In this document: piece after piece, positions 1 to 64,000 of the stretch
Numbering within the stretch: the stretch's first letter is position 1
Layout: each line of letters starts with the position of its first letter
Assembly: GCA_017438845.1 (NCBI GenBank)
Contig: JAFRUO010000020.1
Coordinates: 5,349 to 69,348 of the forward strand
Source of the DNA: Clostridia bacterium
GTDB taxonomy: Bacteria > Bacillota > Clostridia > Oscillospirales > Acutalibacteraceae
DNA length: 64,000 bases
Reading direction: 5' to 3'
The notes under the pieces: model-generated
What the model was told of the DNA's origin: nothing
The model's database searches: none
What the model saw: only the letters and a program-made list of their open reading frames with translations
Translations under genes and position numbers: made by a program

Positions 1-8
1 CGGGCGAA

Positions 9-827
9 ATGGGTTGCGATTACTGCTTCGGTAATCTTTACGCCTGGTCGGAATACTACGGCAACACAATCGCCTCATACGACGGGTTGTTTCTTTCAAG
101 GGACAGCTCGGAAAGTGCTGACTATTACCTGTATCCCTGCGGTGAGGGCGACAAAAAGGGCGCTATTGAGGAGCTTATAAGAATCCATAACTGTGACGGT
201 AAAAAGCTTGAAATGTATTGCCTTACTCCCGAAAAGGTCAGGGAGCTTGACAGTATGTTCCCGAACAGATTTGAGTTCATTGAGCAAAGGGAGTTCTTTG
301 ATTATATTTATTTAAGCAGTGAGCTTATTTCGCTTCCGGGCCGCAAGCTTCACTCAAAGAGAAATCATATTTCCTTCTTTAAAAACAACTATAACTGGAG
401 CTATGAGAGAATCACTCCGGACAATATCTGCGACTGCTATGAGATGAACAAAAAGTGGGAAGCAATTAATTCCGAATATGCCGATGACGGGCTTGACGCA
501 GAGCTCACCGCAATTAAAAAAGCCTTTGCCAATTATGAGGAGCTTGAGTTTACCGGCGGACTTTTAAGGGTTGACGGCGAGGTGGTTGCCTACACCTTCG
601 GCGAAGCTATTAACAGCAAGGTATTCTGCACTCACTTTGAAAAGGCCTTTTATGATGTCAGAGGAGCTTATCCTATGATTAACCAACAGTTCTGTGAGAA
701 CGAGCTGAGCGCTTTTAAGTATATCAACAGAGAGGAAGACACGGGCGACGAGGGGCTCAGGCAGGCAAAAATGAGCTACCGTCCCGCAATCCTGCTTCCC
801 AAGTTTCTTGCGAGGTACAAGGGCTGA
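9..827 (+). CDS. DUF2156 (LPG-synthase C-terminal-like) domain protein; the frame stays open to the left window edge, so it is probably 5'-partial
   Basis: Long ORF with CFGNLYAWSEYY and HSKRNHISFFKNNY stretches, which I recall as typical of DUF2156 proteins. A GNAT gene follows 2 nt later. Confidence 0.55.
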   Translation: MGCDYCFGNLYAWSEYYGNTIASYDGLFLSRDSSESADYYLYPCGEGDKKGAIEELIRIHNCDGKKLEMYCLTPEKVRELDSMFPNRFEFIEQREFFDYIYLSSELISLPGRKLHSKRNHISFFKNNYNWSYERITPDNICDCYEMNKKWEAINSEYADDGLDAELTAIKKAFANYEELEFTGGLLRVDGEVVAYTFGEAINSKVFCTHFEKAFYDVRGAYPMINQQFCENELSAFKYINREEDTGDEGLRQAKMSYRPAILLPKFLARYKG

Positions 828-829
828 TT

Positions 830-1570
830 ATGATTTGTTCGGTTGCAAACAAGCAGGATAAGCCTGCGCTTTATTCGCTGTGGCAAAGCGCCTTCGGCGA
901 TGACAAAAAAACCGTCGACACTTTTTTTGAAAATGCCGTAAGCCTTGAAAACGCGCTTGTCGTCAGGAAAAACGGCGAGGCGGTTTCCGCACTTTATATA
1001 ATCCCGGCAAGGCTTTTTGTCAGCGGTAAAAGCTATAAAGCAGGCTATATTTATGCCGCCGCTACCTTTCCCGAGCACAGAAAAAAAGGATATATGAGCA
1101 AGCTCCTGGACTTTGCGCGTGAGCACGCCGAGCAAAACGGCTTCGACCTTCTGTTTTTAAAGCCCGACAGCGAGTATTTGTATAAATACTATGAAAAAAA
1201 CGGGTACAGGACGGCTTTGTACAGTTATCCGTTGACTTCTTTTGAAAATATTAATCCCGACAGGGCGATGATAGTCTGGGATAAGAATATTGAAATGCTT
1301 GACAGAAGCTTTTGCGGGGATGAAGCATTCCTCGGTGAGAGCGGATACGCAGTCTACAGTCGGGCAGAAGAGAAAATCATAATAGATTATTTTTCCTCGG
1401 CTCATCCTGACAGGTTGTTTGAAGAAATGAAGAATACGTTTCAGACAAAAAACATCTACGCACCGTTTTCGGACGATTTTGAAAAGAGAAAAAAAGAGGG
1501 AATGATACTCCCGATTAACAGTGAAATAAAATGTATAGATAATATTTATCTTGGAATAACATTGGAGTGA
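830..1570 (+). CDS. GNAT-family N-acetyltransferase
   Basis: ORF with an acetyl-CoA-binding-type segment PEHRKKGYMSKLLDFAREHAEQNGFDLLFL. Tightly packed with the flanking genes. Confidence 0.6.
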   Translation: MICSVANKQDKPALYSLWQSAFGDDKKTVDTFFENAVSLENALVVRKNGEAVSALYIIPARLFVSGKSYKAGYIYAAATFPEHRKKGYMSKLLDFAREHAEQNGFDLLFLKPDSEYLYKYYEKNGYRTALYSYPLTSFENINPDRAMIVWDKNIEMLDRSFCGDEAFLGESGYAVYSRAEEKIIIDYFSSAHPDRLFEEMKNTFQTKNIYAPFSDDFEKRKKEGMILPINSEIKCIDNIYLGITLE

Positions 1571-1575
1571 TAAGA

Positions 1576-2115
1576 ATGATTTATATGTTTTTGGCAGAGG
1601 GCTTTGAAGAGGTTGAGGCTCTGGCTCCGCTTGATATACTCAGACGGGCGGGAATGGAGATCAGGACCGTAGGCGTCGGCGACAACTTTATCAGGGGTTC
1701 GCACGGCGTAACGGTGGTCTGCGACCTTTCAACGACCGGACTTGAGGTTCCCGATTTTATTGACGCCGTTATCCTTCCGGGCGGAATGCCGGGTACGGTC
1801 AACCTTGAAAAGAACAGGACCGTTCAGGCGTTTATTGATGCCGCTTATGAAAGAAACGAATACCTCTGTGCAATCTGCGCCGCCCCGTCAATACTCGGCC
1901 ATAAGGGGTACCTCAGCGGCAGGCAGGCAATCTGTTTCCCGGGCTATGAGGAAGAGCTTGAGGGTGCAGTTATTTCCGAAAAAAGCGTTGTCAGAGACGG
2001 CAAATTTATTACCGCCAAGGGTATGGGCGTGGCTACGCAATTCGGTCTTGAAATTGTTGCCGCTCTGCTCGGCAGGGAAAAGGCTGACAGCATAAAAAGA
2101 CAGATTCAGGCTTAA
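1576..2115 (+). CDS. DJ-1/PfpI (ThiJ) family protein
   Basis: LAEGFEEVEALAPLDILRRAG N-terminus and an AICAAP nucleophile elbow. GGAG lies 8 nt upstream of ATG 1576; the track start at 1567 is a GTG overlapping the upstream stop. Confidence 0.8.
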   Translation: MIYMFLAEGFEEVEALAPLDILRRAGMEIRTVGVGDNFIRGSHGVTVVCDLSTTGLEVPDFIDAVILPGGMPGTVNLEKNRTVQAFIDAAYERNEYLCAICAAPSILGHKGYLSGRQAICFPGYEEELEGAVISEKSVVRDGKFITAKGMGVATQFGLEIVAALLGREKADSIKRQIQA

Positions 2116-2116
2116 A

Positions 2117-2710
2117 ATGTCCGACCTTGCTTATGAAAAGGAGCTGCTTCGTCGGCAGGCTTTAAACTACAGAAAAGCTCTTTCGGCAGATGAAAAAGCG
2201 ACCTTTGACAAAAAAATTGAAAATAAATTGCTAAATATGTGGCAATATTTGCAATCTGATGTTATACTAATATATGCGTCGACCTCGATTGAGGTTGATA
2301 CGTTCGGAATTATCAGGCACGCATTGGAGGAAAATAAGAAGGTTTTTTTGCCAAGATGCAACTATTCCGACATCAGCCTGAGCTTTTACAGGGTGTCGGA
2401 TACTGCTTCGCTTACCGAAAGACAGTACGGTATTCTTGAACCCGAAGAGAGTGAAGAGGGCTTGTATAAGCCCGTCGAGAAGGCTCTTTGCATAGTACCC
2501 GGACTTGTCTTTTCGGACTGCGGCAACCGAATCGGATACGGAAAAGGCTATTATGACCGCTTCCTGGCAGGCTTTCCTTATGATACAGTGGGGCTTTGCT
2601 ACCGGGAAAACGTACTTTCGGCAGTGCCGAGTGACAGCTTTGATGTAACAATTAAAACGTTAATTACACAAAATGAGATAATATCAACAAGCATGAAGGG
2701 AGGCATTTGA
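2117..2710 (+). CDS. 5-formyltetrahydrofolate cyclo-ligase
   Basis: About 197 aa with a C-terminal GYGKGYYDRFL motif characteristic of the MTHFS family. Confidence 0.8.
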   Translation: MSDLAYEKELLRRQALNYRKALSADEKATFDKKIENKLLNMWQYLQSDVILIYASTSIEVDTFGIIRHALEENKKVFLPRCNYSDISLSFYRVSDTASLTERQYGILEPEESEEGLYKPVEKALCIVPGLVFSDCGNRIGYGKGYYDRFLAGFPYDTVGLCYRENVLSAVPSDSFDVTIKTLITQNEIISTSMKGGI

Positions 2711-2711
2711 T

Positions 2712-4205
2712 TTGAGTAATGACGATTACAGAAGAACAAGCGACGACGCGTACGATGATTTAATGGACTCATACTTTAATCAGGGCAGATCCAAAGGGAC
2801 AAACCGTGCGTCGGGCTCCTCAAACCAAAAGCCGTTTAAACTGAATATTAAGGATCTTGACAGTGAGTTTAACACGGGCTCCTCGGGCAAAAATAGCTCG
2901 CAGCCGGTTAAGCGTTACACTCCCGTTAACAGTTCAAGGTCGAACACATCAAGGTCCGGTTCTTCCGGCAGACAGCCCGTGAAAAAGACTGCCGCCAAAG
3001 GCTCCTCGTCAAAGGGCGCTTCCGTCGGAGGCGCGCAAATTTCAAAAAGGGGCAGCGGAGCAATTATTGCGAAAAAGAACAGGCGTAAGCCGAAGTTTAA
3101 CTTAAAGCAGTATCTTCTGAAAAAGAAGACGGCTATAATTGTTTTCCTTATCTGCGTTGCGGTTGCGGTTTCGATTTCCACATACACCCTCAGCTGTGTA
3201 AACGACATTCTTGCAATGAACAGAGATTCCGAGCAGGTCATAATCGTAAACCTTCCCGCTGAGGTTGATACAAATAAGGCAATCGACATCTTAAAGGACA
3301 ACAAGCTTATAAAGCATCCCGAATTTTGTAAGGTTTTCGCTAAATTTATGAAATACAGAGACGATAACTACCTTACGGGTCTTTATTATCTTACGGAGTC
3401 GATGGGCCTTGAAAATATGCTCGCCTCGTTCAAAAGGCCGACAAATACGGGAGAAACGGTATACCTTACCTTCCCCGAGGGCTATAACGTAAACCAGATT
3501 GCCGAAAAGCTTGAAAAATACGGCGTGTGCTCTGCACAGAATTTCTATACCACAATTGAGCAGATCGACTTCAGCTCCGAGTATTCCTTCGTTAAAAATG
3601 TTGATCGAGCTCAGGACAGATACAAGATTCTTGAAGGCTACCTTTATCCCGACACCTACGAGTTCTATCTCAACGAGAACCCTGCGGCGGTAGTCAGAAA
3701 GTTTTTAAACAACTTCAAGGACAAGTGGACTGACGAGTATCAGGCACAGGCTGACAAGCTCGGAATGAGTATGGACGATGTTATCACGCTTGCCTCCATC
3801 ATTGAAAAGGAAGCGTACGGCGACGAGCAGATGGCTCAGGTTTCGTCGGTACTTCACAACCGATTAAACAATTCGGGTCTTTACCCGAGACTTGAGTGTG
3901 ACTCGACAAACAAGTATGTTGAAGAGTATATTTCCAAAAATGTACAGGACGCCGTAACTCTCAGCAGGCTTACTCAGAATTACAGCACCTATAAGTGTCA
4001 GGGACTTCCCGTCGGCGCTATCTGTAACCCGGGCGATGCGGCAATTCAGGCGGCTCTTAAGCCTGCCGATACAGGTTATTATTTCTTCTCGCATGACAAG
4101 AATCACAAGATTTATCTTGCCGCCAACGACTCGGAAAGACGTGCAAACGACAGGCTAAGAGCCAATGCCGACGCAGCCAGCGGCGACGACAACAACGTAG
4201 AATAA
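2712..4205 (+). CDS. mltG: Endolytic murein transglycosylase MltG (YceG-like) with a long Ser/Lys-rich N-terminal cytoplasmic region and one TM helix
   Basis: YLYPDTYEF and ASIIEKEA motifs of the YceG domain. TTG start 9 nt after GGGAGG. Confidence 0.85.
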   Translation: MSNDDYRRTSDDAYDDLMDSYFNQGRSKGTNRASGSSNQKPFKLNIKDLDSEFNTGSSGKNSSQPVKRYTPVNSSRSNTSRSGSSGRQPVKKTAAKGSSSKGASVGGAQISKRGSGAIIAKKNRRKPKFNLKQYLLKKKTAIIVFLICVAVAVSISTYTLSCVNDILAMNRDSEQVIIVNLPAEVDTNKAIDILKDNKLIKHPEFCKVFAKFMKYRDDNYLTGLYYLTESMGLENMLASFKRPTNTGETVYLTFPEGYNVNQIAEKLEKYGVCSAQNFYTTIEQIDFSSEYSFVKNVDRAQDRYKILEGYLYPDTYEFYLNENPAAVVRKFLNNFKDKWTDEYQAQADKLGMSMDDVITLASIIEKEAYGDEQMAQVSSVLHNRLNNSGLYPRLECDSTNKYVEEYISKNVQDAVTLSRLTQNYSTYKCQGLPVGAICNPGDAAIQAALKPADTGYYFFSHDKNHKIYLAANDSERRANDRLRANADAASGDDNNVE

Positions 4206-4209
4206 TCAA

Positions 4210-4240
4210 AAAGCGGAGTGTTGATTTGCTCCGCTTTATT
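4210..4240 (+). terminator. Probable intrinsic terminator after mltG
   Basis: AAAGCGGAG / CTCCGCTTT 9-bp stem followed by TTTATT. The T-tract is weak. Confidence 0.45.
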
Positions 4241-4259
4241 ATTGAAGCAGGAGATCAAT

Positions 4260-5483
4260 ATGATAAAAAGACCTGAGCTTTTAGCGCCTGCAGGCGACAG
4301 GGAGCGTTTTGACAGTGCGCTTGCCGCAGGAGCTGACGCAATATATGTAGGCAGCACCATGTTTTCAATGAGAGCGGCGCCGAAGAATTTCGACTTCGAT
4401 GAGCTTTCACAAATATGCAGTCTGTCACACGAAAAGGGCGTAAAAATATATCTTACGCTGAACACCCTTCCGAAAAACAGCGAGGTGGCGCTTCTTCCCG
4501 AATATATCAAAAGCTCAGCCGCGGCAGGGGTTGACGCCTTTATTGTTGCCGATGTCGGCGTTATGAGCCTTTGCAAAAAATATGCCCCCGAGGTTGACGT
4601 GCATATTTCCACTCAGGCAGGCGTGGTAAATTACCTTACAGCCAATGAGTTTTACAATCTCGGAGCAAAAAGAATAGTTACTGCGCGGGAGCTTTCGCTT
4701 GAGGATATTGCCGAAATGAGAGCCAAAACCCCGAAGGAGCTTGAGATTGAATGTTTTGTTCACGGTGCGATGTGCGTTTCGTTTTCGGGGAGATGCCTTA
4801 TTTCAAACTACCTGCTCGGACGCGACGCCAACCGCGGAGAGTGCGCCCAGCCCTGCCGTTGGGAATACTACCTTATGCAGAAGGACAGGCAGGGGAATTA
4901 CTTCCCGATTGACCAGAATAATAACGGCACATATATACTTAATTCAAAGGATATGTGTATGATTGAGCATATCGCCGACCTCGTAAAGGCGGGAGTTGAT
5001 TCTTTTAAAATAGAAGGACGGGCAAAGTCAGCTTACTATACCGCTGTAATCACCAATGCATACAGAATGGCGATTGACGGCTATCTTGAAAACCCGAGCG
5101 ACAGCTATGTGCCAGAGCAGTGGATAATTGATGAAACCCGAAAGGTAAGCTACCGTGAATACGGCACGGGCTTTTACTACGAAGCTCCGTCCGTTAATGC
5201 CAATGTTTCTTACGAGGGCGGTTACCGCAGGGAATGGGACGTTATGGCAGTCGTTGAAAAATGCGAGGACGGCTGTATTTGTGCCGAACAGAGAAACAAG
5301 TTTTGCGTCGGTGACGAGCTTGAGGCGCTGACCTTCGGCGAAAAACCGCAAAGCTTTACCGTTTCGGAGCTTCTTGACGCCGACGGCAACCCGATTGAGA
5401 GCGCGCCGCACCCGATGATGAAGCTTAAAATCAAATCGGAGCTTAACCTTAAGCCCGGAACACTGCTCAGGAAGCAGTCATAA
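4260..5483 (+). CDS. Peptidase U32 family protein (collagenase-like)
   Basis: N-terminus MIKRPELLAPAGD and CxxxC-containing core (GECAQPCRWEY) typical of U32. AGGAG upstream of ATG 4260; the track start at 4218 lies inside the terminator hairpin. Confidence 0.8.
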   Translation: MIKRPELLAPAGDRERFDSALAAGADAIYVGSTMFSMRAAPKNFDFDELSQICSLSHEKGVKIYLTLNTLPKNSEVALLPEYIKSSAAAGVDAFIVADVGVMSLCKKYAPEVDVHISTQAGVVNYLTANEFYNLGAKRIVTARELSLEDIAEMRAKTPKELEIECFVHGAMCVSFSGRCLISNYLLGRDANRGECAQPCRWEYYLMQKDRQGNYFPIDQNNNGTYILNSKDMCMIEHIADLVKAGVDSFKIEGRAKSAYYTAVITNAYRMAIDGYLENPSDSYVPEQWIIDETRKVSYREYGTGFYYEAPSVNANVSYEGGYRREWDVMAVVEKCEDGCICAEQRNKFCVGDELEALTFGEKPQSFTVSELLDADGNPIESAPHPMMKLKIKSELNLKPGTLLRKQS

Positions 5484-5499
5484 AATTTATAAAAGCACA

Positions 5500-5532
5500 A
5501 CCTCTGTCAATAATATGACAGAGGTGTTTTTT
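5500..5532 (+). terminator. Intrinsic terminator after the U32 gene, overlapping the PBP ribosome-binding site
   Basis: 10-bp stem AACCTCTGTCA / TGACAGAGGT, loop ATAATA, then a T6 run ending 1 nt before ATG 5533. Confidence 0.6.
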
Positions 5533-7122
5533 ATGTATAAAAGGTCGGCATATCTTTTCTTCTTGCTCTGCTTTGTGCTCGGAATAATGTGCACGCGGCT
5601 TGCGCTTATCGGCCAAGGGCTTGTGCAAAGCGCGGCAGGCATGAGCAATTCCGTGTCCGTTACCGCAGACAGCTCACGGGGTATGATATACGACCGTAAT
5701 ATGAAGCCGCTTGTAAACTCCGAAAGGAAGAAATACATTGCCGTAAAGCCTGATGTTCAGGCGTATGAGGAAAACAAAAAATATATACCCGAAGCCGAAA
5801 GACAGCTTGTATTTGAGGAGATTTCCTCGGGCAGAATCGGAATCAGCGAAGCAGTAAACGCCGCCGACAACGAAGAAAATCTTCTGTTTGAAAAGCTGAT
5901 AAGATACCCGTCGGAAGGCTTCTGCGCGCACCTTATAGGCTATACCGATTCGAGCGGTCACGGAGTCAGCGGACTCGAAAAATACTACGACGAAATACTT
6001 TCACGAAACGGCGGAAGCATAAAAATAATATGCAGTGTGGACGCGCGTCGAAATCCGCTGAAGGGTGAAAAAATGAAATACGAAAGCGACGGTTACGCCT
6101 CTGCGGCAGGCATAAGCGTAACAATCGACACTGATGCCCAGACAGTAGCCGAGAAAGCGGCGGCCCAATACGGACTCGACAGGGGAGCAATAGTGATACT
6201 GACTGTTGACAGCAGTGAAATACTGGCTTTGGTCAGCACGCCCTGCTTTGACCGAAATAATATAGCCGAAAGTCTTGAAGACCCCTCGTCGCCGTTTGTC
6301 AACCGTGCTGTCACCCCTTACAGCGTGGGCTCCGTGTTTAAGGCGGCGGTTGCCTGCGCCGCCGTGGAGAGTGGAGTACCCGAAGGTCTTTTATATAACT
6401 GTACGGGCGAATATACAATCGGGGAAAACAGCTTCGGTTGTCACAAAAAGGACGGGCACGGCGAGCTTGATATGCAGGGAGCGATGACGGTTTCGTGTAA
6501 TCCGTATTTTATAAACCTTGCCGAAACCGTCGGTAAAGAAAGTATATGTGAAACAGGTCGAAAGCTTGGGCTCGGCAAAAGAATCGAGCTTTGCGACGGC
6601 TGGTATACACCGTCGGGAATAATGCCCGATGAAGCCGAGCTTGTTTCACGGCAGGACCTTGCAAACCTCGCCTTCGGGCAGGGCAGGTTGCTGGCTTCTC
6701 CTCTGCAAATGGCAGCATTGTATGCGGCAATCGCCAACGAAGGGGTATACCGCCGTCCGAGCCTTATGAAGGGAATAATAAATGAAAACGGCGAAACGGT
6801 AATGGCGGCGGAGCTTCCTGCGCCGAGAAGGGTGATGAAAAAGGAAACCGCCGAAGCGGTAGGCAGAATGCTTTTTGCAACGGTAAATGACGGAAGCTCG
6901 GGAAAGGCAAAGCCCGAAAGCAAAACCGCCGCAGGCAAAACCGCAACGGCTCAGTCGGGTCAGTTCAAGGAAAACGGAGAAGAGATAATCAGGTCGTGGT
7001 TTTGCGGATATTTCCCTTATGAAAGCCCGAAATACGCCGTGGCAATTCTTAAAGAGGACGGCAGGGGAGGCACCGCCGACTGCGCTCCGATTTTTAAATA
7101 TATCGCCGACAATCTGGAGTAA
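5533..7122 (+). CDS. Class B penicillin-binding protein (PBP2/FtsI/SpoVD-like transpeptidase)
   Basis: N-terminal TM helix, SxxK (SVFK), SxN (SCN) and a third box reading KTA. GAGGTG lies 6 nt before ATG 5533; the track start at 5515 has no SD. Confidence 0.8.
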   Translation: MYKRSAYLFFLLCFVLGIMCTRLALIGQGLVQSAAGMSNSVSVTADSSRGMIYDRNMKPLVNSERKKYIAVKPDVQAYEENKKYIPEAERQLVFEEISSGRIGISEAVNAADNEENLLFEKLIRYPSEGFCAHLIGYTDSSGHGVSGLEKYYDEILSRNGGSIKIICSVDARRNPLKGEKMKYESDGYASAAGISVTIDTDAQTVAEKAAAQYGLDRGAIVILTVDSSEILALVSTPCFDRNNIAESLEDPSSPFVNRAVTPYSVGSVFKAAVACAAVESGVPEGLLYNCTGEYTIGENSFGCHKKDGHGELDMQGAMTVSCNPYFINLAETVGKESICETGRKLGLGKRIELCDGWYTPSGIMPDEAELVSRQDLANLAFGQGRLLASPLQMAALYAAIANEGVYRRPSLMKGIINENGETVMAAELPAPRRVMKKETAEAVGRMLFATVNDGSSGKAKPESKTAAGKTATAQSGQFKENGEEIIRSWFCGYFPYESPKYAVAILKEDGRGGTADCAPIFKYIADNLE

Positions 7123-7130
7123 TGAAAACG

Positions 7131-7210
7131 AATATTGAAAAATAAAAAAAGCATACTGAAAAATAAAAAAGTATACTGAAAAATAAAAAAGTATACTGAA
7201 AAATAAAAAT
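7131..7210. repeat. Four tandem copies of a 20-bp A-rich unit (GTATACTGAAAAATAAAAAA)
   Basis: Direct reading gives units at 7131-7150, 7151-7170, 7171-7190 and 7191-7210. The last three are nearly identical. Confidence 0.9.
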
Positions 7211-7640
7211 GAATAATTGCGTATGGGCGACCGGCGGTCGCTCGAAAGCCTCCCCTGTGTAAGGGGAGGTGTTTTTTTGCCAAAGCAAAAAGACGGAGGG
7301 GTAGTAAACTGTTATAATGAATACTTAAAACTGAAAACTTAAAAATGAATAATGACCGTAGGGGACGGCGTCCCGACGTCCCGAGGGAATTATATTAAAT
7401 ATCACAATTAACACCAAAGAAGCACGTATTATCCTCAACATCGAATCGTAGGGACGAACATTGTTCGTCCGCACGCCTTCCCCTTGAGGTGACTCCCTTG
7501 TTAAGGGAGATGTCTGCGTAGCAGACAGAGGGTTTCCCGTTTTCGGAGAAAAAAGGTGCCGAATGTAATGAGGCGGATGAGGTGTAATAAAACAGCATCA
7601 AACCTATGTTGGCGACCTGCGGTCGCCCTAAAGTCACGCT
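7211..7640. repeat. Mosaic of GC-rich palindromic units, dispersed repeat family copy 1
   Basis: Hairpins GGGCGACC..GGTCGC (7224-7243), GGGACGAAC-ATTG-TTCGTCC (7451-7470) and GGCGACC-TGC-GGTCGCC (7611-7627). Segments 7432-7473 and 7475-7605 recur at 35139-35179 and 35554-35685. Confidence 0.85.
7249..7278 (+). terminator. Intrinsic terminator (likely end of the PBP transcript) embedded in the repeat mosaic
   Basis: CCTCCCCT / AGGGGAGG 8-bp stem, 5-nt loop, then TGTTTTTTT. Confidence 0.6.
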
Positions 7641-7687
7641 TTAAAGCTTAAAAGTGATAATGTCTTAAATTATTTTTGCGAAAAAGG

Positions 7688-7716
7688 TTGACAAAGTCAC
7701 AACATGGTGTTAAGAT
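7688..7716 (+). promoter_or_regulatory. Sigma-A-type promoter of the aro operon leader
   Basis: TTGACA (7688-7693), 17-nt spacer, TGt-TAAGAT extended -10 (7711-7716). Confidence 0.6.
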
Positions 7717-7743
7717 TATTTCAACAAAAATTCGGAGCAGCTT

Positions 7744-7827
7744 ATGAAATCTTTACTTTTTACAGCTGAATACTTCTACTTTTACTTTATCAACTATTTT
7801 GGTAGGGTCTTGCAAGTTTCGCTGTAA
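7744..7827 (+). CDS. Candidate leader peptide MKSLLFTAEYFYFYFINYFGRVLQVSL (27 aa, 4 Tyr + 5 Phe)
   Basis: GGAG (7734-7737) lies 6 nt before the ATG. The YFYFYF run plus YF sit upstream of a terminator and of an operon making Tyr and Phe. Below the ORF-track size cutoff. Confidence 0.55.
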   Translation: MKSLLFTAEYFYFYFINYFGRVLQVSL

Positions 7828-7857
7828 CAAGGTAAACTGAGTTTTGTGTAAGTTTAT

Positions 7858-7892
7858 ACCTCGCAGTGAAATTTGCTGCGAGGTCTTTTTTA
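7858..7892 (+). terminator. Leader (attenuator) intrinsic terminator upstream of aroF
   Basis: ACCTCGCAG (7858-7866) / CTGCGAGGT (7876-7884) 9-bp stem, 9-nt loop, then CTTTTTTA. The aroF SD AGGAAGG follows. Confidence 0.7.
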
Positions 7893-7907
7893 TAGGAAGG
7901 TGAAATT

Positions 7908-8915
7908 ATGATTGTTATTTTGAAAAACAACGCCGAACAGCAGAAGGTTGAAATTTTAAAGCAATGGCTTGAAAACCAGCAGCTTTCAATTCACGAGTCT
8001 GTCGGTGAATACCAGAGAGTATGGGGTCTTGTAGGCGACACCAGCAGAATCGACACCGATTTAATCGAAGGTCTTGACATAGTTGAGGGCGTAAGGAGAA
8101 TTTCCGAGCCCTACAAGCAGGCGAACAGAAAGTTTCACCCCGACGACACCGTAATCGACCTCGGCGGCGGCAACCTTATCGGCGGCGGTCATTTTCAGTA
8201 TTTTGCAGGCCCCTGCTCGGTTGAAAGCGAGGAGCAGATTATCGAGGTCGCAAAGGCCGTTAAAAAATCGGGCGCCAATATTTTAAGGGGCGGCGCATTT
8301 AAGCCGAGAACATCACCGTATGCTTTCCAGGGCATGAGGGCGGAGGGACTTCGCCTTTTACTGCTTGCAAAAGAGGTTACGGGTATGCCGATTTGTACCG
8401 AGATAATGGACGCTTCACACCTTGACCTTTTCGAGGAGGTTGACATTATCCAGGTCGGCGCGCGTAATATGCAGAACTTTGAGCTTTTAAAGGAACTCGG
8501 AAAAACCGACAAGCCGATTTTCCTTAAAAGAGGTCTTTCCGCAACCTTCCAGGAGCTTCTTATGAGCGCTGAATACATCATGGCAAACGGTAACAGTAAG
8601 GTTATCCTCTGCGAAAGGGGAATCCGCACCTTTGAAACCGCAACAAGAAACACGCTGGATTTGTCGGCGGTGCCGATGCTTCACGAGAAATCGCACCTCC
8701 CGGTAGTAATTGACCCGAGTCACGCTTCGGGTATCGCAAGGTTTGTAAAGCCGATGTCATATGCCGCGGCGGCAAGCGGTTGCGACGGACTTATGATAGA
8801 GGTTCATAACGACCCTGCAAAGGCGCTTTCCGACGGCCCTCAGGCATTAAGACCCGAGGAATTTGACGAGGTCGTCAAGGGCGTTGAAAAAATCAGAAAT
8901 GCATTAAAGGACTGA
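7908..8915 (+). CDS. aroF: 3-deoxy-7-phosphoheptulonate (DAHP) synthase, type I-beta with an N-terminal regulatory extension
   Basis: 335 aa. KDO8P/DAHP-synthase I-beta core (GPCSVES, KPRTSPY..FQG, DPSH) after a ~70-aa N-terminal domain. First gene of the shikimate cluster. Confidence 0.85.
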   Translation: MIVILKNNAEQQKVEILKQWLENQQLSIHESVGEYQRVWGLVGDTSRIDTDLIEGLDIVEGVRRISEPYKQANRKFHPDDTVIDLGGGNLIGGGHFQYFAGPCSVESEEQIIEVAKAVKKSGANILRGGAFKPRTSPYAFQGMRAEGLRLLLLAKEVTGMPICTEIMDASHLDLFEEVDIIQVGARNMQNFELLKELGKTDKPIFLKRGLSATFQELLMSAEYIMANGNSKVILCERGIRTFETATRNTLDLSAVPMLHEKSHLPVVIDPSHASGIARFVKPMSYAAAASGCDGLMIEVHNDPAKALSDGPQALRPEEFDEVVKGVEKIRNALKD

Positions 8916-8919
8916 TAAA

Positions 8920-9765
8920 ATGTTAATCGGAGTAGTCGGCCTCGGACTTATCGGAGGCTCACTTGCAAAGGCGATTAAATACAACACCCTCAACACGGTG
9001 CTCGGCAGAGATATTGACCTTAATGTTACGCTCAAGGCAAAGCTGCTCGGGGCGATTGACGGCGATCTTACAGACGAAAAGCTATCCGAGTGCGATATTA
9101 TTATCACGGGGCTTTACCCTCAAAGTACAATTGATTTTGTCACGGAGAATGCCGACCTGATAAAAAAGAACGCGATAGTTATTGACACCTGCGGAGTAAA
9201 GGAGTTTGTCTGCGAAAAGCTCTTTGCGCTCGCCGAGGAGCACGGCTTTACCTTTGTCGGAGCGCATCCGATGGCGGGGCTTCACCTCTCCGGCTTTGAA
9301 AACTCAAAGGTTACGATGTTTAATAACGCCTCAATGATTCTTGTGCCCGGTGGTAATACCGACATCAATATTCTTGAAAAAGTGAAAAAGCTGTTTTTGT
9401 CTATCGGCTTTACTAATATTCAGATTACCACCGCCCGTGAGCATGACAGAATTATTGCCTTCACCTCACAGCTCGCCCATGTTGTGTCAAACGCCTATGT
9501 AAAAAGCCCGACTGCGAAGCTTCATAAGGGCTTTTCGGCGGGAAGCTATAAGGATTTAACAAGGGTTGCAAAGCTCAACGAGGTAATGTGGACGGAGCTG
9601 TTTTTTGAGAACAGGGACAACCTGATAACCGAAATTGACTTTATTACGGAAGAGCTTAAAAAATATTCCGACGCTCTCAGAAGCTGTGACGAGGAGGCTC
9701 TGCTTTCGCTTTTGAAGGACGGCAGAGAGTGTAAGGAAGCTATTGACGGGGAGTATACCGATTAA
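8920..9765 (+). CDS. tyrA: Prephenate dehydrogenase
   Basis: Rossmann N-terminus IGVVGLGLIGGSLA and the GAHPMAG motif. Confidence 0.85.
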   Translation: MLIGVVGLGLIGGSLAKAIKYNTLNTVLGRDIDLNVTLKAKLLGAIDGDLTDEKLSECDIIITGLYPQSTIDFVTENADLIKKNAIVIDTCGVKEFVCEKLFALAEEHGFTFVGAHPMAGLHLSGFENSKVTMFNNASMILVPGGNTDINILEKVKKLFLSIGFTNIQITTAREHDRIIAFTSQLAHVVSNAYVKSPTAKLHKGFSAGSYKDLTRVAKLNEVMWTELFFENRDNLITEIDFITEELKKYSDALRSCDEEALLSLLKDGRECKEAIDGEYTD

Positions 9766-9774
9766 GGAGCAGTT

Positions 9775-10839
9775 ATGGAAAAGGTGCTTGTAAAAACCGA
9801 AAAGAGCTATGAATGCCTTATCGGAAGAGGCTTGCTAAAAAAATGCGGCAGTCTTATTAAAGAAACGGTCAGCGCAAAAACAATTGCGATAGTTACCGAT
9901 GACCTTGTTGACAGGCTTTACTCACAGACGGTTGAGGTCTCTTTGAAACAGCAGGGCTTTGAAACCGTTAAATACGTTTTTAAAAACGGAGAAGCCTCGA
10001 AGAATATTTCGGTCTTTTCCGAGATGCTTGAATTTATGGCGCAAAGCAGGCTTACGAGAGGCGACTGTATTCTTGCGCTCGGCGGCGGAGTGGTCGGAGA
10101 TATGGCAGGCTTTTGCGCCGCAACCTATTTAAGGGGCGTGCCGTACATACAGCTTCCCACAACTTTGCTCGCAATGGTCGACTCATCTGTCGGTGGGAAA
10201 ACCGCAATTGATTTAAGGGCGGGCAAAAACCTTGCAGGCGCTTTTTATCAGCCCGAGCTGGTTATTGCCGATGTCGATACATTGGCTACGCTGAAGGCGG
10301 AAACCTTTGCCGACGGCATGGCGGAAACTATTAAATACGGCGTGCTTTTTGACAGAGAGTTTTTTGATTTTCTAAAGGAAAACGATGCGTCAGGTGAGCT
10401 TGAAAAAATTGTAAAACGCTGTATTGAGTTTAAGAGAGATACGGTCGAAAGGGATGAAACCGAGAAGGGCGAAAGGGCTCTGCTCAACCTCGGTCACACA
10501 ATCGGCCACGCAATTGAAAAATGCAGCTCGTATACCGTTACTCACGGCAGTGCGGTGGCGGCAGGTATGTGTATTATAGCGAAGGGCGCATATAGGTGCG
10601 GCTTATGCGAAGAGAACATATATGATGAGCTGGTGAGCATATTGAAAAAGTACGGTCTGCCGACAGAAAGCACCTTTACTTCCGAGCAGTTATTTGATAT
10701 GGCTTTGTCGGACAAGAAAATGAAATCGGACGGAATAACGCTCGTTATTCCCGAAAAAATCGGTCGGTGCAGACTGCTTAAAGCTGAATTAAGTTTACTC
10801 AAGGACATAATCGAAAAGGGGACAGGTAATGAAGATTAA
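9775..10839 (+). CDS. aroB: 3-dehydroquinate synthase
   Basis: GGGVVGDMAGF, DSSVGGKTAI and NLGHTIGHAIE motifs. Confidence 0.9.
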   Translation: MEKVLVKTEKSYECLIGRGLLKKCGSLIKETVSAKTIAIVTDDLVDRLYSQTVEVSLKQQGFETVKYVFKNGEASKNISVFSEMLEFMAQSRLTRGDCILALGGGVVGDMAGFCAATYLRGVPYIQLPTTLLAMVDSSVGGKTAIDLRAGKNLAGAFYQPELVIADVDTLATLKAETFADGMAETIKYGVLFDREFFDFLKENDASGELEKIVKRCIEFKRDTVERDETEKGERALLNLGHTIGHAIEKCSSYTVTHGSAVAAGMCIIAKGAYRCGLCEENIYDELVSILKKYGLPTESTFTSEQLFDMALSDKKMKSDGITLVIPEKIGRCRLLKAELSLLKDIIEKGTGNED

Positions 10840-12097
10840 AATCAAACCGAGCGTCCTTAACGGAAAAATAAAGGCGATTTCCTCAAAATCGCAGGTACAC
10901 AGAATGCTGATTGCCGCGGCGCTTGCCGACGGGGAAACTGCCATTTTCTTTGACAGTACAGGCGAGGATATAGACGCTACCGTTGATTGCCTTACCGCTC
11001 TCGGAGCGAAAATTGAAAAAGGCAACGGCTGTCTTAAGGTAACACCGATTAAGGAAGCACCGCTTAAGGCAACTCTTGACTGCAGAGAAAGCGGCTCGAC
11101 GCTGAGGTTCCTGTTACCTGTGGCGGGTGCGCTCGGCGTAAGCGCCTGCTTTACGGGCTCGGGCAGACTTCCGTCAAGACCGATTATGCCCCTCAGGCGT
11201 GAAATGGAAAACGCAGGAATCAGCTTTTCCGAGCCGTGGAAATTCCCGATTGAGATTTCGGGCAAGCTTGAGCCGGGAGCTTATCAGCTCAAGGGCGACG
11301 TCAGCTCACAGTTTGTAACGGGGCTTTTGGTTGCTCTTCCTCTGCTCGACGGTGACAGCACGCTAAGGCTTATCCCTCCCGTTGAATCACGTCCGTATAT
11401 TGATATGACTCTTGAGGTACTGAGTTTCTTCGGCATTAAAATAGAGGAAAAGGATAACAGCTTTTTTATAAAGGGTGCTCAGAAATACCGTTCTCCCGAA
11501 ACCCTGACCGCAGAGGGCGACTGGTCGAATGCGGCGTTTTTCCTCACGGCAGGGGCGCTGGCAGGAAGCGTTACCGTTACGGGGCTTAACCCGACATCGC
11601 TTCAGGGCGACAGGAAAATTACAGAGCTTTTAGAGCAGATGGGTGCCGACGTTTCAGTCCTTGACGGTGAAGTTACCGTCAGCAGAAATAAGCTCAAGGC
11701 AATAAGCATTGACGCTGCCGACATACCCGACCTTGTGCCTGTCTTAAGCGTGGCAAATGCGGCGGCGGACGAGGGGCTTTGCGTTATTTCAAACGCTCAA
11801 CGCCTTAAAATAAAGGAAAGCGACAGACTTGCGGCGGTAAGCGAATGCCTTAACAACATAGGCAACGTCAACGCACAGACAGACGACGGCATTGTCATCT
11901 GGACTTATGAAAGGCTCACAGGTGGCGAGGTTTTCTCCTTTAACGACCACAGAATTGTTATGGCTATGGCGATAGCGTCTGCGGCATGTGAAGGCGATAT
12001 AACAATAAGAAATGCGGAGGCGGTGAGCAAATCGTACCCCGATTTCTTTGAGGATTTTAAACTATTGGGAGGTAAGGCAGATGTCATCGATTCTTAA
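10829..12097 (+). CDS. aroA: 3-phosphoshikimate 1-carboxyvinyltransferase (EPSP synthase)
   Basis: 422 aa with KSQVHRMLIAAALA, SGSTLRFL and NDHRIVMAMAIA motifs. Overlaps the aroB end by 11 nt. Confidence 0.9.
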   Translation: MKIKIKPSVLNGKIKAISSKSQVHRMLIAAALADGETAIFFDSTGEDIDATVDCLTALGAKIEKGNGCLKVTPIKEAPLKATLDCRESGSTLRFLLPVAGALGVSACFTGSGRLPSRPIMPLRREMENAGISFSEPWKFPIEISGKLEPGAYQLKGDVSSQFVTGLLVALPLLDGDSTLRLIPPVESRPYIDMTLEVLSFFGIKIEEKDNSFFIKGAQKYRSPETLTAEGDWSNAAFFLTAGALAGSVTVTGLNPTSLQGDRKITELLEQMGADVSVLDGEVTVSRNKLKAISIDAADIPDLVPVLSVANAAADEGLCVISNAQRLKIKESDRLAAVSECLNNIGNVNAQTDDGIVIWTYERLTGGEVFSFNDHRIVMAMAIASAACEGDITIRNAEAVSKSYPDFFEDFKLLGGKADVIDS

Positions 12098-13151
12098 AGG
12101 CAATAAGCTCAGCGTATCGGTTTTCGGTCAGTCTCATTCCGAATGTATAGGAGCGGTAATTGACGGGCTTCCTGCAGGAGCGGAAATCGACAGAGACAGG
12201 ATTAATGCATTTATGGGAAGGCGTGCGCCCGGGCAGAATTTCTTTTCTACCCTTCGCAAGGAAACGGACAGACCCGAGTTTTTAAGCGGACTTGTCGACG
12301 GCGTAACCTGCGGTGCTCCGCTTGCGTTTAAAATCGACAATGCCAATGCAAAAAGCGCAGATTACGAAAGCCTTAAGAAAACTCCCAGACCGTCACACGC
12401 AGACTATACGGCTTACGTCAAGTTCGAAGGGCACAACGACATTGCAGGCGGCGGGCAGTTCTCGGGCAGACTTACCGCGCCCCTTTGCTGTGCAGGAGCA
12501 ATCTGCCTGCAGCTTTTAGAGGAAAAGGGCATTACGGTAAAAAGCCATATTTATTCGATTAAAGATGTAAGGGACGACGCATTCAATGCCGACAACCTTT
12601 TTGACAGTGAAATAAAACTAAACCCGTTTTTCCCCGTGCTTAACCGATTTAACGGCGATAGGATGAAAACGGTAATACAGACGGCTATGGAAAATTCCGA
12701 CTCCGTAGGCGGAGTGATTGAGTGTGCAGTGCTCGGGCTTCCGACAGGACTCGGAGAGCCGATGTTTGACGGAATGGAAAACATAATCGCAAAAAACATT
12801 TTCGCCATTCCCGCAGTAAAGGGAATTGAGTTCGGGAGCGGCTTTGAGGGAACGCTGAAGTACGGCAGTGAAAACAATGATGATTTCACCGTAAAGGACG
12901 GAAAAATTTCGACCGTTACCAACAACCACGGGGGTATTCTCGGAGGTATTACCTCGGGTATGCCGCTTGTGTTCAGGGTTGCGGTCAAGCCTACACCGTC
13001 TATCGGTACCGAGCAGACCAGCGTAAACCTTGATACCAAAAAAGAAGAAGCACTTACCGTAAGAGGCAGACATGACCCGTGTATTGTTCCGAGGGCTGTG
13101 CCTGCGGTCGAAGCGGTTGCCGCCATAACTGTGCTTGACTTGTTGCTTTAA
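12081..13151 (+). CDS. aroC: Chorismate synthase
   Basis: FGQSHSE.IGAVIDG N-terminus and RPSHADY, GRHDPCIVPRAV motifs. GGAGG lies upstream of ATG 12081; the track start at 12048 lies inside aroA. Confidence 0.9.
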   Translation: MSSILKGNKLSVSVFGQSHSECIGAVIDGLPAGAEIDRDRINAFMGRRAPGQNFFSTLRKETDRPEFLSGLVDGVTCGAPLAFKIDNANAKSADYESLKKTPRPSHADYTAYVKFEGHNDIAGGGQFSGRLTAPLCCAGAICLQLLEEKGITVKSHIYSIKDVRDDAFNADNLFDSEIKLNPFFPVLNRFNGDRMKTVIQTAMENSDSVGGVIECAVLGLPTGLGEPMFDGMENIIAKNIFAIPAVKGIEFGSGFEGTLKYGSENNDDFTVKDGKISTVTNNHGGILGGITSGMPLVFRVAVKPTPSIGTEQTSVNLDTKKEEALTVRGRHDPCIVPRAVPAVEAVAAITVLDLLL

Positions 13152-13162
13152 GGAGGTAAAAA

Positions 13163-14308
13163 ATGAATATAGATCAATTAAGAAGGAATATAGACTCAAT
13201 TGATACGGAGCTTGTAGAGCTCTTTAAAAGAAGAATGAAAACTGCGGCTGATATTGCGGAATACAAGCAGCAGAATAACCTGCCCGTGCTCGATAAGTCG
13301 AGGGAGAGAGAGCTTTTAAACAAGGTCGCCGATATAAGCGGCGAGGAGTACGAAAACTATACCCTCAGGCTTTATTCGCAGATACTTGAGCTTTCAAAGG
13401 CATATCAGAGCAAGATAATCAAAACACCGAGTCCCCTGTATGAAAAGATAAGCGAGGCGGTGGCAAACAAGGACCGTGTTCAGTTTCCCGAAAAGGCAAT
13501 TGTCGCTTGTCAGGGTGTAGAGGGGGCATACTCGTCGCTTGCGTGCGAGAAGCTTTTCAGAACGCCGAGCATTATGTTTGTAAACAGCTTTGACGCAGTC
13601 TTTTCCGCAGTCAGTCAAGGGCTTTGTCAGTACGGTGTGCTTCCGATTGAGAACAGTACGGCAGGCTCGGTAAACCGAGTGTACGACCTGATGGACAAAC
13701 AGAAGTTCAGCATTGTAAAATGTGTACGTCTTAAAATTAACCACTCGCTTCTTACTAAAAAAGGAACAAGGCTTGAGGATATTAAGGAAATTTACTCACA
13801 CGAAATGGCAATTGCACAGAGCGCCGATTTCCTTTCAACGCTTGACGGAGTAAAGATAATTCCCTGCGACAACACGGCAGTCGCCGCCAAAATGGTGGCA
13901 GACAGTGAGCGTAACGATGTTGCGGCCATCTCCTCTGCCGAATGTGCGGCGTTGTACGGGCTTGAGACCCTGTGTGAAGCCGTGCAGGACAAGGCGGACA
14001 ACTATACGCGTTTTATCTGTATTTCCAAAAAGCTTGAAATATATCCGGGCGCTGACAAAACAAGCCTTGTGCTGACCCTTCCGCATAAGCCGGGCGCACT
14101 GTATAATCTGCTTTCCATGTTCTCTGCGCTTGACATAAATATTTTAAAGCTTGAAAGCCGACCGCTTGACGGCAGAGATTTTGAATTTATGTTCTATTTC
14201 GACGTAGAGGCTTCCGTCTATTCGGATAAATTTTTGCAGATGATAACCGAACTTCCCGAAGCGACCGAGAGCTTTTCCTACCTTGGCAGCTACAGCGAAA
14301 CGGTTTAA
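13163..14308 (+). CDS. pheA: Bifunctional chorismate mutase / prephenate dehydratase (P-protein) with a C-terminal ACT domain
   Basis: N-terminal CM_2 helix (LRRNIDSIDTELVELFKRRM), a PDT core (PIENSTAGSV) and an ACT-like tail (ESRP..). Confidence 0.85.
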   Translation: MNIDQLRRNIDSIDTELVELFKRRMKTAADIAEYKQQNNLPVLDKSRERELLNKVADISGEEYENYTLRLYSQILELSKAYQSKIIKTPSPLYEKISEAVANKDRVQFPEKAIVACQGVEGAYSSLACEKLFRTPSIMFVNSFDAVFSAVSQGLCQYGVLPIENSTAGSVNRVYDLMDKQKFSIVKCVRLKINHSLLTKKGTRLEDIKEIYSHEMAIAQSADFLSTLDGVKIIPCDNTAVAAKMVADSERNDVAAISSAECAALYGLETLCEAVQDKADNYTRFICISKKLEIYPGADKTSLVLTLPHKPGALYNLLSMFSALDINILKLESRPLDGRDFEFMFYFDVEASVYSDKFLQMITELPEATESFSYLGSYSETV

Positions 14309-14454
14309 CAAAGTGTTCATACTTGTTTACAAATTGTTTAAGCAATGTCTATTGATTTGACATATTTAAACGTTATACTTTAATCATCAAGTAAAGAGAA
14401 GCGAATACGGCTTCTGTTTACAAGATACTTTTTCATTTATCCCTTTTCTTCCCC

Positions 14455-14492
14455 TAAAAAAAGAACGCCCCCGAAAGGGGCGTTCTTTTTGT
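14455..14492. terminator. Bidirectional intrinsic terminator (end of the aro operon)
   Basis: A-run, AAGAACGCCCC / GGGGCGTTCTT 11-bp stem, T-run. Confidence 0.75.
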
Positions 14493-14512
14493 TAAAACTG
14501 AAATTCAGCAAA

Positions 14513-14541
14513 GAAAAAGCTCCCCGAGGGGAGCTTTTTTG
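14513..14541. terminator. Bidirectional intrinsic terminator (end of the minus-strand GH3 gene)
   Basis: AAAAAGCTCCC-CGAG-GGGAGCTTTTTT immediately after the GH3 stop. Confidence 0.7.
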
Positions 14542-16989
14542 TTAGATTTCTTTAAGTCTGCCGAGGCGCTTGATTCCGCCGCCGAACAGGAAGCCGCCGA
14601 AGATTTTGCCCATTCCTCTGAAGAACTTATCCTCGTTAAGAATAAGAAGTAAGCCCTGAGCCATCTTGGGGCTGAAAATGCCGAAACTCATGGAAATGAA
14701 GTTTTTAATCGGGAGCTGTAAAGCGACCGCACTCATGAGGTTGTCATCGCCGAGTATCTTCTTAAGCAGTCTGTTGAATCTGCCGCCCCACTTGCCGTCA
14801 GCCGCGTCCTCGATTGTGTTTGCGATTGTAAGCGGCTTTGACTTATCTCTGGTGCTCGGGGGGATTTCGTGACCTAAAACGGACTTGAACGCCTCGTCGG
14901 AAACAGCGGTAATGTCAGCCGAATAGTAGCAAGGAGCAAGCTTTGAGTAGTCGGGAATTGCATAGGCAACCGTTGACTCTACGTTTACGCTTGTTTCAAG
15001 TCTGATGTCACGGCTTGAAGCGCCGACAAGAATTTTAAATTCGCCGCTTTCAACCTGCCAGTCGTGAGCGTCTACGTTGTAGAAGGCGAAGGCACGCTTA
15101 TCAAGCTCGATTTCGACCTCTTTTTCCTCGCCTGCCCGGAGGAACACCTTCTTGAAGCCTTTAAGCTCCTTGACGGGACGGTAAATAGTTGACTCAACGT
15201 CATTGATATAGAGCTGAGCTGCCTCTGCGCCGTCTCTTGTACCTGTGTTTTTGATTTTGAAGCTTACCTTGAGGGTGTCGGTGTCCTTGATTGATTCCGA
15301 GGAAAGCTTAATATCGCTGTATTCAAACGTGGTGTAGGAAAGGCCGTGACCGAAGGGGAAGCAAACGTCCTTGTTTGCGCTGTCGTAATATCTGTAGCCT
15401 ACATAGATACCCTCTCTGTACTCAACGGAAACCTGAGTGCCGGGGAAGTAGTTGTAGCTTGAGTTGTCCTCAAGCGCCCAGGGGTAGGTTTCTGCAAGCT
15501 TACCCGACGGGTTGACATTTCCGTACAGGATGTCGCAGACTGCGCTGCCGCCTGTCTGACCGGTAAGGAACATATTGAGAATTGCAGGAACCTCTTTAAC
15601 CCACGGCATCTGAACAACTGCGCCGCCTGCAAGAACGACAACAACGTTCTTGTTAACCTTAAGTACCTCTTCTACAAGGCGGTTGTGAAGCGGAGGAAGC
15701 GAGAGGTGTCTGCGGTCGCAGCCCTCTGTTTCGTATTCGTCCGTAAGGCCTATGAAGAGAAGCGCAACCTCTGCGCCCTTTGCGGCTTTGACAGCCTCTT
15801 CGACAAACTGATCGTCGGAAATTTTGTTTTTCTTTTCGGTTGAATAGCCCTGAGCATATTCAAAGTCGATACCCATTTTCTTGAGCGTATCATAAGCGCA
15901 GTCAAGCTTGATGGGGTTAATCAGCGACGAGCCTGCGCCCTGATAACGGGGCTTCTTTGCCATTTCGCCGATAACGGCAACTTTCTTGTTTTTGTTAAGC
16001 GGAAGAAGGTCGCCGTCGTTCTTCATCAGTACCATGCACTGCGAAGCAATCTTCTTTGCGATTTCGTGGTGCTCGTCGGGGTCGTATGTATAGTCGCCGA
16101 GGGTTGCGGTTGCCTTGTCGACAAGGGTTAAGATAAGGTCGACTGCGTTGTCAAGCACCGCCTCGTCAAGGCTTCCGTCCTCAACGGCTTTGATGATAGC
16201 CTTTGTGCCGTCACCCGTGGAGGTGGGCATTTCAAGCTCCTGACCCGCGATAAGGCCGGCAACTCTATCGTTCTCTGCGCCCCAGTCGGTAACAATAAGG
16301 TTTTCATAGCCGAAGTCCTTACGAAGTACGTCTGTAAGGAGCCATTTGTTTTCGGCGCAGTAGTGACCGTTTAACCTGTTGTATGCGTTCATAATTGTCC
16401 AAGGCTGAGCCTTTTTAACGGCAATTTCGAACGGACGTAAATAAATTTCACGCAGTGTTCTTTCGTCGACAACCGTGTTGACGGTCATACGTCTTGTTTC
16501 CTGGTTGTTGGCGGCATAGTGCTTTAACGAGGTGCCGATGCCCTTTGACTGAACGCCGTTGATGAAGGCGGCTGACATTTCACCTGCAAGAAGCGGATCC
16601 TCGGAAAAATACTCAAAGTTTCTTCCGCAAAGGGGAGAACGCTTGATGTTGGTGCCGGGTCCTAAAAGCACCGAAACCTTTTCCTTGCGGCATTCGTCGC
16701 CGAGGGCTTCGCCCATTGAACGGATAAGGTCAACGTCCCAAGAGCAGGCTGTTGCCGAAGCTGTCGGGAAGCAGATGGCGGGAACGCCCTTTAAAAGGTC
16801 GGTTTCGCCCTTTTTAACCTCATCGGGGTTACCCTTTTTACGGATTCCGTGAGGTCCGTCGTTGAGGGCTACCGATTTGATACCTAAACGCTCGACGGGC
16901 TGAGTGTGCCAGTAGTCAAGACCGTCACACATACTTGCCTTTTCTTCAAGCGTCATCTTTTTGATAAGCTCTTCATGCTTGAGTGCCAT
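14542..16989 (-). CDS. Glycoside hydrolase family 3 beta-glucosidase (BglX-like)
   Basis: GPHGIRK, KHYAANNQE and VTDWGA (nucleophile Asp region) plus a FnIII-like C-terminal domain. ATG 16989 (MALKHEELIKKMTLEEK) follows GGAGG; the 14 extra codons in the track have no SD. Confidence 0.85.
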   Translation of the reverse strand: MALKHEELIKKMTLEEKASMCDGLDYWHTQPVERLGIKSVALNDGPHGIRKKGNPDEVKKGETDLLKGVPAICFPTASATACSWDVDLIRSMGEALGDECRKEKVSVLLGPGTNIKRSPLCGRNFEYFSEDPLLAGEMSAAFINGVQSKGIGTSLKHYAANNQETRRMTVNTVVDERTLREIYLRPFEIAVKKAQPWTIMNAYNRLNGHYCAENKWLLTDVLRKDFGYENLIVTDWGAENDRVAGLIAGQELEMPTSTGDGTKAIIKAVEDGSLDEAVLDNAVDLILTLVDKATATLGDYTYDPDEHHEIAKKIASQCMVLMKNDGDLLPLNKNKKVAVIGEMAKKPRYQGAGSSLINPIKLDCAYDTLKKMGIDFEYAQGYSTEKKNKISDDQFVEEAVKAAKGAEVALLFIGLTDEYETEGCDRRHLSLPPLHNRLVEEVLKVNKNVVVVLAGGAVVQMPWVKEVPAILNMFLTGQTGGSAVCDILYGNVNPSGKLAETYPWALEDNSSYNYFPGTQVSVEYREGIYVGYRYYDSANKDVCFPFGHGLSYTTFEYSDIKLSSESIKDTDTLKVSFKIKNTGTRDGAEAAQLYINDVESTIYRPVKELKGFKKVFLRAGEEKEVEIELDKRAFAFYNVDAHDWQVESGEFKILVGASSRDIRLETSVNVESTVAYAIPDYSKLAPCYYSADITAVSDEAFKSVLGHEIPPSTRDKSKPLTIANTIEDAADGKWGGRFNRLLKKILGDDNLMSAVALQLPIKNFISMSFGIFSPKMAQGLLLILNEDKFFRGMGKIFGGFLFGGGIKRLGRLKEI

Positions 16990-17212
16990 TTTCAATCCTC
17001 CTGTTATGAAAAGTACTTTTAAACATATCAAATACTATAATATAACAAAACACGGGAATTTACAAGTAAATGCGAGGATTTGAGAATTTATTTGTAAGGT
17101 TTTCACATATTACAGGGGCAAAATATGAACAATATGACAAGGAAAGCGCCTTGTTGCGTTTTGTTACAGTATGTGTTAAAATATTTGTTAATAAATTATT
17201 AGGAGTGCAGGT

Positions 17213-19597
17213 ATGGCGTCTTCAAAAAAAGTCAGCGTTTGCATAAACGCATATAACTGTGAAAGGTTTATTGCCGAAACAATACAGTCGGTGCTTGACC
17301 AGAGCTATACGAATTTTGAAATTATTGTTGTCGACGACTGCTCGACCGATGACACCGTAAAGGTTGTTGAGGGCTTTAACGACGACAGAATCACCCTTGT
17401 CAGGCTTCCCGAAAATCAGAATATTTCAGGCTCAAACAATGAGGCGCTCAAACGTGCGACGGGTGACTATATCGCACATCTTGACTCTGACGATGTCTGG
17501 AAGCCGAACAAGCTTGAAAGGCAGGTTAAGTTCCTTGAGGAGCATCCCGAATACGGCGCCTGCTTCTCCTTTGTCGATGTAATTGACGAGCATTCCTATG
17601 ACATCGGCGACACCGACCCTTTCTTTAAAAACCTGTTCAATGTAAAGACCTTAAGCCAGGCTCAGTTTTTAAGGAAGTTTACCGACGAGCCGAATTTTAT
17701 CTGCCACTCCACCATGCTTCTGAGAAGGGATATTTTTGAGAAGCTCGGTTACCACAACAGAAGCCTTCTTTACCTGCACGACTTTGACTGCTGGGCAAGG
17801 CTTATACTTATCTGCCCGATATTCATTTATCCCGAGCCGCTTATCAATTACAGGGTCAGAGCGGGCAGTAACTCCGCTCCGGGCGAGGACAAGAACCTTG
17901 CCATGTACGAGGAGTACGCACGCATAGTTTACAATATGATTGACAACTGCCCCGACGAGCTTTTTCTTGCGGCGTTCGCGGACAGGCTGAGACTTTCGGG
18001 CGAACACGGCAAAAAGCAAATTGAGCTTGAAAAGGCGTTTGTTCTTCTCGACGCCTTTGAGCCGTTAAAGTCAAACAAGTATCTCGGCGTCAGGAAGCTT
18101 GACGAGCTATTTTCGGACGCGGAATATATTGAAATTGCAGAACGTGATTTCGGCTTCGGCGTAAGGGATTTGTACGAGCTTCATAAAAATGAGTTTTTCT
18201 ATAACGAGGCGAAGTTCAACGGCATAAAGGGAGAGGAGCAGAAGCTCCTTGAAAAGATAGAGGAACAACAAAAGGAATACGAGCTTCTTGAGCAGAAAAG
18301 GCAGGAGCTTGAAAACAACTACAAGGCGCTTGAGGGGGAATACCTTTTCCTTGAAAGTCAGTACAACGCAAACCTCAATTCAATTGAGATGCGCCTTATG
18401 AAGCCTGTCACCCTGCTTAAAAGAATCAGAAACAAATGGAGAAACCTCTTCTCAAAATACACGGGAGACGGCAGGAAATCCGTAGCCCGAATAATGCTTT
18501 ACGGCTTTTACGGGCACAATCTCGGCGACGATGTTTTCTTTGATATGCTCTTTAAGCGCTATCCCGACACACTGTTTTACGTGCTCGGCGGCGGGGATTA
18601 TCTGGAGTTTTTCTCGCATTATGCAAACGTGCGCTTTTATGATGCAGGCAGACCGATGATAGCTAAAATCAACCGCCTCGGCTCAAAGCTCGGAATTGAC
18701 AACCTTTTTGAGAAAATCCTTCTGAGCGCAACCGACGGCGCAATGCATATCGGCGGCTCGATTTATCAGCAGATTGCTGACTGGGAAAACGATCTGAAGG
18801 TAAGGAAAAAGAGAAACAGAAGCTTCAAAACCTTCTTTGCGATTTCCAACAATTTCGGACCGTATACAACGGACGGGTACCTTAAATTCTGGCGCAGGCA
18901 GTTTAAAACCTTTGACGACATCTGCTTCAGGGATTTCTATTCGTATAATCTCTTCTCTGACATCAAAACCGTGCGCTGTGCGCCCGACCTGCTGTTTTCC
19001 TACAAAACCGCGGTAAATGCGCCGACTGAAAAGAGGGTGGCGGTTTCGGTGATTGACCCGCGCTTCCGCGTCAGAAGCTTTACCGAGGAGCAGGCGGCAG
19101 GGTATGAGAACAAAATGATTGAGCTGATTGAATACTATGTCGAAAAGGGCTATGAGGTTTCAATGCTTGGCTTCTGCACGCTTGAGGAGGATAACCTTGA
19201 AATCGACAGACTGTATGAGAGGCTTTCCGAAAACGCGAAGGAGCACGTCAGGCGCTTAACCTATCACGACAGTATTGACGAAATAATGCTTGAAATCAGG
19301 AAAAGCGAAAAGGTAATCGCCACTCGCTTCCACGCCATGATACTCGGCTACATCTTCGGCAAGAAGGTGCTTCCGATAATTTACAGCGACAAGATGAGCA
19401 ATGTTATCGATGACCTCGGGCTTTGCTTTGATAAGGTAAGGCTTGAAAAGCTTTCGGACTTCAGCTGTGACGACCTCGACCTCAGAGTAAGAGGGATTTA
19501 TCCCGAAGAGGTAAGAGTAATCAGCAGCGAGGCAGACAGACAGTTTGAAGGCTTCGACAGATACATCGAACATAAAAACGGTGAAATAGTGAGATAA
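17213..19597 (+). CDS. Fusion protein: GT2 glycosyltransferase (N-terminal), coiled coil, polysaccharide pyruvyl transferase-like domain (C-terminal)
   Basis: VSVCINAYNCERFIAETIQSVLDQSY..IVVDDCSTD and DSDD motifs (GT2). A heptad-like EEQKLLEKIEEQQKEYELLEQKRQELENNYKALEGEY segment. YGFYGHNLGDD..(R)FHAMILG is typical of PS_pyruv_trans. Confidence 0.7.
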   Translation: MASSKKVSVCINAYNCERFIAETIQSVLDQSYTNFEIIVVDDCSTDDTVKVVEGFNDDRITLVRLPENQNISGSNNEALKRATGDYIAHLDSDDVWKPNKLERQVKFLEEHPEYGACFSFVDVIDEHSYDIGDTDPFFKNLFNVKTLSQAQFLRKFTDEPNFICHSTMLLRRDIFEKLGYHNRSLLYLHDFDCWARLILICPIFIYPEPLINYRVRAGSNSAPGEDKNLAMYEEYARIVYNMIDNCPDELFLAAFADRLRLSGEHGKKQIELEKAFVLLDAFEPLKSNKYLGVRKLDELFSDAEYIEIAERDFGFGVRDLYELHKNEFFYNEAKFNGIKGEEQKLLEKIEEQQKEYELLEQKRQELENNYKALEGEYLFLESQYNANLNSIEMRLMKPVTLLKRIRNKWRNLFSKYTGDGRKSVARIMLYGFYGHNLGDDVFFDMLFKRYPDTLFYVLGGGDYLEFFSHYANVRFYDAGRPMIAKINRLGSKLGIDNLFEKILLSATDGAMHIGGSIYQQIADWENDLKVRKKRNRSFKTFFAISNNFGPYTTDGYLKFWRRQFKTFDDICFRDFYSYNLFSDIKTVRCAPDLLFSYKTAVNAPTEKRVAVSVIDPRFRVRSFTEEQAAGYENKMIELIEYYVEKGYEVSMLGFCTLEEDNLEIDRLYERLSENAKEHVRRLTYHDSIDEIMLEIRKSEKVIATRFHAMILGYIFGKKVLPIIYSDKMSNVIDDLGLCFDKVRLEKLSDFSCDDLDLRVRGIYPEEVRVISSEADRQFEGFDRYIEHKNGEIVR

Positions 19598-19612
19598 AAC
19601 ATTTGTATAAAG

Positions 19613-19645
19613 AAAGAATCCGTCACAAAAAGTGACGGATTCTTT
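19613..19645. terminator. Bidirectional terminator between the convergent GT2-fusion and lacZ genes
   Basis: Perfect 14-bp stem AAAGAATCCGTCAC / GTGACGGATTCTTT with an A5 loop. Confidence 0.75.
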
Positions 19646-19671
19646 AATTAGTCAAATTTTATCTAACCGCT

Positions 19672-26806
<7,135 letters not shown>

Positions 26807-26855
26807 TTAAAAGCACTCACTAAAGAAAGATTTTAAGGAAGAAGGTAACACTTTA

Positions 26856-30443
<3,588 letters not shown>

Positions 30444-30456
30444 TTTAAAATAATGC

Positions 30457-30486
30457 TTGACAATCAAAGGTTTTCAGTGTTAAAAT
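30457..30486 (+). promoter_or_regulatory. Promoter of the str operon (rpsL-rpsG-fusA-tuf)
   Basis: TTGACA (30457-30462), 18 nt, TGt-TAAAAT (30481-30486). Confidence 0.6.
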
Positions 30487-30491
30487 CTTTG

Positions 30492-30538
30492 ATTGTGTGA
30501 GCAAAGCGAACACCGAGGTGTTTGCTTTGCTGACACAT
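30492..30538 (+). promoter_or_regulatory. Long 5'-UTR stem-loop at the start of the rpsL transcript
   Basis: AGCAAAGCGAACAC (30500-30513) pairs with GTGTTTGCTTTGCT (30518-30531), with one G-U, and is extended by TGTGT/ACACA. Confidence 0.55.
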
Positions 30539-30572
30539 TGTGTCTGAAATAATTTAACGGAGGTGAAAAAGA

Positions 30573-30995
30573 TTGCCGACATTTAACCAGCTTGTACGTA
30601 ACGGAAGAGAGACATCTGAAAAGAAGTCTAAGGCTCCCGCCCTCGGAAAGGGTCTTAACTCGAAGAAGAATGTTTTAACCAACAACGCTTCTCCGCAGAA
30701 GAGAGGTGTATGCACTGTCGTTAAGACAGACACACCCAAAAAGCCTAACTCAGCGCTCCGTAAGCTCGCCAGAGTTCGTCTTACAAACGGAATTGAGGTT
30801 TCAGCATATATTCCGGGCGTAGGTCACAACCTTCAGGAACACTCGGTTGTTCTGATTCGTGGCGGACGTGTTAAGGACCTTCCCGGTGTGCGTTATCACA
30901 TCATCAGAGGAACCCTTGATACTCAGGGCGTTAGCGGCAGAATGCAGGGTCGTTCCAAGTATGGCGCAAAGAGACCTAAGGGCGCCAAAAAATAA
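30573..30995 (+). CDS. rpsL: 30S ribosomal protein S12
   Basis: [12 protein letters not shown]...[13 protein letters not shown] start 7 nt after GGAGGTG. Confidence 0.95.
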
Positions 30996-31145
30996 GGTTA
31001 GTCAGACCTTAATTAATTAACCGACAGAATCTACTTGCTAAGGTTTAGCCGATGCAGGTGTATACTATATATGCCTTTTGCGTTGGCACCACGGGTTTTG
31101 TCACCGAGTACCTATGATATCATTACTATGAAGGAGGGAAGCGAA

Positions 31146-31616
31146 GTGCCAAGAAGAGGCCAGATCGCAAAACGTGACGTTTTGCCGGATCCGCTTTACA
31201 ATTCAAAGCTTGTTACCAGGCTTATCAACAGCGTTATGCTGGACGGTAAGAAGGGCGTAGCCCAGAAAATCGTTTACGATGCGTTCGACATTATCGCTGA
31301 AAAGACAGGCAAGGAGCCGTTGGAGGTATTTGATGCCGCAATGGAAAATGTTATGCCTGTACTTGAGGTTAAGGCTCGCCGTGTAGGCGGTGCTACCTAT
31401 CAGGTTCCTATGGAGGTTCGTCCCGAGAGAAAACAGACACTCGGACTTCGTTGGATCACTCTTTACGCCCGTCAGCGTTCCGAAAGAACGATGAAGGAAA
31501 GACTCGCCAACGAGATTATGGATGCAGTCAACGAAACAGGCGCAGCATTCAAGAAGCGTGAAGAGACGCACAGAATGGCAGAGGCAAACAAGGCTTTTGC
31601 ACATTTCAGATGGTAA
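31146..31616 (+). CDS. rpsG: 30S ribosomal protein S7
   Basis: (M)[30 protein letters not shown] start after AAGGAGGG; the upstream part of the track ORF has no S7 similarity. Confidence 0.9.
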
Positions 31617-31667
31617 TTTTACCGACACAGTATTTTTATTCCCTAAGCTTAAACAATGGAGGAAACT

Positions 31668-33749
31668 ATGCCAAGAAAGGTATCTCTTGAAAAAACAAGA
31701 AATATTGGTATTATGGCTCATATCGATGCCGGTAAAACAACCACTACTGAAAGAATTTTGTTTTACACAGGTGTTAACCACAAATTAGGTGAAACACATG
31801 ACGGCGATGCTACCATGGACTGGATGGCACAGGAGCAGGAGAGAGGTATTACTATCACTTCTGCTGCTACCACCTGCTTCTGGAAGGAGCACCGTATCAA
31901 TATTATCGACACTCCCGGCCACGTTGACTTTACCGTTGAGGTTCAGCGCTCACTGCGCGTGCTTGACGGCTCGGTTACCGTACTTTGCGCCAAGGGCGGT
32001 GTTGAGCCTCAGTCTGAAACCGTTTGGCGTCAGGCTGATGAGTACAAGGTTCCCCGCATGATTTACGTCAACAAGATGGACATCATGGGTGCGGACTTCT
32101 TCAGAGTACTCAATATGATAGACGAGAGATTTAAATGCAACCCTGTTCCGATTCAGTTACCTATCGGGGCAGAGGACACCTTCAAGGGAATTATCGACCT
32201 CGTTGAGATGGACGCCGAGATTTACTATGACGATCTCGGTAAGGACGTCCGCAGAGAGCCGATTCCCGACGACATGAAGGAATTAGCAGCAGAATACCGT
32301 ACAAAGCTTATTGAGCAGGTCGTTGAACGTGACGATGAGCTTATGATGCAGTATCTTGAGGACGGTACGGAGCCTTCTGTTGAGGACATTAAGAGAATCA
32401 TCAGAACAGCTACTATCGCCAATGAGATGGTGCCGATTACCTGCGGTACATCATACCGCAACAAGGGTGTTCAGCCGCTTCTTGACGCTATTGTTGACTA
32501 TATGCCTGCTCCGACAGACGTTGAGTCAATCAAGGGCGTAAACCCCGACAACGATAAAGAGGAAGTCAGACATTCTTCGGACTCAGAGCCTTTCGCTGCT
32601 CTTGCGTTCAAGATTGCGACCGACCCCTTTGTCGGAAAGCTCTGTTTCTTCAGAGTTTATTCGGGTACCATCAATGCCGGTTCAACCGTTTACAATTCGG
32701 TTAAGGACAATAAGGAAAGAATGGGACGTATCCTTCAGATGCACGCTAACCACAGAGAGGATATCGAAACTGTTTACGCAGGCGATATTGCTGCAGCCGT
32801 AGGCCTTAAAAACACGACCACCGGCGACACACTCTGCGACGAAAAGCACCCCGTAATTCTTGAGTCAATGAACTTCCCGGATCCCGTTATCCGTGTTGCC
32901 ATTGAGCCTAAGACTAAGGCAGGTCAGGAAAAAATGGGCATCGCTCTTCAGAAGCTTGCAGAAGAGGACCCGACCTTTAAGTGCTATACCGATGAGGAAA
33001 CAGGACAGACCATTATCGCCGGTATGGGTGAGCTTCACCTTGAAATCATCGTTGACAGAATGCTTCGTGAATTTAAGGTTGAGGCAAACGTAGGCAAGCC
33101 TCAGGTTGCCTACAAGGAAACAATCCGTGCAACCGCCTCCTCCGACACCAAGTATGCTCGTCAGTCGGGCGGTAAAGGACAGTACGGACACGTTAAAATC
33201 AATATCGAGCCCAATCCGCACGGCGGATATGAGTTCGTTAACAACATTGTCGGCGGTGCAATTCCGAAGGAATACATCGAGCCCGCTAACCAGGGTATTC
33301 AGGGCGCTATGCAGACAGGTGTTCTTGCAGGCTACCCCGTAGTTGACGTTAAGGTAACTCTTTACGACGGGTCTTACCATGAGGTCGACTCTTCCGAAAT
33401 GGCGTTCAAGATTGCCGGTTCAATGGCATTCAAGGATGCGGCAAGGAAGGCAGACCCCGTTATCCTTGAACCGATAATGAAGGTTGTTGTCATCGTACCC
33501 GAGGAGTATATGGGCGACGTTATCGGCGATCTTAACTCAAGACGAGGAGAAATCCAGGGCTTTGAGGACCGTTCGGGCGTTAAACAGATTAATTCTCATG
33601 TACCGCTTTCGGAGATGTTCGGCTATGCTACCGACCTTCGTTCAAAAACACAGGGCAGAGGTCAGTATGTAATGGAACCCGACGGATATAAAGAGGTTCC
33701 GAAGTCGATTTCCGAAAAGATTATCAGCGAAAGAGCAAAGAAAGACTGA
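31668..33749 (+). CDS. fusA: Elongation factor G
   Basis: [41 protein letters not shown] lies upstream of ATG 31668. Confidence 0.95.
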
Positions 33750-33767
33750 TAATTTATGTAAAAAGGC

Positions 33768-33796
33768 TTGATATTTTGTTCATTTATTGGTAAAAT
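33768..33796 (+). promoter_or_regulatory. Internal promoter upstream of tuf
   Basis: TTGATA (33768-33773), 17 nt, TGg-TAAAAT (33791-33796). Confidence 0.5.
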
Positions 33797-33851
33797 AATC
33801 AAGCAAAGAAATTTTAAAAATAATTTGACTCGTAAAAGGAGGACAATTCCA

Positions 33852-35045
33852 ATGGCAAAGGCAAAATTTGAAAGAACCAAACCTCATGTTAATATTGGTA
33901 CCATCGGTCACGTTGACCATGGTAAGACAACATTAACAGCTGCTATCACAAAGACTCTCGCATCAAAGGGTCAGGCTGACTTCGTTGATTATGCAAACAT
34001 CGATAAGGCTCCCGAAGAGAGAGAGCGTGGTATTACTATCAACACAGCTCACGTTGAGTATGAGACCGACAAGCGTCACTATGCTCACGTTGACTGTCCC
34101 GGTCACGCTGACTACATCAAGAACATGATCACAGGTGCGGCACAGATGGACGGTGCTATCCTTGTTATCGCTGCAACAGACGGCCCGATGGCTCAGACAA
34201 AAGAGCATCTTCTTCTTGCCCGTCAGGTTGGCGTTCCGGCAATCATCGTATTCCTTAACAAGTGCGACCAGGTTGACGATCCCGAGCTCCTTGAACTCGT
34301 TGAGATGGAAGTTCGTGAGACTCTTGCTGAGTATGAGTTCGATGAGAACTGCCCGATTATCAAGGGTTCAGCTCTTAAGGCTCTTGAGGCAACCGATGTT
34401 AACTCCGATGACGTTAAGTGCATCTGGGAACTCATGGACGCTGTTGACGAGTACATCCCCACACCCGACCGTAAGGCTGACCAGCCGTTCCTTATGCCTG
34501 TTGAGGACGTTATGACCATCACAGGCCGTGGTACAGTTGCTACCGGCAGAGTTGAGCGTGGACAGCTTAAGCTCGGCGAAGAGGTTGAGATCGTTGGTCT
34601 TAAGGACGAAAAGTCAAAGACTGTTGTTACAGGTATCGAGATGTTCAGAAAGACTCTTGATTACGCTGAGGCAGGCGACAACATCGGCGCTCTTCTTCGT
34701 GGTGTTGACAGAAAAGGCATTGAGCGTGGTCAGGTTCTTTCCAAGCCCGGTTCAATCCATCCCCACACAAAGTTCAGAGGACAGGTTTACGTTCTTACTA
34801 AGGATGAAGGCGGACGTCATACTCCCTTCTTCAACAACTATCGTCCTCAGTTCTATTTCAGAACAACTGACGTTACAGGCATCATCACTCTTCCCGCAGG
34901 AACAGAGATGTGCATGCCCGGCGATAACGTAGAAATGGACGTTGAGCTTATCACTCCTATCGCTATTGAAGAGGGACTTCGTTTCGCTATTCGTGAAGGC
35001 GGCAGAACTGTTGGTTCAGGCGTTGTTATCGCTATCAACGAATAA
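33852..35045 (+). CDS. tuf: Elongation factor Tu
   Basis: [37 protein letters not shown] lies upstream of ATG 33852. Confidence 0.95.
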
Positions 35046-35068
35046 TTAATTCGTAAAAAGCACAAATT

Positions 35069-35100
35069 AAGGCAGGAGCAATCCTGCCTTTTTTGTTTTA
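35069..35100 (+). terminator. Intrinsic terminator after tuf
   Basis: AAGGCAGGA-GCAA-TCCTGCCTT followed by TTTTTGTTTTATTTTTTT. Confidence 0.8.
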
Positions 35101-35835
35101 TTTTTTTGAAGCATTCACCCACAGGGGACGAAGAATTTCCTCAACATCCTATCGTAGGGACGAACATCGTTCGTCCGCATAAAATCACATCAAACCTTGC
35201 TCCTGCCGTAAATAGTGAAAAGTGAATAGTGAAGAAGTAATAAGTATTTGCTACGCAAACCGTAGGGGCGACCATTGGTCGCCTCTGCTTTTATAAGATT
35301 GTAGTTTTTAATCCGTAGGGGACGGGGCGTTACGGCTCCCTTGTGTAAAGGGAGCTGTCAGCCGCAGGCTGACTGAGGGATTGTGAATAGTGAATAGTGA
35401 AGAAGTAATAGGTGTTTGCTTCGCAAACGGAGGGGTAGTCAAAGAAACAAATCAACAAATCTACCCCTCAGTCTCGCTTCGCTCGACAGCTCCCCTCTCA
35501 AGGGGAGCTTGTAAGGTTGTAATGAAAACACATCAAACCTCGGCGGGATGAAAGCCTTCCCCTTGAGGTGACTCCCTTGTTAAGGGAGATGTCTGCGAAG
35601 CAGACAGAGGGTTTCCTGTTTTCGGAGAAAAAAGGTTGCCGAATGTAACGAGGCGGATGAGGTGTAATAAAACCGCATCAAACCTCGGCGGGCGACCAAT
35701 GGTCGCCCCTACAGTTTGCAAAGCAAACACTTATTACTTCTTCACTATTCACTATTCACAATCCCTCAGTCAGCCTGCGGCTGACAGCTCCCTTTACACA
35801 AGGGAGCCGTAAACGCGCCGTCTCCTACGGATAAG
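35101..35835. repeat. Mosaic GC-rich palindromic repeat region, copy 2. It contains a ~118-bp imperfect inverted repeat (35311-35428 / 35714-35832) around a 285-bp core.
   Basis: The reverse complement of 35714-35832 matches 35311-35428 with a handful of mismatches or indels. The core carries the 132-nt module 35554-35685, also found at 7475-7605. Multiple GGCGACC-N4-GGTCGCC and GGGACGAAC-N4-TTCGTCC hairpins are present. Confidence 0.9.
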
Positions 35836-35870
35836 CAAAAAAACAGCCACCCTTTCGAGTGGCTGATTTT
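35836..35870 (-). terminator. Intrinsic terminator of hflX (minus strand)
   Basis: CAGCCAC / GTGGCTG stem. On the minus strand it is followed by T7 (A-run 35836-35842 on plus). Confidence 0.65.
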
Positions 35871-35883
35871 ATATTGCTCTGCG

Positions 35884-37137
35884 TTATTCCTTCGCAATGT
35901 ATTCCTTAATTTCTTCAAGAAAATGGAGGTTGACGGTTACGTCGGCGAGTGTGCCGTCGGAGGTGAACTCCTCCGAATGAACTACGCCGTCCGCCCGTAT
36001 CTGTGCAAGTATACCGCCCTTGTCAAAGGGAATTAAGAGCTTCACTCTTGTTCTGTTTTTTGGAAGTGTGTTCTGAATTTCCTCCAGAAGGTCATCCACG
36101 CCCTGACCGTTGAGCGCGCTTATCATTACCGATTTGCCGATAGTCGGCAGGTCAAAAATATCGGGGACAAGATCGCATTTGTTCATAACCGAGATTACGG
36201 GAATACTGTCGCATTCAAGCTCGGAGAGCAGCTCTGCCGTAATCCTTAAATGCTCGGCGCATTCCTCGCTTGAGGCGTCGCAGACATTCAGTATCAGGTC
36301 GGCGTTTTTCGCCTCTTCAAGCGTTGACTTGAACGCCTCTACCAGCTTGTGCGGAAGCCTGCGCACAAGTCCCACCGTGTCAACAAGCATTACCGCCTGA
36401 CCGTTGGGCAGAGTCAGCTTCCTTGCTGTCGGGTCAAGCGTGGCGAAAAGCTTGTCCTCGGCAAGTACGCCTGCGCTTGTAAGACGGTTCATAAGCGTGG
36501 ACTTGCCCGCATTTGTGTAGCCGACAATCGCAACTGATATTATACCGTCCTTTTTACGGCGGCTTCGCATATTGTTCCTTCTCTTTTCAAGCTGCTTCAA
36601 CTCTGCTTCAAGGGCGTTGATTCTTCTTCTTATGTGCCTTTTGTCGCTTTCAAGCTTACTTTCACCGGGACCTCTTGTGCCTATGCCGCCGCCGAGCCTC
36701 GACATTCCTTTACCGCGACCCGTGAGAAAGGGGAGGGAGTATTTAAGCTGAGCGAGCTCTACCTGAAGCTTGCCCTCCCTTGTGCGTGCGTGCAGGGCGA
36801 AAATATCAAGAATCAGCATTGTGCGGTCAACAACCCTCACGCCCGTGATGTCCTCAATGTTTTTAAGCTGTGCGGGGCTTAATTCGTCGTCGGCTACAAT
36901 AAGGTCGATTTCGTTGTCCTCGCAGGCTTTTTTTATTTCTGCAATTCTGCCGCTTCCGACATAGGTTGCGGGATTTTTTTCGGGAAGCTTCTGAATAAGC
37001 TCAAGCTCGGCTTCGCCGCCTGCAGTGCTGACCAGCAGGGAAAGCTCTTCAATTGATTCTTCCGCCGAAAAGCTGCCGTTGTCAACGGAAATCAGCATTA
37101 CCCTTTCGGGCGACTGTGTGTTTTCGTGTAATGTCAT
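35884..37137 (-). CDS. hflX: GTPase HflX
   Basis: HflX N-terminal domain plus the G domain GYTNAGKSTLMNRLT and DTVG. Confidence 0.9.
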   Translation of the reverse strand: MTLHENTQSPERVMLISVDNGSFSAEESIEELSLLVSTAGGEAELELIQKLPEKNPATYVGSGRIAEIKKACEDNEIDLIVADDELSPAQLKNIEDITGVRVVDRTMLILDIFALHARTREGKLQVELAQLKYSLPFLTGRGKGMSRLGGGIGTRGPGESKLESDKRHIRRRINALEAELKQLEKRRNNMRSRRKKDGIISVAIVGYTNAGKSTLMNRLTSAGVLAEDKLFATLDPTARKLTLPNGQAVMLVDTVGLVRRLPHKLVEAFKSTLEEAKNADLILNVCDASSEECAEHLRITAELLSELECDSIPVISVMNKCDLVPDIFDLPTIGKSVMISALNGQGVDDLLEEIQNTLPKNRTRVKLLIPFDKGGILAQIRADGVVHSEEFTSDGTLADVTVNLHFLEEIKEYIAKE

Positions 37138-37146
37138 CCTGTCTCC

Positions 37147-38871
37147 TTAATATACGGCAAACTGACTTTCATAAAGCTTTTTGTAAAGTCCGCCGTGCTC
37201 TAAAAGCTCGGTGTGCGTGCCGCGCTCTACAATCTTTCCGTCCTGCATTACAAGAATTGTATCGGCATTTTTGATAGTTGAAAGCCTGTGCGCGACTATA
37301 AATGAGGTTCTTCCCTCAAGCAGCTGAGCGAAAGCCTTTTGTATTTTAAGCTCCGTCCTCGTGTCAATACTGCTTGTCGCCTCGTCCAGCAGCAGTATCG
37401 GCGGGTCCATAAGCATTACACGGGCAATGCAGATAAGCTGCTTCTGCCCTTGCGAAAGGTTGTCGTTGCTTTCGTTGATTATGGTGTCGTAGCCTCCGGG
37501 AAGCCTTGAAATAAACGAATGAGCATACGCCCTTTTTGCGGCGGCGATAACCTCGCTTCTGTCAGCCTGCGGCTTGCCGTATGCAATGTTTTCGTATATT
37601 GTGCCGGAGAAAAGCCAGGTGTCCTGAAGCACCATTGCAAACTGACCTCTCAGGCTGTTTCTGGTAACGCTTGTTATATCATGTCCGTCAAGGGTGATAA
37701 CACCGCCCTTGCTGTCGTAAAAGCGCATTAAAAGGTTGATAAGCGTTGTTTTTCCGCAACCTGTCGGCCCTACAAGAGCAACCGTCTGACCGGGCATTGC
37801 GGTAAAGGAAAGGTCCTTAATAAAATCATTCTTATCGTATGAAAAGCAGACATTTTGGAGCTTTACCTCTCCTCTGACATTTTCAAGCTCGGGCAAAGCT
37901 TCATCGCTTTCCTCCTCAGGCTCCGAGAGCAGATTGAACACCCTTTGAGCCGAGCTTATTGCATTCTGAAACTCCGCAATTACCGCCGAAATTTCATTAA
38001 ACGGCTTTGTGTACTGTGAGCAGTATGCAAGAAAGGAAGCCAACGCGCCGACGGTGATGGTGCCGCCGATAACAAGCACACCGCCGAAAACCGCAACAAG
38101 TCCGTAAATCAGGGCGTTTACAAAGCGGGTCATGGGGTTTGTCATAGCCGAATAAAAATGAGCCATTACGCCGACCTTTTCCCACTCCAAATTCATTTCT
38201 TCATATTGTTTCTGCGTTTCATTTTCTCTTCCGAAGGCTTTTACCACTCCTGCGCCGTCAATCATTTCGCAGGCATAGCCTGTCAGCTTTCCCCTCAGCT
38301 TTGCCTGCTGAGTATATTTTTTGTGAGCTCTTTTCGCAATAAATGAAGCCATAAACAGTGACAGCGGTGTCAGCAGTACCACCGCAAGGGCAATATACGG
38401 GTTGATTAAAAACATAAAAATCAGCGTACCGAGTATTGTTACAATGCCGGAAAGCACCTGTGTAAAGCCCTGAAGCAGTCCCATTGCCACCACGTCAATA
38501 TCGGTTGTAACCGAGTTGATAATATCGCCGGGTGATTTCGAGTCAATATATCCGAGGCTCAGTCTGTTAAGCTTTGCAAACACCTCGTTACGCAAAAGCT
38601 TGACCGTCTTATAGCTGAGCTTGTTTGAGCAGTAGCTCATAAGCCACTGGAAAAATGCCGACAGCAGTATAACGCATACCAGCTCAATGCATACACGTTT
38701 AAGTGAGACAAAGTCAACAGAATCCCTGCCTGCGGCACAGTCAACGCCCCTGCCTATAAGCACGGGCACTGCGAGCGAAAGGGAAATGCCTGCAAGTGCG
38801 GAAAGCACCGAGAGGATAAAGCTTACCCTGAATGGCTTTGCGTATTTAATAAGCTCAAACAGTGTTTTCAT
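37147..38871 (-). CDS. ABC exporter, fused permease/ATPase (heterodimer partner B)
   Basis: Six-TM N-terminal half. Walker A GPTGCGKTT, signature LSQGQKQL, Walker B ILLLDEATS. Confidence 0.85.
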   Translation of the reverse strand: MKTLFELIKYAKPFRVSFILSVLSALAGISLSLAVPVLIGRGVDCAAGRDSVDFVSLKRVCIELVCVILLSAFFQWLMSYCSNKLSYKTVKLLRNEVFAKLNRLSLGYIDSKSPGDIINSVTTDIDVVAMGLLQGFTQVLSGIVTILGTLIFMFLINPYIALAVVLLTPLSLFMASFIAKRAHKKYTQQAKLRGKLTGYACEMIDGAGVVKAFGRENETQKQYEEMNLEWEKVGVMAHFYSAMTNPMTRFVNALIYGLVAVFGGVLVIGGTITVGALASFLAYCSQYTKPFNEISAVIAEFQNAISSAQRVFNLLSEPEEESDEALPELENVRGEVKLQNVCFSYDKNDFIKDLSFTAMPGQTVALVGPTGCGKTTLINLLMRFYDSKGGVITLDGHDITSVTRNSLRGQFAMVLQDTWLFSGTIYENIAYGKPQADRSEVIAAAKRAYAHSFISRLPGGYDTIINESNDNLSQGQKQLICIARVMLMDPPILLLDEATSSIDTRTELKIQKAFAQLLEGRTSFIVAHRLSTIKNADTILVMQDGKIVERGTHTELLEHGGLYKKLYESQFAVY

Positions 38872-40595
38872 TCCGCCGCCACCTCGCTTTCCGAAAGCTG
38901 TGACAGGCAGATTTCCCTGTAAACCCCACTGCTCCCGAACAGTTCGCCGTGAGTTCCCTGAGCAGATATTTTACCCTCGTTTATTACAATTATATTGTCC
39001 GCGTTTTTAACGGTGTTTACCCGTTGAGAAACAATTATTACGGTGCGGTCGCTCCTGTCCTCCGAGAGCGCCTTACGAAGCCTTGCGTCGGTGGCAAAGT
39101 CAAGTGCGGAGAAGGAGTCGTCAAGAATTAATATTTTAGGGTCTCCGACCAAAGCCCGTGCAATACAGAGTCTCTGCCTCTGTCCGCCCGAAAGGTTTTT
39201 ACTGTCGGTGTTGATAACGTGGTCAAGTCCGTCGGAGAGCTTTCTTACAAACTCCTCAGCCTGTGCGGTTTTTACGGCGCTTTCAAGCTCGGCGTCGCTT
39301 GCTTCGGGGTTTCCGAAAAGCAGATTTTCACGGATTGTGCCGCTGAAAAGAGTGTTCTTCTGCGGTACGGTATGGAGAAACTTCCTAAGAGATGAAAAAC
39401 GGTATTTTCCGACATCCTCACCGAATATCTTTATCTCTCCGCTTTCCGCGTCAAATGAGCGCATAATCAGGTTTACAACGGTTGATTTACCGCTGCCGGT
39501 GCCTCCGATAATTCCGACGGTTTGACCCGAAAGAATTTCAAAGGAAATACCGTCAAGCACCTTTTCCTCGGAGCCCTCAAATGAAAAGCTGACGTTATTG
39601 AAGCTTACGGCGGGCTTGGTGAAGTCAGGGGTAAAATCCTCGGCGCCGTCGTCGGTAACCGAGGCATTCGTTTCGAGCACCTCTTTAACTCTTGCTACAC
39701 TTGCGCCTGCCTTTGTAAAAATAACGATAACGTTGGAAAACACAATAATCGACAGTAAAATCTGCGTCATATAATTTGTAAAAGCAAGCACCTGACCCTG
39801 GGTGAGCCTTCCGACGTTGACGTTGATTGCGCCGAAATGCAGTATCAGGACTATTGCCGAATTAAGTATTGCAAAGGTGAGGGGATTGAGCAATGCGGAA
39901 AGGTTGCCTGCACGGATGTTTCTTCGTGTAAGCTCTTCGTTGCTCTCTTCAAAGCGCTCGGTTTCGTAATCCGTTTTTGCAAATGCTCTCACAACCCGTA
40001 CGCCCGAAAGGTTGTCCTTGACAATTCCCGAAAGGCGGTCAAGCTTTGCTTGAATCTTTTTGTAAAGCGGTATGCTTTTTGAAAGAATAAGGTACAGAAT
40101 AAGGCTTACTATCACTGCGCTGACAATAAAAATAATGCTCATCTTCCTGTCAAGCGCAACCGCCATAATCAGCGAGCCTGCAATAAGAAACGGGGAACGG
40201 AAAACAAGCCTTATCAGCATTGCAACGGCTGACTGAATCTGTGTTATATCGTTGGTAATTCTGGTCGTAAGAGAAGCCGTGCCGAAGCGTGACAATTCCT
40301 TTTCGGAGAAGGAGTTGATTTTCCTGAAAAGGTCGTTGCGAAGCTGTGTGCCTACTCCCTGCTGAGCGACTGCGGCGCAATACTGACAAATAAGCGCAAA
40401 TACCACGCCGAAAAAAGCAAGCGCAAAAAGGACACCGCCCATTTTAAAGATGTAAGCTCTGTCAGCCTGAGCAATTCCCCGGTCGATTATCCGTGCGACA
40501 ACCAACGGTACAAACAGCTCAAGAATTGCCTCGCAAAGCTTGAAGGCAGGTCCTAAAATAAATTGTTTTTTGTAGAGTGAAAAATACTTTTTCAT
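38868..40595 (-). CDS. ABC exporter, fused permease/ATPase (heterodimer partner A)
   Basis: Walker A GGTGSGKST, signature LSGGQRQR, Walker B ILILDDSFS. 4-nt overlap with the downstream partner. Confidence 0.85.
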   Translation of the reverse strand: MKKYFSLYKKQFILGPAFKLCEAILELFVPLVVARIIDRGIAQADRAYIFKMGGVLFALAFFGVVFALICQYCAAVAQQGVGTQLRNDLFRKINSFSEKELSRFGTASLTTRITNDITQIQSAVAMLIRLVFRSPFLIAGSLIMAVALDRKMSIIFIVSAVIVSLILYLILSKSIPLYKKIQAKLDRLSGIVKDNLSGVRVVRAFAKTDYETERFEESNEELTRRNIRAGNLSALLNPLTFAILNSAIVLILHFGAINVNVGRLTQGQVLAFTNYMTQILLSIIVFSNVIVIFTKAGASVARVKEVLETNASVTDDGAEDFTPDFTKPAVSFNNVSFSFEGSEEKVLDGISFEILSGQTVGIIGGTGSGKSTVVNLIMRSFDAESGEIKIFGEDVGKYRFSSLRKFLHTVPQKNTLFSGTIRENLLFGNPEASDAELESAVKTAQAEEFVRKLSDGLDHVINTDSKNLSGGQRQRLCIARALVGDPKILILDDSFSALDFATDARLRKALSEDRSDRTVIIVSQRVNTVKNADNIIVINEGKISAQGTHGELFGSSGVYREICLSQLSESEVAAE

Positions 40596-40669
40596 TACAC
40601 ACTCCGTAAGACTTATTTACTGTTTATTATATACTTTTATATAAACTTTTTCAACAATTATAAAAATGT

Positions 40670-40697
40670 TTGCATTTTAGCGATAAAGGAGTATAAT
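40670..40697 (+). promoter_or_regulatory. Promoter of the antiporter gene
   Basis: TTGCAT (40670-40675), 16 nt, TATAAT (40692-40697). Confidence 0.5.
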
Positions 40698-40723
40698 ACT
40701 CTACGGAAAAGAGGAGATAATTA

Positions 40724-41911
40724 ATGGAAGCATATTCCGTATTTAAAAGTCTGTGCATTATTATTGTTGCAGCCAAGCTTTGCGGTATACTTGCCAGAAA
40801 GCTTAAAGCACCCCAGGTAGTGGGTGAAATAATTGCAGGCGTTATACTCGGACCGAGTGTGCTCGGTATCGTTCAGCAAAGCGATTTTCTTTCGCAGCTT
40901 GCCGAAATCGGCGTTGTGCTTTTGATGTTTTCCGCAGGACTTCAGACAAACCTTCAGGACCTTGTTAAAACGGGCTTAAAGGCGTTTTTAATAGCGTGTG
41001 CGGGCGTGTTTGTGCCGCTTGTCGGAGGAACTCTGCTGTACTTTGCGTTTTACGGTGCTTCGCCGTGGGGCTCGCCTGATTTTTATAAGGCGGTGTTTAT
41101 CGGCGTAATTATGACCGCCACCTCGGTAAGCATCACCGTTCAGACGCTCAAGGAGCTCGGTAAAATCTCAACTGAGGCGGGAACGACTGTTTTAAGTGCG
41201 GCGATAATCGACGACGTAATCGGTATTATAGTTTTAACGTTTGTAATCGGAGTCAACGGAGGCGAGTCAAAACCTCTCGGAGTAGTAATTAAAACGGTAT
41301 TGTTTTTCGCCTTCTCATTTGTATTCGGTTATATTATTTACAAGGTGTTCCGCTTCTCCGACAAAATGTGGCCTCACACAAGGCGTATTCCCATTATGGG
41401 GCTTGCTATATGCCTCGGAATGGCATATGTTGCCGAACGCTTTTTCGGCATCGCAGACATCACGGGGGCGTATGTTGCAGGTATAATTCTCTGCAGTGTT
41501 CACGACTCTGACTATATTGCGGAGAAAATGGACATCAGCTCATATATGCTTTTCGGTCCCGTTTTCTTTGCAAGCATAGGTCTTAAAACCGACCTCGACA
41601 AGGTTTCGGGGGAGCTGATATTCTTTATTCTCGGCTTTGTGGCGGTTGCATTGACGGCAAAAATAATCGGCTGCGGCGTAATGTCAAAGCTTTGCGGCTT
41701 TAACAGGTCGGACAGCCTTAAAATCGGAGTAGGCATGATGACCAGGGGAGAGGTCGCGCTTATAGTGGCGCAGAAGGGTCTGTCGTCAGGAATAATCTCC
41801 TCGGCATATTTTGCACCCGTTATTGTGCTGATACTGACCTCGTCAATCATCACTCCGATAGCCCTTAAAATGCTGTACGCACGGGATGAAAGAAGAACAA
41901 AAAAGGCATAA
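40724..41911 (+). CDS. Cation:proton antiporter (CPA2/Na_H_Exchanger family)
   Basis: 395 aa and polytopic. The N-terminus LKAPQVVGEIIAGVILGPSVLG is typical of NapA/KefB-like transporters. Confidence 0.8.
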   Translation: MEAYSVFKSLCIIIVAAKLCGILARKLKAPQVVGEIIAGVILGPSVLGIVQQSDFLSQLAEIGVVLLMFSAGLQTNLQDLVKTGLKAFLIACAGVFVPLVGGTLLYFAFYGASPWGSPDFYKAVFIGVIMTATSVSITVQTLKELGKISTEAGTTVLSAAIIDDVIGIIVLTFVIGVNGGESKPLGVVIKTVLFFAFSFVFGYIIYKVFRFSDKMWPHTRRIPIMGLAICLGMAYVAERFFGIADITGAYVAGIILCSVHDSDYIAEKMDISSYMLFGPVFFASIGLKTDLDKVSGELIFFILGFVAVALTAKIIGCGVMSKLCGFNRSDSLKIGVGMMTRGEVALIVAQKGLSSGIISSAYFAPVIVLILTSSIITPIALKMLYARDERRTKKA

Positions 41912-41941
41912 AAAAAGGAACGGAAAGCCGTTCCTTTTTTG
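41910..41941. terminator. Bidirectional terminator between convergent genes
   Basis: A-run, AGGAACGG-AAAG-CCGTTCCT, T-run. Confidence 0.75.
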
Positions 41942-41945
41942 TTGG

Positions 41946-42242
41946 TTAATCTTTCGGGTTAAGCGCTCTTGTCAGCCAAATGTCCGCAATGTCCATAGCG
42001 GCGTAAAGCCCCTTTTTTTCACTGGATTTAACAATCTTTTCCTTAATGCTGACATCGGGGTCGGTGTTGATAAGCTGAATTGAAACCTTACTCGACAAAT
42101 CAAGATCGCCGAATTCCTTTGAGGAATTAATCTGCATCATGATGACGAAATCGTCAGTCATGTTTCCGTAGTAAATTGTGTTGTCTTTACGGACTAACGG
42201 CCTGCCCTTATAGGTCAGGAAGTCCTGCTTTTTTTCTGCCAT
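41946..42242 (-). CDS. Hypothetical protein (98 aa) downstream of ireB
   Basis: Clean ORF 12 nt after the ireB stop, on the same strand. I recognise no family. Confidence 0.5.
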   Translation of the reverse strand: MAEKKQDFLTYKGRPLVRKDNTIYYGNMTDDFVIMMQINSSKEFGDLDLSSKVSIQLINTDPDVSIKEKIVKSSEKKGLYAAMDIADIWLTRALNPKD

Positions 42243-42254
42243 AGTTCACCTCAA

Positions 42255-42518
42255 TTAATCCTTTTTGCCGCCCGTAAGGTATTCCTTAACGAGTGTCTGC
42301 AAAAGCTCATCTCTGTCAAGGCGGCGAATAAGACTGCGAGCGTTGTTGTGAGTGGTGATGTAGGTCGGGTCCTCGGAAAGAATATAGCCGACAATCTGGC
42401 TTATCGGGTTATAGCCCTTTTCCTGAAGGGCGTTGTATACCTCAATAAGTGTCTGCCTCATCTGCTCGTCATACTCGTTCTTAATTGAAAATTGAATGGT
42501 CTTGTTTGGATCTAACAA
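42255..42518 (-). CDS. ireB: IreB family regulatory phosphoprotein (UPF0297)
   Basis: 87 aa with the conserved core [39 protein letters not shown]. Confidence 0.8.
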
Positions 42519-42589
42519 AACGCCACCTCCTTTTATATCAATTATATTATATACTAATAAAAGTCAAATTACAATAGCAATGAATAAAA

Positions 42590-43282
42590 TTATTCGGCAT
42601 TTTCATTGATGTAATCATCGGTAATCTGCCCGTCCTGAATTCTGATAACTCTTTGTGCTCTGGCGGCAATCTGGTTGTCGTGAGTAATGAGGATAACCGT
42701 CCTGCCTTCCTTGTAAAGCGTGGTCAGAATATTCATAACATCCTCGCCCGAATGGGAGTCAAGGTTACCCGTAGGCTCATCGGCTAAGATTATCGGCGGA
42801 CGCGCCGCAACGGCTCTTGCAATTGCCACCCTCTGCTGCTGGCCTCCCGACATCTGCTTGGGCAGGTGAGTAAGTCTGTGCGAAAGCCCGACCTTTTCAA
42901 GTGCGTCAAGGCTTAAACGGTGTCGCTCCTCAGCCCTCATGCCCCTGTAAACAAGGGGAAGTTCAACGTTTGCCTGTGCGGTAAGGCTTGAAATAAGGTT
43001 AAAGCCCTGAAAAATAAAGCCAATCTGCTTGTTCCTGATTTCGCTTAACTGGTCGTCGGTCATATGCGAAACATCCTCGCCGTCGAGGTAATAGCTTCCG
43101 CTTGTAGGCACGTCAAGAAGTCCGAGCATATTCATCAGCGTTGACTTTCCCGAGCCCGACTGACCGACAATTGCGACAAATTCGCCGCGGTCGATTTTAA
43201 GGCTAATGCCGTCAAGCGCACGAACTTCATTTTCGCCGGGATTGTAAATTTTGTAAATATCCTTTACCTCGATAAGACTCAT
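42590..43282 (-). CDS. ABC transporter ATP-binding protein, MacB/LolD (FtsE-like) type, with no adjacent permease
   Basis: [23 protein letters not shown] and [13 protein letters not shown]-loop region FIFQGFNL. Confidence 0.85.
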
Positions 43283-43389
43283 TTTTTCACCGCCTTTAAG
43301 AGTATTTTATAGTAAGAGAAAGAATAAATCAATAAATATTTTATGAACTTTTGCCGATAATATAAACAAAAAGGAAACGGAGGCGGAAG

Positions 43390-43833
43390 ATGAGTACTAC
43401 AAAAAAGCAATACAAAAAGATGACCGAAGCGGCGACGCCCAATTCGCCGAAGCTTAAAAATCTGGTCAAGGCGTTTTTAATCGGCGGTACGGTATGCCTT
43501 ATCGGTCAGGGCTTTATGTATGTGTTTGAAAGGCTCGGGCTTGACGAGGAGCAGACACGTGCACTGACAAGCTCAAGCCTGATTGTGATCACTGCGGTGC
43601 TGACGGGAATCGGCGTTTTTGACAAAATTGCAAAGCATGCCGGAGCGGGTACGATTGTCCCCATTACGGGCTTTGCAAATTCGGTTGTATCTCCTGCAAT
43701 CGAGTTTAAGCCCGAGGGCAGGGTGCTCGGTACGGGTGCGAGAATTTTTTCAATCGCGGGACCGGTTATTGCATACGGCTGCACGGCGGCTTTTGTGTAC
43801 GGGATTGTGTGCTATATATTTAAGCTTTATTAA
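43390..43833 (+). CDS. spoVAC: Stage V sporulation protein AC
   Basis: 147 aa and 4 TM. GAGTIVPITGFANSVVSPAIEFK..EG is characteristic of SpoVAC. Confidence 0.8.
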   Translation: MSTTKKQYKKMTEAATPNSPKLKNLVKAFLIGGTVCLIGQGFMYVFERLGLDEEQTRALTSSSLIVITAVLTGIGVFDKIAKHAGAGTIVPITGFANSVVSPAIEFKPEGRVLGTGARIFSIAGPVIAYGCTAAFVYGIVCYIFKLY

Positions 43834-43836
43834 ACG

Positions 43837-43870
43837 AAAGGGACTGAAGCTTCGCCTCAGTCCCTTTTAC
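43837..43870 (+). terminator. Intrinsic terminator after spoVAC
   Basis: GGGACTGA / TCAGTCCC stem followed by TTTTAC. Confidence 0.55.
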
Positions 43871-43884
43871 AGTTAGTTTAAGAA

Positions 43885-45378
43885 TCACCTGTCAATATTT
43901 CCGTTTAGGTACATATCCATATAGTACATATCGAAGGCGTCTACGGCACCGTCTCCGTCAAAGTCCGCCGCGCGGAAGTTCGCTGAACCGTCCGCCAGCG
44001 AATCCGTGCCCGAAACGACATTTTTCATTTTGTTGTAGTCGCCGTTTCGGTTGACGGCGTTGTCTGCGTTAACATCGCCCCAGCGGACAACAGTGTATTT
44101 TTTTGTACCTGAATTTGTGTTGTTGATTGTGACCGAGCCGCCGGTGGTGTTGCCCGAATAGCTGATTGTATAGTCGGAGGATGAAGCAAACTGACTGTTA
44201 AGAGTTGCATTTTTTGAAATGTACATAAAGCCGTTTACCGCGTCAAAGGTCGACTTAGTGTTCAGGTTAGGCAGCGCGCTTACATAGGAAACAGTGCTAA
44301 GCGTGGGGTAGGTAAGAGAAAAATCGCTGTCATATGCCTGCCCGGTAGGCTGGTGTGAGCCGGAGAAGGTATTATTTCCGAAATATGCGTCCAGGGAAGA
44401 GGAGCCTGCAAGGAAATAGTCGTAGAAGGTGTAGCTCTGGTCATCCCAGGTTACGTCCATACCGTACCAGTTTCCGTCGTCCATTTTGACATAATTCCAT
44501 TTGTGTCCGCCCCCGTTTCCGAGTCCGACAATCGTAATGCAGGGAATAGCCTCTCTGTCGCAGATAAGCTTGAAAGCTTCGGCGTAGCCCTCGCAAACCG
44601 CAAGGAACGGAGAGTTGAAAACCGAAACGGGCTCGTGAGCTGTCGGGTTCATATTACTGTTGTTGTAATTCGGGTCGTATTCAACCATTGAGCAGATTGT
44701 ATCGTGAATGGACTTTACCTTCTGATAACGGTTGTTGCCCGTAACCTTAAAGCTTGCTACAGAGTCAAGCAGGCTGTTGTAGTAATTACGGATTACCCCC
44801 CAGTTTGCATACGCTTCGGTGTTGAGCTCAATTTTAAGAGTGAGAACTCCTTGGAATTTGTTTCCTCTTTGCTTATATGAGAAGTTTGCGCCGTAAGCGC
44901 CTATCCAGAAAAATTCGGGGCGGTCCTCGCCGACAGCCGATAGGGCGGGAACTATGCAGTTGAACGCATTTTGGGCAAGTGCATCAAGCCCTGCCTGGTC
45001 GGTAAAATCCCAGCTTCCGTCGTCTTTTGTAATAATGATTTCAGCGGCGGCAGACGAGCTGTCGTTTGTAACAGCGTCAAGACCTCCGTGAGCCGCAACT
45101 ACCTCGTTGTAGATTTCTCTCTGGACATCGGAAGTCAGCTGTGAGTAGAAGGTGTAGGGCGTGTCGGCGGGACTTATGGATTTTAAAAGTCTTCTGCCCG
45201 GGACCGAAGCCTCCTTCTTTTCTGCGGGAACGGTCGGCACGTCTTCGGGAAAACGAAGCGCCTCTCCGCCTTCAAAGGTGATTGTTTGGAAATCCGGCTC
45301 ATATGCATAGGTGAAAAGAACAGTGCTCGGAAGCAGCATAAGAACAGCCAGAATTATGCTTGCAATTTTTCTCAGCAT
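43885..45378 (-). CDS. Secreted transglutaminase-like cysteine peptidase-fold protein with a C-terminal type-I dockerin
   Basis: Signal peptide MLRKIASIILAVLMLLPSTVL. A Cys-His-Asp core (CEGYAEAF ... GGHKWNYV ... MDVTWDD). Duplicated Ca-binding dockerin repeats GDVNADNAVN and DFDGDGAVDAFD. Confidence 0.75.
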   Translation of the reverse strand: MLRKIASIILAVLMLLPSTVLFTYAYEPDFQTITFEGGEALRFPEDVPTVPAEKKEASVPGRRLLKSISPADTPYTFYSQLTSDVQREIYNEVVAAHGGLDAVTNDSSSAAAEIIITKDDGSWDFTDQAGLDALAQNAFNCIVPALSAVGEDRPEFFWIGAYGANFSYKQRGNKFQGVLTLKIELNTEAYANWGVIRNYYNSLLDSVASFKVTGNNRYQKVKSIHDTICSMVEYDPNYNNSNMNPTAHEPVSVFNSPFLAVCEGYAEAFKLICDREAIPCITIVGLGNGGGHKWNYVKMDDGNWYGMDVTWDDQSYTFYDYFLAGSSSLDAYFGNNTFSGSHQPTGQAYDSDFSLTYPTLSTVSYVSALPNLNTKSTFDAVNGFMYISKNATLNSQFASSSDYTISYSGNTTGGSVTINNTNSGTKKYTVVRWGDVNADNAVNRNGDYNKMKNVVSGTDSLADGSANFRAADFDGDGAVDAFDMYYMDMYLNGNIDR

Positions 45379-45568
45379 ATTATCCCTCCGCTATCATTTA
45401 TATATTAATTATATTTATTTATTTTAAAATTGTCAACGGACTGTAAAAAACCGATTAAAAAATACTGTAAAAATAATGCAAAATGATTGAAAAAAGTATT
45501 AAAAAGTGATATAAATATAATGTATAATTTTAACATTATTTTCTGACCTTCGGTCAGTTGAAAGGCGT

Positions 45569-46417
45569 GTGTTGGTTTTGGCTCTGGTTACAATGAAAAA
45601 GCTCCTCGATTATGCAGAAGAAAAGAATATTGCAGTCGGCGCTTTTTCCGTCGGTAATATGGAAATGGTTATGGGTGCCGTTAAGGCGGCGGAGGAGCTC
45701 GGTACTCCCATTATTCTGCAAATTGCGGAGGTCAGGCTTAAAAACTCTCCGCTTGAGCTTATGGGACCGATGATGCTTGCTGCGGCAAAAAACAGCAGCG
45801 TTGACATCGCCGTACACCTTGACCACGGTCTGAAGTTTGAAACCGTCAGGAAGGCGCTTGAGCTCGGCTTTACCTCGGTAATGTTTGACGGCTCGCTTTT
45901 ACCGCTTGAGGAGAATATAGAACAGGTACACGCTGTCGTTGCAGAGGCTTACAAATACGGCGCTACCGTGGAGGCAGAGCTCGGTGTTGTAGGCGGAAAC
46001 GAGGGCGAAGGCAAAAAGCACGAAATACTTTGTACACGTCCCGAGGACGCAGTCACCTTCTGCAGGGAAACGGGCGTTGATGCTCTTGCGGTGGCTATCG
46101 GCAACGCACACGGTAACTACCCTGTTCTTCCCGAGCTTCGCTTCGACGTGCTTGAGCAGATTCATTCCGCGGTAGATGTTCCCCTTGTTCTTCACGGAGG
46201 CACGGGAATAAGCGACGAACAGTTCCGGCATTCGATTAAACTCGGTGTCAGGAAAATCAACATTGCAACAGCGTCCTTTGACCGACTCGCTTTGTTTGCA
46301 AAGCAGTACTGCGACGGTAAGGAAAAGGCAAATTATTTTGAGCTTTCCGCCGCAGAGGTTCAGGGAGTATATGAAAACGTTAAAAGGCACATCAAGGTGT
46401 TCAGCTTTATAGATTAA
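45569..46417 (+). CDS. iolJ: Class II aldolase, 6-phospho-5-dehydro-2-deoxy-D-gluconate aldolase by context
   Basis: FBA class II motifs (VHLDHG, GNAHG, LVLHGGTG). First gene of the iol cluster. The start is uncertain (GTG 45569 or ATG 45593). Confidence 0.75.
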   Translation: MLVLALVTMKKLLDYAEEKNIAVGAFSVGNMEMVMGAVKAAEELGTPIILQIAEVRLKNSPLELMGPMMLAAAKNSSVDIAVHLDHGLKFETVRKALELGFTSVMFDGSLLPLEENIEQVHAVVAEAYKYGATVEAELGVVGGNEGEGKKHEILCTRPEDAVTFCRETGVDALAVAIGNAHGNYPVLPELRFDVLEQIHSAVDVPLVLHGGTGISDEQFRHSIKLGVRKINIATASFDRLALFAKQYCDGKEKANYFELSAAEVQGVYENVKRHIKVFSFID

Positions 46418-46428
46418 AGGAGACTGTT

Positions 46429-47445
46429 ATGAAATACATAGAATTTGACAACTCGAAAAAATACGACTTAATACTTCTGGGCAGAGTTGCGGTTGACCTT
46501 AACCCCGTTGACTATTACTGCCCGCTTAACGAAAGCACAACCTTTAAAAGATACCTTGGCGGCTCGCCTGCAAACATTGCGGTAGGGCTTGCAAGGCTCG
46601 GCAAAAAGGTTGGCTTTTTTGCGCGTGTGTCCGACGACCAGCTCGGCACATTTGTAACCGATTATTTTAAAAAAGAGGGTATTGATACCTCACATATCAA
46701 AAGGTGCGAAAACGGCGAGAAAATCGGTCTTACCTTTACCGAAATCAAATCCGAAACCGAAAGCTCAATTGTTATGTACCGCAACGTTGCCGCCGATTTA
46801 AAGCTCGACGTCTGCGACATTGACGAGGAATACATAAAGCAGGGCAAGGCTCTTCTTATTTCGGGCACTGCTCTTGCGGAAAGCCCCTCAAGGGAAGCCG
46901 CACTCAAGGCCGTTGCGCTTGCAAAGAAAAACAGAGTGCCGATTATTTTCGACATTGATTACCGTGAATACAACTGGAAAAACAGCGATGAAATTGCGAT
47001 ATACTATTCCTCCGTTGCAAGAGAGGCTGACATTATTCTCGGCTCCCGTGAGGAATACGACCTTACCCAGAAGCTTATCAAAGAGGGTATGGATGATATT
47101 GAAACCGCCAAATACTGGCACAATCAAAATGCAAAAATTGTTATTATCAAGCACGGCAAGGAGGGCTCAACCGCATATACCGATGACGGCGAAAGCTTCT
47201 CAATCAAGCCCTTCCCCGTCAAGCTTCTTAAATCCTTCGGCGGCGGCGACGGCTACGCAAGCGCCTTCCTTTACGGCGTTTTTGAAGGCTGGGACATAAT
47301 CGACTGCCTTGAATTCGGCTCTGCTTCGGCTTCAATGCTTGTTGCCTCCCACGCCTGCTCAGAGGATATGCCCTCCGTTGAAGCGGTTAAGGACTTCATA
47401 AAGAAGGAAAAGGAAGAGTACGGCGAGCTGATTGCAAGAGTTTGA
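46429..47445 (+). CDS. iolC: 5-dehydro-2-deoxygluconokinase (PfkB family)
   Basis: PfkB fold (GGSPANIAVGLARLG ... GGGDGYASAF) and iol context. Confidence 0.8.
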   Translation: MKYIEFDNSKKYDLILLGRVAVDLNPVDYYCPLNESTTFKRYLGGSPANIAVGLARLGKKVGFFARVSDDQLGTFVTDYFKKEGIDTSHIKRCENGEKIGLTFTEIKSETESSIVMYRNVAADLKLDVCDIDEEYIKQGKALLISGTALAESPSREAALKAVALAKKNRVPIIFDIDYREYNWKNSDEIAIYYSSVAREADIILGSREEYDLTQKLIKEGMDDIETAKYWHNQNAKIVIIKHGKEGSTAYTDDGESFSIKPFPVKLLKSFGGGDGYASAFLYGVFEGWDIIDCLEFGSASASMLVASHACSEDMPSVEAVKDFIKKEKEEYGELIARV

Positions 47446-47530
47446 TTTTGACCGTTTTGGTATTCCGTTTGAATGCATTACTGCACAGCTTTGAATTTCG
47501 GAATAGAAGCACATAATTAATAACAAAAAA

Positions 47531-48214
47531 ATGAAAAGATTTATAAAATCAAAAGCTATACGGCGCATAGTTTGTATTATACTTTGTCTTGCAGTGCTCA
47601 CGGCAGTGTTTTCGGTCTGCGTTAATGCATATATGATTTCATTTTCGAAAAAGTATATCGTCAGCTTTGACGCACTCCCGTTGGAGAGCTACGACTGTAT
47701 TATGATACTCGGTGCGGGACTTTGGAGCGGCGAACCTTCGCCTATGCTCCGTGAGAGACTTGACTTCGGGCTGAAGGCGCTTGACACAGGCTGCAGCGAA
47801 AGGCTTCTGATGTCGGGCGACCACGGCACAAAAAGCTATGACGAAGTAAACACAATGAAGGACTATGCCGCCGAAAGGGGAGTAGAGCCTGACTTTATAT
47901 TTATGGATCATGCAGGCTTTTCCACTTATGAGTCGATGTACCGCGCAAGGGATATTTTCAAGGTTGAAAGGGTGCTTATTGTCACCCAGAAATATCACCT
48001 TTACAGGGCGGTATATGACGCACGCAAGCTCGGCATTGACGCATACGGCTTTGCCGCAGAGGAATTGCTTTATCCGTTTACCAACGACGTCCGTGAGGCG
48101 GTTGCACGCGTAAAGGATTTTCTTTGGTGCATTGTTAAGCCCGAGCCGACCTACCTCGGAGATGCTGTTCCGATAATGAGCAGTCTCGGCTCGCAGACGG
48201 ATGACAGAAAATAA
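47531..48214 (+). CDS. SanA/YdcF (DUF218) family membrane-anchored protein
   Basis: N-terminal TM helix. LGAG..LRERLD...LL.SGDHG..YDEVN.M and IVTQKYHLYRA resemble SanA. Confidence 0.7.
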   Translation: MKRFIKSKAIRRIVCIILCLAVLTAVFSVCVNAYMISFSKKYIVSFDALPLESYDCIMILGAGLWSGEPSPMLRERLDFGLKALDTGCSERLLMSGDHGTKSYDEVNTMKDYAAERGVEPDFIFMDHAGFSTYESMYRARDIFKVERVLIVTQKYHLYRAVYDARKLGIDAYGFAAEELLYPFTNDVREAVARVKDFLWCIVKPEPTYLGDAVPIMSSLGSQTDDRK

Positions 48215-48231
48215 TTTTAAGGGTGATAAAT

Positions 48232-48999
48232 ATGTACGAAAGACCTCAATTTAATGAGCAAAATGAAAAAACGCTCTGTCAGATGGGCGGCAAAAATGCC
48301 GATATGCTGATGGACATCAAGGTTAAAATTCTCAAAAAAGGCGAAAGCCTTACACTGTGTGAGAAGGATAACGAAACCGCAGTATTGTTGATGCAGGGCG
48401 ATGTTGATTTCTCCTTTGACGGAAAAACCGAAAACGCAAAGCGTCGTTCTCCGTTCCTTGACAAGGCAACGGCAATTCATTTTTCAAAAAATAACGAGGT
48501 GACCTTGAAAGCAAATGAGGATTCAAGGCTCGTTATCCAACAGACCGACAATAAAAACGATTTCGGTATTCATTTCTATACTCCCGATGACCTGATGATT
48601 CAGCACTTCGGCGCAGACCAGTGGGACGGCACTGCCGACAGGCAGGTGCTTACGGTTTTTGACTATGAGTCGGCTCCCTACTCCAATCTTGTTCTCGGCG
48701 AGGTCTTCCACAAACCGGGCTGCTGGACAAGCTACCCTCCGCATTATCACCCTCAGCCTGAGGTTTATTACTATGAGTTTGAGAAGCCGCAGGGCTTCGG
48801 CGTAGGCTTTAACGGCGATGACTGCTACAAGGTTGAGGACGGCGGATGCCTTTGCATCACCCCGATGCACACTCATCAGCAGGCGGCGGCTCCCGGATAT
48901 AAAATGTGTTATGTATGGATGATACGCCATCTCGACGGCGACCCGTGGAGAAAAACAAGAATAGACGCACCGGAGCACAAATGGCTCCTTGAAGAATAA
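48232..48999 (+). CDS. iolB: 5-deoxy-glucuronate isomerase
   Basis: Cupin core with WTSYPPHYH and EVYYYEF. ATG 48232 follows AAGGG. Confidence 0.8.
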   Translation: MYERPQFNEQNEKTLCQMGGKNADMLMDIKVKILKKGESLTLCEKDNETAVLLMQGDVDFSFDGKTENAKRRSPFLDKATAIHFSKNNEVTLKANEDSRLVIQQTDNKNDFGIHFYTPDDLMIQHFGADQWDGTADRQVLTVFDYESAPYSNLVLGEVFHKPGCWTSYPPHYHPQPEVYYYEFEKPQGFGVGFNGDDCYKVEDGGCLCITPMHTHQQAAAPGYKMCYVWMIRHLDGDPWRKTRIDAPEHKWLLEE

Positions 49000-49015
49000 A
49001 AAATGAGGTGAAGAA

Positions 49016-50932
49016 ATGGCAAAAATGACTATGGCTCAGGCACTCGTTAAATTCCTTGACAATCAGTACGTCTCCTTCGACGGTAAGGAAACCAAGTTTG
49101 TAGACGGTATATTTACCGTTTTCGGACACGGTATTGTTCTCGGACTCGGAGAGGCGCTTGACTCCGACAAAGGCGGACTTAAGGTATATCAGGGTAAAAA
49201 TGAGCAGGGTATGGCTCATGTGGCGGCTTCGTTTGCAAAGATGAACAACCGCAGAAAGATAATTGCCTGCTCGTCGTCAATCGGACCCGGCTCTGCAAAT
49301 ATGATTACCGCCGCCGCAACCGCAACGGTTAACCATATTCCGCTTCTGCTTTTCCCTGCAGACGCTTTTGCAACACGTCAGCCCGACCCTGTGCTTCAGC
49401 AGTTTGAACAGGTAAATTCACTTGCTACAACCACCAACGACGCCTATAAGGCGGTTACAAGATATTGGGACCGTATTCAGCGCCCCGAGCAGCTTATGAG
49501 CGCTATGCTTAACGCTATGAGAGTGCTTACGGACACTGCCGAAACGGGAGCTGTCGCAATAAGCCTGTGCCAGGACGTTGAGGGTGAAAGCTATGACTAT
49601 CCGGACTCCTTCTTCAAAAAGAGAGTGCATAAAATTACAAGAATGCCCGCAAGCGAGGACGAGGTAAACGATATTGCCGAAATCGTGGCGGGCGCCAAGA
49701 AACCGCTCGTTATTTGCGGCGGCGGAGTAAGATACTCCGAAGCAGGCGAAGCGCTTGAGGAGTTTTGTGCAAGGTTCAACATTCCCTTTGCCGAAACCCA
49801 GTCGGGCAAAACCGCCTGCCTTTCCTCCGACGAATATAATCTCGGCGGACTCGGCGTTACGGGCAACTCGGCAGGTAACGACATTGCAAAAGAGGCTGAT
49901 GTCATAATCGGTATCGGCACACGCTTCTCCGACTTTACGACCGCATCCAAGAGCCTTTTCAGGGATGACGCAAAGTTTGTAACAATTAACACCTCACGCT
50001 TTGACGCATACAAGCTCGACGCAGTTAAGCTTGTCGCAGATGCAAAGCTCGGTATAGAGGCGCTCGGCGAAGCGCTTGCACACAAGGGTTATAAATCGGC
50101 TTATACCGACGAGATCAAGGCCGCGCGTGACGGTTGGGAAAAGGAAATGCAATTCCTTTCGGATTACCGCTACGACGAAAGCTTCAAGCCGCTTATTGCC
50201 GCAGGCGACGAGAGGACTATTCCCGAATTTGCCGAAAAGCTCGGCGTTATTACCCAGACCGCCGCAGTTGCTTTAATCAGAAAGCTTATTCCCGACGATG
50301 CTCTTTGCACTGCCGCCGCAGGCTCGCTGCCCGGCGACCTTCAGAGAATGTGGACCTCGGACAGCCGTTACTCCTACAATATGGAATACGGTTATTCCTG
50401 CATGGGCTATGAAATTGCCGGCGCGCTCGGCTCAAAGCTTGCAAAGCCCGAATGTGAGTCATATGCAATGTGCGGCGACGGAAGCTATCTTATGCTTCAC
50501 TCCGAGCTTGTAACCAGCCTTCAGGAGCATAAAAAGATTAACGTAATGCTCTTTGACAATGCAAGCTTCGGTTGTATCAACAACCTCGAAATGTCAAACG
50601 GTATCGGTAACCTCGCTACGGAATTCCGTTACAGGGATGGCGACGGAAATCTGCTCGGCGACCTTCTCGAAATCGACTATGCAAAGGCGGCTTCGGGCTA
50701 CGGAGTAAAAACCTATACCGCAAGAACAATGGAGGAGCTTGAGGCGGCAATCAAGGATTCGCTCAAGCAGGAGGTTTCGACTCTTATCGACATCAAGGTG
50801 CTTCCCAAGACCATGACCGACGGCTACGGCGCATGGTGGCATGTGGGAGTTCCCTCGGTTTCGAAAAACGAAAAGGTAAATAAAGCCTTTGACGCAAAAG
50901 AAGAAAACAGGTCAAAGGCAAGAAAATATTAA
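49016..50932 (+). CDS. iolD: 3D-(3,5/4)-trihydroxycyclohexane-1,2-dione acylhydrolase (TPP enzyme)
   Basis: 638 aa with the TPP-binding motif [13 protein letters not shown] and iol context. Confidence 0.85.
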
Positions 50933-50943
50933 GGAGAAAAAAT

Positions 50944-51837
50944 ATGCTGGACAAAAACAAGGTTAAGCTCGGTATTGCTCCGATAGCTTGGACAAACGAC
51001 GATATGCCCGATTTAGGCGCCGAAAACACCTTTGAGCAGTGCATTTCCGAAATGGCTCTTGCAGGCTTTACAGGCTGTGAGGTCGGAAACAAGTATCCCA
51101 GAGATACTGCGGTGCTTAAAAAGGCTCTCAGCCTCAGAGGCATGGAAATTTGTAACGCATGGTTCTCTTCCTTCCTTACCACAAAGCCGTATGAGGAAGT
51201 TGAAAAGGACTTTATTGAGCACATCACTTTTTTAAAGGAGATGGGTGCGAAGGTAGTCGGTATTTCCGAGCAGGGTCACTCAATCCAGGGCACTGACAAG
51301 GCTATCTTTGAAGAAAAATATATTATGAACGATGACGAATGGGAGCTTCTTTGCACGGGCATTAACAAGCTCGGTAAGGTCGCAAAGGATATGGGCATTA
51401 AGCTCTGCTTCCACCATCATATGGGTACAGTTATACAGACCGAGGCGGAAATTGACAGAATGATGGAAAACACGGACCCCGAGCTTTTCGGACTTTTGTT
51501 TGACTCCGGTCACCTTGCATATTGCGGTGAGGATTATATGTCTGTTCTTACAAAGTACGCCGACCGTATCCGCCATGTACATTTAAAGGATATCCGTCCC
51601 GAAGTAGTGGCGAAGGTTAAGGAAAACCATTGGAGCTTCCTTCAGGGCGTAAGAGCCGGCGCCTTTACCGTGCCCGGCGACGGCGGTATTGACTTCGGTC
51701 CGATTTTTGACGTGCTTGAAAAGACGGGCTATGAGGGCTATGTACTTGTTGAAGCGGAGCAGGATCCTGCAATTGCCAACCCGTTTGAGTATGCTCTCAA
51801 GGCAAGAAAATACATCAGAGAAAAAGCAGGCTTATAA
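50944..51837 (+). CDS. iolE: Inosose dehydratase (xylose-isomerase-like TIM barrel)
   Basis: 297 aa. N-terminus [18 protein letters not shown] as in IolE, and iol context. Confidence 0.8.
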
Positions 51838-51868
51838 TCAGTAAATAATCCGAAAGGGGATAACTATA

Positions 51869-53377
51869 ATGGCAGTTGAAAAACTCAAATATTTTGTAAA
51901 CGGAGAATTCCGTGATTCCAAAACAGACACATGGTACGACCTTCACAACCCTTCAACGGGTGAGGTTACGGGTCAGGCGCCCTGCTGTACAAACGACGAG
52001 GTGCTTGAGGCAATCGAAGCGGCAAAGGCGGCTTACCCCGGCTGGCGCGCAGTGCCGGCGATCAAGAGAGCGCAGATTCTCTATAAAATCAGAGATTTAA
52101 TTATTGAGCATATGGAAGAGCTGACCATGTCCGTTGCCTGTGAAAACGGCAAGGTATGGGGCGAGGCAGAGGGCGACGTGCTCAAGGCAAAGGAAGGCAC
52201 GGAGCTTGCTACTCAGGTTCCCTCGCTTATGATGGGCGAAAGCATTATGGACGCCTCCAACGGTTATGATACGGTTAAATACCGTGAACCGCTCGGCGTA
52301 TTCGCAGGTATTGTTCCGGTTAACTTCCCTGCAATGATTCCGTTCGGCTGGATGGCTCCGACCTGCATCGCTTGCGGCAATACAATGGTATTAAAGGCAG
52401 CCTCGCTTACACCTAAAACCGCTATGCTCTTTGCAAAGATTTATAAGGAAGCAGGCGTTCCCGACGGCGTAATAAATATTGTTACCTGCTCAAGGAACGA
52501 AATCAACACGATACTGGACCACCCCGATGTTAAGGGCATTACCTTTGTCGGTTCCACACCCGTAGGTCTTAAAATTTACCAGAGAGCAGCGGCCGCAGGC
52601 AAACGCTGCCAGGCGCTTTGTCAGGCAAAGAACCACGCTCTTGTTATGGCTGACTGTGCTCTTGAGAGAACTGTCGCCGGCGTTATCAACTCTGCTTACG
52701 GATGTGCAGGTCAGCGTTGTATGGCTCTTTCCTGCTGTGTTGTTGAAGAGGCAATCGCCGACAGGTTTGTTGCCGAGCTTAAAAAGCAGGCGCAGAACAT
52801 CAAGGTCGGCCCCGCATGGCTTAAGGACTCAAAGCTCGGACCGATTACATATGAAAAGCACTACAAGGAGGTTATCGCCGACATCGACAAGGGCGTAGCC
52901 GAGGGCGCTGAGCTTGTACTCGACGGCAGAAACTGTGTCGTTGAAGGCTATGAAAACGGCTATTTCGTCGGACCGACAATTTTTGACAAGGTTACAGAGG
53001 ATATGACTATCGGCAGAGATGAAGTGTTCGGACCCGTTCTTTGCATCAAACGTTGCAAGAACTTTGAGGAAGGTCTCAAAATAATGAACGACAATCCGTA
53101 TGCAAACGGCTCGGTTATCTACACTCAGTCGGGCTATTTCGCACGTCAGTTCGCACGCTACACAGACGGCGGTCAGGTCGGCATTAACGTCGGTATTCCC
53201 GTACCCGTCGGCTTCTTCCCGTTCTCGGGTCACAAGCAGTCCTTCTTCGGCGACCTTCACTGCTTAGGTAAGGACGCATACCGCTTCTTTACCGAGTCAA
53301 AGGCGGTTACCACTCACTGGTTTGACGAAGAAGAGAAAACATCCACAAATGTTTCCACTTGGGACGGAACAATTTAA
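51869..53377 (+). CDS. iolA: CoA-acylating methylmalonate/malonate-semialdehyde dehydrogenase
   Basis: ALDH fold with GQRCMA (catalytic Cys) and FPFSGHKQSFFGDLH, typical of MmsA/IolA. Confidence 0.85.
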   Translation: MAVEKLKYFVNGEFRDSKTDTWYDLHNPSTGEVTGQAPCCTNDEVLEAIEAAKAAYPGWRAVPAIKRAQILYKIRDLIIEHMEELTMSVACENGKVWGEAEGDVLKAKEGTELATQVPSLMMGESIMDASNGYDTVKYREPLGVFAGIVPVNFPAMIPFGWMAPTCIACGNTMVLKAASLTPKTAMLFAKIYKEAGVPDGVINIVTCSRNEINTILDHPDVKGITFVGSTPVGLKIYQRAAAAGKRCQALCQAKNHALVMADCALERTVAGVINSAYGCAGQRCMALSCCVVEEAIADRFVAELKKQAQNIKVGPAWLKDSKLGPITYEKHYKEVIADIDKGVAEGAELVLDGRNCVVEGYENGYFVGPTIFDKVTEDMTIGRDEVFGPVLCIKRCKNFEEGLKIMNDNPYANGSVIYTQSGYFARQFARYTDGGQVGINVGIPVPVGFFPFSGHKQSFFGDLHCLGKDAYRFFTESKAVTTHWFDEEEKTSTNVSTWDGTI

Positions 53378-53390
53378 CAGGAGGAATAAT

Positions 53391-54404
53391 ATGTTAAAAA
53401 TAGGCATTATCGGTGCGGGACGCATCGGCAAGGTTCATCTTGAATCCATTTCTTATCACGTTAAAAACGCAACCGTAGTTGCTGTTGCGGACCCCTTTAT
53501 GAATGATGAAACAAGGGCGTTTATTGAAGGCTTCGGCGTTGAAAAGATTTATACCGATTATAAGGAAATACTTAACGACTCCGAAATCGATGCAGTTCTT
53601 GTCTGCTCATCGACCGACACTCATGCTTCTATTTCAATTGAGGCCATCAACGCAGGCAAACACGTTTTCTGCGAAAAGCCCGTTGACCATTCCGTAGCCA
53701 AGATTCAGGCAGTTGCCGACGCACTGGCAGCGCACCCCGAAATCAAATTCCAGGTTGGCTTCAACCGCCGTTTTGACCACAACTTCGCCGCAATCCGCAA
53801 GGCATATGACGAGGGCAAAATCGGCGAGGCTCATATCCTTAAAATCACTTCACGCGATCCCGAGCCCCCGAACCCGAAGTATATTGCGGTTTCCGGCGGT
53901 ATCTTCCTGGACATGACAATTCACGATTTTGATATGGCATGCTTCCTTACAAACAGTGATGTGGAGGAGCTTTACGTTAATTCGGCAGTCCTTGTCGACC
54001 CCGCAATCGGTGAGCAGGGAGATGTTGACACTGCTATTATTACAATGAAAATGGCAAACGGCGCTCTTGCGGTTATCGACAATTCACGCCGTGCGGCTTA
54101 CGGTTATGACCAGCGCGCCGAGCTCTTCGGCTCAAAGGGTATGGTAGCCACCTCAAATGACACCCTTTCATCTGCAGTAATTGCCGATGAAAACGGCGTT
54201 ACCGGTGAAAAGCCTCTGTTCTTCTTCCTTGAAAGATATATGGGCTCCTTCTCCGAGGAGATGCGTCAGTTCGTTGATGCCTGCGAAAAGGGCACCGATG
54301 TTCCCGTAGGCATTCACGCAGGAATGCAGTCTGTTAAAATCGGTCTTGCCGCAAAAAAGTCGGTCGCCGAGCACAGACCCGTTAAGCTTTCCGAGATTCA
54401 GTAA
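53391..54404 (+). CDS. iolG: Inositol 2-dehydrogenase (Gfo/Idh/MocA family)
   Basis: MLKIGIIGAGRIGKVH Rossmann start and the EKP motif (FCEKPV). AGGAGG lies upstream of ATG 53391. Confidence 0.8.
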   Translation: MLKIGIIGAGRIGKVHLESISYHVKNATVVAVADPFMNDETRAFIEGFGVEKIYTDYKEILNDSEIDAVLVCSSTDTHASISIEAINAGKHVFCEKPVDHSVAKIQAVADALAAHPEIKFQVGFNRRFDHNFAAIRKAYDEGKIGEAHILKITSRDPEPPNPKYIAVSGGIFLDMTIHDFDMACFLTNSDVEELYVNSAVLVDPAIGEQGDVDTAIITMKMANGALAVIDNSRRAAYGYDQRAELFGSKGMVATSNDTLSSAVIADENGVTGEKPLFFFLERYMGSFSEEMRQFVDACEKGTDVPVGIHAGMQSVKIGLAAKKSVAEHRPVKLSEIQ

Positions 54405-54416
54405 TTTAATCAGATA

Positions 54417-54446
54417 ACAAGGGGCTGTTTTACAGCCCCTGTTTTT
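54417..54446 (+). terminator. Intrinsic terminator ending the iol operon
   Basis: GGGGCTG-TTTTA-CAGCCCC followed by TGTTTTT. Confidence 0.75.
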
Positions 54447-54457
54447 AAGGAGAAGCA

Positions 54458-55024
54458 ATGAAAATACACTTTATGGGTAAATACAACGGCGATGAGGATT
54501 CCTTGCCCCATCTGCCGCACAGACCCGGTGCCGTGGCTTTTAAGGAACCGGATTCAAAAAGCTTTGCAATTATACTGAACATTGTAAGCATTGTGGTTTT
54601 TATTCCGCTTATTCTGTTTTTGTTCTTTTATGCCGAGCCTTTTAATATCAGCAAGTTCTTTATAGGCTCGCTTATTTCCGTTGCGGCAATGTTTCCGCAC
54701 GAAATACTGCATGCGCTTTGCTTTAAAGAGGATGCATATATATACAACAATCTTAAAAAAGGTATGCTCTTTGTTGTAGGTCCCGAGGATATGACCAAGT
54801 CGCGGTTTATCCTTATGGCGCTTTTGCCGAATGTTGTATTCGGCTTTATACCTTTTGTGATTTTTCTTATTTTTCCGTCGTTTTTGATACTCGGTTCCCT
54901 GGGCGCAATTGCAATTGCCGAGGGGGTGGGCGATTATATGAATGTGTTCAACGCATTGACACAAATGCCGAAAGGCGCGAAGACATATCTGTATAAATTT
55001 CACTCCTTCTGGTATCTGCCGTGA
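54458..55024 (+). CDS. DUF3267-type putative membrane zincin (HExxH)
   Basis: Polytopic 188-aa protein with HEILHAL between TM segments. Confidence 0.6.
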   Translation: MKIHFMGKYNGDEDSLPHLPHRPGAVAFKEPDSKSFAIILNIVSIVVFIPLILFLFFYAEPFNISKFFIGSLISVAAMFPHEILHALCFKEDAYIYNNLKKGMLFVVGPEDMTKSRFILMALLPNVVFGFIPFVIFLIFPSFLILGSLGAIAIAEGVGDYMNVFNALTQMPKGAKTYLYKFHSFWYLP

Positions 55025-55052
55025 TTTTTAATAACAAAATCAGGCTTGTTTA

Positions 55053-55081
55053 TTGACATATTGAATACTACCAATTATAAT
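55053..55081 (+). promoter_or_regulatory. Consensus promoter of the XRE regulator gene
   Basis: TTGACA (55053-55058), 17 nt, TATAAT (55076-55081). Confidence 0.65.
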
Positions 55082-55115
55082 TAATTATTGAATTATATTG
55101 AATACAGGTGATTTT

Positions 55116-55478
55116 ATGCTTTGTGACCAGTTAAAGTATGTACGAAAGGCGAATAAGTTTACACAGCAGCAGGTTGCGGATGCCATTAACATTGAGCGTT
55201 CCACATATGCTTCCTATGAAACGGGAAGAAACAGACCGGATGTGAATACACTTTCAAGCTTTGCAAAAACCTTCGGAGTTACGGTTGACTTTATTGTAAA
55301 CCTTGATACCTCCGTGCCGATGTCCGATATTAAGAAAAAATATGACAGCGGCATCAACAAAAAACAGATGGTATTAAGCCAGCTTAATTCCGATGAGAAA
55401 AACATAATTGCTTATTTCCGCAATTGCTCAAAGCAGGAAAAGCAGGAAATACTTGATCTGATTTCTAAAAAGAAATAA
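55116..55478 (+). CDS. XRE-family helix-turn-helix transcriptional regulator
   Basis: LKYVRKANKFTQQQVADAINIERSTYASYETGRNRPDV is the canonical HTH_3 motif. ATG 55116 follows AGGTGA. Confidence 0.85.
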   Translation: MLCDQLKYVRKANKFTQQQVADAINIERSTYASYETGRNRPDVNTLSSFAKTFGVTVDFIVNLDTSVPMSDIKKKYDSGINKKQMVLSQLNSDEKNIIAYFRNCSKQEKQEILDLISKKK

Positions 55479-55489
55479 AAAAGGATAAT

Positions 55490-55528
55490 AAAAAAAAGAC
55501 CCCTTGGTGCAGAATATACATCAAGGGG
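55490..55528 (-). terminator. Intrinsic terminator, strong on the minus strand
   Basis: CCCCTTGGTG / CATCAAGGGG stem (1 mismatch). On the minus strand it is followed by T8 (A-run 55490-55497 on plus). Confidence 0.65.
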
Positions 55529-55790
55529 AATTTTCATGCCGGGAAGTTACAGGACATAAGTGATTATGAAAATGAAACTGATATCTTTGGGTAAACAGTA
55601 TCATATCTTACAGCCTCTTTCAAGTGTTATGGTACAACACAGAGCTGTTAATCTTTAGGATGGGCATATCATTTATCGACCGGCAGGACTTTACCTTTTT
55701 TCTTAAAATTTGAGTAGAATATACTCCATTCGCCGTAAATGATTTTTCGTCTTTTGTTTAGCCGTATTAAATTCTTCTTTCTTCGGCTCG
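55529..55790 (-). ncRNA. Candidate unannotated minus-strand transcript (sRNA or tiny-ORF mRNA) between the XRE and HxlR genes
   Basis: Bounded by a TTGACA-17-TAACAT promoter (55796-55824, minus) and the T8 terminator at 55490-55528. No ORF longer than 46 codons and no family recognised. Confidence 0.3.
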
Positions 55791-55795
55791 TTCGG

Positions 55796-55824
55796 ATGTT
55801 AACCATGTTTGCAGTTTTTGTCAA
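55796..55824 (-). promoter_or_regulatory. Putative minus-strand promoter
   Basis: The reverse complement reads TTGACA (55824-55819), 17 nt, TAACAT (55801-55796). Confidence 0.35.
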
Positions 55825-55879
55825 ATCATTTCGGAAAAATTATTCAAAGCAGACATTACGATGTGCTATTATTCGCTAT

Positions 55880-55912
55880 AAGAAAAACCGCCTTCTAAAA
55901 AAGAAAGCGGTT
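55880..55912 (-). terminator. Intrinsic terminator of the HxlR gene
   Basis: AACCGCCTTC / GAAAGCGGTT stem (1 mismatch). The minus strand is followed by TTTTTCT. Confidence 0.6.
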
Positions 55913-55935
55913 ATCATTTGAATTAAAACAGAATA

Positions 55936-56274
55936 TCATTTAGCATATTTGGATTTATACTCTTCTCCCCAAGTCCACAGGCTGTCAAGAATCGGCTTCA
56001 AGGTTATTCCGAGCTCGGACAATTCATATTCCACTCTCGGCGGTACCTCTGCATAAACAGTACGGATAACCAAGCCGTCCGCTTCCATTTCGCGTAGTTG
56101 AGAAGTCAACACCTTTTGCGATACGGAGCCGACGGAGCGTTTTAGCTCACCGAAGCGCTTTTTGCCGTCAATTAAATCCCTTAAAATTAACACCTTTCAC
56201 TTACTGCCAATCAGTGTTAGGGTTGTTTCAACGGGGCAGGCAGGGAGAGAATTGATGTCTGTCTTTGCTTCCAT
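55936..56274 (-). pseudogene. HxlR (DUF24) family transcriptional regulator interrupted by an in-frame TGA at codon 26
   Basis: ATG 56274 (8 nt after GGAGG) gives MEAKTDINSLPACPVETTLTLIGSK-TGA-KVLILRDLIDGKKRFGELKR... The stop (56199-56197) replaces the Trp of the family motif G-G-K-W-K. The track ORF 55936..56193 is only the downstream piece. Confidence 0.65.
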
Positions 56275-56325
56275 TTCATTTTCCTCCAAAAAAAATTTCA
56301 GCCGAAAAGCCGCGTAAACACGCAA

Positions 56326-56345
56326 TAGTTACTTTTTGGTAACTA
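56326..56345. promoter_or_regulatory. Perfect inverted repeat TAGTTAC-N6-GTAACTA, a candidate HxlR operator
   Basis: A 7+7 bp palindrome in the hxlR 5' leader, within the divergent intergenic region. Confidence 0.4.
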
Positions 56346-56372
56346 CGGCACTTTATTGTGCTTACTTTACAA

Positions 56373-56402
56373 AGTATACCACGAGCGTTACAATTTAGTC
56401 AA
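56373..56402 (-). promoter_or_regulatory. Promoter of the HxlR gene
   Basis: The minus strand reads TTGACT (56402-56397), 18 nt, TGg-TATACT (56378-56373). Confidence 0.5.
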
Positions 56403-56445
56403 GAACAGAGGGAAGCCTCCCATAATGTTCAAAACGCAACGCAAA

Positions 56446-56474
56446 TTGTTTTTGCCGTGCACTTATGCTATAAT
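56446..56474 (+). promoter_or_regulatory. Putative promoter of the macrodomain-SirTM operon
   Basis: TTGTTT (56446-56451), 17 nt, TGc-TATAAT (56469-56474). Confidence 0.45.
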
Positions 56475-56489
56475 AAAGACGGTGATAAA

Positions 56490-57263
56490 ATGACTCAGAG
56501 AGAAAGATTGTTGTTTTTAACAAAGCATCTTATCGGCGAAAGTGACAGGTATAATACGATTGAAATACCTTCATCAGAGAAGGAACTGTTTATGCTTTAC
56601 CGTTCGCTTGTCAATGTGCGTATGCCGAATACGATTGACGAAGAATATTTAAGGGTTGAGGATGAATATCTTGAAAACCTTATTGAGGAAAACGGTATAA
56701 CAAGGGTTGAGGATTTAACCGAATCAGAGCCCGATATTTTTCTTTGGCAAGGTGATATTACCACACTGCGATGTGACGCAATCGTTAACGCCGCAAACTC
56801 ACAAATGCTTGGCTGTTTTGTTCCCTGCCACACCTGTATAGATAACTGTATTCACACATTTTCAGGCATAAGACTGAGGATGAAATGCGACGAGATTATG
56901 AAAAAACAGGGGCACGAAGAGCCAACGGGCACTGCAAAAATCACACCTGCTTACAACCTGCCGTGTAAGTACGTTCTCCATACTGTCGGACCTATTGTAA
57001 ACGGAGAACTTACCGAAAACAATTGTATTCAACTGGAAAGCTGCTATCGTTCCTGCCTTGAACTTGCGGAAAAACACGGAATAAAAAGCATTGCCTTTTG
57101 CTGTATTTCAACGGGCGTTTTCGGATTCCCGCAAAAAGAGGCGGCTGAAATTGCAGTCAAAACCGTAAGACGCTGTAAGTCTGAAACAAAAAGTGGTATA
57201 AAGGTTATTTTCAATGTTTTTAAGGATGAGGACAGAATAATTTATGAAAACATACTCGGATAA
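56490..57263 (+). CDS. Macrodomain protein-ADP-ribose hydrolase (SirTM-associated type)
   Basis: GDITTLRCDAIVNAANSQMLG and CISTGVFGFP macro motifs, with a Cys/His-rich insert CFVPCHTCIDNCIH and an N-terminal helical extension. ATG 56490. Confidence 0.8.
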   Translation: MTQRERLLFLTKHLIGESDRYNTIEIPSSEKELFMLYRSLVNVRMPNTIDEEYLRVEDEYLENLIEENGITRVEDLTESEPDIFLWQGDITTLRCDAIVNAANSQMLGCFVPCHTCIDNCIHTFSGIRLRMKCDEIMKKQGHEEPTGTAKITPAYNLPCKYVLHTVGPIVNGELTENNCIQLESCYRSCLELAEKHGIKSIAFCCISTGVFGFPQKEAAEIAVKTVRRCKSETKSGIKVIFNVFKDEDRIIYENILG

Positions 57264-58089
57264 AATAAAAGAGATTAAAGGGCTGATTGACGGTGCGGAC
57301 GCCGTGTTTATCGGCGCAGGCGCAGGGCTTTCCACCGCCGCAGGATTTATTTATTCCGGCGAGCGTTTTGACAAATATTTTTCCGATTTTAAGGAAAAGT
57401 ACGGCTTCGATAATATGTACTACGGCGGTTTCATTATGGCGAAGTACAGTCCCGAGGAGCTTTGGGCGTTCTGGGCAAGAAACATTTATATCAACCGCTA
57501 TATGCCGATTCCGAAGGATACCTATCAAAAGCTGTTTAAACTTGTAAAGGACAAGGATTATTTTGTCCTTACCACCAATGTCGACCACTGCTTTCAGCGA
57601 GCGGGCTTTGATAAGAAGCGCTTATTCTATACACAGGGCGATTACGGGCTGTTTCAGTGCAGCGAGCCTTGCCATCAGCAGACTTATGACAACGAAGAGA
57701 TTGTCAAAAAGATGTATGAAGCCGAAAAGGATATGAAAATTCCGACGGAGCTTGTTCCGAAGTGTCCCGTCTGCGGCAAGCCGATGACAATGAATCTTCG
57801 CTCGGACGATAAATTCGTTCAGGACGAGGGCTGGTATGTCGCCTACAATCAGTACGAGGATTTTATCCGCCGCCATGAGGGAATGAAAATCGTTTATCTT
57901 GAACTCGGCGTAGGCTACAACACGCCCGTTATCATAAAATATCCGTTTTGGAAATGGACGGCACAGAATGAAAAAGCCACCTATGTTTGCATTAACTTAG
58001 GCGAAGCGGACGCACCGACGGAAATCAAAAAGCAGTCAATCTGCATTGACGGCGATATTAATACCGTGCTTGAGGATTTACAAAAATGA
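57244..58089 (+). CDS. SIR2-family protein, class M (SirTM-like, ADP-ribosyltransferase type)
   Basis: GAGAGLSTAAG NAD-binding loop, TTNVDHCF, QGDYGLFQC, and Zn ribbon C..C...CPVCG. 20-nt overlap with the macro gene. Confidence 0.75.
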   Translation: MKTYSDKIKEIKGLIDGADAVFIGAGAGLSTAAGFIYSGERFDKYFSDFKEKYGFDNMYYGGFIMAKYSPEELWAFWARNIYINRYMPIPKDTYQKLFKLVKDKDYFVLTTNVDHCFQRAGFDKKRLFYTQGDYGLFQCSEPCHQQTYDNEEIVKKMYEAEKDMKIPTELVPKCPVCGKPMTMNLRSDDKFVQDEGWYVAYNQYEDFIRRHEGMKIVYLELGVGYNTPVIIKYPFWKWTAQNEKATYVCINLGEADAPTEIKKQSICIDGDINTVLEDLQK

Positions 58090-58700
58090 ACTATCTTGAA
58101 TACCTCGTAGGCGAAATACACTCAACCATAGCAGCAACCGTGGATGAAAACGGCTTGCCCGTTACCTGCGCCGTGGATATGATGGATGCGGACGAAAACG
58201 GTTTATATTTTCTTACGGCAAAGGGCAAAAACTTTTATAAACGATTGGTGCAAAGCGGTTATCTTTCATTGACGGCACTTAAAGGCGAAAGCACCTTGAC
58301 GAGCGTTGCCGTATCCGTCAGAGGAAAGGTAAAGGAAATCGGCAGCGAAAGACTGCCTGTTCTCCTTGAAAAAAATCCGTATATGCTTGAGATTTATCCG
58401 ACAGAGGAATCAAGACAAGCGCTGACCGTTTTTCAGCTCTACGAGGGCGAAGGCGAATGGTTTGACCTTTCCAAAAAGCCGATTGAAAGAGCAGGCTTTA
58501 CCTTTGGCGGTGCCGAGCAAACACAGGAGGGATACTTCATTAATGACAGCTGTATCGGCTGTCAGACCTGCGGCACCGTCTGCCCTCAAAACTGTATTGA
58601 TTTCAGCAACATTCCCGCCGTTATCAGTCAGAGCAACTGCCTTCACTGCGGGAACTGTCAATCCGTATGTCCTGTCGGTGCGGTTGTGACAAAGAATTGA
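58086..58700 (+). CDS. Pyridoxamine-5'-phosphate-oxidase-like (FMN split-barrel) domain fused to a 2x[4Fe-4S] ferredoxin domain
   Basis: ATGA overlap with the SIR2 gene. The C-terminus has CIGCQTCGTVCP and CLHCGNCQSVCP cluster motifs. The N-terminal ~130 aa resemble a PNPOx-like fold (weaker call). Confidence 0.65.
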   Translation: MNYLEYLVGEIHSTIAATVDENGLPVTCAVDMMDADENGLYFLTAKGKNFYKRLVQSGYLSLTALKGESTLTSVAVSVRGKVKEIGSERLPVLLEKNPYMLEIYPTEESRQALTVFQLYEGEGEWFDLSKKPIERAGFTFGGAEQTQEGYFINDSCIGCQTCGTVCPQNCIDFSNIPAVISQSNCLHCGNCQSVCPVGAVVTKN

Positions 58701-58730
58701 ACCCGACAAATTCTGATTTGTCGAATTGTC

Positions 58731-58765
58731 AGCACCTTGCAAATGCAGGGTGCTTTGTCATTTTT
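58731..58765 (+). terminator. Intrinsic terminator of the macro-SirTM operon
   Basis: AGCACC..GGTGCT stem (extended by TGCA) followed by TTGTCATTTTT. Confidence 0.55.
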
Positions 58766-58913
58766 ACGTTTTTCACAGTGCCGATAATTGCAACACTCCG
58801 TTAAGAATTTTGACATAAGGCTTCTTGCTTAGGCACGGCTTGCGTAACGCAAACTGCCTCGAAGTCGGGCAGAAGTCCGTGCCCGGTTTACAGAATAGGA
58901 TTAGATGCTCATA

Positions 58914-58942
58914 TTGACTTTTAAAGGAAAAAGTAGTATTAT
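58914..58942 (+). promoter_or_regulatory. Promoter of the methyltransferase cluster
   Basis: TTGACT (58914-58919), 17 nt, TATTAT (58937-58942). Confidence 0.55.
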
Positions 58943-58960
58943 AGTTAGCGTAAGCTAACT
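58943..58960. promoter_or_regulatory. Palindrome AGTTAGC-GTAA-GCTAACT, candidate operator 1
   Basis: Starts 1 nt after the -10 hexamer. Same core as 59008-59021. Confidence 0.45.
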
Positions 58961-59001
58961 GCAAACCAAGTCATTTAAGAATTAGCTTTAATTTTTTTGG
59001 T

Positions 59002-59027
59002 ATTCGGTTAGCGTTTGCTAACCGAAT
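59002..59027. promoter_or_regulatory. Palindrome ATTCGGTTAGC-GTTT-GCTAACCGAAT, candidate operator 2 or leader hairpin
   Basis: Perfect 11-bp arms. The core TTAGC-N4-GCTAA is identical to the first site. Confidence 0.45.
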
Positions 59028-59058
59028 ATTTGCGCTGAAAGTGAGGTTCGCTATAAAA

Positions 59059-59898
59059 ATGGAAAGGTATCACATTGAAAAGAACAGCGTTCAGGAAACG
59101 ATTGTAATTCCGCTTTACGGCAGAAAGCTCTGCACCGAGCTTTTTCCGAATCTGTTTGAGGACAGAAAAGCAGTTGAGCTGATTGACAGAATTGATTATG
59201 ATTTCTCGGAGCTTGAAAAAAGAGCAAAAAGCACAACTTACCGTTTCGGCGCATTGGAGGTAGCGATGCGTGAAAATGACCTTATGATTGAGGCAAAAAA
59301 CTACCTCAAAGAGCATCCTCAGGCGGCAATAGTCAATCTCGGCTGCGGACTAGACCAGACCGCCGAAAACTGCGATAACGGACAGTGCCGTATTTATAAT
59401 ATTGATCTGCCGGATGTTATTGATGTTCGTAATACTCTTCTGCCCGAAAGTGAAAGAGTAAAAAACATAGCCGCCGACCTCAACGACTTTTCGTGGTTTG
59501 ACAAAATCAACGCCGAAAACGGCGTGTGCTTTATAGCGGCGGGCGTTTTCTATTATTTCAGAAAGGACGATATTAAAAAGCTGTTTAACGCTATGGCAAG
59601 GCGCTTCCCGGGCGGTAAGCTTTGCTTTGACGCGGCAAACGAACGAGCCGTAAAAATAATGCTCAAAACCTGGGTTAAGGAGGCAGGCATTACAAGCATA
59701 GCCGACTATTTCAGCGTGAACAGTATTGAAAACGATATTTCGCCGTGGCTTAAAAATGCGGCTGTCAGTTCAAAGGGTTATATGCTCGGCTACAATAATC
59801 TGAAGGACAAATCCGTTCCGTCTCTCTTCAGGCTTATGTCAAAGCTCGGCGACGGCTTTATGAAAATGCAGATAGTAAGAATTGATTTTGAGAGGTAA
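59059..59898 (+). CDS. Class I SAM-dependent methyltransferase (TcmP/LCM-like O-methyltransferase)
   Basis: IPLYGRK near the N-terminus and the NLGCGLD SAM loop. ATG 59059 is preferred to the GTG at 59041. Confidence 0.65.
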   Translation: MERYHIEKNSVQETIVIPLYGRKLCTELFPNLFEDRKAVELIDRIDYDFSELEKRAKSTTYRFGALEVAMRENDLMIEAKNYLKEHPQAAIVNLGCGLDQTAENCDNGQCRIYNIDLPDVIDVRNTLLPESERVKNIAADLNDFSWFDKINAENGVCFIAAGVFYYFRKDDIKKLFNAMARRFPGGKLCFDAANERAVKIMLKTWVKEAGITSIADYFSVNSIENDISPWLKNAAVSSKGYMLGYNNLKDKSVPSLFRLMSKLGDGFMKMQIVRIDFER

Positions 59899-59901
59899 AA
59901 T

Positions 59902-60525
59902 ATGGGAATTCTGAAAAAATATTTTAACCAGACAAGAAAACCCGAGGGCTTTCTCGGCAAGATGATGGTAAACGGAATGAACGGCGGACACGCAAAACTG
60001 GCTGATTGGGGTATGTCTTTTCTTAAAGAAGTTAATCCCGAATCTGCAGTTGACCTCGGCTGCGGCGGAGGAAGGAATGCAGGAGAACTAATGAATAAAT
60101 ATCCTCACTCAAAGGTTACCGCCATCGATTACTCCGAGGTTTCGGTTGAGAAGGCAAGAGAATACAACAAGGACATGATTTCGTCGGGCAGATGCAAGGT
60201 GCTTCAGGGCGATGTTTCAAAGCTGGCGCTTGACAGCGATTCGTTTGAGCTTGCCACGGCATTTGAAACGGTGTATTTCTGGGGCGACCTTGAGAAGTGC
60301 TTTTCCGAGGTCCGCAGAGTGCTTAAGGACGGCGGCACGTTCTTAATCTGCAACGAATCCGACGGAAAGGACGAAACAAGTCTGAAATTTGAAAAGATAA
60401 TTGACGGTATGAAATGCTATACTCCCGAACAGCTGACAGCCGTCCTGAAATCCGTCGGTTTCACTTCAGTTCAGTCTGGGCATCATCCTTCAAAACCGTG
60501 GATTACGGTAACAGCAAAAAAATAA
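59902..60525 (+). CDS. Class I SAM-dependent methyltransferase
   Basis: VDLGCGGGRN motif I and the FD..TAFETVYFW post-I region. Confidence 0.75.
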   Translation: MGILKKYFNQTRKPEGFLGKMMVNGMNGGHAKLADWGMSFLKEVNPESAVDLGCGGGRNAGELMNKYPHSKVTAIDYSEVSVEKAREYNKDMISSGRCKVLQGDVSKLALDSDSFELATAFETVYFWGDLEKCFSEVRRVLKDGGTFLICNESDGKDETSLKFEKIIDGMKCYTPEQLTAVLKSVGFTSVQSGHHPSKPWITVTAKK

Positions 60526-60573
60526 TCACATACTTGCATACAGAATTGTTTACTGAGACAGAAAGGAGCAAAT

Positions 60574-60756
60574 ATGAATCTGCCGAATGATTCTTTTCTT
60601 CTTTTGAGCGCAGTTAATACAAAGCTCAGGGATTATTATTCAAACCTTGATATACTGTGCGACGACCTCGGTGAGAATCGCACGGAGCTTGAAGAAAAAC
60701 CGGCTGACATCGGCTATTACTACGGTGAACAGCTCAATCAGTTTGTTGCGCGTTAA
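60574..60756 (+). CDS. DUF4250 domain protein
   Basis: 60 aa. LLLSAVNTKLRDYYSNLDILCDDL matches my recollection of DUF4250. Confidence 0.6.
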   Translation: MNLPNDSFLLLSAVNTKLRDYYSNLDILCDDLGENRTELEEKPADIGYYYGEQLNQFVAR

Positions 60757-60789
60757 GGGTTAAGTCAAGTTTTTTTGTGAGGTGAAAAT

Positions 60790-61422
60790 ATGAAATATAT
60801 CGGTATGCCTGCCGGCATGTGGCTTCTGTTTAAAAATTCCTTTGAAGACAAACTCGTTACGGTTCTGGGCTTTGATAATGAAACGGCAAAAGCTGTTTCA
60901 CTTAAAGCAAAACCGAAGTATAAGGAAATTATTTCAAAGCTACCGGAATTTGAAAAAAATGACCGCTTCAAGATGAATATCGTCAACTGTGCTATGGTTG
61001 TCGCTTTCTTTTTGCAAATGGATGAAAAGCCAAGCGTGGAACTGCTGACCGATTATTATGCAAAGGCAATGATGACAAAGCCGATGAAATGGTTTTGCAG
61101 AATGGGCGGTAAAAACAAGTTTTCCAAAAAAGATATTGACGGTATGAAAAAGACCGCCGCACTCAAAGCTGCCGACAGAAATCCCTATTCTTGGAATATG
61201 GATTTTTACCCGTATGATGACGGCAGCGGCTACGAAGCAAGGTTTTCAAGCTGCGGAATATGTAAGCTTATGAAGGAGTACGGCATATATGAATTAACGC
61301 CTGCCCTTTGTCATCTTGATTACACCATGACAGATGCGAGCGGCACAGCGGAATTTGTAAGGGATTACACTCTCGCATCGGGCGGACCGTACTGCGATTG
61401 CGGATATAAAAAGAAGGTGTAA
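60790..61422 (+). CDS. L-2-amino-thiazoline-4-carboxylic acid hydrolase-like family protein
   Basis: The C-terminal CHLDYTMTD...RDYTLASGGPYCDCGYKKK is typical of the ATC_hydrolase family. Confidence 0.6.
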   Translation: MKYIGMPAGMWLLFKNSFEDKLVTVLGFDNETAKAVSLKAKPKYKEIISKLPEFEKNDRFKMNIVNCAMVVAFFLQMDEKPSVELLTDYYAKAMMTKPMKWFCRMGGKNKFSKKDIDGMKKTAALKAADRNPYSWNMDFYPYDDGSGYEARFSSCGICKLMKEYGIYELTPALCHLDYTMTDASGTAEFVRDYTLASGGPYCDCGYKKKV

Positions 61423-61424
61423 AA

Positions 61425-62111
61425 ATGAGTAATGACAGAAAAAGCGAAATAAAAAGCGCCTATAAAAGTCTCGGAAAGGTACACGGGTTTTATGACGGTA
61501 TGATGACAGGCTCAAACGCTGTCGGCAGATTTATGGATAAAGCCGTGTGGAATATGACTCATGACGAGGTACTTGAATACCAGTCGGAGGCATTTGCGGC
61601 AATTCCGAAGGATTTTAACGGCAAACTGCTTGAAGTCCCCGTCGGCACGGGAGTTCTTTCAATGCCCGTTTTCAAAACCTTGCCGGATGCTGATATTACC
61701 TGCCTTGACTATTCCGAAAAAATGATGGAATCAGCGCAAAGCCGTGCAAATGAAATGCAAATAAAAAACATCACCTTTTTGCAGGGTGATGTCGGTCAGT
61801 TGCCTTTTGAAAACGAATACTTTGATGCCGTTGTATCTCTTAACGGCTTTCACGCTTTTCCCGATAAGGAAGCTGCATTTTCAGAAACCTGCAGAGTGCT
61901 GAAAAAAGGCGGTATTTTCTGCGGCTGCTTTTATGTTGAAAAAGCAAATGCGCATACCGATAGAATTATTAAAAGCATTTATGTTAAGAAGGGCTTTTTC
62001 ACTCCGCCGTTTGAAACGGTTGACAGTCTCAGAGAAAGGCTTGGAAATACGTACAGCGGCGTAACTGTCGACAATGTCAAGAGCATTGCATATTTCAGGT
62101 GTGTGAAGTGA
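61425..62111 (+). CDS. Class I SAM-dependent methyltransferase (UbiE/Methyltransf_11-like)
   Basis: LEVPVGTGV motif I, LPFENEYFDAV, and GGIF. Confidence 0.75.
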   Translation: MSNDRKSEIKSAYKSLGKVHGFYDGMMTGSNAVGRFMDKAVWNMTHDEVLEYQSEAFAAIPKDFNGKLLEVPVGTGVLSMPVFKTLPDADITCLDYSEKMMESAQSRANEMQIKNITFLQGDVGQLPFENEYFDAVVSLNGFHAFPDKEAAFSETCRVLKKGGIFCGCFYVEKANAHTDRIIKSIYVKKGFFTPPFETVDSLRERLGNTYSGVTVDNVKSIAYFRCVK

Positions 62112-62112
62112 T

Positions 62113-62595
62113 ATGAAGGATAAACTTCCTGTTTACGGTGTCGGTCCGATTTACGGCATCGGCATCTCGGCAATAAGCGTTTTAATGATAATTCTCGCAA
62201 AAACACTTTTTAAATCGGGCAGTATTGCAGGGCTTAAAATCCCGTTTCTCATACTCGGAATAATCTTTATTCTCAGCGGTGTCGCCGTGTGGATTTCTGC
62301 AGTAATAATCGCAAAAATCGATGACGGTATCAAATCGAATACCCTTGTAACCCACGGCATTTATGCGTATTGCCGCAATCCGATTTACACGGCGGTTACG
62401 TTCGTGAATGTCGGAGCATTGCTTATTGCGAATAATCTATGGCTTCTTATTTTGCCGTTTGGTTATTGGGTGTTTCTGACGGTGCTGATGAAGCACACCG
62501 AGGAGAAATGGCTTCTCGATATGTTTGGTCGGCAGTACACGGATTACTGCAAAACCGTCAACCGCTGCATCCCGTGGAAGAGTAAGAAGAGATAA
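62113..62595 (+). CDS. Membrane methyltransferase of the isoprenylcysteine carboxyl / phospholipid methyltransferase (ICMT/PEMT) family
   Basis: 4-5 TM protein. GIYAYCRNPIY....... and EEKWL..FG..Y..Y C-terminal motifs. Confidence 0.7.
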   Translation: MKDKLPVYGVGPIYGIGISAISVLMIILAKTLFKSGSIAGLKIPFLILGIIFILSGVAVWISAVIIAKIDDGIKSNTLVTHGIYAYCRNPIYTAVTFVNVGALLIANNLWLLILPFGYWVFLTVLMKHTEEKWLLDMFGRQYTDYCKTVNRCIPWKSKKR

Positions 62596-62774
62596 CACGA
62601 AACAAGCTGAAAATGAAAAAGTATAATCATAACCCTCGAAGGATTTTTCCCTCGGGGTTTAGCTTTAACCGTGAGTCCAAGCATCGCCTGAAGGCGTCTT
62701 GTTTCGGCAAGCCGAAAGACCGGGCAGAAGCCCGTGCCCACTGATTAGTCCTATAATGTGGACTTTAATATCTT

Positions 62775-62801
62775 ACGAGCCTTTTAAGGCTCGTTTTTTT
62801 A
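62775..62801 (+). terminator. Intrinsic terminator ending the methyltransferase cluster and its structured 3' UTR
   Basis: ACGAGCC-TTTTAA-GGCTCGT followed by T7. Confidence 0.75.
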
Positions 62802-62830
62802 TTGACTTAAACTGTCCGAAATGTTAGAAT
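62802..62830 (+). promoter_or_regulatory. Strong promoter directly after the terminator
   Basis: TTGACT (62802-62807), 17 nt, TGt-TAGAAT (62825-62830). Confidence 0.6.
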
Positions 62831-62836
62831 GAAAAT

Positions 62837-62954
62837 GCCAATCAATTCAAATGAATAATTATACCTATAACGAGGCAAGCTGTTTTTATCAACCCGATAA
62901 AAACACTTTGCTCTATTCTGCTTGCCGTTATAGGTAAAACATGAATTGATTGGC
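62837..62954 (+). other. 118-nt rod-like imperfect hairpin (structured leader, sRNA, or DNA-level inverted repeat)
   Basis: P1 is 13 bp perfect (62837-62849 / 62942-62954). P2 is 17 bp with a 2-nt bulge (62862-62880 / 62920-62936). Apical P3 is 9-10 bp (62881-62890 / 62896-62905). Confidence 0.6.
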
Positions 62955-62977
62955 GTCAAAGGAGTAATGTGTTTTTT

Positions 62978-63007
62978 GCGTGTCACTCCGGTGGCGCGCT
63001 TTTTTTA
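62978..63007 (+). terminator. Intrinsic terminator in the leader, 21 nt upstream of the methylase start
   Basis: GCGTGTCAC-TCCG-GTGGCGCGC (9 bp including 2 G-U pairs) followed by T7. Confidence 0.6.
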
Positions 63008-63027
63008 TTTTTATCGGGAGTGATATT

Positions 63028-64000
63028 ATGCCAAAGAAAAACGATACTCTGTCTGAAGCAAAAACCAAAAAGAGTGATGAATTCTATACACAATTTGAAG
63101 ATATTCAGCGTGAGGTGAATGCATATTTAGAATATAATCCAGACACTTTCAAGGGAAAGACAGTATTACTGCCTTGTGATGATCCTGAATGGAGTAACTT
63201 TACACGCTTTTTTGCACAAAACTTTGATATCCTTGGTTTGAAAAAACTAATAAGCACAAGTTATGCCACAGAAAGCAAAAAGTTACATGAAAGCGTTCAG
63301 ATTTCTTTTGACGACTTCCTTACTGATTTTGAAAAGAACTCACCTAATTATGATGAGGATACTTCAAAAGTATGCGGAAAGATTTTTATTTTAGAAAAAG
63401 ATATTAACAATTCCGGGCGAATAGACCTTAATGATTTACAATGGGAATATCTTGAGGGCGATGGTGATTTTAGAAGCGAAGAGGTAACAAAACTCCGTGA
63501 TGAGGCGGATATTATTGTAACAAACCCTCCATTCTCATTATTTCGGGAATTTCTTGCTTGGATTATGCAAGCTAAAAAGAAATTTTTGATAATTGGAAAT
63601 GTTAATGCTATAAGTTATAAAGAAACTTTTCCTTTAATTAAAAACAATAGTGTTTGGCTTGGAGAGAGTATTCACAGTGGGGACCGAGAATTTGGGGTGC
63701 CTAGCACATACCCTTTAGAAGCTGCTGGATATAGAGTTGATGAAAAAGGAAATAAATTCATTCGAGTTAAAGGTGTACGGTGGTTTACTAATCTAGATCA
63801 TGGTAGGCGACATCAGCCTATCTCTTTGATGACAATGGCAGATAATGTTAAATACAGTTCTCATAAAGAGATAAAGGAAAATGGATATCAAAAATATGAT
63901 AACTATGATGCAATTGAAATACCCTATTCCGATGCCATACCAAGTGATTATTTTGGAATAATGGGTGTTCCAATAACATTTATTGATAAGTATTGTCCCG
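63028..64000 (+). CDS. N6-adenine DNA methyltransferase, EcoRI-methylase-like family, 3'-partial (runs off the window)
   Basis: My own translation gives MPKKNDTLSEAKTKKSDEFYTQFEDIQ...ADIIVTNPPFSLFREFLAWI...GIMGVPITFIDKYCP. It has the NPPF catalytic motif IV. GGGAGTG lies 5 nt before the ATG. It is absent from the track because no stop falls inside the window. Confidence 0.75.
   Translation, partial: MPKKNDTLSEAKTKKSDEFYTQFEDIQREVNAYLEYNPDTFKGKTVLLPCDDPEWSNFTRFFAQNFDILGLKKLISTSYATESKKLHESVQISFDDFLTDFEKNSPNYDEDTSKVCGKIFILEKDINNSGRIDLNDLQWEYLEGDGDFRSEEVTKLRDEADIIVTNPPFSLFREFLAWIMQAKKKFLIIGNVNAISYKETFPLIKNNSVWLGESIHSGDREFGVPSTYPLEAAGYRVDEKGNKFIRVKGVRWFTNLDHGRRHQPISLMTMADNVKYSSHKEIKENGYQKYDNYDAIEIPYSDAIPSDYFGIMGVPITFIDKYCP

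Follow-up and report, generated by a model that had tools for sequence, protein, structure and literature searches.

The aroF leader and its operon

We begin with the question of how an aromatic amino-acid operon is controlled when a short open reading frame (ORF) full of Tyr and Phe codons and a terminator both stand between its promoter and its first gene. This layout occupies positions 7688 to 7907 of the window, that is, the whole 64,000-nucleotide stretch of Clostridia DNA (contig JAFRUO010000020.1) analysed here. A first-pass annotation of the sequence had proposed a leader-peptide attenuator of an aromatic operon, and our analysis supports the proposal: the ORF has a Shine-Dalgarno (SD) sequence and an ATG, it carries Phe and Tyr codons, a terminator follows it, and the RNA can form three helices that exclude one another. 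Judged from the sequence, aroF-tyrA-aroB-aroA-aroC-pheA is very probably under the control of a classical ribosome-mediated leader-peptide transcription attenuator. The features upstream of the operon and the genes of the operon (NCBIfam assignments) are as follows.

7688..7716, + strand: sigma-70-type promoter, with -35 TTGACA at 7688-7693, a 17-nt spacer and an extended -10 TGtTAAGAT at 7708-7716
7734..7737, + strand: SD GGAG of the leader ORF, 6 nt ahead of ATG 7744
7744..7827, + strand: leader ORF of 27 codons, MKSLLFTAEYFYFYFINYFGRVLQVSL, with stop UAA at 7825-7827
7771..7800, + strand: regulatory codons from the codon list, Tyr-Phe-Tyr-Phe-Tyr-Phe at 7771-7788, then Ile-Asn, then Tyr-Phe at 7795-7800
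7895..7910, + strand: aroF ribosome binding site GGAAGGTG at 7895-7902 and start ATG 7908, by sequence reading
7908..14308, + strand: operon aroF-tyrA-aroB-aroA-aroC-pheA
7908-8915, + strand: aroF (DAHP synthase)
8920-9765, + strand: tyrA
9775-10839, + strand: aroB
10829-12097, + strand: aroA
ending at 13151, + strand: aroC
13163-14308, + strand: pheA (chorismate mutase/prephenate dehydratase)

The promoter, the SD GGAG, the ORF, and the SD and ATG of aroF are all found where the first-pass annotation had placed them. The promoter matches the consensus at 10 of 12 positions, with TAAGAT at 7711-7716 and TG ahead of it at 7708-7709, and transcription is predicted to start at about 7723, i.e., about 20 nt 5' of the leader ORF. 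The ORF encodes 5 Phe, 4 Tyr and no Trp, and its regulatory codons match an operon that has both tyrA and pheA functions. No other site on the + strand of the window is F/Y-dense (6 or more of 8 residues), and the public assemblies have no gene call at the position of the ORF. Two F/Y-dense sites on the - strand were considered as leaders and rejected: the one at 55496 is a T-run/terminator artefact, and the one at 7208 is an A-rich tandem repeat read in reverse. In metagenome contigs of the same species the leader is 100% identical, and these contigs are hence uninformative.

Competing helices in the leader RNA

We turn our attention to the RNA, in which four segments can be delineated.

7752..7793, + strand: region 1, the 5' strand of the 1:2 anti-antiterminator hairpin, with the F/Y codons as well as Thr-Ala codons (UUACAGC)
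7799..7838, + strand: region 2, which can serve as the 3' side of the 1:2 hairpin (7799-7836) or as the 5' side of the antiterminator (7812-7825, 7830-7838)
7851..7876, + strand: region 3, which pairs with region 2 as the 3' side of the antiterminator
7858..7891, + strand: intrinsic terminator, with a 12-bp stem 7858-7869/7873-7884, loop AAU at 7870-7872, then C and U6 at 7886-7891

Three mutually exclusive helices arise from these segments. The 1:2 hairpin (7752-7838, pairing 7752-7793 with 7799-7836) has an energy of -23.5 kcal/mol. The antiterminator 2:3 pairs 7863-7876 (GCAGUGAAAUUUGC) with 7812-7825, 7857-7861 with 7830-7834 and 7851-7854 with 7835-7838; its energy is -24.3 kcal/mol (z -4.58), and none of 200 shuffles is equally stable. 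The terminator 3:4 follows at -17.6 kcal/mol. The three energies are balanced as in textbook attenuators, and the leader as a whole folds with z = -4.1 against dinucleotide shuffles. Region 3 overlaps the terminator from the 5' arm through the loop into the start of the 3' arm. The first-pass annotation had located the terminator and its U-tract correctly, but the stem that it gave as 9 bp has 12 bp with a 3-nt loop. It had also seen no convincing antiterminator, where the 14-bp helix 7812-7825:7863-7876 is in fact present; the 5-bp AGGTA/TACCT pairing that it offered instead does form, merely as the inner extension of this helix.

How do these helices respond to a ribosome? Folded on its own, the free leader RNA gives the 1:2 hairpin and the terminator, and with a simulated ribosome on the stop codon the terminator forms. 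The masked fold suggested by the first-pass annotation depends on the mask. Masking everything 5' of a ribosome that has stalled at codons 11-15 or 19 (Phe11-Phe15, Phe19) makes the antiterminator the minimum free energy (MFE) structure, although the complete terminator is in the folded RNA. With a mask of 29 nt for the ribosome, full-length leaders folded to equilibrium retain the terminator almost everywhere, the window included. In the unmasked nascent transcript of the window, the 2:3 pairing is also the MFE. Equilibrium MFE is a poor discriminator of the two states, and we put the weight on the 2:3 duplex statistics and on folds of nascent transcripts.

These elements suggest the following mechanism. 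With charged tRNA-Phe and tRNA-Tyr plentiful, the ribosome would traverse the YFYFYF..YF codons to the stop at 7825-7827. Since the stop codon lies within region 2, region 2 would then be either covered by the ribosome or paired with the F/Y codon segment of region 1; the terminator (7858-7884 and U6) would form, and transcription would stop some 15 nt short of aroF. If either amino acid or both are scarce, the ribosome would stall on the F/Y codons and hold region 1, so that region 2 (7812-7838) is free to pair with region 3 (7851-7876) as the latter emerges. This pairing would sequester the 5' arm and loop of the terminator and let the RNA polymerase read into the operon. Every feature of a leader-peptide attenuator for which sequence allows a test is present and conserved, from the sequence elements to the three competing helices. 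From these we infer that the leader is translated, that ribosomes stall on it, that the helices form in the required kinetic order, and that the operon responds to Phe and Tyr in vivo; the mixed codons further suggest that both amino acids, rather than one, may be sensed. Johnson et al. are said to have described, in 2020, uncoupled "runaway" transcription in B. subtilis, which, if it applied to this host too, would make the timing between ribosome and polymerase harder.

Conservation of the leader ORF

The next question is whether the leader exists upstream of aroF in other genomes. We compare 80 genomes of the class Clostridia with the closest AroF proteins (63-77% identity). F/Y-dense sites within 500 nt upstream of aroF are found at 58 of the 80 loci against 0.009 per 500 nt elsewhere, and a short ORF with SD, ATG and an F/Y run at 58 to 64 of them, again with a background of 0.009 per 500 nt; taking the figure as about 64 of 80, the search for an F/Y ORF and terminator in orthologous regions that the first-pass annotation recommended comes out positive. 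Culturable carriers include Angelakisella massiliensis and Pseudoflavonifractor. About 14 of the 80 relatives, including the second closest (L002), have no such element. The gene order aroF-tyrA-aroB-aroA is kept in the relatives while the genes upstream of the leader are not, so it is the aro operon, rather than the upstream gene, that the leader accompanies. Of 60 leaders, 48 have a promoter match of 10/12 or better within 115 nt upstream (3.2% of shuffles), and the distance from the end of the -10 to the leader ATG has a median of 32 nt in the relatives.

The homologous ORFs follow the pattern M..F(A/T)A(E/A)YFYFYF.., and an SD-like motif stands 4-16 nt ahead of the in-frame ATG in all 64 leaders, as against 2 and 1 loci for the other two frames. 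Their F/Y runs contain 41.8% Phe and 40.9% Tyr (about 83% together), while Trp makes up 0.2% of leader residues. The order and the codons differ between lineages, as in YYYYYY, FFYFFNFFF and YFTFIFTF. What all 64 have in common is the F/Y class, the frame, the SD and the ATG, and this pattern is the mark of selection on translation.

Could the F/Y ORF nevertheless be a by-product of a UAC/UUU-rich structure that switches without translation, as a T-box, a metabolite riboswitch or an attenuator bound by a TRAP/PyrR-type protein would? The F/Y codon segment does itself pair in a conserved helix (UACUUUUACUUU with AAAGUAAAAGU), so selection at the RNA level acts on it, and weak sub-threshold Rfam matches to PyrR (19.8 bits vs 54) and to the trpB motif (22.5 bits vs 59) point the same way. 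These matches are, however, driven by the terminator hairpin. At gathering score, Rfam 15, with its Trp, His, Leu and Thr leaders and the Lactococcus leu/phe leader, has no match in the window, and none in the 18 relatives without an obvious leader; the absence covers the T-box and every other Rfam family. In E-value mode the window gives chance-level matches only, the best being the LasI thermometer at 24.3 bits vs 76, and the T-box model has no match in 7100-8000 even at E<=10. With nothing real in the Rfam searches, T-box, PyrR and other known-motif explanations are rejected. The codon content speaks against a by-product as well: the F/Y class, frame, SD and ATG are kept throughout despite the varying order and codons, and in the runs, about 83% F+Y, the 569 codons have U at position 1 in 476, A or U at position 2 in 505 and a pyrimidine at position 3 in 547. 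Taking both sides together, we consider a translation-independent switch very unlikely.

A different role for the peptide would be arrest of the TnaC type, with free Phe or Tyr sensed in the exit tunnel, or action in trans as a small hydrophobic peptide. The conserved N-terminal (F)-A-A-E/A-Y-F-Y-F goes beyond a bare F/Y run, and some leader peptides do act in trans, e.g., peTrpL (PMC7298713). RNA pairing with GCUGC of region 2, however, explains the conserved Ala-Ala codons GCAGC(U), the C-terminus, the length (14-47 aa) and the stop position are variable among relatives, and the 1:2, 2:3, 3:4 architecture fits stalling at hungry codons. Such a role is highly improbable in our estimate, and we return to attenuation by ribosome stalling.

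Conservation of the RNA pairing

Does the pairing that attenuation needs also persist in the relatives? The 5' arm of the terminator is complementary to an upstream segment across them, although the sequences diverge between lineages; in lineages with quite different terminators, the complementary pairs include GCCGCACGAAUUUCC with GAAAUUUGUGCUGC and CGAUGUUUGCAUAGCAAA with UUUUGCUAUGUGAAACGUC. Over 58 loci, the 2:3 complementarity averages -17.5 kcal/mol with a mean z of -2.53, and 66% of the loci reach p<=0.05 against dinucleotide shuffles. In an alignment of 52 sequences fitted to the other two helices, 1:2 and the terminator, the antiterminator is 80.6% paired vs 26-58% for slid controls, and it has 22 double-change cells vs 10.8 in shuffles, a value reached in 0 of 500 shuffles. 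The 1:2 helices are 79-89% paired in the 52 sequences, and the 1:2 duplex has a mean z of -2.17. Covariation supports 10 of 13 terminator pairs in one analysis and 13 of 13 in another. It is modest for 1:2 and 2:3 because these segments are highly conserved. From an unbiased alignment, RNAalifold recovers the terminator but not the 1:2 and 2:3 helices.

In nascent transcripts that end before the 3' arm of the terminator and carry a stalled ribosome, at least half of the terminator 5' arm is paired upstream at 57 of 59 loci. In the unmasked nascent transcripts, the 2:3 pairing is often (33 of 59 loci) also the MFE, so equilibrium folding alone does not separate the two states. With region 1 masked, along with everything else 5' of the ribosome, only 11 of 59 relatives switch at equilibrium and the terminator wins in most; the model thus depends on a kinetic, co-transcriptional ordering of the helices.

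This dominance of a strong hairpin in most relatives is also what might be expected of an ordinary, unregulated terminator, e.g., that of a small RNA or peptide gene, with leaky read-through or another promoter giving constitutive expression of aroF. The spacing leaves no room for such a promoter: the U-tract ends about 15-16 nt before the aroF ATG in the window, and in the relatives the stem lies a median of 34 nt from the ATG (at most 60 nt in 51 of 55). Transcription of aroF must therefore run through the terminator. The 2:3 complementarity is significant and lineage-specific, and the linkage of the element is with aroF rather than with the genes upstream. Of the explanations weighed here, we hold an unregulated terminator to be the least probable, and the regulated attenuator remains our reading of the element.

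Comparison with known systems

Regulation of this kind in Firmicutes is commonly ascribed to T-boxes, riboswitches and RNA-binding proteins, and T-box riboswitches are the usual tRNA-sensing attenuators of Firmicutes aromatic genes. The leader in the window shares with a T-box the choice between terminator and antiterminator upstream of amino-acid genes and tRNA charging as the signal. Unlike a T-box, it has no Stem I/specifier or T-box sequence, and the sensing that we propose would go through translation of a short ORF.

A mechanistic parallel may be drawn with E. coli pheL-pheA (and pheM-pheST), where a short ORF close to the promoter likewise holds a run of Phe codons, the helices 1:2, 2:3 and 3:4 are alternatives, and an intrinsic terminator stands just ahead of a Phe-pathway gene; the pheL and pheM attenuators sense charged tRNA via ribosome stalling (PMC3082878; PMC11802643). 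The element in the window, however, has no homology to pheL in sequence or structure (no Rfam, NCBIfam or Pfam match), and in a search of three representative leader peptides against Pfam and NCBIfam, neither PheL nor any other named leader peptide matches at E<=10. While the pheL run is Phe only, the run in the Clostridia leaders is about 1:1 Phe:Tyr, often strictly alternating; the leader in the window would control a six-gene operon of the common pathway with tyrA and pheA, headed by aroF, and its host is a Gram-positive anaerobe of the class Clostridia.

C. glutamicum also has a mixed Phe/Tyr leader peptide ahead of an operon whose first gene is aroF, for DAHP synthase. There, according to the account of aroR-aroF in PMC11802643, citing Neshat 2014, the leader peptide has Phe-Tyr-Phe codons with read-through under Phe limitation, ribosome-mediated attenuation is experimentally supported, and the response described is to Phe and not to Tyr limitation. 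In contrast to the 8-9 regulatory codons of the window element, aroR has three, and its phylum is Actinobacteria; the two leaders are likely of independent origin, a comparison made with the published description of aroR. In a Bacillota-related lineage, uORFC-13-1 (Brewer et al. 2021, PMC8632094) is a further aroF uORF with an intrinsic terminator: it is a predicted Phe-codon uORF with an adjacent terminator, exclusively upstream of aroF, for which attenuation was proposed. Its 24 representatives come from Acholeplasma and unassigned environmental sequences and have a U-run consensus encoding at least one Phe (PMC8632094), and going by its verbal description it differs from the window leader in having no alternating Tyr/Phe run. 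His leader-peptide attenuators have been predicted in the B. cereus group, Peptostreptococcaceae and Erysipelotrichales (PMC9413887; PMC2965389). These are likewise classical leader-peptide attenuation of amino-acid operons, some in Clostridia, but their amino acid and their operon are different ones, they are narrowly distributed, and their sequences are unrelated. The view of the first-pass annotation that such a leader is unusual for Firmicutes has to be tempered, since the his leaders (PMC9413887, PMC2965389) and the Acholeplasma aroF Phe uORF (PMC8632094) were already predicted.

What may be new, then, is not the kind of mechanism, which is known from E. coli pheL and C. glutamicum aroR-aroF, but its occurrence in these Clostridia. 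Our literature search, with subscription papers (e.g., Panina 2003 FEMS Microbiol Lett, and the Lyubetsky-group surveys) outside its scope, found no description of such a leader in them. We see about an even chance that the leaders form an uncatalogued family of attenuators sensing both Phe and Tyr and controlling the main aromatic-pathway operon, a family that would extend beyond Oscillospiraceae/Acutalibacteraceae to MAGs labelled Christensenellaceae, Anaerovoracaceae and Lachnospiraceae, the range being taken from record labels. If so, the alternation of Tyr and Phe codons would let a single switch integrate both end products, and the balanced run would offer a natural system for how one attenuator integrates two amino-acid signals. 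From the prevalence of the element it would follow that, in a Firmicutes class, ribosome and polymerase keep step closely enough for classical attenuation; as a widespread example there, the element would bear on transcription-translation coupling. It would also provide a concrete model of how aromatic amino-acid biosynthesis is regulated in Clostridia of the gut and rumen, which are abundant but poorly studied and whose Phe/Tyr metabolism feeds host-relevant metabolites.

For annotation, the seed alignment and covariance model R1 could capture a feature that is absent from Rfam and whose short ORF is missed by gene finders. Minus-strand matches of the covariance model are rejected as reverse complements of palindromic terminators. 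The sole match in the window of the model built from the relatives spans 7756-7895, at 103.8 bits.

Leader and Operon

The region upstream of aroF has been proposed to act as a ribosome-mediated attenuator. A reading of 7400-8100, the ORF list and a promoter and terminator scan recover each of the parts named in the first-pass annotation: promoter, Shine-Dalgarno (SD) motif, leader ORF, and hairpin with a T-run. The hairpin is present at its assigned position, but its stem has 12 bp around a 3-nt loop, not the 9 bp first read. The claimed operon content agrees with the NCBIfam identities of all six genes.

Features of the leader and the operon that follows it
7688-7693 and 7711-7716, + strand: promoter, TTGACA and TAAGAT with a 17-nt spacer, TG at 7708-7709 (promoter scan)
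7734-7737, + strand: leader ribosome binding site GGAG, 6 nt ahead of ATG 7744 (sequence reading)
7744-7827, + strand: leader ORF, 27 codons, MKSLLFTAEYFYFYFINYFGRVLQVSL, with 5 Phe, 4 Tyr and no Trp (ORF list)
7858-7869/7873-7884, + strand: terminator, 12 bp, 3-nt loop, then C and U6 (terminator scan)
ATG at 7908, + strand: aroF, DAHP synthase (NCBIfam)
after aroF, + strand: tyrA, prephenate dehydrogenase (NCBIfam)
after tyrA in this order, + strand: aroB, aroA, aroC (NCBIfam)
last of the operon, + strand: pheA, chorismate mutase/prephenate dehydratase (NCBIfam)

The terminator ends 16 nt before the aroF ATG, and the next gene after pheA is a convergent glycosidase gene. The leader ORF is uncalled in public assemblies, and the element is not represented by any model in Rfam, Pfam or NCBIfam. 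A search of the window gives no Rfam family at gathering score; permissive-mode matches are at chance level, driven by the terminator, and are discarded.

Competing Helices

The admitted weak point of the original proposal was the antiterminator, for which the best candidate by eye was the 5-bp pairing AGGUA/UACCU. Folding 7806-7878 supplies the missing structure and settles this point in favor of the proposal: a long helix of -24.3 kcal/mol (z = -4.58, none of 200 shuffles being equally stable). Its outer part pairs GCAAGUUUCGCUGU (7812-7825) with GCAGUGAAAUUUGC (7863-7876), and takes up the 5' arm, the loop and the first bases of the 3' arm of the terminator. AGGUA/UACCU (7830-7834/7857-7861) does pair, only as an inward extension of this longer helix, together with AACU/AGUU (7835-7838/7851-7854).

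The complete leader RNA folds into a 1:2 (anti-antiterminator) hairpin and the terminator. In the 1:2 hairpin the Phe/Tyr-codon segment 7752-7793 pairs with 7799-7836, including UUACAGC (7760-7766) with GCUGUAA (7821-7827), whose last three bases, UAA, form the stop codon of the leader. The energies of the three helices are balanced, at -23.5 (1:2), -24.3 (2:3, antiterminator) and -17.6 kcal/mol (3:4, terminator), and the leader has the textbook four-region design. In a growing free transcript, 1:2 is the minimum free energy (MFE) fold as long as the 3' end lies short of about 7868; the end state is 1:2 plus terminator. We then place the ribosomal A site on individual codons, mask all RNA 5' of the ribosome's leading edge and refold the full leader. 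With the A site on Phe11-Phe15 or Phe19 the antiterminator is the MFE fold; on Tyr10 (the first Tyr codon) or Tyr18 the terminator forms instead, as it does with the ribosome at the leader stop codon.

Conservation among Related Loci

An AroF scan with one genome per species provides 80 loci of 63-77% identity, nearly all labelled Clostridia and mostly metagenome-assembled genomes (MAGs), the exceptions being three Bacteroidaceae-labelled MAGs. Among the labels are Acutalibacteraceae, Oscillospiraceae, Ruminococcus, Faecalibacterium, Lawsonibacter, Christensenellaceae, Anaerovoracaceae and some Lachnospiraceae, with Angelakisella massiliensis and Pseudoflavonifractor as cultured members. A scripted search for short Phe/Tyr-rich ATG ORFs within 350 nt upstream of aroF finds them in 64 of the 80 loci (for example MKRNIFAAEYFYFYFINKS, MSLFVFAAAYFYFYFIMTRSKSDLCCK and MTIRSFTAAYYYYYYF...), with a strong terminator after nearly every one; the annotation had proposed this check on aroF orthologs. 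Phe/Tyr-dense sites occur upstream of aroF in 58/80 loci; the rest of the same loci, with both strands counted, has 0.009 per 500 nt. An SD-like motif precedes the in-frame ATG in all 64 leaders; the other two frames qualify in 2 and 1 loci. Just upstream, 48/60 leaders have a promoter that matches at 10/12 positions or more (3.2% in shuffles), and the median distance from terminator to aroF is 34 nt. The order aroF-tyrA-aroB-aroA is kept, the genes upstream are not.

The order and codons of Phe and Tyr vary among lineages while the amino-acid class is constant, which argues for selection on translation, not on an RNA motif alone. The Phe/Tyr runs are 41.8% Phe and 40.9% Tyr, Trp making up 0.2% of leader residues.

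About 14 of the 80 relatives are missing the element, including the second-closest locus, L002 (AroF 72% identity), which has no Phe/Tyr leader within 3 kb upstream. In two others, L039 and L072, aroF is preceded by pheA, and the leader was not found. Within the clade, therefore, the element is gained or lost or the operon is rearranged.

Compensatory changes occur in 10/13 terminator pairs (MAFFT alignment, 25 leaders), and RNAalifold on the unbiased alignment recovers the terminator and nothing else. The segment from the last Phe/Tyr codon to the terminator is complementary to the terminator 5' arm and loop (mean duplex -17.5 kcal/mol, mean z -2.53 against dinucleotide shuffles, p<=0.05 in 66% of 58 loci). 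This complementarity is kept where the terminator sequence is wholly different: GCCGCACGAAUUUCC with GAAAUUUGUGCUGC, CGAUGUUUGCAUAGCAAA with UUUUGCUAUGUGAAACGUC, and CCCCUGUGGCAAAGAUGCC with GGCAUUUUUGC..GCAGUGG. We built a covariance model on the 1:2 and terminator structure, leaving the antiterminator out of the fit. It matches the window once, at 7756-7895 (103.8 bits), and 51 loci once each, immediately upstream of aroF (E<2e-4). In the alignment that it yields, the antiterminator reaches 80.6% pairing (26-58% in slid controls) and has 22 double-change cells (10.8 in shuffles, 0/500 as high); pairing in the 1:2 helices is 79-89%. Both 1:2 and 2:3 show modest covariation, because coding and two pairings together place three constraints on these segments.

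When the ribosome is stalled and the terminator 3' arm is still to be transcribed, half or more of the 5' arm pairs upstream in 57/59 loci. With region 1 masked, the terminator is still the equilibrium MFE in 48/59, and without masking, nascent transcripts often favor 2:3 already. Equilibrium folding thus fails to reproduce the switch in most relatives, which suggests that the choice between terminator and antiterminator would have to be kinetic, as in classical systems.

Relation to Known Attenuators

Within the reach of sequence analysis, the leader-peptide interpretation has the support of the Phe/Tyr ORF, SD, terminator, antiterminator and conservation. The element is very likely an attenuator that works through the ribosome and responds to the charging of tRNA-Phe and/or tRNA-Tyr; translation, stalling and in vivo regulation of the leader are predictions. 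Sensing of both amino acids is less certain but moderately likely. The predicted mechanism is not new, matching that of E. coli pheL-pheA and pheM-pheST (PMC3082878, PMC11802643); the element adds a new and widely conserved member to a well-known regulator class. The nearest known system by gene context is Corynebacterium glutamicum aroR-aroF, whose leader contains Phe-Tyr-Phe and whose read-through is reported to rise under Phe, not Tyr, limitation (PMC11802643, citing Neshat 2014). A Phe-uORF with a terminator, uORFC-13-1, has been predicted ahead of aroF in Acholeplasma and unassigned environmental sequences (PMC8632094); by its published description it shares this position, and it may be related. 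Leader-peptide attenuators of his genes are predicted in a few Firmicutes (PMC9413887, PMC2965389). In the openly accessible full-text literature we found no description of a Phe/Tyr leader upstream of aroF in Clostridia. The element is useful as an annotation and is a good experimental system.

Other Features of the Window

The mechanically called aroC ORF begins with TTG 12048, which gives it a 50-nt overlap with aroA; chorismate synthase profiles match it only from residue 22-23 onward, and a start near 12111 is therefore more probable. A U32-family gene (4218-5483), 2.4 kb upstream of this prephenate-making operon, has as its best match TrhP, a prephenate-dependent tRNA U34 hydroxylase, at 313 bits against a curated cut-off of 534; the nearness may be coincidence.

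An A-rich 20-nt tandem repeat, AATAAAAAAGTATACTGAAA (7121-7209, 4.4 copies, 90% matches), starts at the stop codon of a penicillin-binding-protein (PBP) gene (5515-7122). Read in reverse, it produces a spurious Phe/Tyr-dense window near 7208 on the minus strand. The only other such reading in the window, 55470-55540 (minus strand), is not a second leader peptide; it is a terminator-like hairpin and T-run read as Phe/Tyr/Leu codons.

The palindromic motif GGCGACCNGCGGTCGC occurs at 7225-7241, 7611-7628, 35267-35283 and 35691-35707 (8 strand matches, 0.11 expected) and may represent a REP- or MITE-like repeat family. Its first two sites flank a GC-rich, ORF-poor stretch of about 370 nt (7217-7640) that holds more small palindromes (e.g., 7447-7475) and has no Rfam match. 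In a same-species metagenome contig (L081), an MFS transporter gene replaces the PBP gene upstream of about 7560, the leader and aroF being otherwise identical, which indicates a strain-level rearrangement at this repeat-rich intergenic region.

Follow-up and report, generated by a model that had tools for sequence, protein, structure and literature searches.

The 64-kb window (the whole stretch of 64,000 nucleotides of Clostridia DNA that was analysed) contains three overlapping open reading frames on the forward strand, encoding proteins of 257, 281, and 204 amino acids (Table 1). The first two genes code for a Zn-dependent macrodomain (Zn-Macro) and a class-M sirtuin (SirTM), and the third one for a fusion of a PNPOx-like domain with a ferredoxin domain, hereafter referred to as PNPOx-Fd. 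Direct reading of the junctions showed that the ATG of the SirTM gene (57244) lies upstream of the macrodomain TAA (57261-57263), giving a 20-nt overlap, and that the SirTM and PNPOx-Fd genes share the 4-nt sequence ATGA (58086-58089). GAGGA-like ribosome-binding sites were found upstream of the SirTM and PNPOx-Fd starts. Thus, both overlaps and the translational coupling of the third gene to SirTM, proposed in an earlier note made from this sequence alone, agree with the ORF coordinates and junctions. By sequence, the three closely coupled genes form a single transcription unit, which ends in a terminator-like hairpin 3' of the third gene. DNA homology with two related loci (L001 and L003) stops at 58724. 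The flanking genes in the window encode XRE, DUF3267, LCM and other methyltransferases, and ATC_hydrolase (Pfam), and the NmrA-like gene of the nearest relatives is missing. The module is a discrete cassette, the flanks of which differ among close relatives.

Table 1. Coordinates of the genes and putative regulatory elements of the SirTM locus
Feature	Position	Strand	Basis
Interrupted gene of a winged-helix regulator (HxlR/DUF24 type), oriented divergently to the operon	55936..56274	-	Pfam HxlR, 101.9 bits on an 85-aa C-terminal ORF
Terminator-like hairpin and T-run after the hxlR stop codon	55886..55912	-	Consensus scan
Candidate HxlR operator in the hxlR-operon intergenic region: perfect inverted repeat, TAGTTAC-N6-GTAACTA	56326..56345	.	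Function putative
Sigma-70-like promoter candidate TTTACA-17-TACAAT, 5' of the macrodomain gene	56366..56394	+	Consensus scan, 10/12 matches; pattern match only
Zn-dependent MacroD-type macrodomain (Zn-Macro), predicted protein-ADP-ribose hydrolase, eraser	56490..57263	+	Pfam, NCBIfam, PDB, motifs
Class-M sirtuin (SirTM), predicted NAD+-dependent protein ADP-ribosyltransferase, writer	57244..58089	+	PDB matches, catalytic motifs
PNPOx-like split-barrel domain (1-140) fused to 2x[4Fe-4S] ferredoxin domain (150-204), PNPOx-Fd	58086..58700	+	Pfam, PDB, AF2/Foldseek, linkage census
Intrinsic-terminator-like hairpin (10-bp stem, 6 GC) and T-run, operon end	58731..58764	+	Consensus scan

The product of the first gene matched the Pfam family Macro (137.6 bits) and the NCBIfam model NF003163 'protein-ADP-ribose hydrolase' (361.5 bits with a cut-off of 272, residues 2-256 covered). 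The closest solved macrodomain is MorMacro (PDB 8RSI, E=8.7e-81), followed by SauMacro (5KIV/8RSL, 1e-74). The NAAN motif occupies residues 100-103, and the Gly-rich catalytic loop is replaced by CFVPCHTC at 109-116 (C109-x4-H114-x-C116), which corresponds to the Zn-loop Cx(4)HxC defining Zn-Macro proteins (PMC11490716). The Cys/His-rich insert mentioned in the earlier note is this Zn-loop. Residues 3-256 align end to end with residues 5-259 of 8RSI, indicating that the N-terminal three-helix-bundle extension is probably present as well.

The best solved relative of the second protein is the Streptococcus pyogenes SirTM (SpySirTM, 5A3A; E=3.5e-65, about 39% identity), followed by the fungal Mfs1 (8RSN, 2e-20), and no further sirtuin structures in PDB matched it at E<0.01. 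The GAGAG motif was found at 24-28 and QGDYG at 131-135. Q131-G132 in TQGDYG aligns with IQGEYG of SpySirTM (Gln137 in that protein), and the replacement of the catalytic HG by QG is the defining feature of class-M sirtuins (PMC4518038). Along with Q131, the protein contains the catalytic residues N112 and R186 and the motif GVGYNTP (222-228), all of them invariant in alignment A1, and its Zn-binding small domain carries four cysteines (C139, C143, C174, and C177). Weak matches to Pfam SIR2 (22.2 bits) and to the CobB models of NCBIfam (18-30 bits) could be taken to mean that an ordinary CobB-like deacylase is encoded beside an unrelated macrodomain and a ferredoxin gene. However, all these scores are under the cut-offs (above 220 for CobB), Gln131 stands in place of the catalytic His, and a Zn-macro gene, overlapping by 20 nt in the window, adjoins SirTM in 73 of 80 related loci; the sequence evidence already refutes this identity, and we give it practically no credence. 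The SirTM/Zn-macro writer-eraser pair recognized in the earlier note therefore stands. Both proteins carry all the catalytic motifs, and as a class-M sirtuin the second one is predicted to be a robust protein ADP-ribosyltransferase devoid of deacylase activity.

The N-terminal part of the third protein was recognized by Pfam PNPOx_N just at the threshold (28.3 bits with a cut-off of 28.1), while PDB entry 2HHZ matched across residues 9-130 (E=2e-13). The AF2 model (pLDDT 86.6) had 2HHZ, NimA/C, GSP26-like proteins, PNPOx (PdxH), and PhzG as the top Foldseek matches, with a probability of 1.0 for 2HHZ, NimA/C, GSP26, and PdxH, consistent with the split beta-barrel PNPOx fold. From the fold we infer that PNPOx-Fd may bind a flavin. 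The F-x-T-A-x-G-K motif at 42-48 is invariant, but many members have Cys or Ala in place of the Arg that usually contacts the FMN phosphate. Two CxxCxxCxxxCP motifs (residues 156-167 and 185-196) are present in the C-terminal part, which matched Fer4 families of Pfam (up to 4e-11). NCBIfam contained no model naming this family and gave only generic ferredoxin matches. Among 150 representatives surveyed for Rosetta-stone fusions, single examples of an NmrA-like/PNPOx-Fd protein (P0381) and of PNPOx joined to one Fer4 motif and NUDIX (P0429, which may be an assembly artefact) were found. In a PNPOx-macro chimera (P0397), both the ferredoxin domain and the N-terminus of the macro part are missing; this protein resembles an artefact of deletion or assembly and was not counted as evidence.

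The regulator gene is indeed divergent from the operon and of the HxlR type, as the earlier note had it, but it is not intact. An in-frame TGA at 56197-56199 (codon 26) breaks the reading frame (translation MEAKTDINSLPACPVETTLTLIGSK*KVLILRDL), and reinitiation after it would drop the N-terminus with Cys13. In four close relatives (L001, L002, L003, and L013), this codon is TGG; in the window, 14 of the 45 long ORFs have TGA as their ordinary stop codon. Since the TGA replaces a conserved Trp, the window copy is a probable pseudogene or sequencing error. The exact inverted repeat of Table 1 adjoins hxlR in 8 related loci, and GTTAC/GTAAC half-sites recur next to hxlR in more distant ones. In other lineages, the place of HxlR is taken by an Rrf2 regulator, the best NCBIfam match of which was the S. 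aureus HypR model (57.8 bits with a cut-off of 180). Thiol-switch regulators of these types are represented by YodB, HypR, and CatR of B. subtilis (DUF24/HxlR) and by the Rrf2-type HypR of S. aureus. The regulator of this locus resembles the DUF24/HxlR ones in being a small winged-helix protein with a conserved N-terminal Cys (ACPVE here), encoded divergently from flavin/nitroreductase-type detoxification genes. It differs from them in that a regulon consisting of an ADP-ribosylation pair and PNPOx-Fd has not been described and in that the gene is truncated in the window.

The extended SirTM operon of Staphylococcus and Streptococcus comprises GcvH-L and Zn-Macro as well as SirTM and LplA2, plus OYE/LLM (Rack et al. 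2015; Acosta et al. 2025; PMC4518038, PMC12440151). The locus under study shares with it a homologous writer with the QG motif, a homologous Zn-macro eraser bearing both the N-terminal extension and the Cx4HxC loop, overlapping genes, association with flavin oxidoreductases, and an oxidative-stress theme. Unlike that operon, it lacks GcvH-L, LplA2, and OYE/LLM and has instead an HxlR regulator and a protein in which PNPOx-like and 2x[4Fe-4S] parts are fused, and its host belongs to an anaerobic rumen/gut lineage of Clostridia. The lack of GcvH-L and LplA2, pointed out in the earlier note, holds for the 64-kb window: in phmmer searches of its six-frame translation and of 160 related loci, E. 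coli GcvH and Aerococcus GcvH-L gave no match at E≤1, and E. coli LplA and Aerococcus LplA2 gave no match either, while the positive controls reached 1.4e-11 (E. coli GcvH against Aerococcus GcvH-L) and 2.3e-35 (LplA). No OYE/LLM flavin oxidoreductase genes were present among the flanking genes of the window.

This lack alone does not make the locus an uncharacterized variant, as the earlier note suggested, since independent or minimal SirTM-macro operons are already known in Clostridia, Lachnospiraceae, Treponema, and Methanobrevibacter; such lone pairs were described in 2015 and 2024, and their targets were called elusive (PMC4518038, PMC11490716). The locus belongs to this class of pairs without GcvH-L and LplA2 (Rack et al. 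2015; Ariza et al. 2024). Its macrodomain is closest to MorMacro of Methanobrevibacter oralis, in which HxlR is divergent from macro-SirTM and nothing more is found. MorMacro, itself encoded in a minimal operon, does not de-modify GcvH-L (PMC11490716), and therefore a different substrate must exist. Unlike the minimal operons as published, consisting of the pair only, the window and 44 of 80 related loci have a coupled PNPOx-Fd. Hydrogeniiclostridium mannosilyticum, listed simply as 'operon' in Table S3 of Ariza et al. (PMC11490716), is among the related species whose operon includes PNPOx-Fd.

SirTM relatives were found in at least 567 species. Of 80 genome loci, each representing a species and having a SirTM with 61-96% identity to that of the window, Zn-macro was present in 73, PNPOx-Fd (within 3.5 kb) in 44, HxlR in 38-40, and Rrf2 in 21; the HxlR-type regulator was divergent in about half of the loci. 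The commonest gene order is PNPOx-Fd-macro-SirTM, the clade of the window has macro-SirTM-PNPOx-Fd, and Faecalibacillus has PNPOx-Fd-SirTM-macro. The median distance from PNPOx-Fd to macro is 3 nt (≤20 nt in 22 of 25) and from SirTM to PNPOx-Fd -4 nt (≤20 nt in 8 of 9). In Collinsella, PNPOx-Fd is divergent and lies within an ACGX-peptide/radical-SAM operon rather than with macro-SirTM. The macro gene is lost in two loci (L003 and L004) that keep SirTM-PNPOx-Fd, and one locus (L048) contains a second hxlR-PNPOx-Fd pair without SirTM. In Enterococcus casseliflavus, a 149-aa PNPOx protein, 52% identical to the N-domain of the window protein and devoid of the ferredoxin domain, is encoded directly 3' of SirTM, and a NUDIX gene comes next. 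Unbiased clustering of neighbours revealed only redox-type companions: NmrA-like (22 loci), nitroreductase (11), small PNPOx (8), DUF1848 (4), and rSAM/ACGX.

The census was also taken in reverse, from 80 metagenome loci whose PNPOx-Fd has 62-89% identity to the window protein; macro and/or SirTM adjoined it in 71, and only three of the nine exceptions had ample flanks on both sides. The linkage of the third gene, on the conservation of which the earlier note had made its reading depend, is therefore strong in both directions, and no other neighbour is comparable. It extends across Clostridia, Erysipelotrichia, and Coriobacteriia, including Ruminococcus, Oscillospiraceae, Lachnospiraceae, Faecalibacillus, and Collinsella; the cultured carriers of the module are R. 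flavefaciens FD-1, C. aerofaciens ATCC 25986, H. mannosilyticum, and F. intestinalis. Judging by 71 of 80 against 44 of 80, this PNPOx-Fd subfamily almost never occurs without the writer-eraser pair, while the pair often occurs without PNPOx-Fd. Such an asymmetry, as with GcvH-L, is what one would predict for a component dedicated to the pair, either an accessory or a target. On the other hand, PNPOx-Fd is absent within 3.5 kb of SirTM in 36 of 80 loci, including that of M. oralis, the source of MorMacro. Unless these genomes carry its gene at another place, PNPOx-Fd therefore cannot serve as the target in all such systems. Pairwise identities of SirTM and PNPOx-Fd were correlated (r = 0.75, compared with 0.79 for SirTM and macro; Mantel p = 0.001), but the correlation was positive for all partners and, without a housekeeping-gene control, is weak support that may reflect shared phylogeny alone.

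Taken together, these data suggest that the locus is probably a redox-stress module, in which reversible ADP-ribosylation by a lone-type SirTM/Zn-macro operon acts with, and possibly on, a dedicated PNPOx-Fd. More tentatively, PNPOx-Fd may be the dedicated substrate of lone-type SirTMs, a flavin/FeS electron-transfer enzyme that anaerobes of the gut and rumen would switch or shield by macrodomain-reversible ADP-ribosylation when stressed by oxidants or electrophiles. We infer this role of a target from gene context, which cannot separate it from co-regulation, in which case PNPOx-Fd would be just one detoxifying oxidoreductase of an HxlR/Rrf2 stress regulon that includes SirTM and macro, and the gene of the real target, such as an enzyme of central metabolism or a carrier protein (lipoyl or other), would lie in another part of the genome. 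The changing set of redox genes at SirTM loci, the 45% of loci without a nearby PNPOx-Fd (with only HxlR and macro-SirTM in M. oralis), the divergent gene of Collinsella, and the second hxlR-PNPOx-Fd pair without SirTM are consistent with co-regulation. We nevertheless consider it rather unlikely, given that the PNPOx-Fd subfamily adjoins the pair in almost all loci of the reverse census (71 of 80), its junctions are gaps of 3-4 nt or overlaps, SirTM-PNPOx-Fd is kept where the macro gene is lost, and no other neighbour has a comparable two-way linkage.

A role in metabolite handling is improbable; here the PNPOx-like protein would not be a protein substrate but would work on a small molecule that the cycle makes or uses up (NAD+/nicotinamide/ADP-ribose or a flavin nucleotide). 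Small heterocycles are common substrates of PNPOx-fold enzymes such as PdxH, PhzG, and Nim, the Enterococcus operon has a NUDIX hydrolase gene next after PNPOx, and in P0429 PNPOx is joined to NUDIX and one Fer4 motif; however, this possible artefact is the sole fusion example, NUDIX is missing from the window and most loci, and we know of no PNPOx-fold enzyme acting on ADP-ribose or nicotinamide. Still less can be said for an anti-phage or NAD-depletion system, the alternative offered in the earlier note, which we regard as very improbable. Defence systems with SIR2 and macro domains are known, the cassette is discrete with variable flanks, and an XRE-type HTH gene lies upstream. Nevertheless, PADLOC models matched neither the macrodomain nor SirTM and gave only a marginal ferredoxin-motif match of the third protein to BrxP (E=0.006, 12.8 bits). 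The sirtuin has the QG catalytic signature and matches SirTM structures only, its partner is the SirTM-specific Zn-macro, and the neighbours are redox genes and thiol-switch regulators rather than defence genes. The search of a phage collection yielded only 4 records, weak or unannotated, the full-length ones being unannotated Staphylococcus records, and plasmid matches fell mainly on large secondary replicons, where the redox context was the same.

Under the preferred reading of a redox-stress module with PNPOx-Fd as partner, oxidants or electrophiles would activate the operon by modifying HxlR at its N-terminal Cys, an Rrf2 regulator playing this part in other lineages. PNPOx-Fd could pass low-potential electrons via its FeS clusters to the flavin site, where an oxidant or electrophile would be reduced. 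Using NAD+, SirTM would mono-ADP-ribosylate an acidic residue on PNPOx-Fd or a PNPOx-Fd-bound protein, gating or protecting it, and the Zn-macrodomain would take the ADP-ribose mark off. PNPOx-Fd would functionally replace the dedicated GcvH-L carrier, with OYE/LLM flavoenzymes, of the Staphylococcus/Streptococcus operon. Reversible mono-ADP-ribosylation controls the Fe protein of nitrogenase in the DraT/DraG system, through an arginine linkage. If PNPOx-Fd is the target, the likeness, as an analogy of function only, is that a dedicated writer-eraser pair switches an FeS electron-transfer protein according to the cellular state. The enzymes are unrelated (ART-fold DraT and ARH-fold DraG versus a sirtuin and a macrodomain), and the linkage in SirTM operons is probably to Asp/Glu rather than to arginine.

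It has been stated (PMC11490716) that, except for the extended operon, neither the role nor the targets of SirTM/Zn-macro pairs are known. A role of PNPOx-Fd as partner of the pair looks undescribed: among the openly accessible papers searched, none was found that links SirTM with pyridoxamine, ferredoxin, HxlR, or ACGX. According to the census, the pair has company in abundant anaerobes of the gut and rumen: in several dozen species at the least, it is operonic with an otherwise unnamed flavin/FeS fusion, under a thiol-switch-type regulator. PNPOx-Fd is thus a concrete candidate for the target of 'lone' SirTM systems, and the question can be reduced to three purified proteins. If confirmed, it would be the second SirTM substrate after GcvH-L, the only one known, and the module would represent a sirtuin-based functional counterpart of DraT/DraG. 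In strict anaerobes, it may link NAD+-dependent signalling to low-potential electron flow or oxygen tolerance.

The three genes form a real, well-formed operon: one for a zinc-dependent macrodomain (Zn-macro), one for a class-M sirtuin (SirTM), and one for a protein in which a PNPOx-like domain is fused to a 2x[4Fe-4S] ferredoxin domain (PNPOx-Fd). Their called reading frames coincide exactly with those of the earlier note and overlap as it had claimed, since the SirTM start lies 20 nt ahead of the macrodomain stop and the sequence ATGA combines the PNPOx-Fd start with the SirTM stop. Each of the two internal starts has a GAGGA-type ribosome-binding site ahead of it.

Window coordinates of the operon and associated features
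Feature	Position	Strand	Remark
Zn-macro gene	56490-57263	+	ORF call
SirTM gene	57244-58089	+	ORF call
PNPOx-Fd gene	58086-58700	+	ORF call
Promoter-like site	56366-56394		
Terminator-like hairpin	58731-58764		3' of the PNPOx-Fd gene
Perfect inverted repeat TAGTTAC-N6-GTAACTA	56326-56345		in the hxlR-operon intergenic region
TGG to TGA change	56197-56199	-	hxlR codon 26
Site of the missing NmrA-like gene	56405-56458		L001:2964-3686 in the relative L001
Ends of DNA homology with L001/L013	55935; 58724		
Downstream gene run	59041-62595	+	same strand as the operon

Judging from its sequence, the second gene encodes a class-M sirtuin: searched against the whole PDB, its product matched only SpySirTM (5A3A, 3.5e-65) and a fungal macro-SirTM fusion (8RSN, 2e-20), and its scores against the Pfam SIR2 and CobB NCBIfam models were under the cut-offs. 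It contains Q131-G132 where the catalytic HG would be, the class motif GVGYNTP and four zinc cysteines, while N112 and R186 are the equivalents of the mutation-tested SpySirTM residues Asn118 and Arg192 (PMC4518038). The first gene product is assigned to the zinc-dependent MacroD-type macrodomains, with 361.5 bits against the NCBIfam model NF003163 "protein-ADP-ribose hydrolase" (cut-off 272) and with MorMacro of Methanobrevibacter oralis (8RSI, 8.7e-81) and SauMacro (5KIV/8RSL, ~1e-74) as the nearest solved structures. It carries the NAAN motif (residues 100-103) and a zinc loop, C109-x4-H114-x-C116, that fits the Zn-macro-defining motif Cx(4)HxC (PMC11490716). Writer and eraser are complete and apparently functional, and the pair adds a new member to an already known class.

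The extended operon of Staphylococcus and Streptococcus additionally encodes GcvH-L and LplA2, and in that system ADP-ribosylation serves to protect and gate the lipoyl group (PMC12440151). Queries with E. coli GcvH and LplA, and with GcvH-L and LplA2 from the bona fide extended operon of Aerococcus tenax, gave no matches at E<=1 in 160 related loci or in the window translated in all six frames. Because the E. coli queries do recover the Aerococcus proteins (1.4e-11 for GcvH and 2.3e-35 for LplA), the absence reported in the earlier note is real for the window. Its novelty did not hold, since SirTM/macro pairs were already described as "independent operons" in Clostridiaceae, Lachnospiraceae, Spirochaetaceae, and others (Rack et al. 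2015, PMC4518038), and Ariza et al. 2024 (PMC11490716), who also ran AlphaFold complex predictions for GcvH-L, told apart "extended operon", "operon", and "fusion" contexts, with Hydrogeniiclostridium mannosilyticum and Methanobrevibacter sp. YE315 entered as plain "operon" in their Table S3. In the literature searched, no paper was found that ties SirTM to a PNPOx, ferredoxin, or HxlR partner.

The first part of the third gene product is a PNPOx-like split-barrel, with a Pfam PNPOx_N score just at the threshold and a PDB match to 2HHZ at 2e-13. Top Foldseek matches of its AF2 model (pLDDT 86.6) were 2HHZ, NimA/C, GSP26-like proteins, PdxH, and PhzG. The C-terminal 2x[4Fe-4S] ferredoxin domain has two CxxCxxCxxxCP motifs. 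NCBIfam has no model named for this fusion family, and its members appear in public records as "4Fe-4S binding protein". Two family representatives, a single NmrA-like/PNPOx-Fd fusion (P0381) and a single PNPOx/Fer4/NUDIX fusion (P0429), hint that NAD(P)H donates the electrons and that the family is linked to ADP-ribose clean-up. A third representative, the PNPOx-macro chimera P0397, is truncated and probably an artefact.

To describe the neighbourhood, one genome per GTDB species was scanned, giving at least 567 SirTM relatives, and the best 80 of them (61-96% identity) were analyzed with 8-kb flanks; neighbours were assigned by phmmer mapping and unbiased clustering of adjacent ORFs. SirTM was accompanied by Zn-macro in 73 of the 80 loci and by PNPOx-Fd within 3.5 kb in 44, followed by HxlR (38-40), an NmrA-like NAD(P)-binding protein (22), Rrf2 (21), nitroreductase (11), and a small PNPOx-like protein (8); a GcvH/LplA-like cluster occurred in none. 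The genes are tightly packed, with median gaps of 3 nt from PNPOx-Fd to macro and -4 nt from SirTM to PNPOx-Fd. Their order varies: PNPOx-Fd-macro-SirTM is the commonest, macro-SirTM-PNPOx-Fd is present in the window's clade, PNPOx-Fd-SirTM-macro is found in Faecalibacillus, and in Collinsella macro-SirTM and PNPOx-Fd are divergent. The H. mannosilyticum locus reads hxlR / NmrA-PNPOx-Fd-macro-SirTM.

In the reverse census of 80 metagenome loci with PNPOx-Fd 62-89% identical to that of the window, macro and/or SirTM adjoined it in 71, and most of the nine exceptions lay at contig ends, only three having ample flank on both sides. The linkage of the third gene to the pair is thus conserved in other genomes. 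SirTM-PNPOx-Fd persists in two close relatives (L003 and L004) from which the macrodomain gene has been lost. In Enterococcus casseliflavus, a gene for a 149-aa PNPOx protein, 52% identical to the N-domain of the window protein and without the ferredoxin domain, lies directly 3' of SirTM and is followed by a NUDIX hydrolase gene. More distant small PNPOx genes adjoin the pair in Treponema saccharophilum and in Methanobrevibacter sp. YE315 (PNPOx / HxlR-macro-SirTM), and M. oralis has the pair with a divergent HxlR only. The PNPOx-Fd subfamily almost never occurs without the pair, whereas the pair often occurs without PNPOx-Fd; this asymmetry recalls how GcvH-L, as dedicated carrier, is placed in the extended operon.

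The nearest relatives, L001 and L013, share 88-89% nucleotide identity with the window, which differs from them twice, by a nonsense codon in hxlR and by lacking ~720 bp with the NmrA-like gene that they hold between hxlR and the macrodomain gene. DNA homology extends from precisely the hxlR stop codon to just past the PNPOx-Fd stop, short of the terminator hairpin, and therefore hxlR-to-PNPOx-Fd behaves as a discrete cassette in differing surroundings. The GC content of the final 10 kb of the window is 0.39-0.45 versus 0.45-0.50 elsewhere. Methyltransferases make up most of the gene run downstream of the operon (one LCM-type, two class-I SAM, and one PEMT/ICMT-like membrane enzyme), along with an ATC_hydrolase-family protein. 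In four related loci (L002, L005, L006, and L048) an L-lactate dehydrogenase gene is inserted between macro and SirTM.

The divergent HxlR gene proposed in the earlier note is real (Pfam HxlR, 101.9 bits), but its frame is broken, reading MEAKTDINSLPACPVETTLTLIGSK*KVLILRDL. Four close relatives keep Trp (TGG) at this codon, and 14 of the window's 45 long ORFs end normally in TGA; therefore hxlR is either truncated here or affected by an assembly error. HxlR is probably inactive in this genome, unless the codon reflects a sequencing error, and its inactivity would mean loss of stress control over the operon, which would become constitutive if HxlR represses and non-inducible if it activates. 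The exact inverted repeat also adjoins hxlR in eight related loci, with GTTAC/GTAAC half-sites in more distant ones, and is a plausible HxlR operator. As is typical of the DUF24/HxlR thiol-switch family, YodB and HypR among them, the protein has retained an N-terminal Cys (ACPVE). Where HxlR is missing, an Rrf2 regulator is often present, its best NCBIfam match being the redox-sensing HypR model at 57.8 bits, far under the cut-off of 180. Taking both families together, 61 of the 80 loci have such a regulator.

Another neighbour, in 20 of the 80 SirTM loci, was the ACGX system, in which acgA, encoding an ACGX-repeat peptide, and a radical SAM/SPASM maturase (TIGR04340, 533 bits) lie within or beside the SirTM module. 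These genes usually adjoin a nitroreductase and a second PNPOx-Fd subfamily (31-34% identical). They were found in Collinsella (L050, L061, L062, L064, L069, L072, L075, L078, and L079), in other loci (L020, L021, L024, L029, L032, L044, L046, L063, and L080), and in Roseburia sp. 831b (L161, 1689-2972), and are absent within the window; no literature on this peptide system was found. The modified, Cys-rich peptide might serve as carrier or target instead. In the archaeon Methanobrevibacter sp. YE315 (L167, 5005-12539) and the spirochaete T. saccharophilum (L162, 3252-10048) the pair lies amid anaerobe oxygen-defence genes for flavodiiron protein, rubrerythrin/ferritin-like protein, aldo-keto reductase, flavodoxin, and C_GCAxxG_C_C protein, which reinforces the oxidative-stress context beyond Firmicutes.

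The module may act as a redox/electrophile-stress unit, in which the FeS clusters of PNPOx-Fd would supply low-potential electrons to a flavin site for the reduction of an oxidant. SirTM would ADP-ribosylate PNPOx-Fd or a protein complexed with it, probably at an acidic residue, because Zn-macros cleave Asp/Glu-ADPr, and the Zn-macrodomain would reverse the mark. We are fairly confident that PNPOx-Fd functions as a dedicated partner of the pair; that it is the direct SirTM substrate is a more doubtful, tentative proposal. The main rival reading is co-regulation alone: the genes would share an HxlR/Rrf2 stress regulon, and the target of SirTM would lie elsewhere. Handling of a metabolite by PNPOx-Fd, to which the NUDIX adjacency and the one PNPOx-NUDIX fusion point, is a minority possibility. 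The defence role raised as an alternative in the earlier note was unsupported by a PADLOC search. The conserved three-gene architecture, four-part with HxlR, appears to represent a previously undescribed SirTM-system variant, and it gives a specific candidate for an openly acknowledged unknown.
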